Virus record (IMG/VR): IMGVR_UViG_3300021197_000610
Span: 1-56,729 of that record
Reading direction: 5' to 3' (one strand)
DNA: 56,729 bases
Origin: a virus
Taxonomy: Duplodnaviria > Caudoviricetes
The notes under the pieces were generated by a model. It searched no databases and was not told where the DNA came from. It worked only from the letters and a program-made list of their open reading frames with translations. A program made the translations under genes and the position numbers. Below, in pieces: positions 1 through 56,729 of this stretch. Numbering within the stretch: the first letter of the stretch is position 1; each line of letters opens with the position of its first letter.

Positions 1-1281
1 GGTCTATTTTTAGGTGTAGCAAAAAACATAGAAAGATTTTCTAACTCTGCAGGTGGTGGTTTCTTAATCCCATTTGGTAGGTTTTTTAATACTGCAACTG
101 CAATGCTAGGTGACTACAGTGGGTTTAATGCACTTAAACACGTAACAACTTCTGTCGGTAAAATGAAAAACCCTTTTGATGATGAAGGTCAGTATCTTCT
201 TTCAAAAGGTATAGTTGGATGGGGTGCTCTTTTAATGCCTCGTCAAGAATTTGGACTAGGAAAATCAGAGTATGAAGCAGCTAAAGAAAGAGTTGAGTCT
301 GGTCAAACTTGGAACTATGAAGAATTGACTGATGGATCTCGTAGAGATTATACTTATGATGCTCCTCAAAACTACATGAGAATACTAGCCCAGGCTCTTG
401 CACATAGACAAATAGATGGTAGGGTTCCTACAGATTTAAAAGAAGAGATGGCAGAAATACTTGTTGGTCAAACTTTTAGACAAACTGGTGAAGTCTACGA
501 TACTTTTAAAGATTATTTTTCTTTTGTTATTGACGGAAATATAGAAGATAATTTTATGGCAAGTGTAGAACTCCTTAGTGGAGGATTTTCTAGAATAGTT
601 TCTGGGGGTACAAGGTTTATGGACCCCTTAAATACAATGGCTGCTTTTGCTACTCAAGATTTTACTCAACCAGATCGTAGACAGGGAAATGAGGTCTACA
701 ATAACTCTATAAGATATATAGATAAGATACCTGAGATGATTGGGGTATCTATTAACAATAATCCAGAACGTAATATATCTACAAGACAACAAAGTAATTT
801 TGATTTCGGTAGGATGTCAGGTGCAAGAGGAGACAGAGGACCATCACCTGCAGAACGTCTTGCAGGATCTGTAGGTAAATCTGCTTGGAAAGCAATACGT
901 TTTGATGGAGAGCCTGAGTTAAAAAATAGATTGGATGACTTTGTTCAGGAGGTATTTAATTTAGAAGCATCTATATTAATAGAGGATGGATTCTTACAGT
1001 TACCTTTACATAAAAGAGAAGAAAAGTATGCAAAACTAGTAAGACGAGTAAAGGATAGGGCAAAATCTATTTTAAGTTCTAGCTCAAAGAGTAGTGATAA
1101 ACTAATGTCTTTGGAGATGGAAGTATTAAAAGCACCTAAACGTACACTACGAGATGCTTTGGATGCAGCAGGTTATGATGGTGAGGTAACTGACTTAAAA
1201 AGTATGGAGGATGGTGAAGCAAAGCTGCAATACTTACTTTACCTAATTAAATATGCAGACGACATAATGTATGCAGATTAA
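1..1281 (+). CDS. C-terminal part of a large internal virion protein (5'-truncated)
   Basis: Frame 1 is open from base 1 to the stop at 1281. It is the last gene before the convergent terminator, and probably the same gene as the partial ORF starting at 55803. Confidence 0.6.
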   Translation, partial: GLFLGVAKNIERFSNSAGGGFLIPFGRFFNTATAMLGDYSGFNALKHVTTSVGKMKNPFDDEGQYLLSKGIVGWGALLMPRQEFGLGKSEYEAAKERVESGQTWNYEELTDGSRRDYTYDAPQNYMRILAQALAHRQIDGRVPTDLKEEMAEILVGQTFRQTGEVYDTFKDYFSFVIDGNIEDNFMASVELLSGGFSRIVSGGTRFMDPLNTMAAFATQDFTQPDRRQGNEVYNNSIRYIDKIPEMIGVSINNNPERNISTRQQSNFDFGRMSGARGDRGPSPAERLAGSVGKSAWKAIRFDGEPELKNRLDDFVQEVFNLEASILIEDGFLQLPLHKREEKYAKLVRRVKDRAKSILSSSSKSSDKLMSLEMEVLKAPKRTLRDALDAAGYDGEVTDLKSMEDGEAKLQYLLYLIKYADDIMYAD

Positions 1282-1283
1282 GT

Positions 1284-1313
1284 AAAAGGGGGCGTTAAGC
1301 CCCCTCTTTTTTT
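1284..1313. terminator. Bidirectional rho-independent terminator between the two genome arms
   Basis: AAAAGGGGGC-GTTAA-GCCCCCTC-TTTTTTT lies where plus- and minus-strand genes converge. Confidence 0.85.
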
Positions 1314-1597
1314 GATTCATGCTCTATCAAAGCATTAAGATACCAACTGGCTTTCTTCAAATCTTCTACACCATTCTTATAACGCCATCGGTGTAGATAC
1401 TTTGCAACGTTACCTCTAAAGTAACCTGTAAGCTCTTCGTCATCTAAAAAGTCTTTGATATAGTCGATACATTCAATCAACCCTTTACCGTAGTGCTCAG
1501 GTCTTTTTACTGGATCATAATCATTACCCATAGTCAATGTTGTAGGGCTATCTGAATTTATAGTTAATGTAGCTAAAGCATCATCAATGTCTATCAT
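1295..1597 (-). CDS. DUF3310 (T7 gp1.7/SaV-like nucleotide kinase) protein
   Basis: Signature DPVKRPEHY...IECID...GNVAKYLHRWRYKNGVEDLKKASWYL. Confidence 0.85.
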   Translation of the reverse strand: MIDIDDALATLTINSDSPTTLTMGNDYDPVKRPEHYGKGLIECIDYIKDFLDDEELTGYFRGNVAKYLHRWRYKNGVEDLKKASWYLNALIEHESKKEGA

Positions 1598-2040
1598 AAA
1601 GTTATTAACTCCGCATCTGTATAGGGAATATGAAAGAAAGTTTCTCCACGCCAGATATTTCTACCCTTTGCTTCTTTAATAGTGCTGTCGGTCATTAAGG
1701 TATCTTTAATACGCCAAGCCTTAGTTAGGTCTTTGTTAAAGACATAAAAGTTAAGGACTCCGTTTTGATCTTTATATTTCTCAACTAGCCTACGTTTACG
1801 AGCAGGTATACGAATTTCATGCCAGTGTGTCGGCCAATCCCCATCCCAAGCTACCTTAACTTCAGCTTCATTGAAGTATGTAAAGGTATCTTTCTTAGAT
1901 ACAACATCTACATTATAGTCTTCCTTGTCACTTACGATTGAGTGACCTTTAGCTTGTAGGTAAACTGCAAGCTTTTCTTTTGCCTTTTGATCGTAAGCCT
2001 CATATAAAGATTTACTAAAGGGTCTGTTAGTTCTTTTCAT
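1594..2040 (-). CDS. Hypothetical phage protein, possible PD-(D/E)xK nuclease fold
   Basis: D...EAEVK motif; ATGA coupling with neighbouring genes. Confidence 0.5.
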   Translation of the reverse strand: MKRTNRPFSKSLYEAYDQKAKEKLAVYLQAKGHSIVSDKEDYNVDVVSKKDTFTYFNEAEVKVAWDGDWPTHWHEIRIPARKRRLVEKYKDQNGVLNFYVFNKDLTKAWRIKDTLMTDSTIKEAKGRNIWRGETFFHIPYTDAELITL

Positions 2041-2192
2041 TTACCTTGTCCCCTGTAAGGTTTGGTGGATCTACGTTTGTGTTTGTTCATAGATCCAAGT
2101 TTCATTGTCGATACTCTCTTTGATTGAGAGGTCTTCTTCTTTAAAGGCTGATGTGAGTTAGCTGCTGCACCCACAATCTGAATTTTAGCCAT
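2037..2192 (-). CDS. Small basic phage protein (51 aa) ending in MNKHKRRSTKPYRGQGK
   Basis: Translated by hand (not in the ORF track). It has an AAGGAG RBS and a C-terminal YRGQG motif of a widespread small phage protein family. Confidence 0.7.
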   Translation of the reverse strand: MAKIQIVGAAANSHQPLKKKTSQSKRVSTMKLGSMNKHKRRSTKPYRGQGK

Positions 2193-2203
2193 GCTCCTTT
2201 CTC

Positions 2204-4102
2204 CTATACTAAATCAACCATTTCACAAACATCACCAGTACAAGCTAAAGTCTGAGTACCTGCAGTGTTATCCTCTTTCTCATACTCTGAAAGCTTTGCC
2301 CAGTCAATACTTTTTGGCATTACTCTAGATAATTTTTTATAGTCGTCTTTTGTGCACCACTGGTACGGAGCTTGCTGATAAGTATGTTCGTTATAAGGTA
2401 AGAAGCTTACCCCAGACATCTCATCAAAGTGCTCGTAAACAAATGCACCTACTTCAAACCATTCATCCTTTCTTACATTAATTGTTACACTTGGCTTATG
2501 CTCACACCAATGTCTTTGATACATCAACCATGTATTTAGTTGTTGAATAGCTGAGACATTGTCAGTGACTATTGCTCCTTGAGGAGCTTTAACTGGAAAT
2601 GAAAACACAGTTGTTTGATCTGGCTTCATGAAATCAGCTTCACTTGGAATACCCTGATCTTTCATAAACTGTGTTAGTGGATCTTTGTTATCACCTCTTA
2701 CAGTTCTTATGTAATGTGGTGAATGCCTTGGGTGTATACCTGATGCAGAGTCCACAAGTTGTGAGACTGTACCGCTAGGTTTCACGCAGGTAATTGCTGT
2801 TGAGTGTGGAATGCCAAGGCGGTCAGCCCAATCAGCGTTAGTATGAACAGCAGTTTCTCGTAAATGTTCAAGGGTCTTCTCCAATCCTTTGTTTTTAATT
2901 GTTAGTAGTTGATTGTCCATTATCCCTGTGAGAGACACACCGAGCAATCGTTCTTCTTCTGTATTTCGCTGCCACACCTTTCGCAGATATGGGAACTGGG
3001 TGTACGTGCTTTGTATCGTCCCAAGTATTGTGGCACATCTGATCTTTCTTTCCAAGTCTTCAATCGTGTCAGTGGCACGTACCACAACTTCTGTAAGATT
3101 GCAGAACTGGTATGGGCGTAAGATAATCTCACTACAAGGATTAGTTCCGAACTCAAAGTCAGGATCACGTCTACCATTCTTTGCAGCTTGTTTTTTAGAT
3201 GCTTCCCTGTTAAATACACCACGTTCTCCACTTCCTGATTCTACCAGTGCCATCCATTCTCTCATGAATGATACACTGTCTGGTTTCTCTGTATAAGAAA
3301 CAGAGTTGTTTGCTAAAGCTCTTTGTGGATTGTTGTCCCACCAGTTACCTGATTTAGCATGACGCATTCTGTCATCTGACAAGTTAGATAAACTTATCAT
3401 TGCAGATCTACGAACACCACCTACTACTACAACCTCACCAATCTTACACATCAGATCGTGACACTCAATTGATGATAGCCTACGTCCTTGTGCCTCCTTA
3501 AATATGCTCACTGAAAAGTTGAATAAGTCAACCAGTGGTGCAGGGCCAGATGCTCTACCGCCAAAGGTTTTAAGTCTTGCACCTGCAGGACGAACTTTAG
3601 AGACATCCCACTTAGGAATCTCACCTGCCCACAAGAGAGCTAACACTTGTCTGAACGCCTTAGCCCACCCTTCCTTGCTGTCCTTTACCACAATGGTAGT
3701 ATCACTATCGAACAGTTCAGGCACTTCGGGAAGCTTGCTAATGAACTGCCTCTCGACACTGAAGCCGACACCAGTACCACAGAGCAAGATAAACATAGCC
3801 TCATCGAAGGACTTAGGGTCGTCTACGGGTAAATAACTACAGTTATACCCTGCAGTATTATCTCTTTCTAAAGCTGGACCTGCAGTCATCATGGCTCGCA
3901 TAGAAGGCATAACTTCTAAGCTAAGTATAGCTTCTCTTATCTCATTGTATACCTTATGATCAATGTCATAGCCTACAACGTTACCCATGTAACGGTCTAC
4001 TGTCTCTGACCAAGACTCTCGTCTTCCCTCTTTTTCAAGCCAACGAGCATACCGTGAGGTATGTATAAAGGCTTGATAGTCAGTTGGTAAATAGTTATTC
4101 AT
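2204..4102 (-). CDS. nrdJ: Class II adenosylcobalamin-dependent ribonucleotide reductase
   Basis: YNCS, GTGVGFSVE, VGGVRRSAMI, TNPCSEI, TCVKPSGTVS and C-terminal CTGDVC motifs; no beta-subunit gene present. Confidence 0.92.
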   Translation of the reverse strand: MNNYLPTDYQAFIHTSRYARWLEKEGRRESWSETVDRYMGNVVGYDIDHKVYNEIREAILSLEVMPSMRAMMTAGPALERDNTAGYNCSYLPVDDPKSFDEAMFILLCGTGVGFSVERQFISKLPEVPELFDSDTTIVVKDSKEGWAKAFRQVLALLWAGEIPKWDVSKVRPAGARLKTFGGRASGPAPLVDLFNFSVSIFKEAQGRRLSSIECHDLMCKIGEVVVVGGVRRSAMISLSNLSDDRMRHAKSGNWWDNNPQRALANNSVSYTEKPDSVSFMREWMALVESGSGERGVFNREASKKQAAKNGRRDPDFEFGTNPCSEIILRPYQFCNLTEVVVRATDTIEDLERKIRCATILGTIQSTYTQFPYLRKVWQRNTEEERLLGVSLTGIMDNQLLTIKNKGLEKTLEHLRETAVHTNADWADRLGIPHSTAITCVKPSGTVSQLVDSASGIHPRHSPHYIRTVRGDNKDPLTQFMKDQGIPSEADFMKPDQTTVFSFPVKAPQGAIVTDNVSAIQQLNTWLMYQRHWCEHKPSVTINVRKDEWFEVGAFVYEHFDEMSGVSFLPYNEHTYQQAPYQWCTKDDYKKLSRVMPKSIDWAKLSEYEKEDNTAGTQTLACTGDVCEMVDLV

Positions 4103-4455
4103 CTTTTATCCCCCGATCCAGATATTACACCACGTTTTTGTCTGTCTTGTAGCTTAGTGAGATTGGCACGAGCTACATCATTCATATTAATATTTAGATC
4201 CCTACATAACGCAGCAATGTACCACAAACAATCACCAACCTCATCGGCTATAGCTTTACGATCAAAGTCACCATCACGTAAGATCTTTTTTACTTTGTTT
4301 GCAACTTCACCTGCTTCTGCAGCTAGGCCAAGTGCAGGATAGATAACAGCATGTTTACCACTGTAAATAGCAGTCTCTGCAGCACTCTTTTGATAGTCAT
4401 CCATATCCATTGAATTATAAAATTTAAAAGCTTCTATATCAGTTTCGTTTATCAT
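4099..4455 (-). CDS. mazG: MazG-like nucleotide pyrophosphohydrolase
   Basis: LGLAAEAGEVANKVKK...DEVGDCLWY...N..KL..R motif. Confidence 0.88.
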   Translation of the reverse strand: MINETDIEAFKFYNSMDMDDYQKSAAETAIYSGKHAVIYPALGLAAEAGEVANKVKKILRDGDFDRKAIADEVGDCLWYIAALCRDLNINMNDVARANLTKLQDRQKRGVISGSGDKR

Positions 4456-4612
4456 ATTTAACTTCACACTCCTCTACAACTATGTCATCTATATCATACA
4501 GACTTGCTTGTACCAACTCTGCAATTACGTCAGAGTTATCTCCAAACGTTTCTAAAAAATTTGCATCGTGATCTACTCTTATTACTATTGTAAGTTCGTA
4601 CTTTGTATACAT
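4439..4612 (-). CDS. Small acidic hypothetical protein (57 aa)
   Basis: Translated by hand (MYTKYELTIVIRVD...YDKRN); fills the gap in the operon. Confidence 0.6.
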   Translation of the reverse strand: MYTKYELTIVIRVDHDANFLETFGDNSDVIAELVQASLYDIDDIVVEECEVKYDKRN

Positions 4613-4623
4613 GCGAAAGACCT

Positions 4624-4872
4624 CTAGTTATACTTACCATCACTAGGCATGTCAACAACAATTGGTTCAATACTTTTTCTAAAATGCTTTTTCCATTCGT
4701 AAGCATCATCAAAATCTTCAAACCAAAAATTGTCATCACCTAACTCACCATCTACTTCTGTCTTACAGACCATAAAATATCTAGAACCTTCGGGGGCATA
4801 CTCAAGGTCGTCATCCTGAACCTCGTCAATACTTATTGGACCTTCTACTACGCCCCATATTTTTACTTCCAT
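4624..4872 (-). CDS. Acidic hypothetical protein
   Basis: ORF track; co-oriented and packed in the operon. Confidence 0.65.
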   Translation of the reverse strand: MEVKIWGVVEGPISIDEVQDDDLEYAPEGSRYFMVCKTEVDGELGDDNFWFEDFDDAYEWKKHFRKSIEPIVVDMPSDGKYN

Positions 4873-5204
4873 GTTTTTATTAACTCCATATAATGATCAA
4901 GACTAATCATAGTTATCCATTCTTTTCTGTCTGCTCTAAAGAATACAACTGGCTCTCCTTTGCCATGCTTACGAGCTTGTTCAATGTAATCGTAGGCGGT
5001 CTTCATTCCAGACTTTCTGCGTTTAACTTCTACAGTAATAGGAATCTTTTTTCTAGCTGCAGGAGATAGTTGAATATCTTCACCTGTATCTCCCATAGTT
5101 GTAGACTTAATGTCATCTTCTTCAAACTGTGGGAATGTTTCCAACAACCTGTCTCTAATTTCATTTTGCCCTGTTCGACCCTTGGCTTTAGCTGCCCGTG
5201 TCAT
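4863..5204 (-). CDS. Holliday junction resolvase-like PD-(D/E)xK endonuclease
   Basis: AKAKGR..Q, GEDIQL, VEVKRR and PVVFFRADR motifs. Confidence 0.75.
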   Translation of the reverse strand: MTRAAKAKGRTGQNEIRDRLLETFPQFEEDDIKSTTMGDTGEDIQLSPAARKKIPITVEVKRRKSGMKTAYDYIEQARKHGKGEPVVFFRADRKEWITMISLDHYMELIKTWK

Positions 5205-6051
5205 TGAACACCTCTTCAACCTTTGGTGGTTTTTCTACATGCACTAAGTATTCGATACCATAAGAGTATTGAAACATACGTACTTTAGGCCAACAAATTC
5301 TTTTGTACTCACAAAAGTGACAGGTTTTGTCTAACTTAGTATTAGGACTACTCTTACCTGCAGGTACTGGTTGAATACGATCTTTTGGTATAGCACCTGC
5401 AACTAAATCTTTAGCAGCAAGCATCTCTTCTTTTTTAGTCTCAAGGTCTTTTGTAAAATCATGGACATCTAAACATATCTCACCACTAACCTTATCTACT
5501 GCAAGAAATGCACCATGTGTTTTATCTGTTACAAGTGGATCATCTTTACCTGCATAGACATAAGAACTCAGCTGACTGATGTAACCAAAAGCATCGTTAT
5601 CTCTAAGACTACCATCCTTAAATTTCTTAAAGGCATAAGGACTGCAAGACTTAACATCTACAGTCATACCATCAATAACTGCATCACGATGACCTCGGAT
5701 GCCGTGAACATTTAATCTGTCTTGAGACCCTTTCATACTGTGACCAGAGGCTACAACCATAGCCAGTACAAGCTCTTCAATCATATCTCCATAAAAGAAA
5801 CGTAGTAGTAAATTAGCACTGAGTCGTTCTCCAAACTCAGGTTTGTTTACCTTGTACCATAGCTTACGTTTACATGGCGTACCAATAGACGAAAGAGATA
5901 AATACCCACGAGGCTCTTGGGGTTTACTAAATCTTGAGTTGGCAGACAAGGATACACTCTTACCTAACTGAGCACCTATTGTGCTGTTCCAACCACCTAG
6001 CCCATATATTACAGACTCAATGTCTTCTACTAATGTATCAATCTTTTTCAT
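5188..6051 (-). CDS. Cas4-like PD-(D/E)xK exonuclease
   Basis: SSIGTPCKRKLWY, GHRDAVIDG..VDVKS, QLSSY and C-terminal CxxCxxxxxC. Confidence 0.8.
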   Translation of the reverse strand: MKKIDTLVEDIESVIYGLGGWNSTIGAQLGKSVSLSANSRFSKPQEPRGYLSLSSIGTPCKRKLWYKVNKPEFGERLSANLLLRFFYGDMIEELVLAMVVASGHSMKGSQDRLNVHGIRGHRDAVIDGMTVDVKSCSPYAFKKFKDGSLRDNDAFGYISQLSSYVYAGKDDPLVTDKTHGAFLAVDKVSGEICLDVHDFTKDLETKKEEMLAAKDLVAGAIPKDRIQPVPAGKSSPNTKLDKTCHFCEYKRICWPKVRMFQYSYGIEYLVHVEKPPKVEEVFNDTGS

Positions 6052-6061
6052 ATTTTATCCT

Positions 6062-6086
6062 TAAAAGGTAGCCCCCCGAAGGGGGC
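6062..6086 (-). terminator. Rho-independent terminator after the SSB gene
   Basis: Minus strand reads GCCCCC-TTCG-GGGGGC-TACCTTTT. Confidence 0.7.
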
Positions 6087-6108
6087 CACTAGTTGTTTTT
6101 GGAGGAGG

Positions 6109-6609
6109 TTAAAACAACACTTCGCCTTCTTGTTTGACTGCAGTGGGTGGCGAAGCAGTTTCCCCTGCAGTATCTCTAACGTACTCAACATGATCAAGTA
6201 CGGTAACTTTATCAAGCCTTGTACCAACAATGTTTGGTCGGCTTGTATCGTAGACAGATAGCTCTACCTCTACAGTAGACCCATTGCCAATGGAACCATC
6301 AGTATTGAAATCCCAATCAGAACCATCAGACTTTTTAACAACAGGTGCACCACTATCCCAATCCCTTCCTGTATCAAACTTACGGATAAACTTTACTTTA
6401 GTTCCACGTCCTTCTGGATCTTCCGATCCTTTCTTCATAGATCGTGAAGCTTTAAGTGAAGTTAAGTTGTCATCATCCATAATGACATCAATAGTGCAAG
6501 CACCGTTGTGATCTTTATACACACCATCGAAACCTTCCATGTCACGATTTTGTGTAAATACTTTTGCCCATTCAGCAATGCCAGTTAATTTAACTTTACG
6601 TGTAGCCAT
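6109..6609 (-). CDS. Single-stranded DNA-binding protein (T7 gp2.5-like)
   Basis: IGNGSTVEV..Y...GTRLDKVTVL OB-fold motif, C-terminal Phe, position next to the DNA polymerase. Confidence 0.7.
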   Translation of the reverse strand: MATRKVKLTGIAEWAKVFTQNRDMEGFDGVYKDHNGACTIDVIMDDDNLTSLKASRSMKKGSEDPEGRGTKVKFIRKFDTGRDWDSGAPVVKKSDGSDWDFNTDGSIGNGSTVEVELSVYDTSRPNIVGTRLDKVTVLDHVEYVRDTAGETASPPTAVKQEGEVLF

Positions 6610-6623
6610 TTGGCCCTCCTTTG

Positions 6624-8471
6624 TTAATGCACGTCACTGTAACGTTGACCATATTGTATGTCAATACCCAAGTCAACACTTAATTTTAACTCTTCGTTAA
6701 GTTTTTCTACCGCCCAGTTTAGGGCATCTGTATGTTCGTTTTGTTCACCAATCTTAACTAGGTTTATTGATTCATCATGGAATTGACCAATAATGTTAGG
6801 TCTCCTAGTTCTATAGTAAGCAACCCATTTGTCAAAACAATAAACACCAGTAGATTGATTTAGTGTCGAAAATACATCTTTCTTGTAACGAAGTGAATGC
6901 CAGAATTTACTGACAGGATTTTGTACCCACATTTCACCGTTAATCTGTCTTACGTTCTGGTCCTTAGCAAATGCTTTGACTGACCAGTTACGTTCCCAAT
7001 ATGCATCTAGTATTGATTGAGCATGTGGGACAGACATACCAGTAGTACGAGACAACTTAGCTGCACCTACACCATAGGTTGCGGAGTAATTAACAACCTT
7101 GTAGTTTTTTCGGATCTTTTTAAGATCAGGTCGTAATCCTTTATTGTATTCATCTATACCAACCTGAGTAATTTCACCTGCATGTTTAGCTAAGTCTAAG
7201 TGTGGGTCAAAACCCTTTTGAGACATTTCATCTACATAATCTGGATCATATGTAAACATATAGTGTCTCTTAGTCGTATCTTCAAGGGATACCATATCAG
7301 CACCGCAAAGAACATAACCCTCTGGAGCAACCAGACAACTACGTATTTCTTTACCCCACGGCCTGTCTACCCCAGGTAGATTGACTAATGGTTTTCTGTG
7401 TTTAAAACGCAGAGTATTAGTAAATCCGTCAATCTCAGCCCTAACATAGCCATCCCTTTCTGTTTCTAAAAAACCATTGAATATACCTAATCTATGTTGC
7501 AGCATAGAAAAGTCAATTAAATTTTTTACTGCAGGATTATTTTCTGCAAGTCTTTTGACTGACTTTGTTAGACCATCGTCATCACGGACTTTTGGTATTT
7601 TACGTTCTGATCCATCATCCTCCTTTTTAAAAGTAAATGTACATGGTTCCCAACCAAGGGAAAATAACCACTCTTTAATCTGTGGGACAGACTTTGGATT
7701 AGGAGTTTCCCAACCTTTAATTACTTCTATTTCCCCATCATAATGAGCAGGTAACTTTTGCTCTGCTAACAAATCAAACCAACGTTGGCCATGAGCTGAA
7801 GCAGTACCATCTTTTTTAAAACAAACTTTTGGTTTTGTTTTCTTGCTTGTAACTTTGCGTTGAGGCATAACAGCAACTAGTTGTGTCTCCTCTTCAGACA
7901 GCAAGTTGGTAAGATCCTCTTGACACTTTTCTGCTAACTTCCTGTCTAGTTTCCAACCGACTGTTTCGGCTGTATATGCACACTCCATTTTGAATTGAAG
8001 GTATCTGAAAAACTTGTCGAGGTTTACCTTGTCTTTGTATATGAACATAAATCTTTTTAGAAGATTTTGCCACAAGCACCAATTTATCTTTACATCTTCC
8101 GTACATCGGTGAGCATACTCCTCTCTTGATAGGTTAGTCCAATCATTAATCTGTGGTTTAGGTATGCCAAAGTCTTCTCCAAAAGACTCTAGTCCGTGCT
8201 TCTTACCACGATCATGGTTAATAACCCAAGACATTGGTAATGTATCAAATAAACGTGACTCTACATTAATTCCAAGTATCTTTTTTATTAGTGGTACATC
8301 ATACCTAATAATGTTATGACCAATCAAACCAGATTGACTCAGTAACAGATCACGCATGTCAGAGTAATTAAACAAAGTTTTATAATCTTTGCCATCACTG
8401 GTATAAGACAGACAATGTATTTTTGTTGCTGTGTCTAACAAACCGTCAGCTTCTACATCAAATACGATCAT
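6624..8471 (-). CDS. DNA polymerase family A with 3'-5' exonuclease
   Basis: FDVEADG, GHNIIRYD, motif A GADMVSLE, motif B RKNYKVVNYSATYG, motif C QFHDE; no DnaJ-like insertion seen. Confidence 0.93.
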   Translation of the reverse strand: MIVFDVEADGLLDTATKIHCLSYTSDGKDYKTLFNYSDMRDLLLSQSGLIGHNIIRYDVPLIKKILGINVESRLFDTLPMSWVINHDRGKKHGLESFGEDFGIPKPQINDWTNLSREEYAHRCTEDVKINWCLWQNLLKRFMFIYKDKVNLDKFFRYLQFKMECAYTAETVGWKLDRKLAEKCQEDLTNLLSEEETQLVAVMPQRKVTSKKTKPKVCFKKDGTASAHGQRWFDLLAEQKLPAHYDGEIEVIKGWETPNPKSVPQIKEWLFSLGWEPCTFTFKKEDDGSERKIPKVRDDDGLTKSVKRLAENNPAVKNLIDFSMLQHRLGIFNGFLETERDGYVRAEIDGFTNTLRFKHRKPLVNLPGVDRPWGKEIRSCLVAPEGYVLCGADMVSLEDTTKRHYMFTYDPDYVDEMSQKGFDPHLDLAKHAGEITQVGIDEYNKGLRPDLKKIRKNYKVVNYSATYGVGAAKLSRTTGMSVPHAQSILDAYWERNWSVKAFAKDQNVRQINGEMWVQNPVSKFWHSLRYKKDVFSTLNQSTGVYCFDKWVAYYRTRRPNIIGQFHDESINLVKIGEQNEHTDALNWAVEKLNEELKLSVDLGIDIQYGQRYSDVH

Positions 8472-10081
8472 GCTGCCATATCACTCCTTTCATATGGAAT
8501 CTCTTCAGATAAGATGGTAGTCTCTGGATCGTAGTAGACTGAACCTGCTCTACCTAGTTTAGCAAAGGGTCTGTTTTTATCCACTATAAACTCAGTTGTA
8601 TTCTGAATTATCTCATCCTCTGATTCTACATCTCTTTCGATCTTTATACAGATGATTGCCTCTTCTTCAAGAGAAGCAGCATACTTTGTACGTCCATCAT
8701 CGTTAACCTGTGATATAAATACCACACCTATGTTTAGCTCCTTAGCAAGTTGAGCCATACGTGCTCCAAGTGTAGTCAAGGTACTGGTAGCCCCATCAAC
8801 TCCAGTGTTAGAGAGGTAAGCCAATCTTTGGACATGGTCTACAAAAATATAGTGAGCACCAAAAGAAGTTACAGCCATTCGGGTATAGTCAAGTAGTCTT
8901 AATGGGTCATCGTGAGATTTCATCTCAAATATAATGGTTCTATGATCGTCAGTGTCAGCAATCCTGTTTGCTGCTTCTTCTACTTGTTCTAAAGTGTACC
9001 CATTGTTAGCAGCATCTTCTGCTGTACGTACATTGACACCTAACTCATAGGTAGCCATAGCCCTTATAGTAGTAGCCTCAACTTCTTCCATGTGAAGTAG
9101 TGCTATCTTTACGCCCTCGTTTTGAAGCAGTCCAGTTTCAAAGTATCTAATCACCTCAGTCTTACCAGTTCCACGAGGTGCTTTGATAAACGTCAAGCCA
9201 CCTTTGACAAGTCCACGGATCTTTTCATCAAGTCCTGAGTGACCAATCGGAGTGTACTCGTAGGGATTTTGAGTACGTAGGGCTTTTCCAAACTCTTCAC
9301 GAGAACAAAAGAAGTTCTCAGGGCTGTACCGTTGAGGTTTCTTAGCTGCCCACATCAAGTCTTTACCATCACCGGCCTGTAAGAAGTCATTGGCATCTTT
9401 GTGCTTAGACATCGGTACATACCAGAACTTATCTGGAAAGGCTTGGTATAACTTATCTGCTGCTCTACGTCCTGCATCATCTAATTCACCTGCATAAATA
9501 ATCTCTTTAAAAGACGACAGATAGAGGTGGTTGTGGTGGATAAACTTCTCACCAATACTAGCAGATGGTAGAGACTTCACCGGAAATGTCTTACCAAGTA
9601 TTTGGTATAGTGATGCAGCATCGAACTCACCTTCAGTAAGATAGATGCGTTGGCTTGTCCCTGCATTGAACTCAGGACCAAACAGATGGTTCATACCCAT
9701 GCCACGATCTTTTGTCCAAGTCTTAGACTTGTCATTCACTAGTCGATACTTTACCGTGTGTGGGTATTTGTAGGCATAACGTACAGGAGTATCTTTCTCA
9801 CCTAGCTGAATGGCAATGCCATAAAACTCAGCTACGTCAGCATCTAAGCCTCGTATGCCTTCGTGTGTCTGAGACACAATTGGTATATCCATAGGGTTTC
9901 TCCTCTCCTTCAATGGATATTCGGCTCTTACCCAATCAAATATCTCTGGCATATTTTTTGTTGGGTAAGCTCTCGAACAGGAGTGACAGTGACCGAAGCC
10001 ATCGTCATTCCAATTAAATGCATCACTTGATCCACAGTCTACATACGGACATGCCAGATGTGGGTTGTCATTACTCGCCAT
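8468..10081 (-). CDS. T7-like DNA primase/helicase
   Basis: N-terminal Zn finger (CPYVDC...CHSC), TOPRIM TEGEFDA, Walker A APRGTGKT, VDH, ISQVN, KNR. Confidence 0.93.
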   Translation of the reverse strand: MASNDNPHLACPYVDCGSSDAFNWNDDGFGHCHSCSRAYPTKNMPEIFDWVRAEYPLKERRNPMDIPIVSQTHEGIRGLDADVAEFYGIAIQLGEKDTPVRYAYKYPHTVKYRLVNDKSKTWTKDRGMGMNHLFGPEFNAGTSQRIYLTEGEFDAASLYQILGKTFPVKSLPSASIGEKFIHHNHLYLSSFKEIIYAGELDDAGRRAADKLYQAFPDKFWYVPMSKHKDANDFLQAGDGKDLMWAAKKPQRYSPENFFCSREEFGKALRTQNPYEYTPIGHSGLDEKIRGLVKGGLTFIKAPRGTGKTEVIRYFETGLLQNEGVKIALLHMEEVEATTIRAMATYELGVNVRTAEDAANNGYTLEQVEEAANRIADTDDHRTIIFEMKSHDDPLRLLDYTRMAVTSFGAHYIFVDHVQRLAYLSNTGVDGATSTLTTLGARMAQLAKELNIGVVFISQVNDDGRTKYAASLEEEAIICIKIERDVESEDEIIQNTTEFIVDKNRPFAKLGRAGSVYYDPETTILSEEIPYERSDMAA

Positions 10082-10192
10082 TATTAGCCTCCTCTCGTTC
10101 CTTGGCTCTTTCACGTTCTTCTTTAGTCATAGGGCGTATCTCTTTTGATATTCCCTTTCTACGATCAATGTGCCATTCTTGTGGCTCTTGCT

Positions 10193-10342
10193 TTACCATA
10201 GTGGATTCATCATGTCAAATCTTTCATACCAAGATGCCCCCTCTAATGCTAGCCACATTAGCACTGGTATACCAAGTAAGAAGAAGATACAAGTAATAAA
10301 TGCCCAACCTAATCCTTTAGTAGTACAATAATTTTCACTCAT
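10193..10342 (-). CDS. Small membrane protein (49 aa)
   Basis: Translated by hand; one hydrophobic segment; ATGA overlap with the thyX stop. Confidence 0.55.
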   Translation of the reverse strand: MSENYCTTKGLGWAFITCIFFLLGIPVLMWLALEGASWYERFDMMNPLW

Positions 10343-10998
10343 TCTGCATACGCCCTCAATGCTGTCCATGACACGGGAAATAACTCTACCATATTATCTT
10401 CAATCTCTTCTGCAACATACCTTGTCTCAGCTTGTACATCAGGTTTTAATCGAAGTCCACACATTTTTGCAAAAGCATACAGTGAACCTGACCAATACCA
10501 CTCAGTCATCATAGACTGTGGCAACACCATACGTGCTTGCTCAGGTGCTACACCCATGTCAACTAACTTACTATAGTGTCTTACTAGATCAAGCATTCGT
10601 GACTTATAGCTTGACATATTAACATCAACTTCACCTTCACTACCTTGTTTCTTATCAGCACTACGTCCACGCCAAACATCTGGCTGATAAAACTCAGGCT
10701 CACTGTCAACGTAACGCCTACTGATTTCATTCCAAGGCATGTACTCATGTTTCTGTAGCTGACGTGCTACAAAGACCGGTGCTTTGACGTGAAAGGTGGC
10801 AAAGGCATGGTTAAATGGTGACTTGTGGTGATGTTTAGCCAAGTAAGATATTAGATTGGCATCTACAGCTTTTAACTCTTCTACACCAAAAATATGATCT
10901 GTAATCCTCATCTTAGACTCTTTACCAAAGCTAACTCTAGCTGCATTAACTACAGATAGATCATTACCCATGTGGTTAATGTACGTTACTTCAATCAT
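10339..10998 (-). CDS. thyX: Flavin-dependent thymidylate synthase
   Basis: VVNAARVS, HKSPF, ARQLQKH...NEISRRY, PEQARMVLP. Confidence 0.93.
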   Translation of the reverse strand: MIEVTYINHMGNDLSVVNAARVSFGKESKMRITDHIFGVEELKAVDANLISYLAKHHHKSPFNHAFATFHVKAPVFVARQLQKHEYMPWNEISRRYVDSEPEFYQPDVWRGRSADKKQGSEGEVDVNMSSYKSRMLDLVRHYSKLVDMGVAPEQARMVLPQSMMTEWYWSGSLYAFAKMCGLRLKPDVQAETRYVAEEIEDNMVELFPVSWTALRAYAE

Positions 10999-11075
10999 TT
11001 AAATACCCTCAACAAGCATATACAAAAATGGAGATAATGCTACGAACATTAAAAACAAAACAGTTAATGTTAATT

Positions 11076-11237
11076 TCATTGTAGTTTCTCCTTTCTGACT
11101 TCCTCTACACCTACTGCATGATACTGACCTGTCTCAAACATATCTAAGATAATTCTTTTGTCTTTTGCCCTTATGTAAAAACTTATATGACTATTGTCAT
11201 CTCTGTTCTTTTTTATTTTAACTAGGTATCTCTTCAT
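11076..11237 (-). CDS. Hypothetical protein
   Basis: ORF track (start refined to MKRYLV); ATGA coupling. Confidence 0.5.
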   Translation of the reverse strand: MKRYLVKIKKNRDDNSHISFYIRAKDKRIILDMFETGQYHAVGVEEVRKEKLQ

Positions 11238-11407
11238 TGCTGTACCTCTACTTCCAGACAAGCCACTGTCTCTGACTTGTGCGTTACCATCTTAGCTGCT
11301 TTACTTAATTCAATCTGGCACTCTTCTATCGTGGCATAATTGCCCAACTGATAATGCTCTACTGTTTGTGTACTAAACAGCTGCATCCATACTAATACGT
11401 ACATCAT
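11234..11407 (-). CDS. Small hypothetical protein (57 aa)
   Basis: Translated by hand (MMYVLVWMQL...EECQ...ACLEVEVQQ); AAGGAG RBS. Confidence 0.55.
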   Translation of the reverse strand: MMYVLVWMQLFSTQTVEHYQLGNYATIEECQIELSKAAKMVTHKSETVACLEVEVQQ

Positions 11408-11541
11408 TCTTCTGTCTCCTTTCCTTTATGTTTTTTCTTTCTAGGCACTACACCTTTCTTTCTGTCAGGTATAGCTTGTTGTTTATACTTAGGTTGCCGA
11501 AGGTCTTTTGCCATCGGATTTTTAATGTATCGGACCTTCAT
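11404..11541 (-). CDS. Small basic ArfA-like phage protein (45 aa)
   Basis: Translated by hand: MKVRYIKNPMAKDLRQPKYKQQAIPDRKKGVVPRKKKHKGKETEE. Confidence 0.5.
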   Translation of the reverse strand: MKVRYIKNPMAKDLRQPKYKQQAIPDRKKGVVPRKKKHKGKETEE

Positions 11542-11713
11542 ACCAATCATCCCAATCTTTTTCAAGCTCGTTGTGAAACCTGATGTCAGCCGCCATTAAG
11601 AAAAATAAGGCTGCAAGTTCCATCGAATACTCATCTTCTATCTTACCTTCTGCAAATAGCTTACCATATTTCTCAAAAGTTTCTATAGGTACTTTTCTAT
11701 CTTTTTTGCTCAT
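11522..11713 (-). CDS. Hypothetical protein
   Basis: ORF track; ATGA overlap with the integrase stop. Confidence 0.55.
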   Translation of the reverse strand: MSKKDRKVPIETFEKYGKLFAEGKIEDEYSMELAALFFLMAADIRFHNELEKDWDDWYEGPIH

Positions 11714-12618
11714 TCCCTTTGTCTCCTCTCCAATGCAGACTTTGCAGTCTTCAAACTAAATTTGTTGTACGGATTCAAACTCTGTACATTCTTGTGACCA
11801 GACACCGATTGTATTGCCAGATGGTCAACTCCACTCTCTATCATTTGTACGATTGCGGTCTTACGCAGATCACCTACTCTTAGATCATCAGGAAGGCAAG
11901 CAATAGCTTTTACCTTCGACAGTAGGTCTGTCATCTGATAAACCGTTAGTGGTCTGTAGGCATTGTCTTGTGGGCGGTGATGAGGAACTACATAAGGTTG
12001 AAAGTCCCAATCCTCTTTCTGCTGACGTAGCATGGCTATCAGGTTGTCTGGAATAGGTAGCTCAACTGTAGCACCACGTTTAGTTTGAGTAATTGTAACT
12101 ACACCCGAATCAAAATCAAGTTGATCCCAAGTCAGGTTGCGTATGTCTATGGGACGTTGTCCCCACTCATAACACATCATTACAACCAGTCCGATGTTAC
12201 GCCACTCAAATTTTAGGAATGCTGTGTCGAGAAATGATAGTACTTGGTCATGTGTCCATACTACAGAACGTGGCTCACTGGTACGTTTATGTACCCTAGC
12301 CATAGGGTTAGATGTAATTTTTTCCATGTTAATCATGTAGTTCATAACTACAGAAAAAATACGAGCATTGTGATTTGCATTAGCTGTCGATGTCTCTAGC
12401 TCCCAAGTATCATATACTTCGGTACACAAGGGTACATTTAGATTTTTGATACTGATGTTGCCTAGTATCCTACCGCCTATAGGCAGACGACAGAAGGCGT
12501 GTAAGGATGTCTCATAGCCTTTTTGAGTAGAGGCTGCGAGTGATGCAAATTGTCTAGTATGTAAGTACTCATCTACTGCTGTTCTAAATTTCATATCTTT
12601 CCTATCCAATGGGAACAA
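11710..12618 (-). CDS. int: Tyrosine recombinase/integrase
   Basis: GQRPIDI (R), TKRG (K), GDLRKT (HxxR variant), SGH, and the catalytic Tyr in LNPY. Confidence 0.88.
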   Translation of the reverse strand: MFPLDRKDMKFRTAVDEYLHTRQFASLAASTQKGYETSLHAFCRLPIGGRILGNISIKNLNVPLCTEVYDTWELETSTANANHNARIFSVVMNYMINMEKITSNPMARVHKRTSEPRSVVWTHDQVLSFLDTAFLKFEWRNIGLVVMMCYEWGQRPIDIRNLTWDQLDFDSGVVTITQTKRGATVELPIPDNLIAMLRQQKEDWDFQPYVVPHHRPQDNAYRPLTVYQMTDLLSKVKAIACLPDDLRVGDLRKTAIVQMIESGVDHLAIQSVSGHKNVQSLNPYNKFSLKTAKSALERRQRE

Positions 12619-12677
12619 TCGTCATGTGGATCATCTACTGGTTCCATAGGCTCCTCCTACCTCAAGGAACCTATAGT

Positions 12678-12740
12678 TATACTTAAAGTATTTATTATTA
12701 CTATAGTAAATAATAGATACCTAAAGTTACTTTAAGTATA
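12678..12740. repeat. AT-rich site with ACTTAAAGT/ACTTTAAGT repeats, copy A
   Basis: ACTTAAAGT 12681-12689, CCTAAAGT 12720-12727, ACTTTAAGT 12729-12737. Confidence 0.6.
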
Positions 12741-12770
12741 TAAAATAGATGCTTTGAGCATTATGTCAAG

Positions 12771-13739
12771 TTAGTATAGATATTTTTTACCTACTCGGTA
12801 CGCATAATTATCGTTATAGTTGTAATAATGTGACATATCATCTATTTGACACTCCTCCATAAGTTGCTGTGGAGTGAATCCGTACTGGTCTAGCATCTCG
12901 GCAACCCTCGTAGGGTAGTCAATAACAAGTCTCTCCAAGCTATCTATATTCTCATCGTCCTTGCCGTAGTTGTAGCCGTACTTGTCAGTACCTTTCCAGA
13001 TGTCATCTACTACCGATGGGTCACGTTCAAACACTAGACCAGACCAGTCAGCTTGACATAGTGCAATCAGTAAATCATCAGCATATTCAAGGTCTTGTAT
13101 CTCATTCTTAGTGTGCTGATTGTAGTAGCCAACACTGATATTAGTACACTCAGATACGATGTCAGCATACTCATTACTGTCGGTGTAAGACCCACCATCA
13201 TCAGGCTGTAGTAGTGGCATTTTTACAACACTAGCAAAAGATTTTGCAAAGGTGTCCGATGCGGTACGCATACCCATCTGGTGGGTAATCACAGACTTCT
13301 GACCATAACGATCAAACGAAATAACTGCATCTAGTTGATCAAGCCACTTAGGTTTGTAGGATACAAGACTTGTACTACCCTGACATCCAGACTCCTCTGC
13401 TGCATGAATAACATACACACCCTCAATGCCATGCTCAATCATACCTAGTATGAGCCAGATACCAGTAGTACAGTCAGCACCTAGACAATTAGAGTCAGCA
13501 TTATTAGATACGGACAGTACGTCATTGGTAACAATGAGCTTTTGTAAGCCACCCTGTCTGTGTACAGTGTCATGGTGTGCAGTAAAGCACAGATTAGGTT
13601 TGTCACCTATGATGTGGATATAGTTGCCAAAAGCATCAGGCTTACCGAATGTAGGTTCAAGAAACCTCCGACAAAATTTACGTTGTGTCTTACTGCCCTC
13701 AGGTCTTCTGTAAGTCATCATTTCTACTAGACTATACAT
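12771..13739 (-). CDS. M28/M20-clan zinc peptidase-like protein
   Basis: AHHDTV, LGADC, AAEESG, SFDR, YTD, GYYNQH metal-ligand pattern. Confidence 0.8.
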   Translation of the reverse strand: MYSLVEMMTYRRPEGSKTQRKFCRRFLEPTFGKPDAFGNYIHIIGDKPNLCFTAHHDTVHRQGGLQKLIVTNDVLSVSNNADSNCLGADCTTGIWLILGMIEHGIEGVYVIHAAEESGCQGSTSLVSYKPKWLDQLDAVISFDRYGQKSVITHQMGMRTASDTFAKSFASVVKMPLLQPDDGGSYTDSNEYADIVSECTNISVGYYNQHTKNEIQDLEYADDLLIALCQADWSGLVFERDPSVVDDIWKGTDKYGYNYGKDDENIDSLERLVIDYPTRVAEMLDQYGFTPQQLMEECQIDDMSHYYNYNDNYAYRVGKKYLY

Positions 13740-15349
13740 TAGTCATTCTCCTCTTTATTTTTCCATACATTATCATCTAGATCTTTTACAAGACCCTCTT
13801 CTTTTGCTTCTTCTATTGAGATAGAGTCACCATTGTCAGTAGTGGCTAGCTGATCTGAAGCATAACACTCACCATTACCATCAGATATGAAGTAGTCACC
13901 GTCAACTATACACTGTTGACCTACATAGACATCTTCATCTTCACAGTAGTAACATAAGTCAACGTGCCAAGTATTGTTATCAGGATCACAGAATATGAAC
14001 TCATCACCACACTCTACACAACCCTCATACACACGTTCTTTTTCATAGCCATGACTGCCGTAGTTACTAGGCACATACACAATCATAGTCTCATTGATGT
14101 GACAATCACGATCTGCCCACTCACAGTAGATGTGATCCTCATAGTAACAATCAGAACAATAACTCTCTTCATTGTACTCACTGAAGTATCTGTCATCCTC
14201 ATGGACACCCTCACCACAACGAGCACAGTGACAATCATGCCCATCAAGTATGCCCTGATAGCTATTGGCATCAATGTCACCATCATCACTGATGATAAGG
14301 TACTGATCATTGTCACACAATCTACGAGGTTCTAAGTCAAGGTATGGTGCATAGTACCCATCATTATCTTCAACTTTGTTACGAGCTAGCTTTGCACCAA
14401 CCCAGTCACCATCCGTACCATACTGACCGTCAGTGGCATGGATCTTATCTGCTAGCATATCTATTGCTTGTTCAGACACACCATAGATGGGAGCACCCAA
14501 GTATTTTCCATCGGGCATGACACGAACCACACAACGAGATGCAATCTTACCATCTTGGTCTTCTGTCCATAACATCTTGAAGTCACCACTTGCATATGCT
14601 GCAACTGGATGCTTAGGCAAGTTATCAAAGCTGTACCGCATACATGATGATGCACTAGACTTACGTCTATAACTGGTTTTGATGTTGTCAGTAGGAGCTT
14701 GCTCCCATGAGTATGCTTTGACAAAGTCTTTGGCATCTGTACCCTCCTTGAGGATTAGATCACGTTGAATAAACCTATCCATATAATTATCGGTAAGCTC
14801 AATAATTTGTTTGTGATCAAGCTCAGGACATATCATTTGAAACGCACGAGCTGGCTTCATTGCCACTTCTCGGTCACGATCAAACCTGTCTTGAGCATTT
14901 TGATACATGGCAATCTTAGGAGCAAACCTATGAGATCTGCGAGGACGGAACGCACGAAGTCGGATAGCCAACTTGAACTCGACTGCATAGAACGAGCCTA
15001 GTAATATAAGAATCTCTCTCTCAAGAAAATCTATCAAGGCTCTATCATCTATGTTGAACATCTCAACATCTTCATAGTCACCCCACTGTTTTAGTACAGG
15101 GTCAGTCTCATCTGGTACTGAGTAGTCACGAGTAACTACAAAGCCATGATCATGTGGGTAGGTGATACGAAAAGATATCCCATTGACCTCGACAGAACAA
15201 TGGGCAAGTTTTCTCCTACCATCTTGCATATAATACTGAGTATTATCTACATCGTAAAACTTGTGAGTCTCAAGATGCTTGGTAATATCTGGTAGATATT
15301 CATCTGCACGATCAGGTTGTGCTACCATTATTTGAAACTTATCAGACAT
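13739..15349 (-). CDS. Early protein with C-terminal Cys/Zn-ribbon-like repeats
   Basis: SSCMR..HPVAAY..SRCVV..PYLD core followed by CxxC repeats (CARC, CSDC, CVEC, CYYC). Confidence 0.65.
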   Translation of the reverse strand: MSDKFQIMVAQPDRADEYLPDITKHLETHKFYDVDNTQYYMQDGRRKLAHCSVEVNGISFRITYPHDHGFVVTRDYSVPDETDPVLKQWGDYEDVEMFNIDDRALIDFLEREILILLGSFYAVEFKLAIRLRAFRPRRSHRFAPKIAMYQNAQDRFDRDREVAMKPARAFQMICPELDHKQIIELTDNYMDRFIQRDLILKEGTDAKDFVKAYSWEQAPTDNIKTSYRRKSSASSCMRYSFDNLPKHPVAAYASGDFKMLWTEDQDGKIASRCVVRVMPDGKYLGAPIYGVSEQAIDMLADKIHATDGQYGTDGDWVGAKLARNKVEDNDGYYAPYLDLEPRRLCDNDQYLIISDDGDIDANSYQGILDGHDCHCARCGEGVHEDDRYFSEYNEESYCSDCYYEDHIYCEWADRDCHINETMIVYVPSNYGSHGYEKERVYEGCVECGDEFIFCDPDNNTWHVDLCYYCEDEDVYVGQQCIVDGDYFISDGNGECYASDQLATTDNGDSISIEEAKEEGLVKDLDDNVWKNKEEND

Positions 15350-15350
15350 G

Positions 15351-15845
15351 TCATTTCCTCCATTCTGGTTCTCTACCCCAACGCCATGTCAAGGTAATGT
15401 TACGTTCTTTCCAACGATCATTCATATACATTTGATATGCTTTGTGCACATCACTAACATCTGAATAATCAACTCCACGTTCTAAATTTCTGGCACAATT
15501 AGCAAATGGTGTCAACTCCTCATTTGGAAAATTGCCTACATCACTATACTCATCTAAGTAAGGTATGAGATTACCTGACTTGTGTTTGTTGCCACCTTTC
15601 TGTAAATACAGATGAGACATATGAGACAGTAACCATTTGAAATTGCTACGAGATTTTCTTGCCCACTTGCTACATGGATGATTGATGTAAGCAAGTTTGT
15701 AGACAGGCAAGGTAGTGTCAGGATCTAGCCAACGCACTGCGGTAGACAACATCTGTGCAGACTCAAGAATCATCTTGTTCTTACGGATGTCATCTAGCCA
15801 CCATGCTGACTGCATCGGACACCGAGACAGTGCAAATATATTCAT
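15351..15845 (-). CDS. Pyrimidine-dimer DNA glycosylase (DenV-like family) protein
   Basis: MNIF.L...P...A......KMILESAQMLSTA...NHPCSKW.R....N..WL. Confidence 0.7.
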   Translation of the reverse strand: MNIFALSRCPMQSAWWLDDIRKNKMILESAQMLSTAVRWLDPDTTLPVYKLAYINHPCSKWARKSRSNFKWLLSHMSHLYLQKGGNKHKSGNLIPYLDEYSDVGNFPNEELTPFANCARNLERGVDYSDVSDVHKAYQMYMNDRWKERNITLTWRWGREPEWRK

Positions 15846-15853
15846 TAGACCTC

Positions 15854-16201
15854 CTAATTAAATAGTTGACGAATGTTTGAGAGTATCTGATCATACCTCT
15901 CAACAGACATCTCAAGCTCTTTAATACGTTTGTTTTTCTTGAGAATTTCTAACGTCATCTCTCCATTCTTAACTCGAACACTCTTGAAGTGTAACACCTC
16001 ACGTTTTTGCAAAATTGGCTGCAAAAATTCAGTAGCCATGTTACGATTAAAGAACTTGTTACGATAGCCAAGGCTCTTACGCCACCTACAGATTTGACTT
16101 CGGTTTACACCGAACTCAGCTGAAGTGTGATCAATAGTGTGGTTCTCATAGAACTTGCACACCTTATGCTTGAACTCAGTTGTATGTATTGTCTTACCCA
16201 T
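15854..16201 (-). CDS. HTH plus coiled-coil protein, possible regulator
   Basis: HTTEFK...TSAEFGVNRSQICRWRK helix-turn-helix; C-terminal heptad pattern. Confidence 0.6.
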   Translation of the reverse strand: MGKTIHTTEFKHKVCKFYENHTIDHTSAEFGVNRSQICRWRKSLGYRNKFFNRNMATEFLQPILQKREVLHFKSVRVKNGEMTLEILKKNKRIKELEMSVERYDQILSNIRQLFN

Positions 16202-16340
16202 TTTAACCTCCTAAGTTTACTGCTTGGGTTCTACTTTTACGTTTCTAACACCTTTTGATTTTAGAAACAATGCTGTTTTCTCACCACAAGCTCGTGGTGC
16301 AAAACAAATGCGTATACCATCTACGCATATCCAGACGTAC

Positions 16341-16661
16341 TCAGACAAGAGAATAGACCTGTTTGGTCACGTCATAATCTGCACAGACCCACCCACCAGT
16401 GAATGACATTCTGTCCAGACCAAGAGTAGGATTAGCCAACTTCAGTCTACTTACGCAGTCCTCAAGGCTAGCCCCTGATATTTGAACAGGTATATCTTTA
16501 ACACCGTTATGATATACGCCATCCAAAAGATAATAAAAAGGCTCATCGACATTGCCGAAAGCCTCAGCTACCTGAGCATAAGCATACCGCAAATATCTCA
16601 GACGTTTATTGTGATGAAGCACTTTCTTTTCTTCGTCTTCGTCCACGTTATTATTCACCAT
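16341..16661 (-). CDS. Hypothetical early protein
   Basis: ORF track; co-oriented with the early arm. Confidence 0.5.
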   Translation of the reverse strand: MVNNNVDEDEEKKVLHHNKRLRYLRYAYAQVAEAFGNVDEPFYYLLDGVYHNGVKDIPVQISGASLEDCVSRLKLANPTLGLDRMSFTGGWVCADYDVTKQVYSLV

Positions 16662-16877
16662 TTATTCATATGCCTCCTCTATTATAGTCCATTGCAAGTT
16701 TAAATTTTCCACGTTGTGATACTCATTTATCGTACCTTTGTCACCGTGAAACTGTGGCGGTTCAGCACTGCAAACAACCACACGATAAACAGTATCGTAC
16801 AGGTTTACAGGAGGAGTACCGTGACAAGAATAGTCAAGTCTCCACACGTCACCGCAATCATTCGTTCGTATAATCAT
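16662..16877 (-). CDS. Hypothetical early protein
   Basis: ORF track; co-oriented. Confidence 0.5.
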   Translation of the reverse strand: MIIRTNDCGDVWRLDYSCHGTPPVNLYDTVYRVVVCSAEPPQFHGDKGTINEYHNVENLNLQWTIIEEAYE

Positions 16878-17035
16878 GTCTTACAGCCTTTCTACATTAC
16901 TTCATGAGGGTGCATCCATCCAAAGGGAGATCATTTGTGTTGAAAAAAAATTACGGATACACCCACAAAAAGTAATGCTGAACATTGGAAAACACCCAAC
17001 ACACTAGCATTGGGTGCTTATCCGATGGTCAACCA

Positions 17036-17530
17036 CTAGGCAACTACAGCCTTGAGTTTCTTGACCATATCAGACGGCACACTGTCTCCATCCTTCAACC
17101 CATCTTGACGTCTTTTCTCAGCTCTAGCAATAAGAGCATGGATCATATCGTCAAGGTTCAGGGGCTTGTACTCAGGCTCAGGCTTGAACTCCCAGTAGGG
17201 AGTGTCGATAGCAGCTCGAGCATCACTCTTGCTGATCTTGGTACGGTTCTTGTGATATACAAAACAGCTTTCGTCTGTATCCCACACAAAGGTCAAGAAG
17301 CTCTCGACCCACGCCTTGACCGCATTAGAACGCCAACCACTAGGCAAGCTATCAAGCAGAGCATTAGTTTGACGAACAGCAACCGTAACATCATTAGTCT
17401 CATTCCAAAGCACAGCAATAGAAGCAAGCACACGATGCGTGTCGGCTTGCAGCTTAGAGCCACGAGAAGCAATAGACGCAATCATTTTGTCGATTGCAAC
17501 GTCAGTTTTGATAAGTGTAATTTTAGCCAT
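17036..17530 (-). CDS. First early gene, hypothetical phage protein
   Basis: Strong AGGAGGT RBS; IASIASRG..L....H and PYWEFKPE motifs resemble early proteins of other podoviruses. Confidence 0.75.
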   Translation of the reverse strand: MAKITLIKTDVAIDKMIASIASRGSKLQADTHRVLASIAVLWNETNDVTVAVRQTNALLDSLPSGWRSNAVKAWVESFLTFVWDTDESCFVYHKNRTKISKSDARAAIDTPYWEFKPEPEYKPLNLDDMIHALIARAEKRRQDGLKDGDSVPSDMVKKLKAVVA

Positions 17531-18054
17531 GTAAACCTCCTACGATCTAGCTATACAACCTACCCACCATGAGTAAGCTGTACAAGCTAGACCGAGAGCC
17601 ACACAAAAACCACAGCATGTGCAGCTCTAGGGTTCACTTGTGACGGCATGGGTGCATCTCAGCATATATCCCCAAGTACTAGCAAAGGTTGTCCGACCAT
17701 TCTAGCAATACCGCCAAATATAAAACTCAAAGCACCGACTACGAAAGAATTGACAAGTATCGCATAGCACAATTGAATTGCACACTAGCATTGATACAAA
17801 CGCATCTAACAAGTCGGAACTCGCAAACCCTACCGTCACCCCACCGCACGCAAGAATTAGTCGCACGTCTGGACTTACAGCACTATCTTATTGGACGGCA
17901 TCACACCGCCACCGATAGGGCATTGAGCCACGCCAAAGGCGTGTATGTAAACGCAAGGTTGATCCTACAGCACTCCCTAGACCCATCACGGGCTAGATGC
18001 GAGTAGTAGACCCTGCTAGTCGATAAAGGCCGACTGGCCGTTCCGAATAATTAG

Positions 18055-18082
18055 AGAATACAGCAATTGACCGAGATGTAAA
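18055..18082 (-). promoter_or_regulatory. Candidate leftward early sigma70 promoter
   Basis: Minus strand TTTACA-N16-TATTCT. Confidence 0.4.
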
Positions 18083-18088
18083 TAGGTG

Positions 18089-18101
18089 TAAGCTATTGAT
18101 T
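18089..18101 (-). promoter_or_regulatory. IHF consensus site
   Basis: AATCAATAGCTTA matches WATCAANNNNTTR exactly. Confidence 0.55.
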
Positions 18102-18154
18102 TTAAACGATAATACATATTTTATTTATTGAATATGTTATTGGTTTCTCTGTTT

Positions 18155-18198
18155 GTTCTCATTGTGTTCTATGTTAGTGATTCGTTCCTGATTCGTTC
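18155..18198. promoter_or_regulatory. Two alphaproteobacterial LexA (SOS) boxes
   Basis: GTTC-TCATTGT-GTTC at 18155-18169 and GTTC-CTGATTC-GTTC at 18184-18198. Confidence 0.7.
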
Positions 18199-18218
18199 TC
18201 ATATGCCCAAAGTTTCTA

Positions 18219-18289
18219 CGTTATGTTATAACATTACATACTTGCAGAGTCCGAATGTGTGACATTTTGATATTTGTTATGTTATAACA
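18219..18289. promoter_or_regulatory. Two Zur-like boxes
   Basis: CGTTATGTTATAACA at 18219-18233 and TGTTATGTTATAACA at 18275-18289, versus the consensus TGTTATA-N-TATAACA. Confidence 0.55.
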
Positions 18290-18354
18290 TAGCATTTGCC
18301 ACACACCACAATCACACATTGTATAGAAAAGCCTTTATATTCAAACATTTATAT

Positions 18355-18409
18355 ATTCAGATATGTGAATATGTTTTCTGATAGTTGTGACACATTCAAA
18401 TATTCGAAT
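18355..18409. promoter_or_regulatory. Two ATTC-N8-GAAT palindromes (ArsR/SqrR-like operators)
   Basis: ATTC-AGATATGT-GAAT at 18355-18370 and ATTC-AAATATTC-GAAT at 18394-18409. Confidence 0.45.
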
Positions 18410-18502
18410 ATGTAGGGGCATGGGACAGGGTAGGGGTCATGGTATGCGTTTATAGCCAATGACAGAGATGTGATTTTTTAGTTTTGGACAAAATGCCGCA
18501 CC

Positions 18503-18545
18503 TAAACGTGATCACAGGCTGTTATCTACTTTAAATGTGATCACA
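18503..18545. repeat. Paired TAAAYGTGATCACA operator-like repeats
   Basis: Copies at 18503-18516 and 18532-18545 with a palindromic GTGATCAC core. Confidence 0.55.
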
Positions 18546-18587
18546 AATATAAAAATCAATAATAATAAAAATATTTTTGTTTACCCC

Positions 18588-18617
18588 TTGACCTCGGGGC
18601 ATAGAGTATTATATAAT
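18588..18617 (+). promoter_or_regulatory. Candidate rightward sigma70 promoter
   Basis: TTGACC-N18-TATAAT preceded by an AT-rich UP-like tract. Confidence 0.5.
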
Positions 18618-18618
18618 A

Positions 18619-18725
18619 CATAAAGTAATATTACTTTAAGTACCTCTATGTAACTTAAAGTAACCTTAAGTTTCTATTATCTCTTATATATTAATAGTTA
18701 TTATATACTTTAAGGTACTTAAAGT
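18619..18725. repeat. AT-rich site with ACTTAAAGT/ACTTTAAGT repeats, copy B (origin-like)
   Basis: Repeats at 18633, 18653, 18663, 18707 and 18717 flank an almost pure AT spacer. Confidence 0.6.
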
Positions 18726-18773
18726 AGTACATTATAGACGTAGAAAGTTTTTTCTGTCGTCCCATTTAATGTA

Positions 18774-18803
18774 TTGACTTTATTTCCCCTTCAAGGTATA
18801 ACT
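18774..18803 (+). promoter_or_regulatory. Promoter of the lysis/late arm
   Basis: TTGACT-N17-TATAACT. Confidence 0.6.
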
Positions 18804-18805
18804 AG

Positions 18806-19063
18806 ATGAGAAAAAGACACACGTATTCTTCGGATAATGTTGTAGAAGAGTTCTACAAGGCTCTTGCAGACAAAAACGAAGGTAAGCTTCGCAGGGTACA
18901 CATACCAAGATCTGATGTATTCTATGTACGAGAGGCAATTTTTCAAAACACAGGTACTAAATACTCCCTAGACAGGGTAGAACGAGCTATGTATCTAGAA
19001 GGTATGCTCAATATTAGAGATGTTTTTGAGCCTGAACGTAAAAGAGAATGGGAAACTGACTGA
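18806..19063 (+). CDS. Hypothetical phage protein
   Basis: ORF track; first gene of the right arm. Confidence 0.65.
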   Translation: MRKRHTYSSDNVVEEFYKALADKNEGKLRRVHIPRSDVFYVREAIFQNTGTKYSLDRVERAMYLEGMLNIRDVFEPERKREWETD

Positions 19064-19392
19064 TGACAGTGGATTTTGACATAGATGGTGATGGACAGAT
19101 CACAGTAGAAGAGATAGCTATGAAAGAACGTATGCTTGAAGTAGAGCTACGAGAAGAAAAAGCAGAATCCCAAAAGAAAATGGCTTGGGTAGCCATGATT
19201 ATGATGATTGTCTTTACTGTTGTGTTATTTACCCCACTAATAACAGATACAAGAGTATCAGCTCTTGCAGATTTGCTAGGATTGTTCTATATTGCACAGA
19301 CTGGTGTGGTAGCAGCTTATATGGGAGCTACAGCATACATGGCAGGTAAGCCAATGGGTAATAAAATAGCAATGAAAAAGGATACAAGATGA
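19063..19392 (+). CDS. Membrane protein with EF-hand-like N-terminus, candidate holin
   Basis: DIDGDGQITVEE loop, two TM segments, directly upstream of the endolysin. Confidence 0.55.
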   Translation: MTVDFDIDGDGQITVEEIAMKERMLEVELREEKAESQKKMAWVAMIMMIVFTVVLFTPLITDTRVSALADLLGLFYIAQTGVVAAYMGATAYMAGKPMGNKIAMKKDTR

Positions 19393-19856
19393 GTTTTAGA
19401 CTAAGTCAGAGATCACTGGACAGATTAGAGGGTGTACATCCTGCAATGACTGGGGTGGTAGAAAGAGCCATACAAATTACTGGTGTCGATTTTGGAGTTA
19501 CGCAAGGTATACGTACCTTAGACGAACAGAAAGCTAATGTAGCTGCAGGAAGATCTCAAACTATGCGGTCAAAACACTTACTACAAGAGGATGGCTTTAG
19601 CCATGCAGTTGATGTAGTAGCCTATGTAGGTTCAAATGTATCTTGGGAACTTAATCTGTACGATGACATCTGTGATGCCTTTAAACAAGCTGCAGAAGAG
19701 ACTGAGGCATCCGTTAAGTGGGGAGCTGCTTGGTCTGAGGGAGATATTAGAACTTATCCTGGCACAGCTGAGGATGCTATGATGGCATACGTAGACTTAC
19801 GTAGGTCACAGGGACGTAGACCTTTTATTGATGCTCCGCATTTTGAACTGATGTAA
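19389..19856 (+). CDS. Endolysin, peptidase M15 family
   Basis: LSQRSLDRLEGVHP, GIRT..EQ, SKHL...HAVD, WG, DAPHFEL. Confidence 0.88.
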   Translation: MSFRLSQRSLDRLEGVHPAMTGVVERAIQITGVDFGVTQGIRTLDEQKANVAAGRSQTMRSKHLLQEDGFSHAVDVVAYVGSNVSWELNLYDDICDAFKQAAEETEASVKWGAAWSEGDIRTYPGTAEDAMMAYVDLRRSQGRRPFIDAPHFELM

Positions 19857-20083
19857 TGGAAATGTTAGAGTTCATAGCACAGTGGTTAGCTGCACCTCTA
19901 GCTTTTGTCGTCTGGTTTCTATTTATGAAATCAAGCAAGAACGAAAAGGATATTGCAGTGTTACAAGCTCAGTATGAATCTAACAGATTAGCTTACGATA
20001 GAGAAATGAAAGAATTAAAAGAAACTGTGAAAGCTATTTTTAATAAGTTGGACAGTATAGAACAGGCTTTGAGAGACAAATGA
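19856..20083 (+). CDS. TM plus coiled-coil protein (lysis accessory candidate)
   Basis: N-terminal TM segment followed by a coiled coil. Confidence 0.55.
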   Translation: MEMLEFIAQWLAAPLAFVVWFLFMKSSKNEKDIAVLQAQYESNRLAYDREMKELKETVKAIFNKLDSIEQALRDK

Positions 20084-20448
20084 GGTGGCTACTACTTACT
20101 TTATTGCTTTCTGGGTGTGGTATTATGTCTTTGCTACCCTTTGGTGGCTCCAGTGGGCCAACAGTCAATAGTAATGCACAGATAGGTGCAGAGAATCGAC
20201 AGTCTGTAATGAGTGTAGAAAGTACTACATCTGCAGGCAGAGATATAGTTCAAACAACAAAAGAGGTTGAAACAGGGTCTGTGGAAAACTTAGATATTAT
20301 TAATACTAATATACCCCCTTGGGTAATGTTACTTCTGATACTTGGTTGGTTACTACCAACACCTACAGAAATTGCTAGAGGTTTTATAAATTTTGTTTTA
20401 AGATTATTTGGAAGGAAAGATAATCCTAAATACGAAAGATATAAGTAA
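20080..20448 (+). CDS. Lipoprotein with C-terminal TM, unimolecular spanin candidate
   Basis: Lipobox LLSGC; C-terminal hydrophobic segment PPWVMLLLILGWLLP. Confidence 0.6.
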   Translation: MRWLLLTLLLSGCGIMSLLPFGGSSGPTVNSNAQIGAENRQSVMSVESTTSAGRDIVQTTKEVETGSVENLDIINTNIPPWVMLLLILGWLLPTPTEIARGFINFVLRLFGRKDNPKYERYK

Positions 20449-20690
20449 TGCGTAATTATAAAAAAGAATATGCCAACTACCAAGGACAACCTGCACAGAA
20501 AAAGAGACGTGCTTCTAGAAATGCAGCACGTAATTCTTTAATGAAATCTGGTATAGTCAGGAAAGGTGATGGTAAAGATGTAAATCACCGTAATGGTAAT
20601 CCTATGGATAATCGAACAAAGAATCTGTCAATAACTACAAAACGTACTAATAGGTCTTTTCCTAGAAACAACAAAGCAGGAAAAAGATAA
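20448..20690 (+). CDS. Small HNH endonuclease
   Basis: GDGKDVNHRNGNPMDN...NL......NRS. Confidence 0.75.
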   Translation: MRNYKKEYANYQGQPAQKKRRASRNAARNSLMKSGIVRKGDGKDVNHRNGNPMDNRTKNLSITTKRTNRSFPRNNKAGKR

Positions 20691-21007
20691 TGGCAATACC
20701 CGAACGAGTAAAAAATAAAATGAAAGAGGTTGGACTTAAAGAAGTCAATAAACCTCAACGTCTTAATGACAGCAGTGGTAAGTCTCATCATGTCATGGCT
20801 TCTGAAGGTGGTAAGTATAAGTATATCAAGTTTGGGCAAAAAGGTGTAAAGACAAATCAGACTGCAGGACAACGTGAAGCTTTTAAATCACGTCATGCAA
20901 AGAATATTAAAAAAGGTAAAATGTCTGCAGCATACTGGGCAGATAAGGTTAAGTGGAGTCCTTCAAAGACGAAGTCTCCCTCAAAGAAATGGAAAAAGGG
21001 ATCGTAA
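20690..21007 (+). CDS. Basic phage protein
   Basis: IKFGQKG...FKSRH......SAAYWADKVKW motif. Confidence 0.7.
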   Translation: MAIPERVKNKMKEVGLKEVNKPQRLNDSSGKSHHVMASEGGKYKYIKFGQKGVKTNQTAGQREAFKSRHAKNIKKGKMSAAYWADKVKWSPSKTKSPSKKWKKGS

Positions 21008-21008
21008 A

Positions 21009-21395
21009 ATGAAAACAACTACAATGGCTACTACTATAGCAGCAGTTATGGGCTTTCTTGCAGTAATGGCAACTAAGGCATCATCTATGGATTTTTCTGT
21101 CGCAGGACAGACACTGTCTATCGGTGCAGACTCTGACATCAACTATACTACTGGTGTAGAAGAGTGGGAGTGGGAACTAACTCCATCAGCAGGATTAACT
21201 GCTATGGGTATTGGACTAAGTGTAGCTACTGACATTGATATGTTAGAGCTAGAAGAAGGGGACATCTTTCAAGGTCTAGACTTTACTGCAAAGTACAAGA
21301 TACCTAGCACCTACATTAATTTATATACTGAAGTATCTACAGACTCAGACTTAAAGTTTGGTGATGTAACAGTAGGGGCTATGGCTAGTTTCTAA
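21009..21395 (+). CDS. Exported beta-strand protein, outer-membrane-protein-like
   Basis: Signal peptide (MKTTTMATT...KASS), amphipathic beta strands, C-terminal Phe. Confidence 0.55.
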   Translation: MKTTTMATTIAAVMGFLAVMATKASSMDFSVAGQTLSIGADSDINYTTGVEEWEWELTPSAGLTAMGIGLSVATDIDMLELEEGDIFQGLDFTAKYKIPSTYINLYTEVSTDSDLKFGDVTVGAMASF

Positions 21396-21586
21396 TGTGG
21401 TTAGCTATAGTCATGTTTTGCATGACACCTACAGATGCCAGTACGTGCACTCTTACAGTAAACAATGAAAATTTATATAGTAGTAAACAAAGTTGTCGTA
21501 AGGAAATGCGTAGTATGGTAGATAATTTTATTAGCAGAGGTATCTTTTCACAAGGTACTTGTATAGAGATAGGAGTCTCATTATGA
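21395..21586 (+). CDS. Small Cys-containing hypothetical protein
   Basis: ORF track; TAATG coupling. Confidence 0.6.
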   Translation: MWLAIVMFCMTPTDASTCTLTVNNENLYSSKQSCRKEMRSMVDNFISRGIFSQGTCIEIGVSL

Positions 21587-21678
21587 AAGTAATTAAATGG
21601 TTTGGAAGATATTTAAAAAGAATTGCATGTGCACTATTAAACATTAAATGCTGTGCAGATTGTAATTGTAAGGCGTAG
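21583..21678 (+). CDS. 31-aa peptide with a CCxxCxC C-terminus
   Basis: Translated by hand (MKVIKWFGRYLKRIACALLNIKCCADCNCKA); AGGAG RBS; ATGA overlap. Confidence 0.55.
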   Translation: MKVIKWFGRYLKRIACALLNIKCCADCNCKA

Positions 21679-21682
21679 CAAC

Positions 21683-21862
21683 ATGAAGAAGAAATCTAGT
21701 GTCAATAAAGCCGGTAATTATACCCAACCTGGGATGCGTAAAACTTTATTCAACTCAATCAAAGCTGGAGGTAAGGGCGGCAACCCAGGCCAATGGTCAG
21801 CCCGAAAAGCACAGATGTTGGCAAAACAATACAAAGCCAAGGGTGGAGGGTACAAGACATGA
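21683..21862 (+). CDS. Small basic protein (DUF5872-like)
   Basis: GGKGGNPGQWSARKAQMLAKQYKAKGGGY. Confidence 0.7.
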   Translation: MKKKSSVNKAGNYTQPGMRKTLFNSIKAGGKGGNPGQWSARKAQMLAKQYKAKGGGYKT

Positions 21863-22032
21863 AAGTAAATGCACCAAAAGGATATCATTGGATGAAACAG
21901 CCTGATGGTGGTTATAAGCTAATGAAACATACAGGTAAATTTACACCCCATAAAGGTGCAAGTTTAGCTGCTAATTTTTCTGTACAAAAGGTTCACAAAG
22001 ATGGCCCTAAAAAGTCCACAAAAAAGTCTTAA
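21859..22032 (+). CDS. Small basic hypothetical protein
   Basis: MKVNAPKGYHWMK; ATGA overlap. Confidence 0.55.
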   Translation: MKVNAPKGYHWMKQPDGGYKLMKHTGKFTPHKGASLAANFSVQKVHKDGPKKSTKKS

Positions 22033-22450
22033 ATCTTGGGGTAAACAGAAGTGGAGAACTTCTGATGGATCTCCCTCAAAAGGCAAGAAAAGGTATTTAC
22101 CTGATAAAGCTTGGAATGCTTTAACAGCAGGTGAAAAAAGAGCCACTAATTCGGCAAAGTCAGAAGGCAATAAAAAAGGTAAACAGTTTGTAAAACAACC
22201 AGACAAAATTGCCAAAAAGGTTAAATCATATAGAGCAGTATCAGAAGGAGGCGTTATGAAAAAGCCAATGAATCCAGGAATGAAAGCACTTAAGAAAGAA
22301 GCACCAGATGTAGCCAAGAAGATGGGCTACAAGCATGGTGGTATGTCAAAAAACAAGTCAGGCTACATGGGTGGTGGTATGTCTAAAATGAGTGACATGC
22401 GTAAGACAGGAATGTTTTATGGCGGCATGGCAAAGAAAAAGAAAGGTTAG
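22001..22450 (+). CDS. Basic protein (DUF5872-like N-terminus, GGM repeats)
   Basis: QKSLKSWGKQKWRT...RYLP..AW..L. Confidence 0.7.
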   Translation: MALKSPQKSLKSWGKQKWRTSDGSPSKGKKRYLPDKAWNALTAGEKRATNSAKSEGNKKGKQFVKQPDKIAKKVKSYRAVSEGGVMKKPMNPGMKALKKEAPDVAKKMGYKHGGMSKNKSGYMGGGMSKMSDMRKTGMFYGGMAKKKKG

Positions 22451-22456
22451 ATACCA

Positions 22457-22849
22457 ATGGCTGTAACATTACGTAAATATTTAAATGACAAACTAAAAGA
22501 AAAAGGTTTGTCTGTTAAAGAGGCTAAAAAGAATGCAGGTAAATACAAAAGTATTGCTGCAGCCAAGAAAGCAGGATCACTTTACTATACAAATAAAGAT
22601 GGTAAAGTAATGGCTGCTGTGTATGCAGAAGACCTTAAAAAATCAACTGTAAAACCTAAGCCAAGACCAAATTCAGGTAGTATAAAGAAAGAAGTATTAC
22701 TACCAGGTTCTAACCAAACAATTTCAGATGCTATAGATAAAGGAAAAAATCCTAAAGGGGGTTTAAGAGCTAGAGGACTTAGAAAATTAAAAGAAAAAGT
22801 AACTGGTAAGTCTAAAGGTGGTATGGCTAAAAGGAAATCTGTAAGATGA
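22457..22849 (+). CDS. Lys-rich hypothetical protein
   Basis: ORF track; C-terminal KSKGGMAK. Confidence 0.65.
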   Translation: MAVTLRKYLNDKLKEKGLSVKEAKKNAGKYKSIAAAKKAGSLYYTNKDGKVMAAVYAEDLKKSTVKPKPRPNSGSIKKEVLLPGSNQTISDAIDKGKNPKGGLRARGLRKLKEKVTGKSKGGMAKRKSVR

Positions 22850-23082
22850 AACTAGAAGGTGATAAAGTAGTAGACCAATACGGTGCTGTTCTCGCAGAGT
22901 ACATTCGAGGAGAGTGGCACACTAAAGATCCTTCTGTATTAGAGTTTGTAAAAGATACAGAAGAAGTAAAAGTTCGTGCCCGTAATGAAAAGGGGCAACT
23001 GGTTGGAGATGATCCATCTACCCCCGATGTAAATGAAGCTTGGACAACTAAGGTGGCTAAGAAGGTTAAGGCTAAGTCATAA
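22846..23082 (+). CDS. Hypothetical protein with an RARNEKG...DDPSTPDVNEAW motif
   Basis: Motif recurs in marine phage small proteins. Confidence 0.65.
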   Translation: MKLEGDKVVDQYGAVLAEYIRGEWHTKDPSVLEFVKDTEEVKVRARNEKGQLVGDDPSTPDVNEAWTTKVAKKVKAKS

Positions 23083-23087
23083 CGGCA

Positions 23088-23117
23088 TTGCATTTTTGTA
23101 TGTAGTATGATATAACT
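23088..23117 (+). promoter_or_regulatory. Promoter upstream of the DUF1127 gene
   Basis: TTGCAT-N17-TATAACT. Confidence 0.55.
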
Positions 23118-23168
23118 ATTTGTAGTATAACTACTCCTGTCCAGTTAGGACTAACATAGGAGTAGGAA

Positions 23169-23333
23169 ATGTTTAGAAAATTATTTAACAGAATTATAGA
23201 AGCAAGAACAGAATCAGCTAAACGTAAAATTGCAAGAATGCAACTTTACCAAATGACTGACAGAGAGCTACGAGACTTAGGTATTGGTAGATATGATATA
23301 GAAAGGGTTATACTAACAGGTAAAGCCCTTTGA
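23169..23333 (+). CDS. DUF1127 (YjiS-like) small protein, 54 aa
   Basis: Translated by hand; QLYQMTDRELRDLGIGRYDIER matches the DUF1127 signature; AGGA RBS. Confidence 0.8.
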   Translation: MFRKLFNRIIEARTESAKRKIARMQLYQMTDRELRDLGIGRYDIERVILTGKAL

Positions 23334-23384
23334 AGAACACAATAAGTTCTTTAATGATACTAGGAGTACTTTGGGAGGAGGCTC

Positions 23385-23843
23385 GTGGACCCAGTAACAA
23401 TCATCGGTGGTGCAACCGTAGCTTTCAATGCGTTGAAGAAAGGCTTTCAAGTAGGTAAAGACTTGCAAGCTATGTCAGGACAGTTGACCCAATGGGCAGG
23501 TTGCATGAGTGATCTAGCCTATGCTGAACAGAAAAACAAGAACCCTCCTTGGTGGAAAGCACTGAGTGGGGGTTCTGTTGAAGCAGAAGCTCTAGAGATA
23601 TTTACAGCTAAAAGAAAAGCTGAGTCTATGAGAAAAGAGCTAAAAGATTGGATTAGTTTTAGTATGGGGCCATCTGCTTGGGATGAGCTTGTAGCTACTG
23701 AAGGTAGGATACGTAAACAAAAGAAAGAACAAGAATACCGTAAAGCTGAAATGCAAGAAGCTATTGTAACTTGGGGCGTAACAGGTTTGCTTTTAACTGC
23801 AGGTTTTGGTGTTTTTGGTTTTGTAATATATATGGTGGCATAA
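23385..23843 (+). CDS. Phage protein with C-terminal TM
   Basis: MDPVT....A..AF..LKKG N-terminus; GGAGG RBS. Confidence 0.7.
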   Translation: MDPVTIIGGATVAFNALKKGFQVGKDLQAMSGQLTQWAGCMSDLAYAEQKNKNPPWWKALSGGSVEAEALEIFTAKRKAESMRKELKDWISFSMGPSAWDELVATEGRIRKQKKEQEYRKAEMQEAIVTWGVTGLLLTAGFGVFGFVIYMVA

Positions 23844-24208
23844 TGGCTAAAAACTTAACAGAGAAACAACAAAAGTTTCTTGATGTACTGTTTGATGAAG
23901 CAGGGGGCAATCTTGTTAAAGCTAAAAAGCTTGCAGGATATGCAGATGCTGTAACTTCTAAGCAGGTAGCAGAACCGTTAGCAGAAGAAATTGCAGAGTT
24001 AACTAAAAGATTTATTGCATCATCTGCAACAAAAGCTGCATATTCTATGTTTGAGGTTATGAACAGTCCAACTGATTTAGGTAACAAAGAGAAGATGGCA
24101 GCAGCAAAAGATGTATTAGATCGTGGTGGTTTTGTAAAGACAGAGAAAGTAGAAGTCTCTGCAGCAAGTCCATTATTTATCTTGCCACAAAAAGATGATG
24201 CGAATTAA
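23843..24208 (+). CDS. Putative terminase small subunit
   Basis: LTEKQQKFL...AKKLAGY HTH, AAAKDVLDRGG; upstream of terL. Confidence 0.65.
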   Translation: MAKNLTEKQQKFLDVLFDEAGGNLVKAKKLAGYADAVTSKQVAEPLAEEIAELTKRFIASSATKAAYSMFEVMNSPTDLGNKEKMAAAKDVLDRGGFVKTEKVEVSAASPLFILPQKDDAN

Positions 24209-24611
24209 AAAAACTTGGACTTTACCCAAACCAGAAAAAGTTGGTGATGAGTATATTTGGAAACCTACAGTTAGGGTTGGGAGACATATCCCATTTGGCT
24301 ATAGACAAGACTTAAATGATTGTGATATACTGATACCAATTCCAGAAGAATTAGAATTGTTTGAAAAAGCTAAAGAGTTTTTAAGGCAGTATAGTTATAG
24401 AGAAGTGGCAGCTTGGCTCAGTACTCAATCTGGAAGATATATTTCCCATGTAGGATTATACAAGAGAGTTAAAATTGAGCAACAACGTAAGACAGAAGCT
24501 GCAACTCAACGTTACCTCGCCCAAAGGTACGAAGAAGCCCTCAAAAAAGCTCAAAGGCTTGAAGGCAGACTCCTTGGACAAAAAGACTACGTTGAACTCA
24601 GCTCAGGTTAA
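24195..24611 (+). CDS. DNA-binding protein (recombinase-like DNA-binding domain)
   Basis: IPFGY, SYREVAAWL, ISHVGL. Confidence 0.6.
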   Translation: MMRIKKTWTLPKPEKVGDEYIWKPTVRVGRHIPFGYRQDLNDCDILIPIPEELELFEKAKEFLRQYSYREVAAWLSTQSGRYISHVGLYKRVKIEQQRKTEAATQRYLAQRYEEALKKAQRLEGRLLGQKDYVELSSG

Positions 24612-26040
24612 ACCTGAAGAGTTAGATGTAGAACAAGCACAACGTGAAGTTATCTTTGAGCCAAACATCGGTCCTCAGACATCTTTTCTAGCAGCAACAG
24701 AACAAGAGGTTTTATACGGAGGGGCAGCAGGTGGTGGCAAGTCTTATGCGATGGTTGCAGATCCAGTGCGGTACTTGGGGAATCCAAATGCACGAATGTT
24801 ACTTGTTCGTAGGTCTACAGAAGAGCTTAGAGAACTTATAGCAGTAAGTAAACAACTTTATCCTAAAGCTATTCCTGGGATAAAGTTTATGGAAAGAGAT
24901 AAAACTTGGGTAGCTCCATCAGGTGCTACATTGTGGATGTCATACCTCGACAGAGAAGATGACGTTATGAGATACCAAGGTCAAGCTTTTAACTGGATTG
25001 GCTTTGACGAACTTACACAGTGGTCTTCACCTTTTGCATGGAACTATATGAGATCACGTCTCCGTACTACTAGGGCATCAGGTTTGCCACTGTATATGAG
25101 AGCAACAAGCAACCCAGGTGGCCCTGGGCATCAGTGGGTAAAAAGAACTTTCATTGACCCTCAAATTCCAAACAATGCGTTCTCTGCCACCGATGAAAAC
25201 GGAAACGTGATTTGTTGGCCGAAAGGTCATAGTCGAGAGGGTGAGCCTCTGTTCAAACGAAAGTTTATACCTGCCACCCTTTTCGACAACCCTTATCTAG
25301 CAGAAGATGGTCTGTATGAAGCTAATCTTCTTTCGTTACCTGAGCATCAACGTAGACAACTACTTGAGGGTGACTGGGATATAAACGAGGGTGCAGCTTT
25401 TCCAGAGTTTAATAGACGTGAACATGTCATAGATCCTTACGATATACCTTCTAGTTGGATTAAGTTTAGAGCTTGTGATTATGGTTATGGTTCTTACACT
25501 GGTGTCGTTTGGTTTACTATAGTTCCTGGTTCTGAACAACTTGTGGTATATAGAGAGTTATATGTATCTAAAGTTACAGCTACTGATTTAGCTGATATGA
25601 TTCTAGGAATAGAAAACGAAGCTAACGAGAATATGCGTTACGGAGTTCTTGACTCTTCTCTTTGGCATAATCGTGGTGATACTGGACCTAGCCTAGCAGA
25701 ACAAATGATTATGAAAGGTTGCAGATGGAGACCTTCAGATAGATCTAAAGGCTCTCGTGTATCAGGTAAAAATGAATTACACAGACGATTGCAGGTAGAT
25801 GAGTTTACGGAGGAACCTAGACTTGTGTTTTTTTCTAATTGCACTAACCTTATATCTCAGCTACCCTCTATTCCGTTAGATAAGAAAAACCCAGAAGATG
25901 TAGATACTAATGCAGAGGATCATTTGTATGATGCTCTTAGATACGGTATAATGACAAGACCAAGAAGCAATGTCTTTGACTTTGATCCTGCATCTCAACG
26001 AACAGGCTTTCAAGCATCAGATCCCACATTTGGATACTAA
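24475..26040 (+). CDS. terL: Terminase large subunit
   Basis: Walker A YGGAAGGGKS, Walker B IGFDE, ATSNPGG, nuclease DYGY...DHLYDALRY; start codon uncertain. Confidence 0.93.
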   Translation: MSNNVRQKLQLNVTSPKGTKKPSKKLKGLKADSLDKKTTLNSAQVKPEELDVEQAQREVIFEPNIGPQTSFLAATEQEVLYGGAAGGGKSYAMVADPVRYLGNPNARMLLVRRSTEELRELIAVSKQLYPKAIPGIKFMERDKTWVAPSGATLWMSYLDREDDVMRYQGQAFNWIGFDELTQWSSPFAWNYMRSRLRTTRASGLPLYMRATSNPGGPGHQWVKRTFIDPQIPNNAFSATDENGNVICWPKGHSREGEPLFKRKFIPATLFDNPYLAEDGLYEANLLSLPEHQRRQLLEGDWDINEGAAFPEFNRREHVIDPYDIPSSWIKFRACDYGYGSYTGVVWFTIVPGSEQLVVYRELYVSKVTATDLADMILGIENEANENMRYGVLDSSLWHNRGDTGPSLAEQMIMKGCRWRPSDRSKGSRVSGKNELHRRLQVDEFTEEPRLVFFSNCTNLISQLPSIPLDKKNPEDVDTNAEDHLYDALRYGIMTRPRSNVFDFDPASQRTGFQASDPTFGY

Positions 26041-26049
26041 GGATAAAAA

Positions 26050-28152
26050 ATGGAAGAAGATTTTGAAGAGATGATCATGGACATGGAAGAAACTTCTGCT
26101 GTTGAAGATGTTGCAGAAGAAGACTACTCAGATCCAATTACAGGACATATCGTACAATTTATCAAAGATAAGCACAGTAAGGCATCAACAGCTCGTCAGC
26201 TAGATGAGGAACGTTGGATACAAGCTTACCGTAATTATCGTGGTATATACGGACCGGATGTACAGTTTACATCTACAGAAAAGTCTCGTGTATTTGTAAA
26301 GGTAACTAAAACTAAAACACTTGCTGCATATGGACAGATTGCAGAAGTATTGTTTGGTGGTAATAAGTTTCCTATTAGTATTGATCCCACTAAGCTTCCA
26401 GATGGTGTAGAAGAAACTGTAAATTTTGAAACTAACGAAAACATGAGAAAAGCCGTTAGTGAAGATATGGCTAAGTTACTTCCAGGAGAAACTCTACCAG
26501 AGTACAAAGAACGTTTAGGGGTGTTGTCTGGTAAGTTAGAACCTGTTGAGGATGACCTTCAGTCTGGAACAAACGGTAGTCCAACTGCTGTACAATTTCA
26601 TCCTGCTGAAGTTTCAGCTAAAAAGATGGAAAAGAAGATACATGATCAGTTAGAAGAATCTCATGCAAAGAAACATTTACGTGCTGCTGCTTTCGAGGCG
26701 GCACTTTTTGGTACGGGGGTTATGAAAGGCCCATTTGCTGTAGATAAAGAATATCCCTGTTGGGATGAAGATGGTGAGTACACACCAACATTTAAAACAA
26801 TTCCCCAAACTACATCAGTATCTATCTGGAACTTTTATCCAGACCCTGATGCAGCTACAATGGAAGAAGCAGAGTATATTGTAGAACGACACAAGATGTC
26901 ACGTTCTCAAGTACGTGCCTTAAAGAATCGACCATACTTCCGTCCTAATGCTATTGATAATGTTCTACGTCTTGGTGAAGACTACCGCAAAGAGTGGTGG
27001 GAACATATTATGGAAGATAACTCCGAAGAAGACAGAGCCGAACGTTTTGAGGTTCTAGAGTTTTGGGGTTTTGTCGATAAAGAACTTTTAGAAGATCAGG
27101 GAGTAGACATCCCTAAAGAGTTAAAAGATGCAGATCAGTTAAGTGTAAATGCTTGGATTGCTAATGGTCAGGTACTACGTCTAGTAATGAACCCATTTAC
27201 TCCTGCTTATATTCCTTACTTTGCTGCACCTTACGAGATGAATCCATACAGTATTTTTGGCGTAGGTATTGCTGAAAACATGGACGATACTCAAACACTT
27301 ATGAATGGCTTTATGCGAATGGCAGTAGATAACGCAGCATTGTCTGGTAATCTATTGATAGAGGTAGACGAGACTAATCTCGTCCCAGGGCAAGACCTCT
27401 CCGTGTATCCAGGAAAAGTGTTCAGGAGACAGGGAGGGGCGCCTGGTCAAGCTATCTTTGGCACTAAGTTTCCTAACGTATCTAACGAGAACATGCAGAT
27501 GTTCGATAAGGCAAGGGTATTGGCAGATGAATCAACTGGCTTTCCTTCTTTTGCTCATGGTCAAACAGGCGTACAAGGAGTGGGTCGTACTGCTTCTGGT
27601 ATTTCTATGCTTATGTCTGCTGCCAACGGTAGCATACGTAATGTTGTTAAGAATATAGATGACTATCTATTAGCACCACTAGGTAAAGCATTCTTTAATT
27701 TTAATATGCAGTTTGACTATGACTCAGGAATTAAGGGTGACTTAGAAGTTAAGGCTCGTGGTACAGAAAGTCTCATGGCTAATGAAGTACGTAGCCAACG
27801 CCTGATGCAATTTATGCAGGTTGTAGCTAATCCTGCACTTGCACCTTTTGCTAGAATGGATTATATTGTTCGTGAGATTGCTAAGTCTATGGATCTTGAT
27901 CCAGATAAGGTTGGTAACAGTATGGCAGAGGCTGCAGTGCAAGCTGAGATACTAAAACAATTCCAAGCTGAGAACCCACCACCTGCTCCACCACCAGGTG
28001 CTCCACAGCCAGGAGGCCCACAGCAAGCACCTGCAGGGGTACAGGTGCAGGATACTCAAGGTAGTGGGGGTGGAACTATAGGAACTGGAACAGCCCCTCA
28101 GCCAGGAGAACAGGGCTTCTCAGGTAACACTGGCCCACAACAGGTACAATGA
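26050..28152 (+). CDS. Portal protein
   Basis: 700 aa after terL; FGTGVMKG, NFYPDP, RTASGISMLM. Confidence 0.85.
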   Translation: MEEDFEEMIMDMEETSAVEDVAEEDYSDPITGHIVQFIKDKHSKASTARQLDEERWIQAYRNYRGIYGPDVQFTSTEKSRVFVKVTKTKTLAAYGQIAEVLFGGNKFPISIDPTKLPDGVEETVNFETNENMRKAVSEDMAKLLPGETLPEYKERLGVLSGKLEPVEDDLQSGTNGSPTAVQFHPAEVSAKKMEKKIHDQLEESHAKKHLRAAAFEAALFGTGVMKGPFAVDKEYPCWDEDGEYTPTFKTIPQTTSVSIWNFYPDPDAATMEEAEYIVERHKMSRSQVRALKNRPYFRPNAIDNVLRLGEDYRKEWWEHIMEDNSEEDRAERFEVLEFWGFVDKELLEDQGVDIPKELKDADQLSVNAWIANGQVLRLVMNPFTPAYIPYFAAPYEMNPYSIFGVGIAENMDDTQTLMNGFMRMAVDNAALSGNLLIEVDETNLVPGQDLSVYPGKVFRRQGGAPGQAIFGTKFPNVSNENMQMFDKARVLADESTGFPSFAHGQTGVQGVGRTASGISMLMSAANGSIRNVVKNIDDYLLAPLGKAFFNFNMQFDYDSGIKGDLEVKARGTESLMANEVRSQRLMQFMQVVANPALAPFARMDYIVREIAKSMDLDPDKVGNSMAEAAVQAEILKQFQAENPPPAPPPGAPQPGGPQQAPAGVQVQDTQGSGGGTIGTGTAPQPGEQGFSGNTGPQQVQ

Positions 28153-28355
28153 AACTCGTAGTGAATAATACTTTAAAACCTTTCGTAAACAATCCAGAGT
28201 TGTACAACCCATTTCTGGAAGAAATTACAGAACGAATTAATAAGGCACACAAACGTCTTGAGCAAATTAATGAGATAGAAGAACTCTATCGTGCTCAGGG
28301 TGAAATACGTGTGCTTAGATCTTTGTTATTGCTTAGGGAACATGTAAATGGCTGA
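28149..28355 (+). CDS. Small protein following the portal
   Basis: LYRAQGEI..LR.L..LRE motif. Confidence 0.7.
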   Translation: MKLVVNNTLKPFVNNPELYNPFLEEITERINKAHKRLEQINEIEELYRAQGEIRVLRSLLLLREHVNG

Positions 28356-31300
28356 AGTCAAAAAACAGATGGAAATGTTTGGCTATACTGCCGAAGGAGC
28401 AAAACAAGAAGCTAATAGGCTTGCTTCCGATGTTAATACAGATTTAACTTTTAAAGAAGCTGCAATAAATGTTGGTAGTATGTTACCTGGAATTGGTACT
28501 GCTATGACTGTTGCAGAAATAGAGGAAGAATTAAAAAAAGAAAACCCTAGTTATGGTAAAATAGCTTTACTTGGTGGATCTGAAATAATTGGTCTTATTC
28601 CTGGTCTTGGAACTGCAGCAAAAAGTGCATTAAAAGCTGCTGCTAAAAAAATAGGTGCTAATAAGATTATAGATGCTTTAGATGCACCTAAACCTAAAAC
28701 AGAGTCTGAAATAATTGCAGGTCCAGGTGCTCCAGATTATAAAAACGAAGCATATTATAAAGCTTTACAATTAAAAAGAAGAGGCTACTCTGACAAACAA
28801 ATTGAGGAAATAACAGGTAGACTTAGAACATCAAGTTCTGGAGATTATATTCCTCAGGTAAATCAAAGATTAGAAGAGTTATATTATAACAAAGATTTTT
28901 TAAATAGTAGAACAAAAACTGTTGATAATAAAGATATAATTGAAAGAGAACTTAAAGAAGTAGAAGCAAAAATAGCACAGTTAGAAAAAAAATATCCAGG
29001 TGGATTAATAGATCCAAAAGAAGGGTCAATTTTTAAATTTGAGATACCTGATAATAATATTAAAATTAAAACAAATAATGGGGTTATAAATTATAAAGAA
29101 GCTACTGTTAATAGTCCAATATTAATTGGTGATTTAATACCAACCCACACAAAACTTTTTGAACAGTACCCCGATTTAAAAAATGTAGAATTTTATGTAG
29201 ATCCTGAACAGTCTGCTGTAGGTGTATTTGATCCTTTTGGGGGTAAACTGCTTGATGATGGAACAGGACGAAGAACAGGTTCAATTTCAATAAATCCTGA
29301 TCGGATGAACGAATTTGATAATATTAATAGCAAAGAGTTTAGAGATATTTTTTTCCACGAATTGCAACATGCAGTTCAACAGCAAGATTACCTTATAGCA
29401 GATCTAGAACAACTCGCAGGTAGCCCTACTGCTTTTGCTCAAACTCTTGCTAAAGAAAGTATAGTACCCCCAGCATTTCGACAAGCAACTATATTAAAAA
29501 ATCCTAAAGCTTTAAAAATTAAAGAAGAAATAGTAGCTCTTTTTAAAAAAGAATACCCTAGTAAATTTAAATGGGTAGAGGAAGATTTTTCTGTAACCGA
29601 TGAAGGTTTAAAAAACATAAATCCTAAAGTAGCTAAAAAATTAGCAAACTTAATGAGGGATCTTGAATTAGAAAGTCATAGAACATATCTTCAAACAGCC
29701 TCTGAGGTAGAAGCATCAGTAGTAGGTCTTAGAGCAAGTAAACTTGATTTTGATGCGGCAGGCCCAGTAACACCAGAAATATCTAAAAGAAAAAACATAA
29801 CAACATTAGAAGAATATAAAGCATCTAAAGATGCTTTTAAGGTTGATAATCAAGTTACAAAAATTATTAATAATATTAAATCTAAATTTAAACCTATGGA
29901 TGAGTTTGAACAGATGAGATATCATGGAGCTGCTGTCTATTTTGCCAGATATGCTCTTGGAATGGATGATGCTTTACAACAATTTGATTTGATCGGAGTA
30001 AAGGGCAGTTTTGCCGAAGGAGGCACAGTAATGAATAAACAAATGCAAATGGCTTTTATGAATGAAGGTGGACTAAGAGACGATAACATGGAAAAAGATC
30101 CAGTATCGGGTAATGAGGTTCCCTCAGGTTCTATGGCTAAAGAAGTACGAGACGATATTCCTGCCCAGTTGTCCGAAGGTGAATATGTAGTTCCTGCTGA
30201 TGTTGTTCGTTACTACGGTGTAAAGTTTTTTGAAGATTTACGAGATAGAGCAAAAATAGGCTTGCAAGATATGGAAGCTAATGGTAGAATAGGTGGTGAG
30301 CCTGTTCCTGCAGGTGGTCCAACAAATACCGATGAACTATCCCCACAAGAGATGCAAGCCATACAAGAAATGATGGGTATGGCTGAAGGCGGTACAGTAA
30401 ACATGTACAAACGTCAGCAAGACCTTTACTCAGCTCCACAACAAGCTGTAGGTAATAACATGATGAATGAAGGTGGTCAAGTAAGGGGTTATTCTCCTGG
30501 TGGTATGGGAACTGCAGATATGGGCCAAAATATGGAGCAACAAATTTTAACTGCAGGACAGCAGGTACAGCCGTTTGTAGCACAGCCTTTAGGTTCTTCT
30601 TTATTTCAACCTGCAGGTAGTCAAATGGCTGAGGTAACAACTCCAACTGCTTTTGTACCTGTAGACATGATTAATCTACAAACTAACCATAGGGTAAAAG
30701 CAAACACCCAACAAGAGTTTGATAACTATTCATCTCAAGGTTATATTGTAGATGACGGTACTCTAAAGCCTAACTCAGGTGACTCTGGTGGCGGAGGAGG
30801 AGGTGGTAACAAACCACCTAAACCTGAAGGATGGAAAAAGTGGCTAGAAAGTGCAGATTTTAATAGTAGAGGAGGTTTGGAAAAATTTGTTGAAAGTTTA
30901 GACTATGACCCTACTAAAGATCAAACAACTTTAAAAACACTTGGTGCAACTGCTTTAGCAGGTCCATTTGCAGGAGCAGCTACTGCATTAGGATCATCTA
31001 AAGAGGGTTTAACTAAAATTTCTAATTTACGAGCTGCGGCTCTTATTGCTAAAGCACAAGGTTTTGATGACTTATCTGAAAAATATAATAAACAGGTTGC
31101 AAGTATAATTGAAAAAGCACCAAAAATTTTAGATTATTTAGATGACGTTTTTGCACCAGGCACATCTAAAGCAAATGCTTGGGCTAAAACAAAAGGATTC
31201 GATACTATTGAGCAAGCTACAGAAGCAGGAGTTACACCTACTGTTGCACCTACTCCTACCCCTACTCCAAGTAGTAACGATGATAATGACCCACCAAATT

Positions 31301-31596
31301 GGAGTTCAGCAACTGACGCAGCTTCTGCTGCAAGTTTGGCTGCTGCTAATGTGTCTGAAGGTGTTAATTCAAATCAAGCTGCTGAAGCTGCTGCTGCAGG
31401 TGTAAATGCAGGTGTTTCTGCAGCAAGTTCTTCTGAGGCTGCTGCTGCAGGTGCAACATCTATCGGATCAGGAGAAGGCTCTACTGAAGAAGAAGGTGCA
31501 GAAACAAGTTCAGGAACTATCTTTAACAAAGGTGGACTAGCAACTAAAAAGAAGAAGAGTCAATCTAAGAAGGGCGGACTCGCAGGTAAAAAATAA
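28348..31596 (+). CDS. Large virion-associated polyvalent protein with a zincin (LPD23-like) domain
   Basis: FKFEIPD...LFEQYPDL...HELQHAVQ; downstream DDIPAQLSEGEYVVPADVV domain; low-complexity tail. Confidence 0.7.
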   Translation: MAEVKKQMEMFGYTAEGAKQEANRLASDVNTDLTFKEAAINVGSMLPGIGTAMTVAEIEEELKKENPSYGKIALLGGSEIIGLIPGLGTAAKSALKAAAKKIGANKIIDALDAPKPKTESEIIAGPGAPDYKNEAYYKALQLKRRGYSDKQIEEITGRLRTSSSGDYIPQVNQRLEELYYNKDFLNSRTKTVDNKDIIERELKEVEAKIAQLEKKYPGGLIDPKEGSIFKFEIPDNNIKIKTNNGVINYKEATVNSPILIGDLIPTHTKLFEQYPDLKNVEFYVDPEQSAVGVFDPFGGKLLDDGTGRRTGSISINPDRMNEFDNINSKEFRDIFFHELQHAVQQQDYLIADLEQLAGSPTAFAQTLAKESIVPPAFRQATILKNPKALKIKEEIVALFKKEYPSKFKWVEEDFSVTDEGLKNINPKVAKKLANLMRDLELESHRTYLQTASEVEASVVGLRASKLDFDAAGPVTPEISKRKNITTLEEYKASKDAFKVDNQVTKIINNIKSKFKPMDEFEQMRYHGAAVYFARYALGMDDALQQFDLIGVKGSFAEGGTVMNKQMQMAFMNEGGLRDDNMEKDPVSGNEVPSGSMAKEVRDDIPAQLSEGEYVVPADVVRYYGVKFFEDLRDRAKIGLQDMEANGRIGGEPVPAGGPTNTDELSPQEMQAIQEMMGMAEGGTVNMYKRQQDLYSAPQQAVGNNMMNEGGQVRGYSPGGMGTADMGQNMEQQILTAGQQVQPFVAQPLGSSLFQPAGSQMAEVTTPTAFVPVDMINLQTNHRVKANTQQEFDNYSSQGYIVDDGTLKPNSGDSGGGGGGGNKPPKPEGWKKWLESADFNSRGGLEKFVESLDYDPTKDQTTLKTLGATALAGPFAGAATALGSSKEGLTKISNLRAAALIAKAQGFDDLSEKYNKQVASIIEKAPKILDYLDDVFAPGTSKANAWAKTKGFDTIEQATEAGVTPTVAPTPTPTPSSNDDNDPPNWSSATDAASAASLAAANVSEGVNSNQAAEAAAAGVNAGVSAASSSEAAAAGATSIGSGEGSTEEEGAETSSGTIFNKGGLATKKKKSQSKKGGLAGKK

Positions 31597-31638
31597 GGCT
31601 ACTCAGCTTCGGCTGACCCCAACAAAAAAGGAAAAAAT

Positions 31639-32538
31639 ATGCCTGAATTAGCAGAAGTAGAAACACAAAAGACAGCAGGATTTGTAGACAGAGGTTACAA
31701 TCACGAAAAGAAACGTAGCCGAATGGAGGCTGAAGAAGAGGAGATTCGTAAACTTGAAGCTAAACAACGTGGAGAAGAAGACGAAGACCAACCCTCAGAA
31801 GAAGAAGCTTCCGAAGAAAAAGAGGCCGATACAGAGGTTAAAGAAGAAACGTTATCTGCTGAAGAAAAATCTTTTAAAAAACGATATGGTGATCTAAGAC
31901 GCCATATGCAAGAAAAAGAAAAGGAATGGGACGAAAAGTTTAAGACCTTTGAAGAACGTTTAAAGAAAGATTCTATAATACCACCTAAGTCTGACGAAGA
32001 CATAGAGAAGTGGGCAAAAGAATATCCAGACGTAGCAGGTGTAGTAGAAACTATTGCTGCTAAAAAAGCTCAAGAAATGTTTAGTAAAGCTGAAGCTCGT
32101 ATGCAAGAGTTTGATAAAATCCAAACAGAAGCTGAAAGAACTAAAGCTGAAACTATTATACGTAAGTCACATGAAGACTTTGATGAACTTAGAGCTTCTG
32201 ATGAATTTCATAATTGGGCTAACGAACAACCTAAGTGGGTTCAAGATGCACTGTATGAAAATTCAGACGATCCTGCATCAGTAGTTCGTGTTATTGATTT
32301 ATATAAAGTAGATAAAGGCCTTACAAAAACTGCTAAGAAAGCAAAGGCCAAAGACGCAGCTTCCACAGTCACTCGTAAAACAAAAACACAAGTAGATGTA
32401 GAAGATGCTAATGACGCAATTCGTGAGTCAGAAGTTGCAAGAATGTCTGATAAGGAATTTGAGCAAAGAGCTGACGAAATTAACAAAGCTATCCGTTCGG
32501 GTAAATTTGTTTACGATGTATCTGGCAAAGCTAGATAA
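31639..32538 (+). CDS. Capsid scaffolding protein
   Basis: Acidic coiled coil, FKKRYGDLRRH, directly upstream of the MCP. Confidence 0.7.
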   Translation: MPELAEVETQKTAGFVDRGYNHEKKRSRMEAEEEEIRKLEAKQRGEEDEDQPSEEEASEEKEADTEVKEETLSAEEKSFKKRYGDLRRHMQEKEKEWDEKFKTFEERLKKDSIIPPKSDEDIEKWAKEYPDVAGVVETIAAKKAQEMFSKAEARMQEFDKIQTEAERTKAETIIRKSHEDFDELRASDEFHNWANEQPKWVQDALYENSDDPASVVRVIDLYKVDKGLTKTAKKAKAKDAASTVTRKTKTQVDVEDANDAIRESEVARMSDKEFEQRADEINKAIRSGKFVYDVSGKAR

Positions 32539-32542
32539 CCTG

Positions 32543-32571
32543 TTGACAACTACTAAATCAACAGTATAACT
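32543..32571 (+). promoter_or_regulatory. Promoter of the capsid gene
   Basis: TTGACA-N16-TATAACT. Confidence 0.6.
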
Positions 32572-32778
32572 ATAGGCACAGAGACAAAAGCCTCTTTTGA
32601 CTACCTTTTGTCTTGCCTAATTTCACAAAAGTCTAAACTACAAAGAACTACCTGGACAAGTACAGGCCCAGTAGTATTTGGTGGCGCAACCTAAATACTC
32701 TCTGCACCCTAGAAAACGTACAGCCTCTTTTAGATGTTTAAGCTTTCTTCATAAGCCAAATATCAGGAGGATTTTATC

Positions 32779-33852
32779 ATGGCTTTTACAACAGCAGGAG
32801 GATACGGTAACTTACCTAACGGTAATTTTTCCAGTATCATATACTCCAAAAAGGTTCAGCTCGCCTTTAGAAAGAGCACAGTAGTAGGTGACATCACCAA
32901 CTCTGATTATTTTGGGGAGATAGCTGCCCAAGGTGATACGGTGAAAATCATCAAAGAACCTGAAATCTCAGTCAGTGCATATGCTCGTGGGACTCAGGTA
33001 AATGCACAAGATCTAGACGATGAAGACTTTTCTCTAGTCGTTGATAAAGCTAACTACTATGCTTTTAAGATTGACGATATTGAGGAAGCTCATTCACATG
33101 TCAATTTTATGGATCTTGCTACCAACCGTGCAGCATACCGTTTAGCTGATCAGCATGACCAAGAAGTTCTTGGCTATCTATCAGGTTTTAAACAGTCTGC
33201 ATTACACACCGATGCTGATACAGTCAATGACCAAGTAAATGGTTCAAAAGCTGTAACAACAGCAGGCTCAGACGAGTTGTTATCTTCAATGAAACTTATT
33301 AAGTCTTCATTTGGTAACATCACAACGACTTCTGCAGGAGATCATTCGATCCCAGTAGCAGCACGTCTACCAGGTGCAACAGCACTACCAACAGCAACTG
33401 TTTCTCCTGCGATGATCGTATCACGCATGAAACGTTTGTTGGATCAACAACAAGTTGATTCACAAGGTAGGTGGCTCGTAGTTGACCCCGTGTTCATGGA
33501 AATCATGGCTGATGAGGACTCAAGGTTCTTGAACGCAGATTACGGTGAAGCAGGTGCTCTACGTAACGGTCTAGTGCTGAACAACCTACATGGTTTTAGA
33601 GTTTACACTTCCTCAAACCTTCCTCACGTAGGTACAGGTTCAGGAACTGCAGGTTCTGCAAACCAGAATGCCAACTTTGGTGTGATCGTTGCAGGTCATG
33701 ACTCAGCAGTAGCAACTGCAGAGCAGATCAGTAAGACTGAAACTTACCGTGATCCTGACAGCTTTGCTGACATCGTTCGTGGTATGCATCTATACGGTAG
33801 GAAGATTCTTCGTCCAGAAGCAATCGTTACTGCTAAATATAACGCAGCTTAA
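32779..33852 (+). CDS. Major capsid protein (N4-gp56 / HMO-2011 type)
   Basis: ITNSDYFGEI...GDTVKII, RDPDSFADIVRGMHLYGRKILRPEA; AGGAGG RBS. Confidence 0.92.
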   Translation: MAFTTAGGYGNLPNGNFSSIIYSKKVQLAFRKSTVVGDITNSDYFGEIAAQGDTVKIIKEPEISVSAYARGTQVNAQDLDDEDFSLVVDKANYYAFKIDDIEEAHSHVNFMDLATNRAAYRLADQHDQEVLGYLSGFKQSALHTDADTVNDQVNGSKAVTTAGSDELLSSMKLIKSSFGNITTTSAGDHSIPVAARLPGATALPTATVSPAMIVSRMKRLLDQQQVDSQGRWLVVDPVFMEIMADEDSRFLNADYGEAGALRNGLVLNNLHGFRVYTSSNLPHVGTGSGTAGSANQNANFGVIVAGHDSAVATAEQISKTETYRDPDSFADIVRGMHLYGRKILRPEAIVTAKYNAA

Positions 33853-33865
33853 GGGAGATTGAATT

Positions 33866-34357
33866 ATGGCTTTAGGTGATAATACACTTCAATCTGCTCG
33901 GGGAGCCAATGCTAACCCAGGTAGAAAACCCTACATGGTTCAAACTGTTTTGAATCTAGCAACTGCTTTGTCTGACAAAGGATCTGCACTAGCTGCTTCT
34001 GATGTCGTTCCAGTGATTGCTGTCAAAAAAGGAACTATGATCCTTAATGCAGGTATGGAAGTTGATACAGCTTCTGACGGTTCTACATTAACTCTAGATC
34101 TAGGAACAGGGGCCGATGCCGATTGTTTTGTAGATGGGTTTGATGGAACATCTGCAGCAGGAGTTGTTACTCAAAACCCTGCGGCATTCCAACCATTAAT
34201 GGCTGTAGCTGATGATAACATCGACATGACAATTGCAACATTGTCTGGTGGTGCTGTTACTACAGGCAAGATCCGAATTTGGGCATGGATGATGGATTGC
34301 ACAGATATAGGTAATGACGGTACTGCTAATGAAGTAGATCGTGATGCACTTGCATAA
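33866..34357 (+). CDS. Capsid decoration/cement protein
   Basis: Beta-rich 163-aa protein between the MCP and a terminator. Confidence 0.6.
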   Translation: MALGDNTLQSARGANANPGRKPYMVQTVLNLATALSDKGSALAASDVVPVIAVKKGTMILNAGMEVDTASDGSTLTLDLGTGADADCFVDGFDGTSAAGVVTQNPAAFQPLMAVADDNIDMTIATLSGGAVTTGKIRIWAWMMDCTDIGNDGTANEVDRDALA

Positions 34358-34364
34358 CTAACTT

Positions 34365-34390
34365 AAGGGGCAGGGCAACTTGCCCCTTTA
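34365..34390 (+). terminator. Terminator after the capsid genes
   Basis: AAGGGGCAGG-GCAA-CTTGCCCCTT. Confidence 0.65.
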
Positions 34391-34412
34391 GCTTACCTGA
34401 GGGATTTTTGTA

Positions 34413-35144
34413 ATGGCTACTTATGTCACACTTGTAAATCAACTATTACGTAGACTGAACGAAGTTACACTTGATTCGGCAGGTGATGGCTTTGATGCAG
34501 TACGGAATGTACAAGCTTTGGCTAAAGATGCGATAAATAACTCCATTAGAAATATCATTCAGACAGGACAAGAGTTTCCGTTTTTAAAAACTACAACTAC
34601 ACAAACACTAACTGCAGGAACTAGGCAATATGCTTTTCCTGCTGATTTTGCTTCTGTAGACTGGGATACTTTTTATTTAAAAAAGCTAGGGTCTGCAGGT
34701 AATACTCCTAGCTTTCTCCCTACAATATCTTTTGAAGAGTATACTCAAAGGTTTCGTGGCTTAGATGATGAAGGTGATTCTGGATCTGGTATATCTGCAC
34801 CAGAACGTGTGTATCAAACATTAGAAGCAAAGTTTGGTGTAACACCTGTTCCAAATAATAGTTATATAGTAGAGTATGTGTACTTTTCATTCCCTTCTGA
34901 CCTAACTGCTTTTAATGATACGTCTATAATACCTGACAGATTTAACCATGTACTTATTGATGGTGCTATGATGTATATGATGAGATTTAGGTCTAATGAT
35001 CAAAGTGCTGCTATACATCAACAAAACTTTACTGATGGCATTAGGTCTATGAGACGTATACTTATGGACGATCCACTTGATGTTAGGTCAACAGTAATAC
35101 AAAGAAACAAATCATTTAGTAACACTATTAGCAGTATTGTATAA
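34413..35144 (+). CDS. Head-tail adaptor / tail tubular protein A
   Basis: LVNQLLRRLNEV, EFPF, PVP...Y, IPDRF; position. Confidence 0.7.
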   Translation: MATYVTLVNQLLRRLNEVTLDSAGDGFDAVRNVQALAKDAINNSIRNIIQTGQEFPFLKTTTTQTLTAGTRQYAFPADFASVDWDTFYLKKLGSAGNTPSFLPTISFEEYTQRFRGLDDEGDSGSGISAPERVYQTLEAKFGVTPVPNNSYIVEYVYFSFPSDLTAFNDTSIIPDRFNHVLIDGAMMYMMRFRSNDQSAAIHQQNFTDGIRSMRRILMDDPLDVRSTVIQRNKSFSNTISSIV

Positions 35145-36682
35145 TGCCCGAAAATTTAGCCTCCTTTAAAGTTTTTGCACAGGGCGGTTTAAACACAAGC
35201 CGTGATGTGCTCTCTCAAGGTGAGGTTGCACCAGGTTCTGCTGTTGCACTTATTAATTATGAACCTGCTGTTACAGGTGGTTATAGAAAGATAAGTGGCT
35301 TTGCTAATAACTATGGCACAGTTACAGGAACAGGAAGTGTTCTTGGTGTAGCAGTAGCAGATGGTATTAAAGATGGTATCTTTGCTGCTCGTAAACCTTC
35401 TTCAGGAACTAATTATTTACACTATTGGAATAACTCTACATCAGCTTGGGTTGCTGTAAGTAGTGCAGGTTCTCCAACAATGACAGGTGTATCAAAGGTT
35501 AGATTTTCTAGGCTTAATTTTGGTACTCCAAAGCTTGTTTTGACTGATGGTATAAACCCTGCAGCTACATATGATGGTACAACCTATACTCAGATTACTC
35601 ACTCTGATGCACCTACAGATCCAAAATATTCTGCAATATTTCAAAACCATTTATTTCTAGCAGGTGATCCTGCACATCCAACAAAACTATTTTTTAGTGC
35701 ACCACTAGCAGAAACAGACTTTGCATCAGGTAATGGAGCAGGAGTTATAAATGTAGGTTTTCCTATTGTTGCTATAAAGTCTTTTAGAAACGAACTATAT
35801 ATTTTTGGTTCAACCCATATTAAAAAGTTATCGGGTACTGCATCAGCTAACTTTGTGTTACAAACTGTAACAGATGATCTCGGATGTTTAGCTACAGATA
35901 GTGTTATAGAAATTGGTGGTGACTTGCTATTCTTATCACAGGATGGTCTACGTCCTATCTCAGGTACAGCAAAAATTGGTGACGTTAATCTCGAAACTGT
36001 ATCAAAAGATATTCAATCTATCTTTACAGATATTGTATTTGATATTGATTTAGATACTCTAAATGCTGTTACCATAAAACAAAAAACACAATTTAGATAC
36101 TTCTTTGGCGCAGCAGATTCACAGGGTGTTATAGGTGGCTTTAGACAAACTCCAAATGGATTGCAGTTTGAATATAGTCAGATGTTAGGTATAGCTGCTA
36201 CTGCTGCTGACAGTGGTTATATAGGACAAAACGAATTTGTTATTCACGGAGATAGCACTGGTAAGGTGCACAGACAAGAACAGGGTAATAGTTTTGCAGG
36301 AACTAATATCTTTAGTGTTTTCCAAACTCCTTTTCTTCATATGCAAGACCCAGAGCAAAGAAAGATATTTTATACAGTAGCAACTTATCTACGTTCTGAG
36401 GGTGATAATGAAATTGTCATGTCTGTTGTATATGATTACGAAGACCCAGACTCTTTAAATCCAACAAACTTTACACTGAGTACTGAGGGTGCAGCAGCCT
36501 ATTATAACGAAGCTGCGTATAATAGCACAGCTATTTTTGATGGGAATCCTTCACCAGTGCAACGTACAAACATATCAGGTTCAGGTAAATCGGTTTCTTT
36601 AAAATATGTTACAAATGATTCAAATGCTTCACACAGTATTCAAGGCTTAGTTGTGACGTTTGGCGTGGGGGATAGACTTTAA
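35144..36682 (+). CDS. Tail nozzle / tail tubular protein B-like
   Basis: GGLN N-terminus, beta-propeller-like, LGCLA.DSV.EIGGDLLFL. Confidence 0.65.
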   Translation: MPENLASFKVFAQGGLNTSRDVLSQGEVAPGSAVALINYEPAVTGGYRKISGFANNYGTVTGTGSVLGVAVADGIKDGIFAARKPSSGTNYLHYWNNSTSAWVAVSSAGSPTMTGVSKVRFSRLNFGTPKLVLTDGINPAATYDGTTYTQITHSDAPTDPKYSAIFQNHLFLAGDPAHPTKLFFSAPLAETDFASGNGAGVINVGFPIVAIKSFRNELYIFGSTHIKKLSGTASANFVLQTVTDDLGCLATDSVIEIGGDLLFLSQDGLRPISGTAKIGDVNLETVSKDIQSIFTDIVFDIDLDTLNAVTIKQKTQFRYFFGAADSQGVIGGFRQTPNGLQFEYSQMLGIAATAADSGYIGQNEFVIHGDSTGKVHRQEQGNSFAGTNIFSVFQTPFLHMQDPEQRKIFYTVATYLRSEGDNEIVMSVVYDYEDPDSLNPTNFTLSTEGAAAYYNEAAYNSTAIFDGNPSPVQRTNISGSGKSVSLKYVTNDSNASHSIQGLVVTFGVGDRL

Positions 36683-39211
36683 ATGGCAGGTTATACAAGA
36701 CAATCAGTAGCTGACATTATTGCTAATGCAGTCATTAAAGCTGCACCAGTAAACGCAGAGTACAATGCTATTCGTGATGCCTTTGCTGCAGCAAGTGGGC
36801 ACAAACATGATGGTAGCACAGGAGAGGGAGCTAATGTCCCTCGTATAGCTGATACTGATGCCCTAAACAAAGTTGTTGTAGATACATCAAATAACAGAAT
36901 TAGTTTTTTTACTGAGGTATCTTCTTCTGCTGTAGAACAAATTAGACTAGAGGATGGTGTCCTCAAACCTGTATCTGATGATGATATAGATCTTGGTGCT
37001 ACAGGAGCAGAGTTCAAAGATCTGTACATTGATGGTATAGGTTACATTGATTCTGTTGTTATTACAGGTGGTACAATTGATGGTGCAGTAATAGGTGGGA
37101 CTACAGCAGCAGCAGGTAGTTTTACTACACTAGCTGCTTCTAGTAACGCCACTGTAGGTGGTACTTTTGCTGTTACAGGTACATCTGCTCTTACAGGCAC
37201 AGCAACTATTACATCTGCTGACATTAACTCAGGTGCAGTAGACAACACTACTATTGGTAATACAACTGCTGCTGCAGGTAGTTTTACTACTCTTAGTGCA
37301 TCAGGTACTTCTACTTTAACTACAGTAGACATTAATGGAGGAGCAATAGATGGTGTCACCATTGGTGGATCTTCTGCAGGTGCAGGTACATTTACAGACT
37401 TAACAAGCACAGGGACATCAACACATGCTACGGTGGATATTAATGGCGGTGCTATGGATGGCACAACAATTGGGGCTAATAGTGCTGCGGCAGCTAGCTT
37501 TACAACTGTTGCTACATCTGGTCAGGCGACATTGGCGACTGTTGATATTAATGGTGGTGCTATTGATGGTACTACTATTGGGGGTAGTACACCTGCAGCC
37601 ATAACAGGTACAACAGTTACAGCAAATTCAAACTTTGTTGGAAACATTACAGGTAACGTTACAGGTAATGTATCAGGTGATGTTACTGGTGACGTAGCAG
37701 GAGATTTAACAGGTAACGTAACTGCAGGTTCAGGAACATCATCATTTACTAACGTGACCATTAATGGCACTCTAAACATGAACGCAGGTACATCTGCAAC
37801 GATTACTAATCTTACAGCACCTAGTTCTGATTTAGACGCAGCAACAAAATTATATGTTGATACAGAGGTAGCAGGTCTTGTAGACTCAGCACCTGGAACA
37901 TTAAATACTTTGAACGAATTGGCTGCAGCATTGGGGGACGATGCAGATTTTGCCAACACAATCACAACAAGTATAGCAACCAAGCTACCACTAGCAGGTG
38001 GTACAATGTCTGGTGCTATAGCTATGGGTACAGCTAAGATTACAGGCTTGGGTGATCCAACAGCAGATCAAGATGCAGCAACTAAGAAATATACTACAGA
38101 TACATTCTTACCATTAGCAGGTGGAACTCTAACAGGTGCATTAGCAGTAGGTAGTAACAAGATTACTGCTAGTTATACACCAAGTGCTAGTGCTGATCTC
38201 ACAACAAAAACATATGTAGATGGCATACTTGGTTCAGCTACTGCAGCTTCTACTTCAGCATCTGCTGCTGCTAGTTCTGCCACTGCTGCTGCCTCAAGTG
38301 CTACTGCTAGTGCTTCCTCTGCAACAGCAGCAGCTTCTAGTGCAACCTCTGCAGCATCTTCCTATGATTCATTTGATGATAGATACCTTGGTGCTAAGTC
38401 TTCAGCACCCTCAGTTGACAACGATGGTGATGCCCTAGTTACTGGTGCTCTCTATTTTAATAGCTCTACAAATATTATGAATGTTAGGACTAGTGGTGGT
38501 TCTTGGACTGCAGCAGGTTCATCTGTAAATGGAACTTCAAGTCGTAATGTCTACACTGCTACAGCAGGTCAAACTACGTTTGCTTCTACATACGATTCTG
38601 GTTTTGTAGACGTTTGGCTTAATGGTTTAAAATTAAAAAGTGGAACAGACTTTACAGCTACATCAGGAACTAGTATAGTTCTTGCAAGTGGTGCTACTGT
38701 TGGGGACATCGTAGATATTGTCGCCTATGGCACATTTAATTTAGCTAATCATATAACAGAAGCACAGTCTGATGCTAAGTATCTTTTAGAAGCTAACAAC
38801 CTTTCTGATTTAGTCAGTGCACCAACAGCAAGAACAAATCTTGGTGTAGCTATTGGATCTGATGTACAGGCTTACGATGCAGGTCTAGCTTCAATTGCAG
38901 GACTAACAACTGCAGCAGATAAAATAATTTATACGAGTGGTTCTGATACATATGCTGTAACAGACTTCTCTTCATTTGCTAGAACACTTGTTGACGATGC
39001 TGACGCATCAACAGCTAGAACAACTCTAGGTGTAGTCATAGGAACAAACGTTTTAGCATACGATGCAAACTTACAGAGTTTTGTTTCTGTATTTACTCTC
39101 CCAACTTCTGATGGATCAGCAGATCAGTTTCTAAAAACGAATGGGTCAGGGACACTTAGCTTTGCAACAGTAGACGTTCAGGCTGATCTTAGAAAATCTT
39201 TTGTATTATAG
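36683..39211 (+). CDS. Tail fibre protein
   Basis: GHKHDG anchor, VDINGGAIDGTTIG repeats, APGTLNTLNELAAALG, DAATKKY, Ser/Ala tract. Confidence 0.85.
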   Translation: MAGYTRQSVADIIANAVIKAAPVNAEYNAIRDAFAAASGHKHDGSTGEGANVPRIADTDALNKVVVDTSNNRISFFTEVSSSAVEQIRLEDGVLKPVSDDDIDLGATGAEFKDLYIDGIGYIDSVVITGGTIDGAVIGGTTAAAGSFTTLAASSNATVGGTFAVTGTSALTGTATITSADINSGAVDNTTIGNTTAAAGSFTTLSASGTSTLTTVDINGGAIDGVTIGGSSAGAGTFTDLTSTGTSTHATVDINGGAMDGTTIGANSAAAASFTTVATSGQATLATVDINGGAIDGTTIGGSTPAAITGTTVTANSNFVGNITGNVTGNVSGDVTGDVAGDLTGNVTAGSGTSSFTNVTINGTLNMNAGTSATITNLTAPSSDLDAATKLYVDTEVAGLVDSAPGTLNTLNELAAALGDDADFANTITTSIATKLPLAGGTMSGAIAMGTAKITGLGDPTADQDAATKKYTTDTFLPLAGGTLTGALAVGSNKITASYTPSASADLTTKTYVDGILGSATAASTSASAAASSATAAASSATASASSATAAASSATSAASSYDSFDDRYLGAKSSAPSVDNDGDALVTGALYFNSSTNIMNVRTSGGSWTAAGSSVNGTSSRNVYTATAGQTTFASTYDSGFVDVWLNGLKLKSGTDFTATSGTSIVLASGATVGDIVDIVAYGTFNLANHITEAQSDAKYLLEANNLSDLVSAPTARTNLGVAIGSDVQAYDAGLASIAGLTTAADKIIYTSGSDTYAVTDFSSFARTLVDDADASTARTTLGVVIGTNVLAYDANLQSFVSVFTLPTSDGSADQFLKTNGSGTLSFATVDVQADLRKSFVL

Positions 39212-39221
39212 GTAGGAAAAA

Positions 39222-39572
39222 ATGGCTTTTACATATGCACAACTAACACCAATTACAACAATAGCAAGTAGTGCAGGAGCAGTGTACACAAACCCTAGCT
39301 CTAAAACATCTTACATTCGTGGTATTGTAATACATAATACAAACACTACTGCTGAAACTGTAGTGTTGTACAATGTTCCTGATAACAGTGGTTCAGTAGG
39401 AACTGCTGCTGCAACAAACCAATTTTATAAGACGAGTGTTGCTGCAGACACAACAATTATAATTGAGTTTCCTGTTCCAGGCTTAGTTCTTTCAGATACC
39501 AACGATACCATACAGGCAACTACTACAACTGCTAGTAAAGTAACAATTCAAATATCAGGAGCTACAGAATAA
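39222..39572 (+). CDS. Small tail-associated beta protein
   Basis: Thr-rich 116 aa ending in ISGATE; tail module position. Confidence 0.65.
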   Translation: MAFTYAQLTPITTIASSAGAVYTNPSSKTSYIRGIVIHNTNTTAETVVLYNVPDNSGSVGTAAATNQFYKTSVAADTTIIIEFPVPGLVLSDTNDTIQATTTTASKVTIQISGATE

Positions 39573-41161
39573 TGGGTATTACAGTCTTTCCTACTCCCTC
39601 TAGTTCTGGTGGAACTACAGCAGTAGCAGATCCAAATAGAACTGCTTGGGGTGTACTAGCCCCTTATCCTTGGACAAATTTACAGTATAATCTTTGTAAC
39701 ACTCTTTGTGATAACATAGGTAATATTTATAATAACAACAATGAAATGGGTGAATCTCACATAGTTGATATGGGCAATAATAAATTTGCTCTTGTACACG
39801 ATTGGGAAGATGCAAATCTTTGTTGTGTTCACGTAGGAGTTTACTGTGTTGATACAACTAATAATACAGTACACAGGCTTAGTTGTTGTCACCACAACAT
39901 TTGGAATTGTGCAAGTTGTACTGGTAACTACATGAGCATTTCTGCTATTACAAGTGATGAGTGTGATAATATTCTTATTACAGGAAGAGGTGGTAGCACC
40001 AATTGTGCTCATGCCTTTAAATATCGTTCAGACACAGGTTGTTTCTGTACTAACAGGGTTGAAATGAGTCAAGATAGTTCTCTTAAATGTTTGACAAGTG
40101 CAGGAGAATGTAGACATCATTTATTGTATACAGGAACTCCAGGTCATGCTTGGTACTTTCATCAACGATGTTGTGGGTGCATGGCTTACACAAAAATAAA
40201 AGAAAGATGTTGTCAGTGTGGTACTGCTTTTCAAGCTCTTAGTCCTTCAGGGTCTGTAGCTACAAAAGGGTTTTGGTATATGCCTCAAGTAACAGCCTGT
40301 ACTGTCCAAATGCTAGGCGAGGGTGGCTCTAATGCAGGGCAGTGTGGAAGAGTCTTTGGCTTGAGGGCAGACATCCATAATGTACTAACTGCAGAATGTA
40401 ATGAACCAAATTTAGTTATTCATTGTGGTAATACTAGTGCTCAATGTTGTCATAATCTTGGACCAGATACTTCTGTTTGGACTGACTATAATCAATGTTT
40501 TTTAGACTGCTGTGGTTTTCAATACTTTGCAGAGTTACCACCTAAAGGTCAAGCTACTGCTCCTATGGGATTTAGTGGTTATGCACAACAAATGGCTTGC
40601 CATTGTAGTAGCACTAGTAATGCGTGTAGTTCTCACAGACAAGTAGAAATACATGGATATTACCTTGGCACTGGTTTTGGCTACTGTTCTGTAGGTTTGG
40701 GTAGAAACGAACTAGTTTGTGCAACAACCTCTGGTGGAACTTTTAACTCTGGGGTTACATGTGACGTTGATCAAGATTCAAACATGGGTTCAAATGAATA
40801 TGGATCTTACAGTTTACAAGTTAATGGTATTTATAGAGTAAATTCAAATCAGGCTCATAAGAATAACTGGTTTAACAACAGGGGTGAAGTACACGTTGCT
40901 CTTGGACCTAAATCAACTTGTTCTAAAGCAGACATAGAAAGAGGTGGAGCAAAGTATATCTACCCTTATTATTATACTCGACAAATGAGGGGTGGTCTAT
41001 TTACTTGTAAGAACAAATACAGAGCAAGTGCTGTAGTTGGGACAGACTACTATGTTGAAGTAGGTGTAAAATCTTTTACAGTAGGTGTTTCTGCTCAGTG
41101 TGTAATAGTTGATTTGTACAAGCTAGAACCATTTGCTTGTCACAACTGTTGTTTTATTTAG
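39572..41161 (+). CDS. Cys-rich tail/receptor-binding protein 1
   Basis: About 42 Cys in 529 aa (hand count); N-terminal MGITVFP.PSSSGG attachment-like peptide. Confidence 0.65.
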   Translation: MGITVFPTPSSSGGTTAVADPNRTAWGVLAPYPWTNLQYNLCNTLCDNIGNIYNNNNEMGESHIVDMGNNKFALVHDWEDANLCCVHVGVYCVDTTNNTVHRLSCCHHNIWNCASCTGNYMSISAITSDECDNILITGRGGSTNCAHAFKYRSDTGCFCTNRVEMSQDSSLKCLTSAGECRHHLLYTGTPGHAWYFHQRCCGCMAYTKIKERCCQCGTAFQALSPSGSVATKGFWYMPQVTACTVQMLGEGGSNAGQCGRVFGLRADIHNVLTAECNEPNLVIHCGNTSAQCCHNLGPDTSVWTDYNQCFLDCCGFQYFAELPPKGQATAPMGFSGYAQQMACHCSSTSNACSSHRQVEIHGYYLGTGFGYCSVGLGRNELVCATTSGGTFNSGVTCDVDQDSNMGSNEYGSYSLQVNGIYRVNSNQAHKNNWFNNRGEVHVALGPKSTCSKADIERGGAKYIYPYYYTRQMRGGLFTCKNKYRASAVVGTDYYVEVGVKSFTVGVSAQCVIVDLYKLEPFACHNCCFI

Positions 41162-41172
41162 GGGAGAATTAG

Positions 41173-41739
41173 ATGACTCAGGCTAGAGTATTAGCAGACT
41201 TAGTTGCTACAGGTGGTGAGCTTGCAGATGGTGCAATAGCAGTCGCAGAGGTTACTGGTGCAGCCCCAACAGCAAGCCCTACATTTACAGGAACAGTAGG
41301 TGCTGCTGCAATTACAGCTACAGGTACAGTAGCTGCTCCTACAGTAAATGCTTCTACTACACTACAGATAGGTGGAACAGGAGTTACTGCTTCTGCTGCT
41401 GAGTTAAATTTTGTAGGGGGTGTGACTTCTGCGATTCAGACACAAATGAATACAAAACAAAAAGAATTTACGCCTACTGTAGTTACTTCAAATGCGACAG
41501 CTACTAAAGATACTAGAGTTATCTTAAATGGTTCTGCAGTAACACTTACGTTACCTGCTAGTCCAAGTGCAGGGGATACAGTAGCTATCACAGAAATAGG
41601 TGGTAACAATAATTGTATCATTGGACGCAATGGATCTAATATTATGAGCCTTGGTGAGGATATGACTGTTGATGCAGCTTATGCAGCTTTCCAGTTACAG
41701 TTTGTTAACTCAACTATTGGTTGGGCAATAGCACAATAA
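41173..41739 (+). CDS. Tail fibre adaptor-like protein
   Basis: ASPTFTGTV, AELN...GVTSAIQTQ, TLTLPASPSAGDTV...IGRNGSNI...GW. Confidence 0.75.
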   Translation: MTQARVLADLVATGGELADGAIAVAEVTGAAPTASPTFTGTVGAAAITATGTVAAPTVNASTTLQIGGTGVTASAAELNFVGGVTSAIQTQMNTKQKEFTPTVVTSNATATKDTRVILNGSAVTLTLPASPSAGDTVAITEIGGNNNCIIGRNGSNIMSLGEDMTVDAAYAAFQLQFVNSTIGWAIAQ

Positions 41740-41751
41740 AGAGGGAATAGA

Positions 41752-44229
41752 ATGAGTACATATTCAACATTTGCAGCAAGTGGTGGTTCTGATGGCCCTG
41801 CAGGGGGTGGTGGTGGTTTAGTTACTGGCACTACTTCTTACACAGTTTGTGCAGACAGCAATAGATCTTTAGCTATTTGTTTAACCTGTGAGTGTCCTAG
41901 TGGGAATATTACTCTTCCCAACGCAACTTCTCTATCCCCAGGATCTCCTACTTATATAATAAAAAATGAAAACACCACTACTACTTATCTTTTACGAGAT
42001 AACACAAGTTGTGTTTTAACTTCAATACCACCTGGAGGAGCAGTGGATGCTTCACTGTATGACAACAGTGCTCAACAAGGTGAGTGGGTAATAGGTCAGT
42101 TTGCAAAACCTACACCATTTAATCCTGTTTCAGACCTTTCTTATTTTAGTGGTGGCGAGTTAATAGGTGATGACGTTACTACTGAGTGTGCTCACCATGA
42201 TAATGGTTTAGGCTATTCTGTATTACACTATAGGAGATCAACTTGTTGCTACAAAGCTGTGACGTTTAAAGCAGTTGGTGGAGAAATGGTTAAAGCAGGG
42301 GAAATTGATGGAACAGTCTGCAAGTGTAAATTTAATGCTTGTCGAAGTCAAAATGGATTTGTACTATTTAGCTGCCAGTTTTGTCAGTGTGGTAGTGCAT
42401 TAGTAGACTACGCAAAGTTTATTACAGCTATAAACTGTGATTCAACCTGTGCTGTTACCTTTATAAATTGTTGTCCTGTAGGCTGTTGCCACAACACTGG
42501 AAATGATGGTGTTGGTGATCGTACTGGTAAATGGGATGGAACTCACCTAGTAAGAGGGACAGGAATCCTTTATTCTATGGGAATAATGAACTGTGATAAT
42601 AGATGTGCTGTCATGCAAATAGCTAAGATAAACACAACTAGCACAGGTGCTCCCACCTGTACTGCAGTTCTAGAGTGTGTTCAAGACTTATGTTCTTGCT
42701 CTGCTCACCATTGTCAAAAACATATAACTTTTTGTGAAACAAATACTGATGAATATGACAGACCTAATTGTTGTATGTCAGCAGTTACTGCTTTTTATTT
42801 TGGAGCTACCAATTGTATATGTGGAGAAGTGGGGTTTCTTGTCTCTGTAAAAAATACCCAGTGTTATTATTTTGCACGTAAAGGATGCTCTTGCATTGGC
42901 AAACATGGTGGAGCTAATTCTAGTGGGTATGCATACTTTATAAATGATATACCTTTACTTGGTGTGTGCCAATCTGCTCCTAGTTGTACCACGCAAATAG
43001 TTAAAATAAAACATTGTGATAATGCTGAATGTAATTGTATACTTCATTCACATACAAGTGGGCAATGTGGTTTTGTGCCTATAGGAAAATGTTTCGTTAT
43101 GTTACTAGGCTGTAACAGATGTATGATGGATGTAATGCGAATAAGGTGTTACTGTCAAAATTGTCTATGCAAACATAATCTTTCACAAGGAAGTGAACCT
43201 TTAGGCTGCATGAATACGTGTATGAATCTGTGTCATGATGCAGCATGTTACTTTGTAGGAATGGGTTGTGTAAGTAAACTGAGTGGTAATGCTTGGCATT
43301 ACAGAAATAAGAATGATGGAACTAGTTTTAGAAATGATAACAGTGAAACTGATTACTTAAAATTGAATGATAGAGATCAGTCAAACCCTGTATCATTTTG
43401 TACTAATGCTAATTTGGCTCCTCAACCTAGAGGGTATACTAGTATGTTCTTCTTAACGTGTGATACTGCTGATTGCGTAGCAGGTTTTCATCCATTAAGA
43501 AGTCAAACAAATCATTTTTTAAAATTTTCTAAATTTCACTTAAATGCAACACACCACTGTCATTGCTGTAATTTTTGTATAGCTATACCTGCAGCTTTTC
43601 AGCAAGCAAGTTACAATGATCAATGCATCTGTGGTGAGTGTATGGGTTTTAGATATTGGGACTGTGCAAACTGTTTGTTATGTTCTTATAATATTACAAA
43701 GGGTTATTCTACTAAGTGGTGTATTAATGGGGCGTGTAATGACGCAATTGTGTGTTACACTGCCACAACTGCAGGTAATTCATTTCCAGGAGCTACAAGG
43801 AATAATTGTCTTACATCTGTAAATGCAACGTATAGCCATAGTCCTACTAGATTTATTACCACTAATCATTCTCAATGTAATCGCAGAGAGATGGATATTA
43901 ACATGTACAATTTTGATACTTTTCCAGGTGCAGTTTTCTGTTGCATAATTTCAAAAGAAGAAGGCCATAGACCTTGGAAGGGTGGTTACAGTGGTGATAA
44001 ATGTAAATTCCTTTTAGGAAGCCAACAGTGGATTTGTTGTGGAGCAGTACACACTAATACTGGTATTATAGCAGCAATATATAACCCATCAACAAATTGT
44101 TTTTCTAGTTACGATCAAGGAGTTGCAACTGCGATAACAAGTCAAATTTGTGGAACTGATCCTACAATAGATACTATAACTATTTGTGCTCCATTTAAAC
44201 TACATTCATACATAAAAGGTAAAAGTTAG
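41752..44229 (+). CDS. Cys-rich tail/receptor-binding protein 2
   Basis: About 79 Cys in 825 aa (hand count); N-terminal ITLPNATSLSPG..YIIKN tail-fibre domain. Confidence 0.65.
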   Translation: MSTYSTFAASGGSDGPAGGGGGLVTGTTSYTVCADSNRSLAICLTCECPSGNITLPNATSLSPGSPTYIIKNENTTTTYLLRDNTSCVLTSIPPGGAVDASLYDNSAQQGEWVIGQFAKPTPFNPVSDLSYFSGGELIGDDVTTECAHHDNGLGYSVLHYRRSTCCYKAVTFKAVGGEMVKAGEIDGTVCKCKFNACRSQNGFVLFSCQFCQCGSALVDYAKFITAINCDSTCAVTFINCCPVGCCHNTGNDGVGDRTGKWDGTHLVRGTGILYSMGIMNCDNRCAVMQIAKINTTSTGAPTCTAVLECVQDLCSCSAHHCQKHITFCETNTDEYDRPNCCMSAVTAFYFGATNCICGEVGFLVSVKNTQCYYFARKGCSCIGKHGGANSSGYAYFINDIPLLGVCQSAPSCTTQIVKIKHCDNAECNCILHSHTSGQCGFVPIGKCFVMLLGCNRCMMDVMRIRCYCQNCLCKHNLSQGSEPLGCMNTCMNLCHDAACYFVGMGCVSKLSGNAWHYRNKNDGTSFRNDNSETDYLKLNDRDQSNPVSFCTNANLAPQPRGYTSMFFLTCDTADCVAGFHPLRSQTNHFLKFSKFHLNATHHCHCCNFCIAIPAAFQQASYNDQCICGECMGFRYWDCANCLLCSYNITKGYSTKWCINGACNDAIVCYTATTAGNSFPGATRNNCLTSVNATYSHSPTRFITTNHSQCNRREMDINMYNFDTFPGAVFCCIISKEEGHRPWKGGYSGDKCKFLLGSQQWICCGAVHTNTGIIAAIYNPSTNCFSSYDQGVATAITSQICGTDPTIDTITICAPFKLHSYIKGKS

Positions 44230-44703
44230 ATGGTTTATTATTTTGTTTTTGATTCAAACACAGAAATACTAGACAGTATTTTATATTCGTATCCAGAAGG
44301 TACAACTAACAAACGTGTTTTAATTTGGGATACTGACATAGAACCAAGATCTTGGACTGCAGTCTCTCCAGAAGAGGATGTTGCTGATCTTGTAGTAGAT
44401 AACTTTGAGTGTGCTTTTCCAGGCCTTGCAACGTACAGTGAAAGTGAAGCAGGAATGGGTATATTTCAACTGTTAGAAAAATTTGATGAAGAAGATATAA
44501 CTACTGCTAAAAATAATCAAATGGATATATTCAGGTTAGCTAGAAATAAAAAACTTAGTGACAGTGACTGGACTCAATCTTCTGACTCTCCTTTAACAGA
44601 CGAAAATAAAGCTGCGTGGGCTACTTACAGAGGTTTATTACGTAACCTTCCTACGTCTGTGACTAACCCTTGGATAATAGACTGGCCTACACAACCCTCT
44701 TGA
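44230..44703 (+). CDS. Tail fibre assembly chaperone
   Basis: RNKKLSDSDWTQ..DSPL......WATYRGLLRNLP......WPTQP. Confidence 0.85.
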   Translation: MVYYFVFDSNTEILDSILYSYPEGTTNKRVLIWDTDIEPRSWTAVSPEEDVADLVVDNFECAFPGLATYSESEAGMGIFQLLEKFDEEDITTAKNNQMDIFRLARNKKLSDSDWTQSSDSPLTDENKAAWATYRGLLRNLPTSVTNPWIIDWPTQPS

Positions 44704-44728
44704 ACTAATTAAAAAATTATTGTATAAT
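44700..44728 (+). promoter_or_regulatory. Sigma70 promoter of the sugar-modification island
   Basis: TTGAAC-N17-TATAAT. Confidence 0.6.
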
Positions 44729-44773
44729 AACGAGTGCCCGTAAGGGTGATATAAATAAGAAGAAAGAAGACTC

Positions 44774-45700
44774 GTGAAAAAACTATTTTTTATTGATGGG
44801 GGCGCAGGTCGTGCTGTAGCATCTATACCTGCTTTCCTAAAGTATGCAAAGAAACATGATGACTTTGCTATACTAGTACATGGATGGGATACTTTATATT
44901 GGGGTATCCCTGAACTACAAGACAAAGTATTTAACCCTGAACAAAAAGGTATCTTTGACCACGTAATAAAAGATGCTGAAGAGCTTGTATCTCCTGAACC
45001 ATATCGAGTGCCAGGATACTTTAAACAAGAATTATCTTTAGCTGAAGCCTTTGATGTTCTAATTAATGATACGAATGATCATTCTGATCTAGGTCTACCT
45101 GTTCTTAAAACTTCTAAGATGGAAGAGATTAATGCAGCAGGTATGTTCTTGGATGCAAAGAATCAGCAGAAAAAACAAAAGAACATTGTGTTGCAACCCT
45201 TTGGGCGTTCTGCACAAAAACATCCTACTGGTACTATTATTGATGAATCATCTCGTTCTCTTGATCCTCAGTCGTATCTAAAACTAGTTAAGAAGTTAAG
45301 TGTAAAGTACAACCTAGTTCTTATGGCTGAACCAGATTTTCATATGGCAGAGGATACCTACACTGTAAAACCACAGGCAGACCTACGAATGTGGACTGCA
45401 TTTATTGGTTCAGCAGACTACTTTATTGGTGTAGACTCAGTTGGTCAACACATGGCTAGAGCATTAGGAACTCCTGGAACAGTAATTGTTGGTTCTACAT
45501 TTGCTATCAACACAACTTATCCAGACTACTTTAACATTGTAGAAAAAAAGGATGCTAAGAAATACTCACCTATTCGTATCTCAGGTCTTGAGAGTCACCT
45601 AGCTGACAGAGCTAACGATACTCTGATGGATTTTAGTGACGAAGAAATAAATGCAATGTATACTAACATTGTCAAAGATATTGAAAAGAAGGTGAAGTAA
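44774..45700 (+). CDS. GT9-like (heptosyltransferase family) glycosyltransferase
   Basis: C-terminal LR.W...I..ADYFIGVDSVGQHMARALGTP, IVLQPFG; N-terminal DGGAGRAVASIP. Confidence 0.8.
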   Translation: MKKLFFIDGGAGRAVASIPAFLKYAKKHDDFAILVHGWDTLYWGIPELQDKVFNPEQKGIFDHVIKDAEELVSPEPYRVPGYFKQELSLAEAFDVLINDTNDHSDLGLPVLKTSKMEEINAAGMFLDAKNQQKKQKNIVLQPFGRSAQKHPTGTIIDESSRSLDPQSYLKLVKKLSVKYNLVLMAEPDFHMAEDTYTVKPQADLRMWTAFIGSADYFIGVDSVGQHMARALGTPGTVIVGSTFAINTTYPDYFNIVEKKDAKKYSPIRISGLESHLADRANDTLMDFSDEEINAMYTNIVKDIEKKVK

Positions 45701-47412
45701 TGAATATTTTAGCAATCAATCCAGGACATAATGGTTCTGCTGCTCTAGTAGTAGATGGTGAATTAAAATTTTATATAGAGGAAGAAAGACTTTCTCGTAG
45801 TAAATATGATGGAAATCCTTTTGCAGGAATGATGGAAGCACTAAAGTATGGTGTAGACATCCTAGTTCTTGGTGGTACTTCAGAACAATTTCCACAGTTA
45901 CCTTGGACAGGAGAAGATCCTTACTCTGGTTTTTTAAGAAAATTTAATCCTAACTTACAAATAATAAGTGTTGGTGGTGCTCACCATCTAGGTCATGCAG
46001 CAAATGCTTTCTACAACTCAGGGTTTAAACAGGCTGCTGCAGTTATTGTAGATGGATCTGGTTCTCATAGACAGATAGAAATTAATGAAGAGTTTAAGAA
46101 CCCAGGTTTTGAAACAGAATCTATTTTTAACTGTGACTATGAAGAGGGAATAAAACCTGTATTTACTTCTTATGGTGGAAACTACGATACCCAACGTATA
46201 GTAAATGAAGAGTTAGAGATGGATAGTGCTATAACACTAGTTAAAGCATACGAAGCTGTTTCACACTATCTTGGGTTTGGTTACATTGAAGCAGGTAAGA
46301 CAATGGGTCTTGCACCATATGGTAAAAGAAACGAGTTTATTCCTAGTTTGTTTTATAATGGCAGAGGTAACAAGAACGTATTTATTCCTAACTACCCTGC
46401 AGGTGCTTACGTAGATCACTTACGCCACCCTTTACTAGAACTAAAAGAAGACCCTAAAGCTTGGCATAGTGACTACACAAAGGTAACAGATGCAGCAAAA
46501 GACTTAGCTTGGGCTGTGCAGGATGAGACACAAACTCTTGTAGGAGACTTAATCGAAAAGGCTGTAGATAAAACAGGACACAAAAACATTGTTATATCAG
46601 GTGGTTATGGTCTTAACTGTGTAGCCAATTACTACTACAAGGAAAGGTTTCCTGATCTTAATATCTTTGTTGACCCTATCTCTCACGATGGTGGTACAGC
46701 AATAGGGTTAGCCAAACTAATTCACTACGATAAGAACAAAGAGGATAAGACTATACGTCCTATGACTACTCTTTATCTTGGCCCTGAACGTAAAGAAGAC
46801 TATGACCTTGGTGATATAGAAACTAAAGATGTTAAAGCTGCTGATGTAGCAAAGCTAATAGCAGACAAAAACATTGTAGCTCTATTCCAAGGACGTTCTG
46901 AAGCAGGACCACGAGCACTAGGTAATCGTTCTATACTATACGATCCCACAGATACTAATGGTAAAGACTTTGTAAACGCAGTCAAAGGAAGAGAGTGGTT
47001 CAGACCTTTTGCAGGTTCAATGCTACAGGAAAACTTTGAAGAGTGGTTTGAAACTCGTGGGTTAGAAGAGTCACCATACATGATGTATGCTATGGACTTT
47101 AAGACTGAGAAGCATGGTGAAGTTCCTGCGATTACACACGTAGATGGTACATGTCGTATTCAGACTGTAACCAAGAAACAGAACCCTAGCTATTATTCCC
47201 TGATAAAAGAGTTTGATAAAATCACCGGTGTTCCTATTTTGTTCAACACAAGTTTTAATCTAGCAGGTCAGCCTTTAGTTGAAACTTTACAGGATGCTAT
47301 AGATACTGTAAAGAACTCAGACATAAATTACTTATATCTGCCAGACATAGGTAAGCTAGTACACTATCCTTATAATGACAGCATTGTTGAGGATATGGGA
47401 GAAGCTGCTTAA
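45700..47412 (+). CDS. O-carbamoyltransferase (CmcH/NodU/TobZ family)
   Basis: GHNGSAAL, EEERLSR, HHLGHA, GKTMGLAPYG, GPRALGNRSIL, REWFRPFA, NTSFN. Confidence 0.93.
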   Translation: MNILAINPGHNGSAALVVDGELKFYIEEERLSRSKYDGNPFAGMMEALKYGVDILVLGGTSEQFPQLPWTGEDPYSGFLRKFNPNLQIISVGGAHHLGHAANAFYNSGFKQAAAVIVDGSGSHRQIEINEEFKNPGFETESIFNCDYEEGIKPVFTSYGGNYDTQRIVNEELEMDSAITLVKAYEAVSHYLGFGYIEAGKTMGLAPYGKRNEFIPSLFYNGRGNKNVFIPNYPAGAYVDHLRHPLLELKEDPKAWHSDYTKVTDAAKDLAWAVQDETQTLVGDLIEKAVDKTGHKNIVISGGYGLNCVANYYYKERFPDLNIFVDPISHDGGTAIGLAKLIHYDKNKEDKTIRPMTTLYLGPERKEDYDLGDIETKDVKAADVAKLIADKNIVALFQGRSEAGPRALGNRSILYDPTDTNGKDFVNAVKGREWFRPFAGSMLQENFEEWFETRGLEESPYMMYAMDFKTEKHGEVPAITHVDGTCRIQTVTKKQNPSYYSLIKEFDKITGVPILFNTSFNLAGQPLVETLQDAIDTVKNSDINYLYLPDIGKLVHYPYNDSIVEDMGEAA

Positions 47413-48053
47413 GGTAGCTTTTTAGCAAACTGAAGAAGATCATCAAACACTTTGGTCTTCTTTCTAAGTTTCTCTTTTGAGAATTTCTTGAGGTCTTCTT
47501 CAGTTTCTAATCCATGACCAGTACGTACTAAAATAGGAGTAGCACCGATACGTTCTGCAGCTTTAATATCTGTTAGCTTGTCGCCCACATAAAAACCATT
47601 TTGTTTAAACCTATACTTACTTTGAAAAATTTCTTTTTCTGCTCTGTGAAACATACCAAGATTAGGTTTAGCAAAGCAATCACATTTCAGAGAGGTTTCA
47701 GAATAAAACAAACCATCAATGGAGTAGATACCTGCATTGCCAAACACTTCCATCATACGTTGATGAATGGCTTCAACTTGCTCGTGTGTCTGCTCTTTTT
47801 TTATAATACCACCTTGGTTAGTTAAAATTACTAGTTTATAACCTTTAGTTCTAATTAGTCGTATGGCTTCAAGAGAACCAGAAATAGGTTCCCAATCATT
47901 AGGATCAGTAAGATAACCTTTATCTATATTGATAACACCATCTCTATCTAAACCAACTATAGGTTTAGGAAACACTTTAGGCCAGTCATTAGGTATATTT
48001 TGTTGTTGAATTTGTTGAGGGTCTTGTTCTATAATATGTTTAAATCTAGACAT
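47409..48053 (-). CDS. gmhB: D,D-heptose 1,7-bisphosphate phosphatase (HAD-IIIA)
   Basis: LDRDGVIN, TNQGGI, KPNLGM, VGD...D..AA, LVRTGHG. Confidence 0.85.
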   Translation of the reverse strand: MSRFKHIIEQDPQQIQQQNIPNDWPKVFPKPIVGLDRDGVINIDKGYLTDPNDWEPISGSLEAIRLIRTKGYKLVILTNQGGIIKKEQTHEQVEAIHQRMMEVFGNAGIYSIDGLFYSETSLKCDCFAKPNLGMFHRAEKEIFQSKYRFKQNGFYVGDKLTDIKAAERIGATPILVRTGHGLETEEDLKKFSKEKLRKKTKVFDDLLQFAKKLP

Positions 48054-48082
48054 AGCAACTCCTTTTGACAGGATAATAACAC

Positions 48083-48493
48083 ATGAAAAAAGTATTTGTC
48101 AATGGAGCCTTTGATGTAATACACTCAGGACACCTTGATCTAATTGATTTTGCTAGCATGTTAGGGGGTAGATTACTCGTAGCCCTTGACACAGATGAAA
48201 AAATAAGGTATAACAAGGGGGCAGATAGACCTTTAAACAATCTTAAAACTCGGAAGCATCTGATGTCAATGTTAAAGCCTGTAGATAGTGTTGTGTCATT
48301 TAACTCTAATAAAGAGTTAAGTAATATTATTAAAAGGTATAAGCCTGACGTTATGGTAAAAGGTTCCGATTGGAGGGGGAAGAAGATTGTTGGTGAGGAA
48401 TACTGTAAGGAAATAGTATTCTTTGAGAGGACCAACAATGAATCAACAACAAATACCCTCCAAGATTTTGTTGATAGGAGACGGATGTTATGA
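48083..48493 (+). CDS. hldC: Heptose-1-phosphate nucleotidyltransferase (RfaE domain II)
   Basis: NGAFDVIHSGH, KGADRP, VKGSDW, STT. Confidence 0.85.
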   Translation: MKKVFVNGAFDVIHSGHLDLIDFASMLGGRLLVALDTDEKIRYNKGADRPLNNLKTRKHLMSMLKPVDSVVSFNSNKELSNIIKRYKPDVMVKGSDWRGKKIVGEEYCKEIVFFERTNNESTTNTLQDFVDRRRML

Positions 48494-49193
48494 CGAGTAC
48501 TGTTACGGTACAGTCAAAAGATTAAACCCAGAAGCACCTGTACCAGTACTAGATTGGGACACCACTGTTCGTAAATTAGGGATGGCAGGTAATGTACTTC
48601 AAAATTTACAAGCATTAGGTTTAAATTGTCATTATGACATTTTATATAAAGAAACAAAGAAAAGATATATTGATAACAAGACTGGTCAACAAATTGTAAG
48701 GGTTGACATACCTCTTATAGAGGGAGACCATGAAGAACATAGACTACATAAGTTTAATGATTATGATGCTATTGTTATATCTGATTACAATAAAGGTTAC
48801 GTTAGCACCTTTACCATAGAAAGTATCTTAGAAAGTTTTACTGGCCCTGTATTTATTGATACTAAAAAACAAGATTTAAAGTTGTTTGGAAAAGCTTTTG
48901 TAAAAATAAATCAATACGAATACGAGAACAGAATATCTGATGCAGATAACATGATTGTTACATTTGGATCGGAAAAGGTAGTCTACAAAGACAAGCTATA
49001 CTTACCCCCCAAAGTAGATGCACATGATGTTTGTGGTGCAGGGGATACATTCTTAGCAGCTTTAGTATATAGTTGGTTACAAACGCCTGATATACCAAAA
49101 GCCATTAAGTTTGCTATGAAGGCTGCTGCCATAACTGTCAAACATGTCGGTGTGTATGCACCTCGTTTAGAGGAGATACATGATGCGGCTTGA
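48438..49193 (+). CDS. hldA: Heptose-7-phosphate kinase (RfaE domain I, PfkB family)
   Basis: LLIGD..DEY.YG...RLNPEAPVPV, ISDYNKG, DVCGAGDTF. Confidence 0.88.
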   Translation: MNQQQIPSKILLIGDGCYDEYCYGTVKRLNPEAPVPVLDWDTTVRKLGMAGNVLQNLQALGLNCHYDILYKETKKRYIDNKTGQQIVRVDIPLIEGDHEEHRLHKFNDYDAIVISDYNKGYVSTFTIESILESFTGPVFIDTKKQDLKLFGKAFVKINQYEYENRISDADNMIVTFGSEKVVYKDKLYLPPKVDAHDVCGAGDTFLAALVYSWLQTPDIPKAIKFAMKAAAITVKHVGVYAPRLEEIHDAA

Positions 49194-49539
49194 GGGGCAT
49201 ATTAAAAAAGGTTGGGGTTCAGAACTAATATGGGCAACCAACGACAAGTACTGTGGTAAGTTTTTACATTTTAACGAGGGTGCTAAATTTTCTATGCACT
49301 TTCATAGGGAAAAAGATGAGACTTGGTACATACTTAAAGGTAGATTTAAAGTTATCTACATAGACACAAAGGATGCAAGTACTCATGAAAAGATTCTCAC
49401 AGATGGTGATACATGGCGTAACGAACCTTTAGCCCCTCATCAAATTATCTGTGAAAAAGAAGGGACAGTAATAGAAGTTTCTACCCCTGACTCTGTAGAG
49501 GATAACTACCGTGTTGGTGGGGGAGACAGCCAGAAATGA
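49180..49539 (+). CDS. Cupin (sugar-phosphate isomerase-like)
   Basis: KGWGSE, SMHFHREKDETWY, PHQ, EVSTPD..EDNYR. Confidence 0.8.
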   Translation: MMRLEGHIKKGWGSELIWATNDKYCGKFLHFNEGAKFSMHFHREKDETWYILKGRFKVIYIDTKDASTHEKILTDGDTWRNEPLAPHQIICEKEGTVIEVSTPDSVEDNYRVGGGDSQK

Positions 49540-50309
49540 AAATACTGGTTACTGGTCACAAAGGTTTCATTGGTCAGAATATGGTCAATGCTTTGAAAGA
49601 TAAACATGAAATTTCTACTTACGAGTTTGGTAATCAATACCCAATAATAGACGGACTTGATTGGGTAGTACACTTAGGAGCAGTAAGCTCTACTACAGAG
49701 CAAGACATACGTAAGATAACAGTACAGAACATTGAGTCCTCTATTTATTTGTACGAAGACTGTATAGAAAAAGGTGTAAATTTTCAGTTTGCTAGTAGTG
49801 CTTCTGTATATGGTTTAGAGTCTGGATTTAAAGAAAGCTGTCCTCTTAATCCTCAAAACCACTATGCTAGAAGCAAAGCTTTATTTGAAAAGTATGTCGA
49901 GTATCGTAAAGCTCCTATAATAACTCAAATATTTAGATACTTTAATGTGTATGGTGATCATGAAGATCACAAAAAAGATCAAGCCAGTCCCTACACAAAG
50001 TTTAAAACACAGGCAAAAGAAACAGGTAGCATAAAACTATTTAAAAACTCCGAGTACTACTACAGAGATTTTATACACGTAGATAAAATAGTAGAATACC
50101 ATCAGAAATTTTTTGACGTAAAAGAGTCTGGTATTTGGAACATGGGAACAAGTAGAGAAAAAAGTTTTTACGAAGTTGCTATGGATATATGTAAAGAAAC
50201 AAAGGCAACTATTGAGTGGGTAGACATGCCAAAAAAATTAAAGAGCAGCTATCAAGATTTTACTAGGGCAAACACAGTTAAGCTCTGGCAAACTCTATCG
50301 TTGAGATAA
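49536..50309 (+). CDS. hldD: ADP-L-glycero-D-manno-heptose 6-epimerase-like SDR
   Basis: TGHKGFIG, HLGAVSSTTE, ASSASVYG, YARSK, RYFNVYGDHEDHK..QAS, RDFIHV. Confidence 0.85.
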   Translation: MKILVTGHKGFIGQNMVNALKDKHEISTYEFGNQYPIIDGLDWVVHLGAVSSTTEQDIRKITVQNIESSIYLYEDCIEKGVNFQFASSASVYGLESGFKESCPLNPQNHYARSKALFEKYVEYRKAPIITQIFRYFNVYGDHEDHKKDQASPYTKFKTQAKETGSIKLFKNSEYYYRDFIHVDKIVEYHQKFFDVKESGIWNMGTSREKSFYEVAMDICKETKATIEWVDMPKKLKSSYQDFTRANTVKLWQTLSLR

Positions 50310-50319
50310 GGAATAAAAT

Positions 50320-53300
50320 ATGGCGGAAAATCCAGACGATCAAAACTATGATGCTTTTGAAGCTATTAGTGGTGGACCTAACACTATTACTGGCTCTTCA
50401 AACAGTGCTTTAGCTCAGAGGTCTCAAGCTCAGTCTAATATGGACAAGCATAATGCAGGTGTTAGTAGGCGTAAAAAAAGACGTAAGAAAAGAAGGGCTA
50501 GAGAAGCAGCAGCCGCCGCAGCCGCAGCCGCAGCAGAAGCTGCAGCAACAGATACTACTAACGATATAGCAGAAGAAACTGCTGAAGCTGTAGCTACTTG
50601 GACTATGCCAGAGGAAATAGAGTACCAAGCTACTATTGATGGTATTGGTGTACCTACTTGGGTAAATGAAGGGTATATAGATTCGTATGTAGCCTCAGCA
50701 AAACAAGGTCAGCCAAGAAAACCTAATATGCGGGAAATGATGGAGGCTCTTGCAGGTCAAAGTGTTGAGTCTTTGTATGCGTCTGGACAAGACTGGTCTG
50801 GTATTTCAACTATGGCCAGTAACCTTTTATATGGTACTGTAGGTTCTACTCAAGAAACTCGTAATTGGGATGTTATTATGGAGGCTGCAAAGACTCCTGG
50901 AACTAGCACTATTGATCCAGGAAGACTTGAAGCTGCTGCGTCATTAGCTACTGAACAAATGTATGGTGGTTATAATGTTCAATATGAACAGAGTGAAGGT
51001 ACAGATATATTAAAACTTTACTCTAACGCAAATGGTAATTTAATTACAACAATACAACCTAACAACAATGACTGGAATTTAAGAAATGGTAATGGTTTTG
51101 GTCGTATAAGAAGCTTTGGTATTAGGGGTGATATACTAGAGGTTGGATTACCTGAAAATATACAAGATAAATATAAAGTTTATTTTGATGCTTATGACGA
51201 TGTTTATGATCCTTGGTGGGATGACTACCAAGATTTAATGGGTGTAAATTTTCTTTCTGCATTTAAAGAAAAAGATCTACAGGTTGTAGATCAGACAATC
51301 AATACTAATACAAATAATCAAAATACAAATACAGCTAGCACAAATACAGGTGTTGTAGATACTGGAGCTATTCAAGATACTAGTGGTCAAACTACACAAG
51401 CTGTAAACGAAACCACATATACTCCTGATACTACTACAACTACGTTACCAGGTGTTAGCACAGGAAGTCAAAATTTAGGGAGTGCATCAACTGGCACTTA
51501 TCCACAAGCTAACCTTACTGGCACAATGCAGGTAGGTACACAGACAGGTAACTTATCGTCTACACCTGATTCTGTAACTACTATGAATAATTACACAGGC
51601 ACACCTGCATCTAATCTTACAGCACAATCACAACAAGGATTTGGTGGACAAGCTACTTATGCAAACCAGTTTGGTCAAGAAGTTACAGTAACAGAAGATG
51701 CTTCAGGGAATGCTCTAACTTATGTTCCTCCAGGATTTGATAAGGTGGGTGCTGCACAAGGTGGTGTTATGGCTATGAATGAGGGTGGGGATGTACAACT
51801 TGCTAGAAAATTTTTAGGCTTTGATGGACCTCCAAACCAACTTACTAATTTTTTGTCTGCAAATCCTGCAGCTGCGGCTCGTATGGGTAAATACCAACAG
51901 GCTATGTCTGGAATGGCACAAAACAGAGTTGGTGCACAAGAGGGTACTACTGGAACAAGTCTTGAAGATTTTCAAAGAATGCAGCAAAATCTTGTTACAC
52001 AAACCATGCAACCTATTCAGGGTGCTGTAAATTACTTACAGCCAAATCAAGCAGACTTTATAGGTCAAGATGCAGGTAAAGTTTATGATGTAGCAAACAT
52101 GGCAGATGCTGCAACTGCAGGAACTGTTTCTCAAGTTGGTGTACCAAAACTTCCTGACAATGTAGCAACAATGACTCCTGACAAATCTTATACCGAGGTA
52201 AAAAAACAAACTGACGATCTTACCGCCCAGACTGGTGATCCTACTAGGACAGTTACAGGACAGACATCAACTAGCTCTATGGTAGGAAATTTAGATCCTA
52301 AAACAAGTCAGTCTGTAGATGTAACTGGTGCTCCTACTCGTACTCTTCAAACAGGACCACAAGGAGAAGTGATAAGTGGCTCTGCTGTAGACCAAGGTCA
52401 GGTAGCAGGTGCATTTGGAACTGGTGAAGTACAAGCTGCTTCTATGCAAGACGAGTTAGCAACTCTAATGCAGCAGTTTGAAGGTGGTAACACACCTGCA
52501 TGGGCTGCAGGATCTATGCGTAAAGCTACTGCAATAATGGCAGAACGTGGTATCGGTGCATCTAGCATGGCAGGTCAAGCTATCGTACAAGCTGCTATGG
52601 AAGCTGCTCTACCTATTGCTCAAATTGATACTGCTAATAAACAACAAACAGCTTTGTTTAAAGCAGAACAGAGAGCTAAGTTCTTAGGTCAAGAGTTTGA
52701 TCAAGAGTTTCAAACTAGGGTAATGAATGCTGCTAAAGTTTCTGAGATTGCTAACCTGCAATTTAGTGCGGATCAGCAGATTGCCTTAGAAAACTCTCGT
52801 GCTGCAAACACCATGAACCTTCAAAACTTAAACAATAGGCAAGCTCTTGTTCTAGCCGAAGCTGCTTCGTTATCTCAACTAGATGTAACTAACTTAAACA
52901 ACCGTCAGCAAGCTCAAGTAGCCAATGCACAAAGTTTTTTACAGATGGATATGGCTAGCTTATCCAATGAACAGCAGACTGAAATGTTTAAGACCCAATC
53001 AAATATACAGGCAATACTTTCAGACCAAGCTGCTGTTAATGCTTCAGAACAATTTAATGCCACTAGTGAAAATCAAACAGATCAATTCTTTGCAAACTTA
53101 ACTTCAAATGTAGGACAGTTTAATGCATCTCAATCAAATGCAATGGATCAGTTTAACATAAACACAGTAAATGCTTTAAGACAGTTTAATGCTGAAACAC
53201 AAAATCAACGAGACATGTTTAATGCTCAGAATGGTCTTGTCGTAGCACAGGCAAATGCTCAGTGGAGACAGAATTTAGCTACACTAAACAATGCTGCACA

Positions 53301-53574
53301 GAACGAAAGTAACATGGACTTTGCAAAAACTATTAATGCTTTAACTTCTAAGAATTTAGATGAGATTTGGCAACGTGAACGTGACAATATGAGCTTTGCA
53401 TTTACTTCTAGTGAGACAGCTATGGATAGAGCTTTAAGAATTGTACTTGCTGATAAGGAACTAGAGTCGGTTAGAACACAGCTTGCAGCACAAGAAGATG
53501 CGGCTCAGACTTCACTGATGTTTAGATTTTTATTTGGTACAGCTACCAAAGGTTTGCTAGGCGGTATAATATAG
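50320..53574 (+). CDS. Internal virion (ejection) protein, Gln/Asn-rich
   Basis: PAWAAG, AAMEAALPIA and QFNA repeats typical of podovirus ejection proteins. Confidence 0.7.
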   Translation: MAENPDDQNYDAFEAISGGPNTITGSSNSALAQRSQAQSNMDKHNAGVSRRKKRRKKRRAREAAAAAAAAAAEAAATDTTNDIAEETAEAVATWTMPEEIEYQATIDGIGVPTWVNEGYIDSYVASAKQGQPRKPNMREMMEALAGQSVESLYASGQDWSGISTMASNLLYGTVGSTQETRNWDVIMEAAKTPGTSTIDPGRLEAAASLATEQMYGGYNVQYEQSEGTDILKLYSNANGNLITTIQPNNNDWNLRNGNGFGRIRSFGIRGDILEVGLPENIQDKYKVYFDAYDDVYDPWWDDYQDLMGVNFLSAFKEKDLQVVDQTINTNTNNQNTNTASTNTGVVDTGAIQDTSGQTTQAVNETTYTPDTTTTTLPGVSTGSQNLGSASTGTYPQANLTGTMQVGTQTGNLSSTPDSVTTMNNYTGTPASNLTAQSQQGFGGQATYANQFGQEVTVTEDASGNALTYVPPGFDKVGAAQGGVMAMNEGGDVQLARKFLGFDGPPNQLTNFLSANPAAAARMGKYQQAMSGMAQNRVGAQEGTTGTSLEDFQRMQQNLVTQTMQPIQGAVNYLQPNQADFIGQDAGKVYDVANMADAATAGTVSQVGVPKLPDNVATMTPDKSYTEVKKQTDDLTAQTGDPTRTVTGQTSTSSMVGNLDPKTSQSVDVTGAPTRTLQTGPQGEVISGSAVDQGQVAGAFGTGEVQAASMQDELATLMQQFEGGNTPAWAAGSMRKATAIMAERGIGASSMAGQAIVQAAMEAALPIAQIDTANKQQTALFKAEQRAKFLGQEFDQEFQTRVMNAAKVSEIANLQFSADQQIALENSRAANTMNLQNLNNRQALVLAEAASLSQLDVTNLNNRQQAQVANAQSFLQMDMASLSNEQQTEMFKTQSNIQAILSDQAAVNASEQFNATSENQTDQFFANLTSNVGQFNASQSNAMDQFNINTVNALRQFNAETQNQRDMFNAQNGLVVAQANAQWRQNLATLNNAAQNESNMDFAKTINALTSKNLDEIWQRERDNMSFAFTSSETAMDRALRIVLADKELESVRTQLAAQEDAAQTSLMFRFLFGTATKGLLGGII

Positions 53575-53583
53575 GATAATAAG

Positions 53584-54333
53584 ATGAGTATATATAAAAA
53601 AGAAGTCCTCGATATGTATAGGAAAGCTTTAGATGCAGGGGGCACAGCATTATATGATGTAAGAAAAGCAGAGATGGCATCTCTTGGTTCTCAAACAGGT
53701 AAAATAGGTAAGATGCTTGATTCTACTATTGCTGAAACCCCTGCTAAAATGTTTAAGGCTATGGAAGATATTAATAAAATAGCTTCCGAACGTAAATTAC
53801 GTTTAGCTTCTATGAAAACAGAAGATGATGGTCTTATCGACATATCTCCAAGAGCAGAGGCAGGTGATCAAGTTCACATAGGTAAAGGCTTAGGGGCTAA
53901 GTTACCAGAATATCCTGAAGGTTTAACAAAAAAGAAAATAGAAGCTATCATTACAAAAGAGTCTAAGCTACGTAAAATAGATCCAACAATTGCTATAAAA
54001 TTATTTAGAGCTGAAGGTGCTACTTCTTACCAATCCCTAGTTAAAAAGGGTGATCAAAAGAAAGAGGGTGGTCGTGAGGCATCTTATGGACCGTTTCAAC
54101 TATACACAGGTGCAGGTCTAGGTAAAGAGTATCAAGATCAAACTGGAAGGATTCTTTCTGAGGACAACACTGTAGACGGTATTACCACTCAAATTCAGTT
54201 TGCTTTAGATATGGCAGTTGATAAGGGTTGGTCTCCTTGGTATGGAAGTCAGGCTGCAGGTATTGGTGCTAGAGATGGTCTAGATAGTGCCATAGCAATA
54301 TATAATTGGAGAGATACAAATGATGACATTTGA
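53584..54333 (+). CDS. Virion protein with a lytic transglycosylase/lysozyme-like domain
   Basis: IDPTIAIKLFRAEG...SYGPFQLY...GWSPWYG. Confidence 0.65.
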   Translation: MSIYKKEVLDMYRKALDAGGTALYDVRKAEMASLGSQTGKIGKMLDSTIAETPAKMFKAMEDINKIASERKLRLASMKTEDDGLIDISPRAEAGDQVHIGKGLGAKLPEYPEGLTKKKIEAIITKESKLRKIDPTIAIKLFRAEGATSYQSLVKKGDQKKEGGREASYGPFQLYTGAGLGKEYQDQTGRILSEDNTVDGITTQIQFALDMAVDKGWSPWYGSQAAGIGARDGLDSAIAIYNWRDTNDDI

Positions 54334-54826
54334 GAGACCAATTCCCGGTCAATCACTAACAGCTGAACCCAAGAGCCAAGCTTTTGAAAGACCTCCAGAA
54401 ATATCTGATCCTGATGAGGCACTTGATTTACACCTAAGTAATCTTGCAGAGCCAGGTGCTATGGAAGATGCAGTATACTTTTTAGAATATGGACTTGATT
54501 TAGTTACTCTTGTCGAAGGTATACTTCGCAGTGCCGTAATGGAAGGTGTACATAATATTGACACTAGTCTTATTATAGCTCCTGCAATACATGAGACTAT
54601 TAAAAACTTTGCTGATGAGGCAGGTATAAGTTATGAAGAGGGCTTTACAAATGAACGTGAAGAAAAAGCTTTATCTTATAGACGTGATGTAGATGCAGCA
54701 GCAAAAATGCTTGAACGAGCTAAGAATGAAGGTAAACCAGAACCAGAACCTTTACCTGTCATGATGGCTGAAGAAGAGCCAATACAGGAAGAGCCAACTA
54801 AATCTGGCTTAATGGCGAGGGTGTAA
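54320..54826 (+). CDS. Hypothetical virion-module protein
   Basis: PIPGQSLT.EP....ERPP; C-terminal GLMAR. Confidence 0.7.
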   Translation: MMTFERPIPGQSLTAEPKSQAFERPPEISDPDEALDLHLSNLAEPGAMEDAVYFLEYGLDLVTLVEGILRSAVMEGVHNIDTSLIIAPAIHETIKNFADEAGISYEEGFTNEREEKALSYRRDVDAAAKMLERAKNEGKPEPEPLPVMMAEEEPIQEEPTKSGLMARV

Positions 54827-54828
54827 TT

Positions 54829-55800
54829 ATGGGTATTAGTTTTGTAGGGATGAAAGATTGGGTTGATCAAGCAGATGCGGCAGAGGCTCGAAGACAAGAA
54901 AATGCTGTTAAACTAATTGAATTAGATATGCGTTATGGTGGTGGGTCCAGTGGTTATGGACGTAGTGGCACTACTGCTACTGACACAGCAACTAGAAATG
55001 CTTTACTAAAACAAATTAATGACAGACTTCCAGACGATAGTAAGGTAGCTCCTCAACTTGTAGGTGCTGATTTAAAAACTATACAAGATTTTGATGCTGC
55101 TCAACAAAAACTTGCTGCGTTTTATGAAGAACAGGGTATGATTTACAGTCCAGAACAAGCTGAAAGTGATGTAGTAAGTCTTCACAGAGAGGTTATAGAG
55201 ACTGGAGGAAAACTTGATGTAGAGCAGATATATGCAATTCTAGGCATTGATGAAAGTATGGCAAAGGATGTAGTTTACGGTGGTAAGACTTATGAGGACA
55301 TTGCAAAAAGTCTTGCTACAAGTTCAGAAAGTGTTGGACTAGCTTTTCAAATGTCAGAGCCAGTAAAACCTGCCTCACTTGGAGAGCAAAGTCAGTTGAA
55401 AGAATTGTACATAGAGCAGCTAAGTCCTACTATAGAAACTGAGATAGCTCAGATTAATGGTAGAGCTTCTGAAGGTACTGCTAAAGAGGGTGACGAAGCA
55501 AGGGCTATAAAGTTAAATAGGGCTTTAGATGCTATAAGTGGTACAGCAAAAGATTATAGTTTAGCAGCTAGAATAGTTGGTCCTATGGCTGCAATTAGGT
55601 TAATGGAAACCAACCCAAGAATGAAAGCTTATAGTTATTTAATAAATAAAAATCTTAATTTTACAGCAGATGTAGAAGGGAGTGCAATGTTAAAAAGAGC
55701 TATAACTTCAGGACTACTTAGTGAAGGTGACACTTACTTTAGTAACGGTGCTCCAGGAATAATTACTGCTGAGATCATAGAAAAAGCACTTAAGGAATAA
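54829..55800 (+). CDS. Putative internal virion protein
   Basis: ORF track; position in the late module. Confidence 0.6.
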   Translation: MGISFVGMKDWVDQADAAEARRQENAVKLIELDMRYGGGSSGYGRSGTTATDTATRNALLKQINDRLPDDSKVAPQLVGADLKTIQDFDAAQQKLAAFYEEQGMIYSPEQAESDVVSLHREVIETGGKLDVEQIYAILGIDESMAKDVVYGGKTYEDIAKSLATSSESVGLAFQMSEPVKPASLGEQSQLKELYIEQLSPTIETEIAQINGRASEGTAKEGDEARAIKLNRALDAISGTAKDYSLAARIVGPMAAIRLMETNPRMKAYSYLINKNLNFTADVEGSAMLKRAITSGLLSEGDTYFSNGAPGIITAEIIEKALKE

Positions 55801-55802
55801 AA

Positions 55803-56729
55803 ATGGATGACAATCTTGTAAGCATGGGTCTAAAGGCAGCAGAAAAAACTGACAGTGGTTCTGATAATTTAGTACAAATGGGTTTAAATTCTAAAAGTTC
55901 TATGATGCCAAAGCCTCAAGAAAACTTTGAGGCTTATTCTATTATGAGTGAGCTAGAAAACATAGAACAAGACTCTTTAACAGAGAGAGCTATTTTAGAA
56001 AATAAAAATCTTGTACAGGGCATTCGTAATATTATGAAAGCTCGTTACAGTCCAGAGACTCGTAACAAGTTTAGCTTTGATGAAAAATACGACAGGACTA
56101 TGTCGGATTCAGACGTTATACAAGAATGGCAAAACTGGATGAGGTCACTTGCAGGTGGGCAGACAGTTACGACAGGTAATGACGTTGCGTGGTTTGCTAT
56201 GGCTGATGATGATCAAAGAGCTTTGATGGGAGCTTCTTTTGAGATTATGGACAAGATGCCAGGTATTTTTAATGATAACGTTACTTGGGGTGAAACTCTT
56301 GATGGTGTTCGAGACTATGCATGGGCAGGTATTTGGGACCCAAGTACCGTATTAGGTTTAGGTGTGGGTAGGTTGTTTGCCAAGAAAGTTTCAAAAGACC
56401 TAGTAGGAAAAAAAGTACGTGACACAGCTAGACAGGCATTTGAAGCTGCTATTAAAAGAGGCATGACAAAAGCTGAAGCAAGAGAAGTTAAACGTAAGGT
56501 TATTAAACAGGGCTTTCGTAAAGCTGCAATTAAACAAAACTTACCACCAGTAATTGCAGGTATGACTACTGACGCAGCCATTGCTGTAGGCACAGATCAA
56601 CTATATCAAGGACTTCGTATTGGTAGTGGTGTACAAGATCACAGAAGCTTACCTCAGTCTGCAGGTGCTGCGTTAGGTGTGATAGTAATGCCAGGACTAT
56701 TTGCAGGAACAAAGATGCTTGCAAAAGGA
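55803..56729 (+). CDS. N-terminal part of a large internal virion protein (3'-truncated)
   Basis: Reading frame from ATG 55803 (MDDNLVSM...) runs to the window end (...TKMLAKG). Confidence 0.7.
   Translation, partial: MDDNLVSMGLKAAEKTDSGSDNLVQMGLNSKSSMMPKPQENFEAYSIMSELENIEQDSLTERAILENKNLVQGIRNIMKARYSPETRNKFSFDEKYDRTMSDSDVIQEWQNWMRSLAGGQTVTTGNDVAWFAMADDDQRALMGASFEIMDKMPGIFNDNVTWGETLDGVRDYAWAGIWDPSTVLGLGVGRLFAKKVSKDLVGKKVRDTARQAFEAAIKRGMTKAEAREVKRKVIKQGFRKAAIKQNLPPVIAGMTTDAAIAVGTDQLYQGLRIGSGVQDHRSLPQSAGAALGVIVMPGLFAGTKMLAKG

Follow-up and report, generated by a model that had tools for sequence, protein, structure and literature searches.

Exchangeable boxes matching alphaproteobacterial LexA and Zur operators in a probable control region of an HMO-2011/CRP-type marine podovirus

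What is a dense array of paired boxes, resembling the operators of bacterial transcription factors, doing in the DNA of a phage? The question is raised by positions 18089-18545 of the window, i.e., of the whole 56,729-nucleotide stretch analysed here (IMG/VR record IMGVR_UViG_3300021197_000610), which belongs to an HMO-2011/CRP-type marine podovirus carrying an integrase. HMO-2011-type phages are described, in the available text of one report, as dominant, broadly distributed marine viruses (PMC9038755), and isolates infect SAR116 and RCA roseobacters (PMC8528129). Since no mention of promoters, LexA or repressors was found in published descriptions of the group, its regulation is undescribed; LexA plus Zur sites in such phages were not found in the published literature either. 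A sequence-only reading had placed the array at a presumed genome end and proposed a landing pad for host proteins, with four possible functions: ratcheting the first-injected DNA into the cell, protecting the end, titrating repressors as a decoy, or integrating DNA-damage, zinc and redox status into a lysis/latency decision.

The array lies inside a gap that is non-coding in the ORF map and 1275 bp long (Table 1), with a leftward early/replication/integrase block on its left and a rightward lysis/packaging/structural block on its right; the cumulative GC-skew minimum falls at ~18 kb, and the homologous gap in CRP-9 measures 1255 bp. The leader of the leftward operon folds strongly (z = -4.19, with 0/100 shuffles equally stable) and has no nucleotide match among 80 related loci, and an Rfam scan of 17300-19000 returned two sub-threshold chance matches only. 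The first leftward gene (phrog_1448) is not common to relatives. The 85-aa product of the first rightward gene has no Pfam or PHROG family and, like a 536-aa protein, no named relatives in a protein atlas; its model, a 4-helix structure of low confidence (mean pLDDT 66), has no PDB fold match at E <= 0.001. The phage also encodes a T7-type primase-helicase module, an M28-type peptidase (Pfam Peptidase_M28) and, at 11710-12618 on the minus strand, the integrase; a related phage has been reported to integrate. Fur-, LexA- and ArsR-like proteins were found neither among 40 window ORFs (Pfam) nor among 20 (PHROGs). Several early genes have no known function. An endolysin search of genome contigs for a prophage or host gave 3 short MAG contigs with no prophage context.

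Table 1. Features of the control region and of the integrase promoter (positions in the window; a dot marks features given without strand).
Feature	Position	Strand	Support or remark
TACTTWAAGTA, two exact boxes, 152-bp gap upstream of integrase gene	12680-12738	.	
First leftward gene, 164 aa, phrog_1448, function unknown	17036-17530	-	
Control region between divergent gene blocks	17531-18805	.	ORF map, cumulative GC-skew minimum, CRP-9 gap
520-nt leader of leftward operon, G+C-richer, strongly structured RNA	17531-18050	-	Fold
Leftward promoter-like site TTTACA-16-TATTCT	18055-18082	-	
IHF-consensus match AATCAATAGCTTA	18089-18101	-	
-10-like hexamers TAAATA/TAAAAT, 27-31 nt leftward of LexA-like box 1	18118-18127	-	Geometry in relatives
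LexA-like box 1, GTTCTCATTGTGTTC	18155-18169	+	
LexA-like box 2, GTTCCTGATTCGTTC, 29 bp after box 1	18184-18198	+	
Zur-like box 1, GTTATGTTATAACAT	18220-18234	.	
Zur-like box 2, GTTATGTTATAACAT, inside promoter-like TTGATA-17-TAGCAT (18267-18295, +)	18276-18290	.	
ATTC-N8-GAAT box 1, extended TATATTC-N8-GAATATG	18355-18370	.	
ATTC-N8-GAAT box 2, holds palindrome ATATTCGAATAT (18400-18411)	18394-18409	.	
Conserved core GGGG-CAT-GGG-ACA-GGG-TA-GGGG, then AATGACAGAGATGTGATTTTTTAG (18458-18481)	18415-18481	+	Aligned in 17 relatives
TAAACGTGATCACA box, TGTGATCACA core with 1 mismatch	18503-18516	.	
TAAATGTGATCACA box, exact TGTGATCACA core	18532-18545	.	
Rightward promoter-like site TTGACC-18-TATAAT (11/12)	18588-18617	+	10/10 close relatives scanned
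TACTTWAAGTA boxes	18632-18642, 18716-18726 (exact); 18617-18627, 18652-18662 (1 mismatch)	.	
Rightward promoter-like site TTGACT-17-TATAAC	18774-18802	+	10/10 relatives; ends 3 nt before ATG 18806
First rightward gene, 85 aa, conserved	18806-19063	+	Homologs in 23 loci, 65-76% identity

All the motifs that the sequence-only reading listed are present in the array (the last of its repeat pairs, TAAAYGTGATCACA, being the boxes at 18503-18516 and 18532-18545), but an excess was confirmed only for the four paired boxes. When 18089-18545 itself (33% G+C) was shuffled 5000 times with its dinucleotides preserved, two or more copies never arose for GTTC-N7-GTTC, ATGTTATAACAT and ATTC-N8-GAAT and arose once for GTGATCAC, all four pairs jointly being found in 0/5000; the pairs are thus far above chance. 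The whole window contains three GTTC-N7-GTTC boxes, two of them in the array, while its only two copies of ATGTTATAACAT (<=1 mismatch), of ATTC-N8-GAAT and of GTGATCAC all lie there. By contrast, IHF and TGTGACA are at chance level. The IHF consensus WATCAANNNNTTR, with 10 matches in the whole window, is also met at least once in 399/5000 local shuffles, so that the match in the array carries no weight alone; AAGCTATTGATTTTAAA around it is kept in two relatives, L014 and L007. TGTGACA, present at 18258 and 18386, occurs 7 times in the whole window against 12.4 expected. Readings of box parts as GANTC/GcrA-type and CtrA-type sites hold only in some variants and were dropped by eye.

The enrichment extends to relatives. 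When 19 related control regions (21.6 kb) are compared with the rest of those sequences (165 kb), same-strand GTTC-N7-GTTC is found 16 times inside and 3 times outside (opposite strand, 0 vs 3), ATTC-N8-GAAT 18 times, spread over 8/19 regions, vs 0, TGTGATCACA 18 vs 0, and TACTTWAAGTA 32 times, in 17/19 regions, vs 2, counts that are not independent, since the relatives share common descent and several of them nearly duplicate one another. These phages have an ordered scaffold in common, made of one or more GTTC-N7-GTTC boxes, swappable palindrome cassettes, the G-rich core, TGTGATCACA, two strong rightward promoters with TACTTWAAGTA boxes and then the 85-aa gene, and box order and distances relative to the core are conserved. 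The exact core pattern is present in 15 IMG/VR contigs, and the core is conserved even in CRP-1, despite a different gene order; a 14-mer scan of viral contigs had true context in 4/80 listed loci, the rest being mostly chance, and a longer pattern was used instead.

Whether relatives keep the motifs while spacers diverge had been put forward as a check, and this is what is seen: half-sites are kept and spacers vary. Across the relatives compared, box turnover is fast. The slot directly upstream of the core, filled in the window by ATTC-N8-GAAT box 2, is taken by a Zur-like box in 8/16 close relatives and by ATTC-N8-GAAT in 7/16, and in 9/16 no LexA-like box lies 450 nt or less from the core. 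In the closest relative, L014, one TGTGATCACA box and the first box of both the LexA-like and the Zur-like pair have been lost, and a Zur-like box takes the place of an ATTC-N8-GAAT box of the window. As for variation among strains, a variant (18225 G>A) alters Zur-like box 1, and the joints seen in reads in place of 18141-18351, the sides of which are short (24 nt), may stem from relatives.

Which host operators do the boxes match? As a motif, GTTC-N7-GTTC is confirmed as the alphaproteobacterial LexA box, the consensus of which is quoted in PMC3091678; the operator checks were made at the level of the alphaproteobacterial class and against one Rhodobacterales paper. Such a box is found upstream of lexA in 18/20 alphaproteobacterial regions, typically as TGTTCTAGTTTGGTTCT, and along host lexA genes it reads GAAC-N7-GAAC in 18/19 boxes. 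The phage boxes read GAAC-N7-GAAC leftward in 16/16, i.e., in the orientation seen at host lexA genes, for a leftward unit. These 16 boxes, with at least 9 different spacers between the conserved half-sites, are distributed over 13/19 control regions, and CRP-9 and L055 carry a box identical to LexA-like box 2, with the 29-bp spacing too. LexA-like boxes are also found in the integrase-less CRP-9 and G005, and L020 has an integrase and no perfect box, so that the boxes cannot be lysogeny-specific; a tie between LexA box and integrase was rejected, no correlation being observed across relatives.

In 121 alphaproteobacterial genomes, ATGTTATAACAT has 26 sites (in 23 genomes) vs 11 for the reversed control, and the neighbours at six examined sites include ZnuA together with a Fur-family gene, CobW twice and an ABC ATPase. 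The site at ZnuA and the Fur-family gene reads TTGTTATGTTATAACATAACAA, and the phage 15-mer is identical to the site between znuA and the Fur-family gene in L114. In the available text of the Paracoccus denitrificans study, the EMSA-tested Zur sites are GTAATGTAATAACAT and GTTACGATATAACAT, each with 13/15 positions in common with the phage 15-mer, every position of which is found in at least one validated Paracoccus site (PMC5387054). By its znuA/zur and cobW neighbours and by the Paracoccus match, ATGTTATAACAT is a Zur box at the level of the motif; it could be selected as a promoter instead, because TGTTATAAC, which is extended -10-like, occurs on both of its strands. At least one Zur-like box (<=1 mismatch) is present in 11/16 close relatives and none in 5/16; no Zur-like box was found in 14 more distant control regions.

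ATTC-N8-GAAT equals a published SqrR site, which is termed 'deduced', and the arm CATATTC also flanks the R. capsulatus operator used in binding assays. In 121 genomes, TATTC-N8-GAATA does not clearly outnumber its reversed control (compared genome by genome, unsummed), ATATTC-N8-GAATAT is found in 54/201 genomes with at least 11/16 inspected sites inside long ORFs, and no SqrR regulon emerged from genome scans for motifs of this type; the SqrR reading, resting on 8 specified bases, is unproven. The operator matches of the sequence-only reading are therefore upheld for LexA and Zur, by alphaproteobacterial genomes and an EMSA-tested motif, extend to a deduced site for SqrR and stay at chance level for IHF.

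The remaining boxes are of another kind. TGTGATCACA, the exact copy of which precedes the inferred start of the 18588 promoter by ~83 nt, has 7 sites in 61 genomes, 5 of them coding, with no regulon; the two intergenic ones adjoin malic enzyme/RecF-like and sulfotransferase/amidohydrolase genes, which are unrelated. TACTTWAAGTA boxes lie upstream of int also in G001 and G002 (two each) and in G140 (one). No host counterpart was seen for either motif and both look phage-specific; they are probably operators of a phage-coded regulator. Because of these boxes the array is more than a pad for host proteins.

Most boxes had been thought to lie too far from the candidate promoters for simple repression, and the geometry speaks against this. 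In 12/13 listed regions the first LexA-like box has, 21-31 nt to its left, a -10-like hexamer, which is accompanied by poor -35 hexamers, and in the window the -10-like hexamers at this place may form a second leftward promoter. Zur-like box 2 occupies the spacer and the -10 of a promoter-like site (9/12), and in relatives a Zur-like box supplies the TATAAC -10 to a 9/12 leftward site. At the equivalent of 18055-18082, L014 has TTTACA-17-TATAAC, despite a diverged -10 region. Promoter-like sites as such are in no excess in the region (4 vs 5.4 in shuffles), and those adjoining boxes have poor -35 hexamers.

These observations are consistent with a model, to which we would give an even chance, in which the array is the upstream half of a central bidirectional control region, through which host stress repressors would act on early/lysogeny transcription. 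One or two LexA-type boxes would abut the -35 position of a leftward early promoter, followed by interchangeable paired palindromic operators, in this clade of the Zur type and the ATTC-N8-GAAT type. Host LexA, Zn-bound Zur and, at ATTC-N8-GAAT, an ArsR/SqrR-like or phage-coded protein would bind the array and repress the early/replication/integrase arm, which is read leftward; DNA damage, zinc starvation or a third signal would release it. Part of the lysis/lysogeny or early-expression decision would thereby be placed under host stress repressors, and a phage-coded regulator may act through TACTTWAAGTA operators that are present also at the integrase promoter; both the binding proteins and the regulatory outcome we infer. 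The earlier interpretation is thus supported in part: among its four functions, the best fit is a lysis/latency decision that integrates DNA-damage, zinc and redox status, because an integrase is present and no recognisable repressor is, while for ratcheting, end protection and decoy no evidence was found. A bolder form of this model, in which a repressor-less temperate podovirus of a highly abundant marine group leaves its early/lysogeny switch to LexA, Zur and an SqrR-like sensor of the host, with operators as plug-in cassettes swapped at fixed slots and each strain 'listening' to a different signal mix, we consider rather unlikely.

The boxes could instead all be operators of phage-coded regulators, swapped as immunity-like cassettes, the likeness to host operators being a coincidence or a by-product of promoter content. 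This is a possible alternative of lower probability, and one that would account for the exchange of cassettes at fixed slots between close relatives, for the lack of a host regulon for TGTGATCACA and for TGTTATAAC on both strands of the Zur-like box; TACTTWAAGTA, at the rightward and int promoters, forms a phage-internal regulon and demonstrates that phage-specific operators exist here, and the early genes of no known function could include the regulators. However, the proximal leftward genes beside the array are not common to phages sharing boxes, and the sole group-specific 'DNA binding' candidate, a phrog_624 protein, was rejected as a regulator, since its homologs carry PF03013 (DenV-like, repair-enzyme type). 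None of the phage proteins scanned showed a Fur, LexA or ArsR fold, and the host matches span 15-18 bp for Zur and include orientation and flanking T's for LexA. If, on the other hand, the boxes were decoys, replicating phage DNA would titrate LexA and Zur and de-repress the SOS and zinc-uptake genes of the host. The boxes are indeed exact or consensus-grade host operators, several per genome and multiplied by replication, in a phage that encodes a Peptidase_M28-family peptidase, but there are only 2+2 sites per genome and many relatives lack one or both kinds. Moreover, a decoy needs no fixed order, orientation (16/16) or distance to -10-like elements, which argues for local cis-regulation and leaves titration very improbable.

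Two further readings concern the DNA itself. A region serving mainly as a replication origin, e.g., primed by transcription or an R-loop at the G-rich core with the boxes as accessory or initiator sites, is unlikely in our view. The GC-skew minimum would suit it, as would the T7-type primase-helicase, the persistence of the core in CRP-1 and an AT-rich array adjoined by a conserved G-rich tract that, for rightward transcription, lies on the non-template strand; the skew switch is not independent evidence, though, because it coincides with the gene strand switch. Moreover, 0/33 DnaA-box-like matches of the window fall in the region, the repeats are mostly paired palindromes of several kinds and not same-sense iterons, and no initiator gene was identified. 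That host proteins would meet the array at the first-injected end, ratcheting the DNA in or protecting it, we find hardly credible. The GenBank records of CRP-9 and CRP-1 are linearised beside the homologous region, but both begin exactly at the first base of gene 1, an annotation convention; many fragmentary metagenome contigs break inside the region, but the break points differ, as strain-level variation of the cassettes would lead one to expect. This record and five near-complete relatives (96-100% complete) all have the region in their interior, carry no end repeats and have contig ends at differing places, and a 2879-nt metagenome contig spans 17921-19800. No stacked molecule ends were seen there among 11 raw reads. 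An attP site was rejected too, with int starting at 12618, ~5 kb from the gap that begins at 17531, and the scaffold present in the integrase-less CRP-9 and G005.

How does coupling of phage promoters to host stress repressors compare with known systems? Host LexA is used directly as phage repressor in CTXphi and in coliphage 186 (tum). The same is reported for Bacillus phage GIL01 in the available text of two studies (PMC4551915, PMC6182141). As in these phages, host-type SOS boxes are found here in a phage promoter region with no classical CI-type repressor; unlike there, the box is the alphaproteobacterial direct repeat, is present also in integrase-less relatives, stands beside putative operators of other host regulators and comes with no identified gp7-like co-factor. 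In lambdoid immunity regions every set of operators is accompanied by the repressor gene that belongs to it. Those phages resemble the present ones in the fixed scaffold and in the interchangeable operator cassettes between divergent promoters, rapidly exchanged among close relatives, whereas no regulator gene was found to travel with the cassettes here, and two types of cassette equal host operators. Cyanophages carry Pho boxes and NtcA sites, and phages of Alphaproteobacteria carry CtrA sites. There too phage promoters are wired to a host global regulator that reports cell state, but one regulator acts on particular genes, while here a multi-regulator array stands at a central control region. 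Finally, two 15-bp Zur palindromes in one intergenic region are likewise found at the divergent zur/znuA promoter of P. denitrificans as described in the available text of that study, with the differences that the phage region controls no zinc gene and that the spacing is 56 bp (PMC5387054).

For the HMO-2011-type phages, a scaffold with exact host LexA and Zur operators offers testable handles on when early genes are switched on or lysogeny is left, with UV damage and trace-metal limitation as candidate signals. Bench tests are feasible, because CRP-9 can be cultured, its host strain (FZCC0023) is known and it carries a pair of LexA-type boxes. The swappable cassettes, in turn, would illustrate in compact form how phage regulation can be modular.

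The array (18089-18545) sits in the non-coding gap of 1275 bp that separates two divergent gene arms, and the minimum of the cumulative GC skew falls in this same gap. The nearest named relatives by nucleotide similarity are the Roseobacter RCA phages CRP-9, CRP-1 and CRP-13, and the homologous gap of CRP-9 measures 1255 bp. The leftward, early/replication arm encodes ThyX, primase-helicase and MazG besides the integrase, while the rightward arm opens with the 85-aa gene and a 109-aa gene, followed by endolysin, HNH, large terminase, portal, major capsid and tail genes. The structural arm also includes a sugar-modification island (Nol-like carbamoyltransferase, HAD/PNK3P-type phosphatase, a 130-aa opposite-strand gene, PfkB-type kinase, cupin and NAD-dependent epimerase). 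IMG/VR classes the record as "linear"; its completeness is estimated at 74% (CheckV) at 56.7 kb, against 96-100% for relatives of 54-57 kb, and ORFs are cut at both of its ends. Either a piece is missing from the record or the completeness figure is inaccurate.

Coordinates of features in and around the divergent gap
Feature	Position	Strand or direction	Remarks
ORFs cut at the record ends	1-1281 and 55803-56729	plus	
Early/replication arm	17530 down to 1295	minus	
Small ORFs at the integrase gene	11076-11713	minus	
Integrase gene	11710-12618	minus	early/replication arm
Gap 5' of integrase gene	12619-12770		152 bp; also holds a TTGACA hexamer
Two exact TACTTWAAGTA boxes	12680-12690 and 12728-12738		upstream of integrase gene
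phrog_624 protein, 164 aa	15351-15845	minus	PHROGs label "DNA binding protein"
Leader, 520 nt	17531-18050	minus	between predicted leftward promoter and first leftward gene
Non-coding gap	17531-18805		
TTTACA-16-TATTCT promoter-like site	18082 to 18055	leftward	counterpart at same place in L014 (closest relative), -10 region diverged
G-run pattern GGGG-CAT-GGG-ACA-GGG-TA-GGGG, four tracts	18415-18440	plus	surrounding gap AT-rich
Core (G-rich tract and CAATGACAGAGA)	18415-18481		
TTGACC-18-TATAAT promoter-like site	18588-18617	rightward	10/10 close relatives scanned
TTGACT-17-TATAAC promoter-like site	18774-18802	rightward	10/10 close relatives scanned
85-aa gene	18806-19063	plus	first gene of plus-strand arm
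Sugar-modification island	45700-50309		

The sequence-only reading had placed the array at the presumed genome end, a view that the comparison with relatives does not support: in the window record and five relatives that are 96-100% complete the region is internal, contigs end at differing places and end repeats are absent, and a metagenome contig of 2879 nt runs across 17921-19800. The GenBank records of CRP-9 and CRP-1 open exactly with gene 1, a start point that is a convention. An attP site was rejected too, because some 5 kb separate the integrase gene from the gap and the scaffold described below is present without this gene, as was a DnaA-box origin, the DnaA-box scan of the window giving no match in the region.

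Every motif of the array was confirmed where the sequence-only reading had placed it. The Zur-like box ATGTTATAACAT, the ATTC-N8-GAAT box and GTGATCAC occur twice each in the whole window, always in the array region, which also holds two of the three copies of the LexA-like box GTTC-N7-GTTC. Of 5000 dinucleotide-preserving shuffles of the array region, none gave at least two copies of GTTC-N7-GTTC, ATGTTATAACAT or ATTC-N8-GAAT, one did so for GTGATCAC and none yielded the four pairs jointly, so the paired boxes exceed a composition-matched background. The IHF match, of which there is one, does not exceed chance (399/5000 shuffles have at least one), and the TGTGACA half-sites are not enriched, with 7 in the window vs 12.4 expected.

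The array is real and conserved. Relatives were taken from 80 IMG/VR loci retrieved via the endolysin, and a later scan with the core pattern matched 15 contigs. The leftward genes adjoining the gap are not common to them, and the gap itself is hypervariable, being alignable only in the closest relatives; despite this, a small vocabulary of boxes recurs in constant order: one or two GTTC-N7-GTTC boxes, always on the same strand, palindrome cassettes, the conserved G-rich tract followed by CAATGACAGAGA, then TGTGATCACA, a pair of strong promoter-like sites that point rightward and are accompanied by TACTTWAAGTA boxes, and the 85-aa gene. When 19 control regions (21.6 kb) were compared with the remainder of the same sequences (165 kb), the counts inside and outside were 16 and 3 for same-strand GTTC-N7-GTTC, 0 and 3 for the opposite strand, 18 and 0 for both ATTC-N8-GAAT and TGTGATCACA, and 32 and 2 for TACTTWAAGTA, counts that are not independent because the sequences share descent and several are near-duplicates. 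Motifs are retained while spacers diverge, a positive outcome of the check proposed with the sequence-only reading, with constant half-sites around at least 9 spacer variants of GTTC-N7-GTTC and 15 of ATTC-N8-GAAT, whose arms extend to CATATTC/GAATATG.

Such comparisons show a fast turnover of cassettes. In L014, the closest relative (81% mean column identity), a half-site of the first LexA-like box is broken, the first Zur-like box and one TGTGATCACA box are missing, and a Zur-like box stands at the exact position of the window's second ATTC-N8-GAAT box. The slot just 5' of the core is occupied in 16 close relatives by a Zur-like box (8), ATTC-N8-GAAT (7) or neither (1), and distant subgroups carry instead three copies of TGTGATCACA and/or GTTTAANNTTAAAC boxes. 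G-richness at the core is retained in 17 relatives, beside an alternating GTATATAT stretch and CAATGACAGAGA, and CRP-1, with another gene order, still has the G-rich core together with two TGTGATCACA boxes. More strain variants, and fragmentation in the array region, are seen in metagenome contigs of three studies. Read by eye, CRP-9 (885-1010) and longer-gap relatives have a 40-codon ORF, starting 8 nt past a TATAAC -10 and with a hairpin and T-run behind it, in a segment missing from the window's clade.

By sequence, two of the box types cannot be told apart from LexA and Zur operators of the host class. GTTC-N7-GTTC, which agrees with the published alphaproteobacterial LexA consensus (PMC3091678), was found in 18 of 20 regions taken upstream of lexA (located in 98/121 alphaproteobacterial genomes), typically as TGTTCTAGTTTGGTTCT. 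Host boxes read GAAC-N7-GAAC along the gene direction in 18/19 cases; the phage boxes, with flanking T's in common with them, read so leftward in 16/16, as host boxes would if the unit they control ran leftward. ATGTTATAACAT gave 26 sites in 23/121 genomes (reversed control, 11); among six examined, one (TTGTTATGTTATAACATAACAA) has znuA on one side and a Fur-family gene on the other, two stand ahead of cobW-family genes, one adjoins an ABC ATPase and two have uninformative neighbours. The phage 15-mer GTTATGTTATAACAT differs at two positions from each of GTAATGTAATAACAT and GTTACGATATAACAT, Zur sites of Paracoccus denitrificans (Rhodobacterales) tested by EMSA, in which species two such sites lie in the zur/znuA region (PMC5387054). 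ATTC-N8-GAAT fits a minimal SqrR consensus: it equals the published "deduced" site, and the CATATTC arm recurs in an operator of R. capsulatus that served in binding assays. Genome scans with such patterns revealed no SqrR regulon because the matches were mostly coding, and TGTGATCACA gave no host regulon in the host-class scan. One unpublished genome, G038, is counted in these tallies, and no claim depends on it. Of the operator identities proposed from sequence, the LexA and Zur assignments hold at class level and the SqrR one is tentative.

The best reading of the array is as the upstream half, rich in operators, of a control region that serves transcription in both directions; protein binding there and its regulatory outcome are inferred. 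The sequence-only reading had most of the boxes too distant from candidate promoters to act by simple repression, a view that their geometry speaks against. The first LexA-like box has, in 12 of the 13 regions listed, a -10-like hexamer 21-31 nt to its left (for example TATAAC/TATAAA or TATCAT in relatives, TAAATA/TAAAAT in the window), which puts the box at or beside the -35 position; the second Zur-like box falls in the spacer and -10 of a promoter-like TTGATA-17-TAGCAT, and in relatives a Zur-like box supplies the TATAAC of a leftward promoter-like site. The promoter-like sites adjoining boxes are weak consensus matches, and the total of promoter-like sites in the region does not exceed that in shuffles. 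On the rightward side, the TATAAC of the second site ends 3 nt ahead of the 85-aa gene ATG (18797-18808 from hexamer to ATG) in 10/10 close relatives scanned, suggesting a leaderless or near-leaderless message. The leader on the minus strand is richer in G+C (48% for the bin 17001-18000) than the array (33%) and folds far more stably than shuffles (z = -4.19, 0/100 as stable); it has no Rfam match and no nucleotide match among the 80 related loci, and may function as a structured leader or as a non-coding RNA.

The main rival to control by host proteins is that phage-coded regulators bind all boxes. The box types other than the LexA-like, Zur-like and ATTC-N8-GAAT ones look phage-specific, and the TACTTWAAGTA boxes at both the integrase gap and the rightward promoters make one regulator seem to act on both; position alone makes the conserved 85-aa protein a candidate for this role, and its model is of low confidence with no fold match. 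Set against this are the likeness of two box types to host operators and the scans of window ORFs (40 vs Pfam, 20 vs PHROGs), in which no protein resembling Fur, LexA or ArsR was found. A less probable origin function of the G-rich core could coexist with the control function. The main texts covered on HMO-2011/CRP-type phages lack the words promoter, LexA and repressor, and among the papers listed nothing relevant was found linking roseophages with LexA, or Zur boxes with bacteriophages or prophages.

As to lifestyle, integration into a tRNA-Met gene is reported for the related phage CRP-3. An integrase was found in the window and in the related genomes G001, G002 and G140, which carry two, two and one TACTTWAAGTA boxes upstream of it, and not in G005, G003, G141 or CRP-9. 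Directly downstream of the gene lie ORFs of 61, 57 and 53 aa and a 63-aa ORF overlaps its stop, all 71-100% conserved in integrase-bearing relatives. Homologs of the phrog_624 protein, which occurs in this clade only, bear PF03013, the family of pyrimidine-dimer glycosylases to which T4 endonuclease V belongs; the protein itself probably acts in UV repair as an enzyme. The integrase clade alone has Zur-like and ATTC-N8-GAAT boxes, an association confounded with phylogeny. LexA-like boxes are present both with and without integrase, so that the role of LexA, if it is bound, would be wider than prophage induction.
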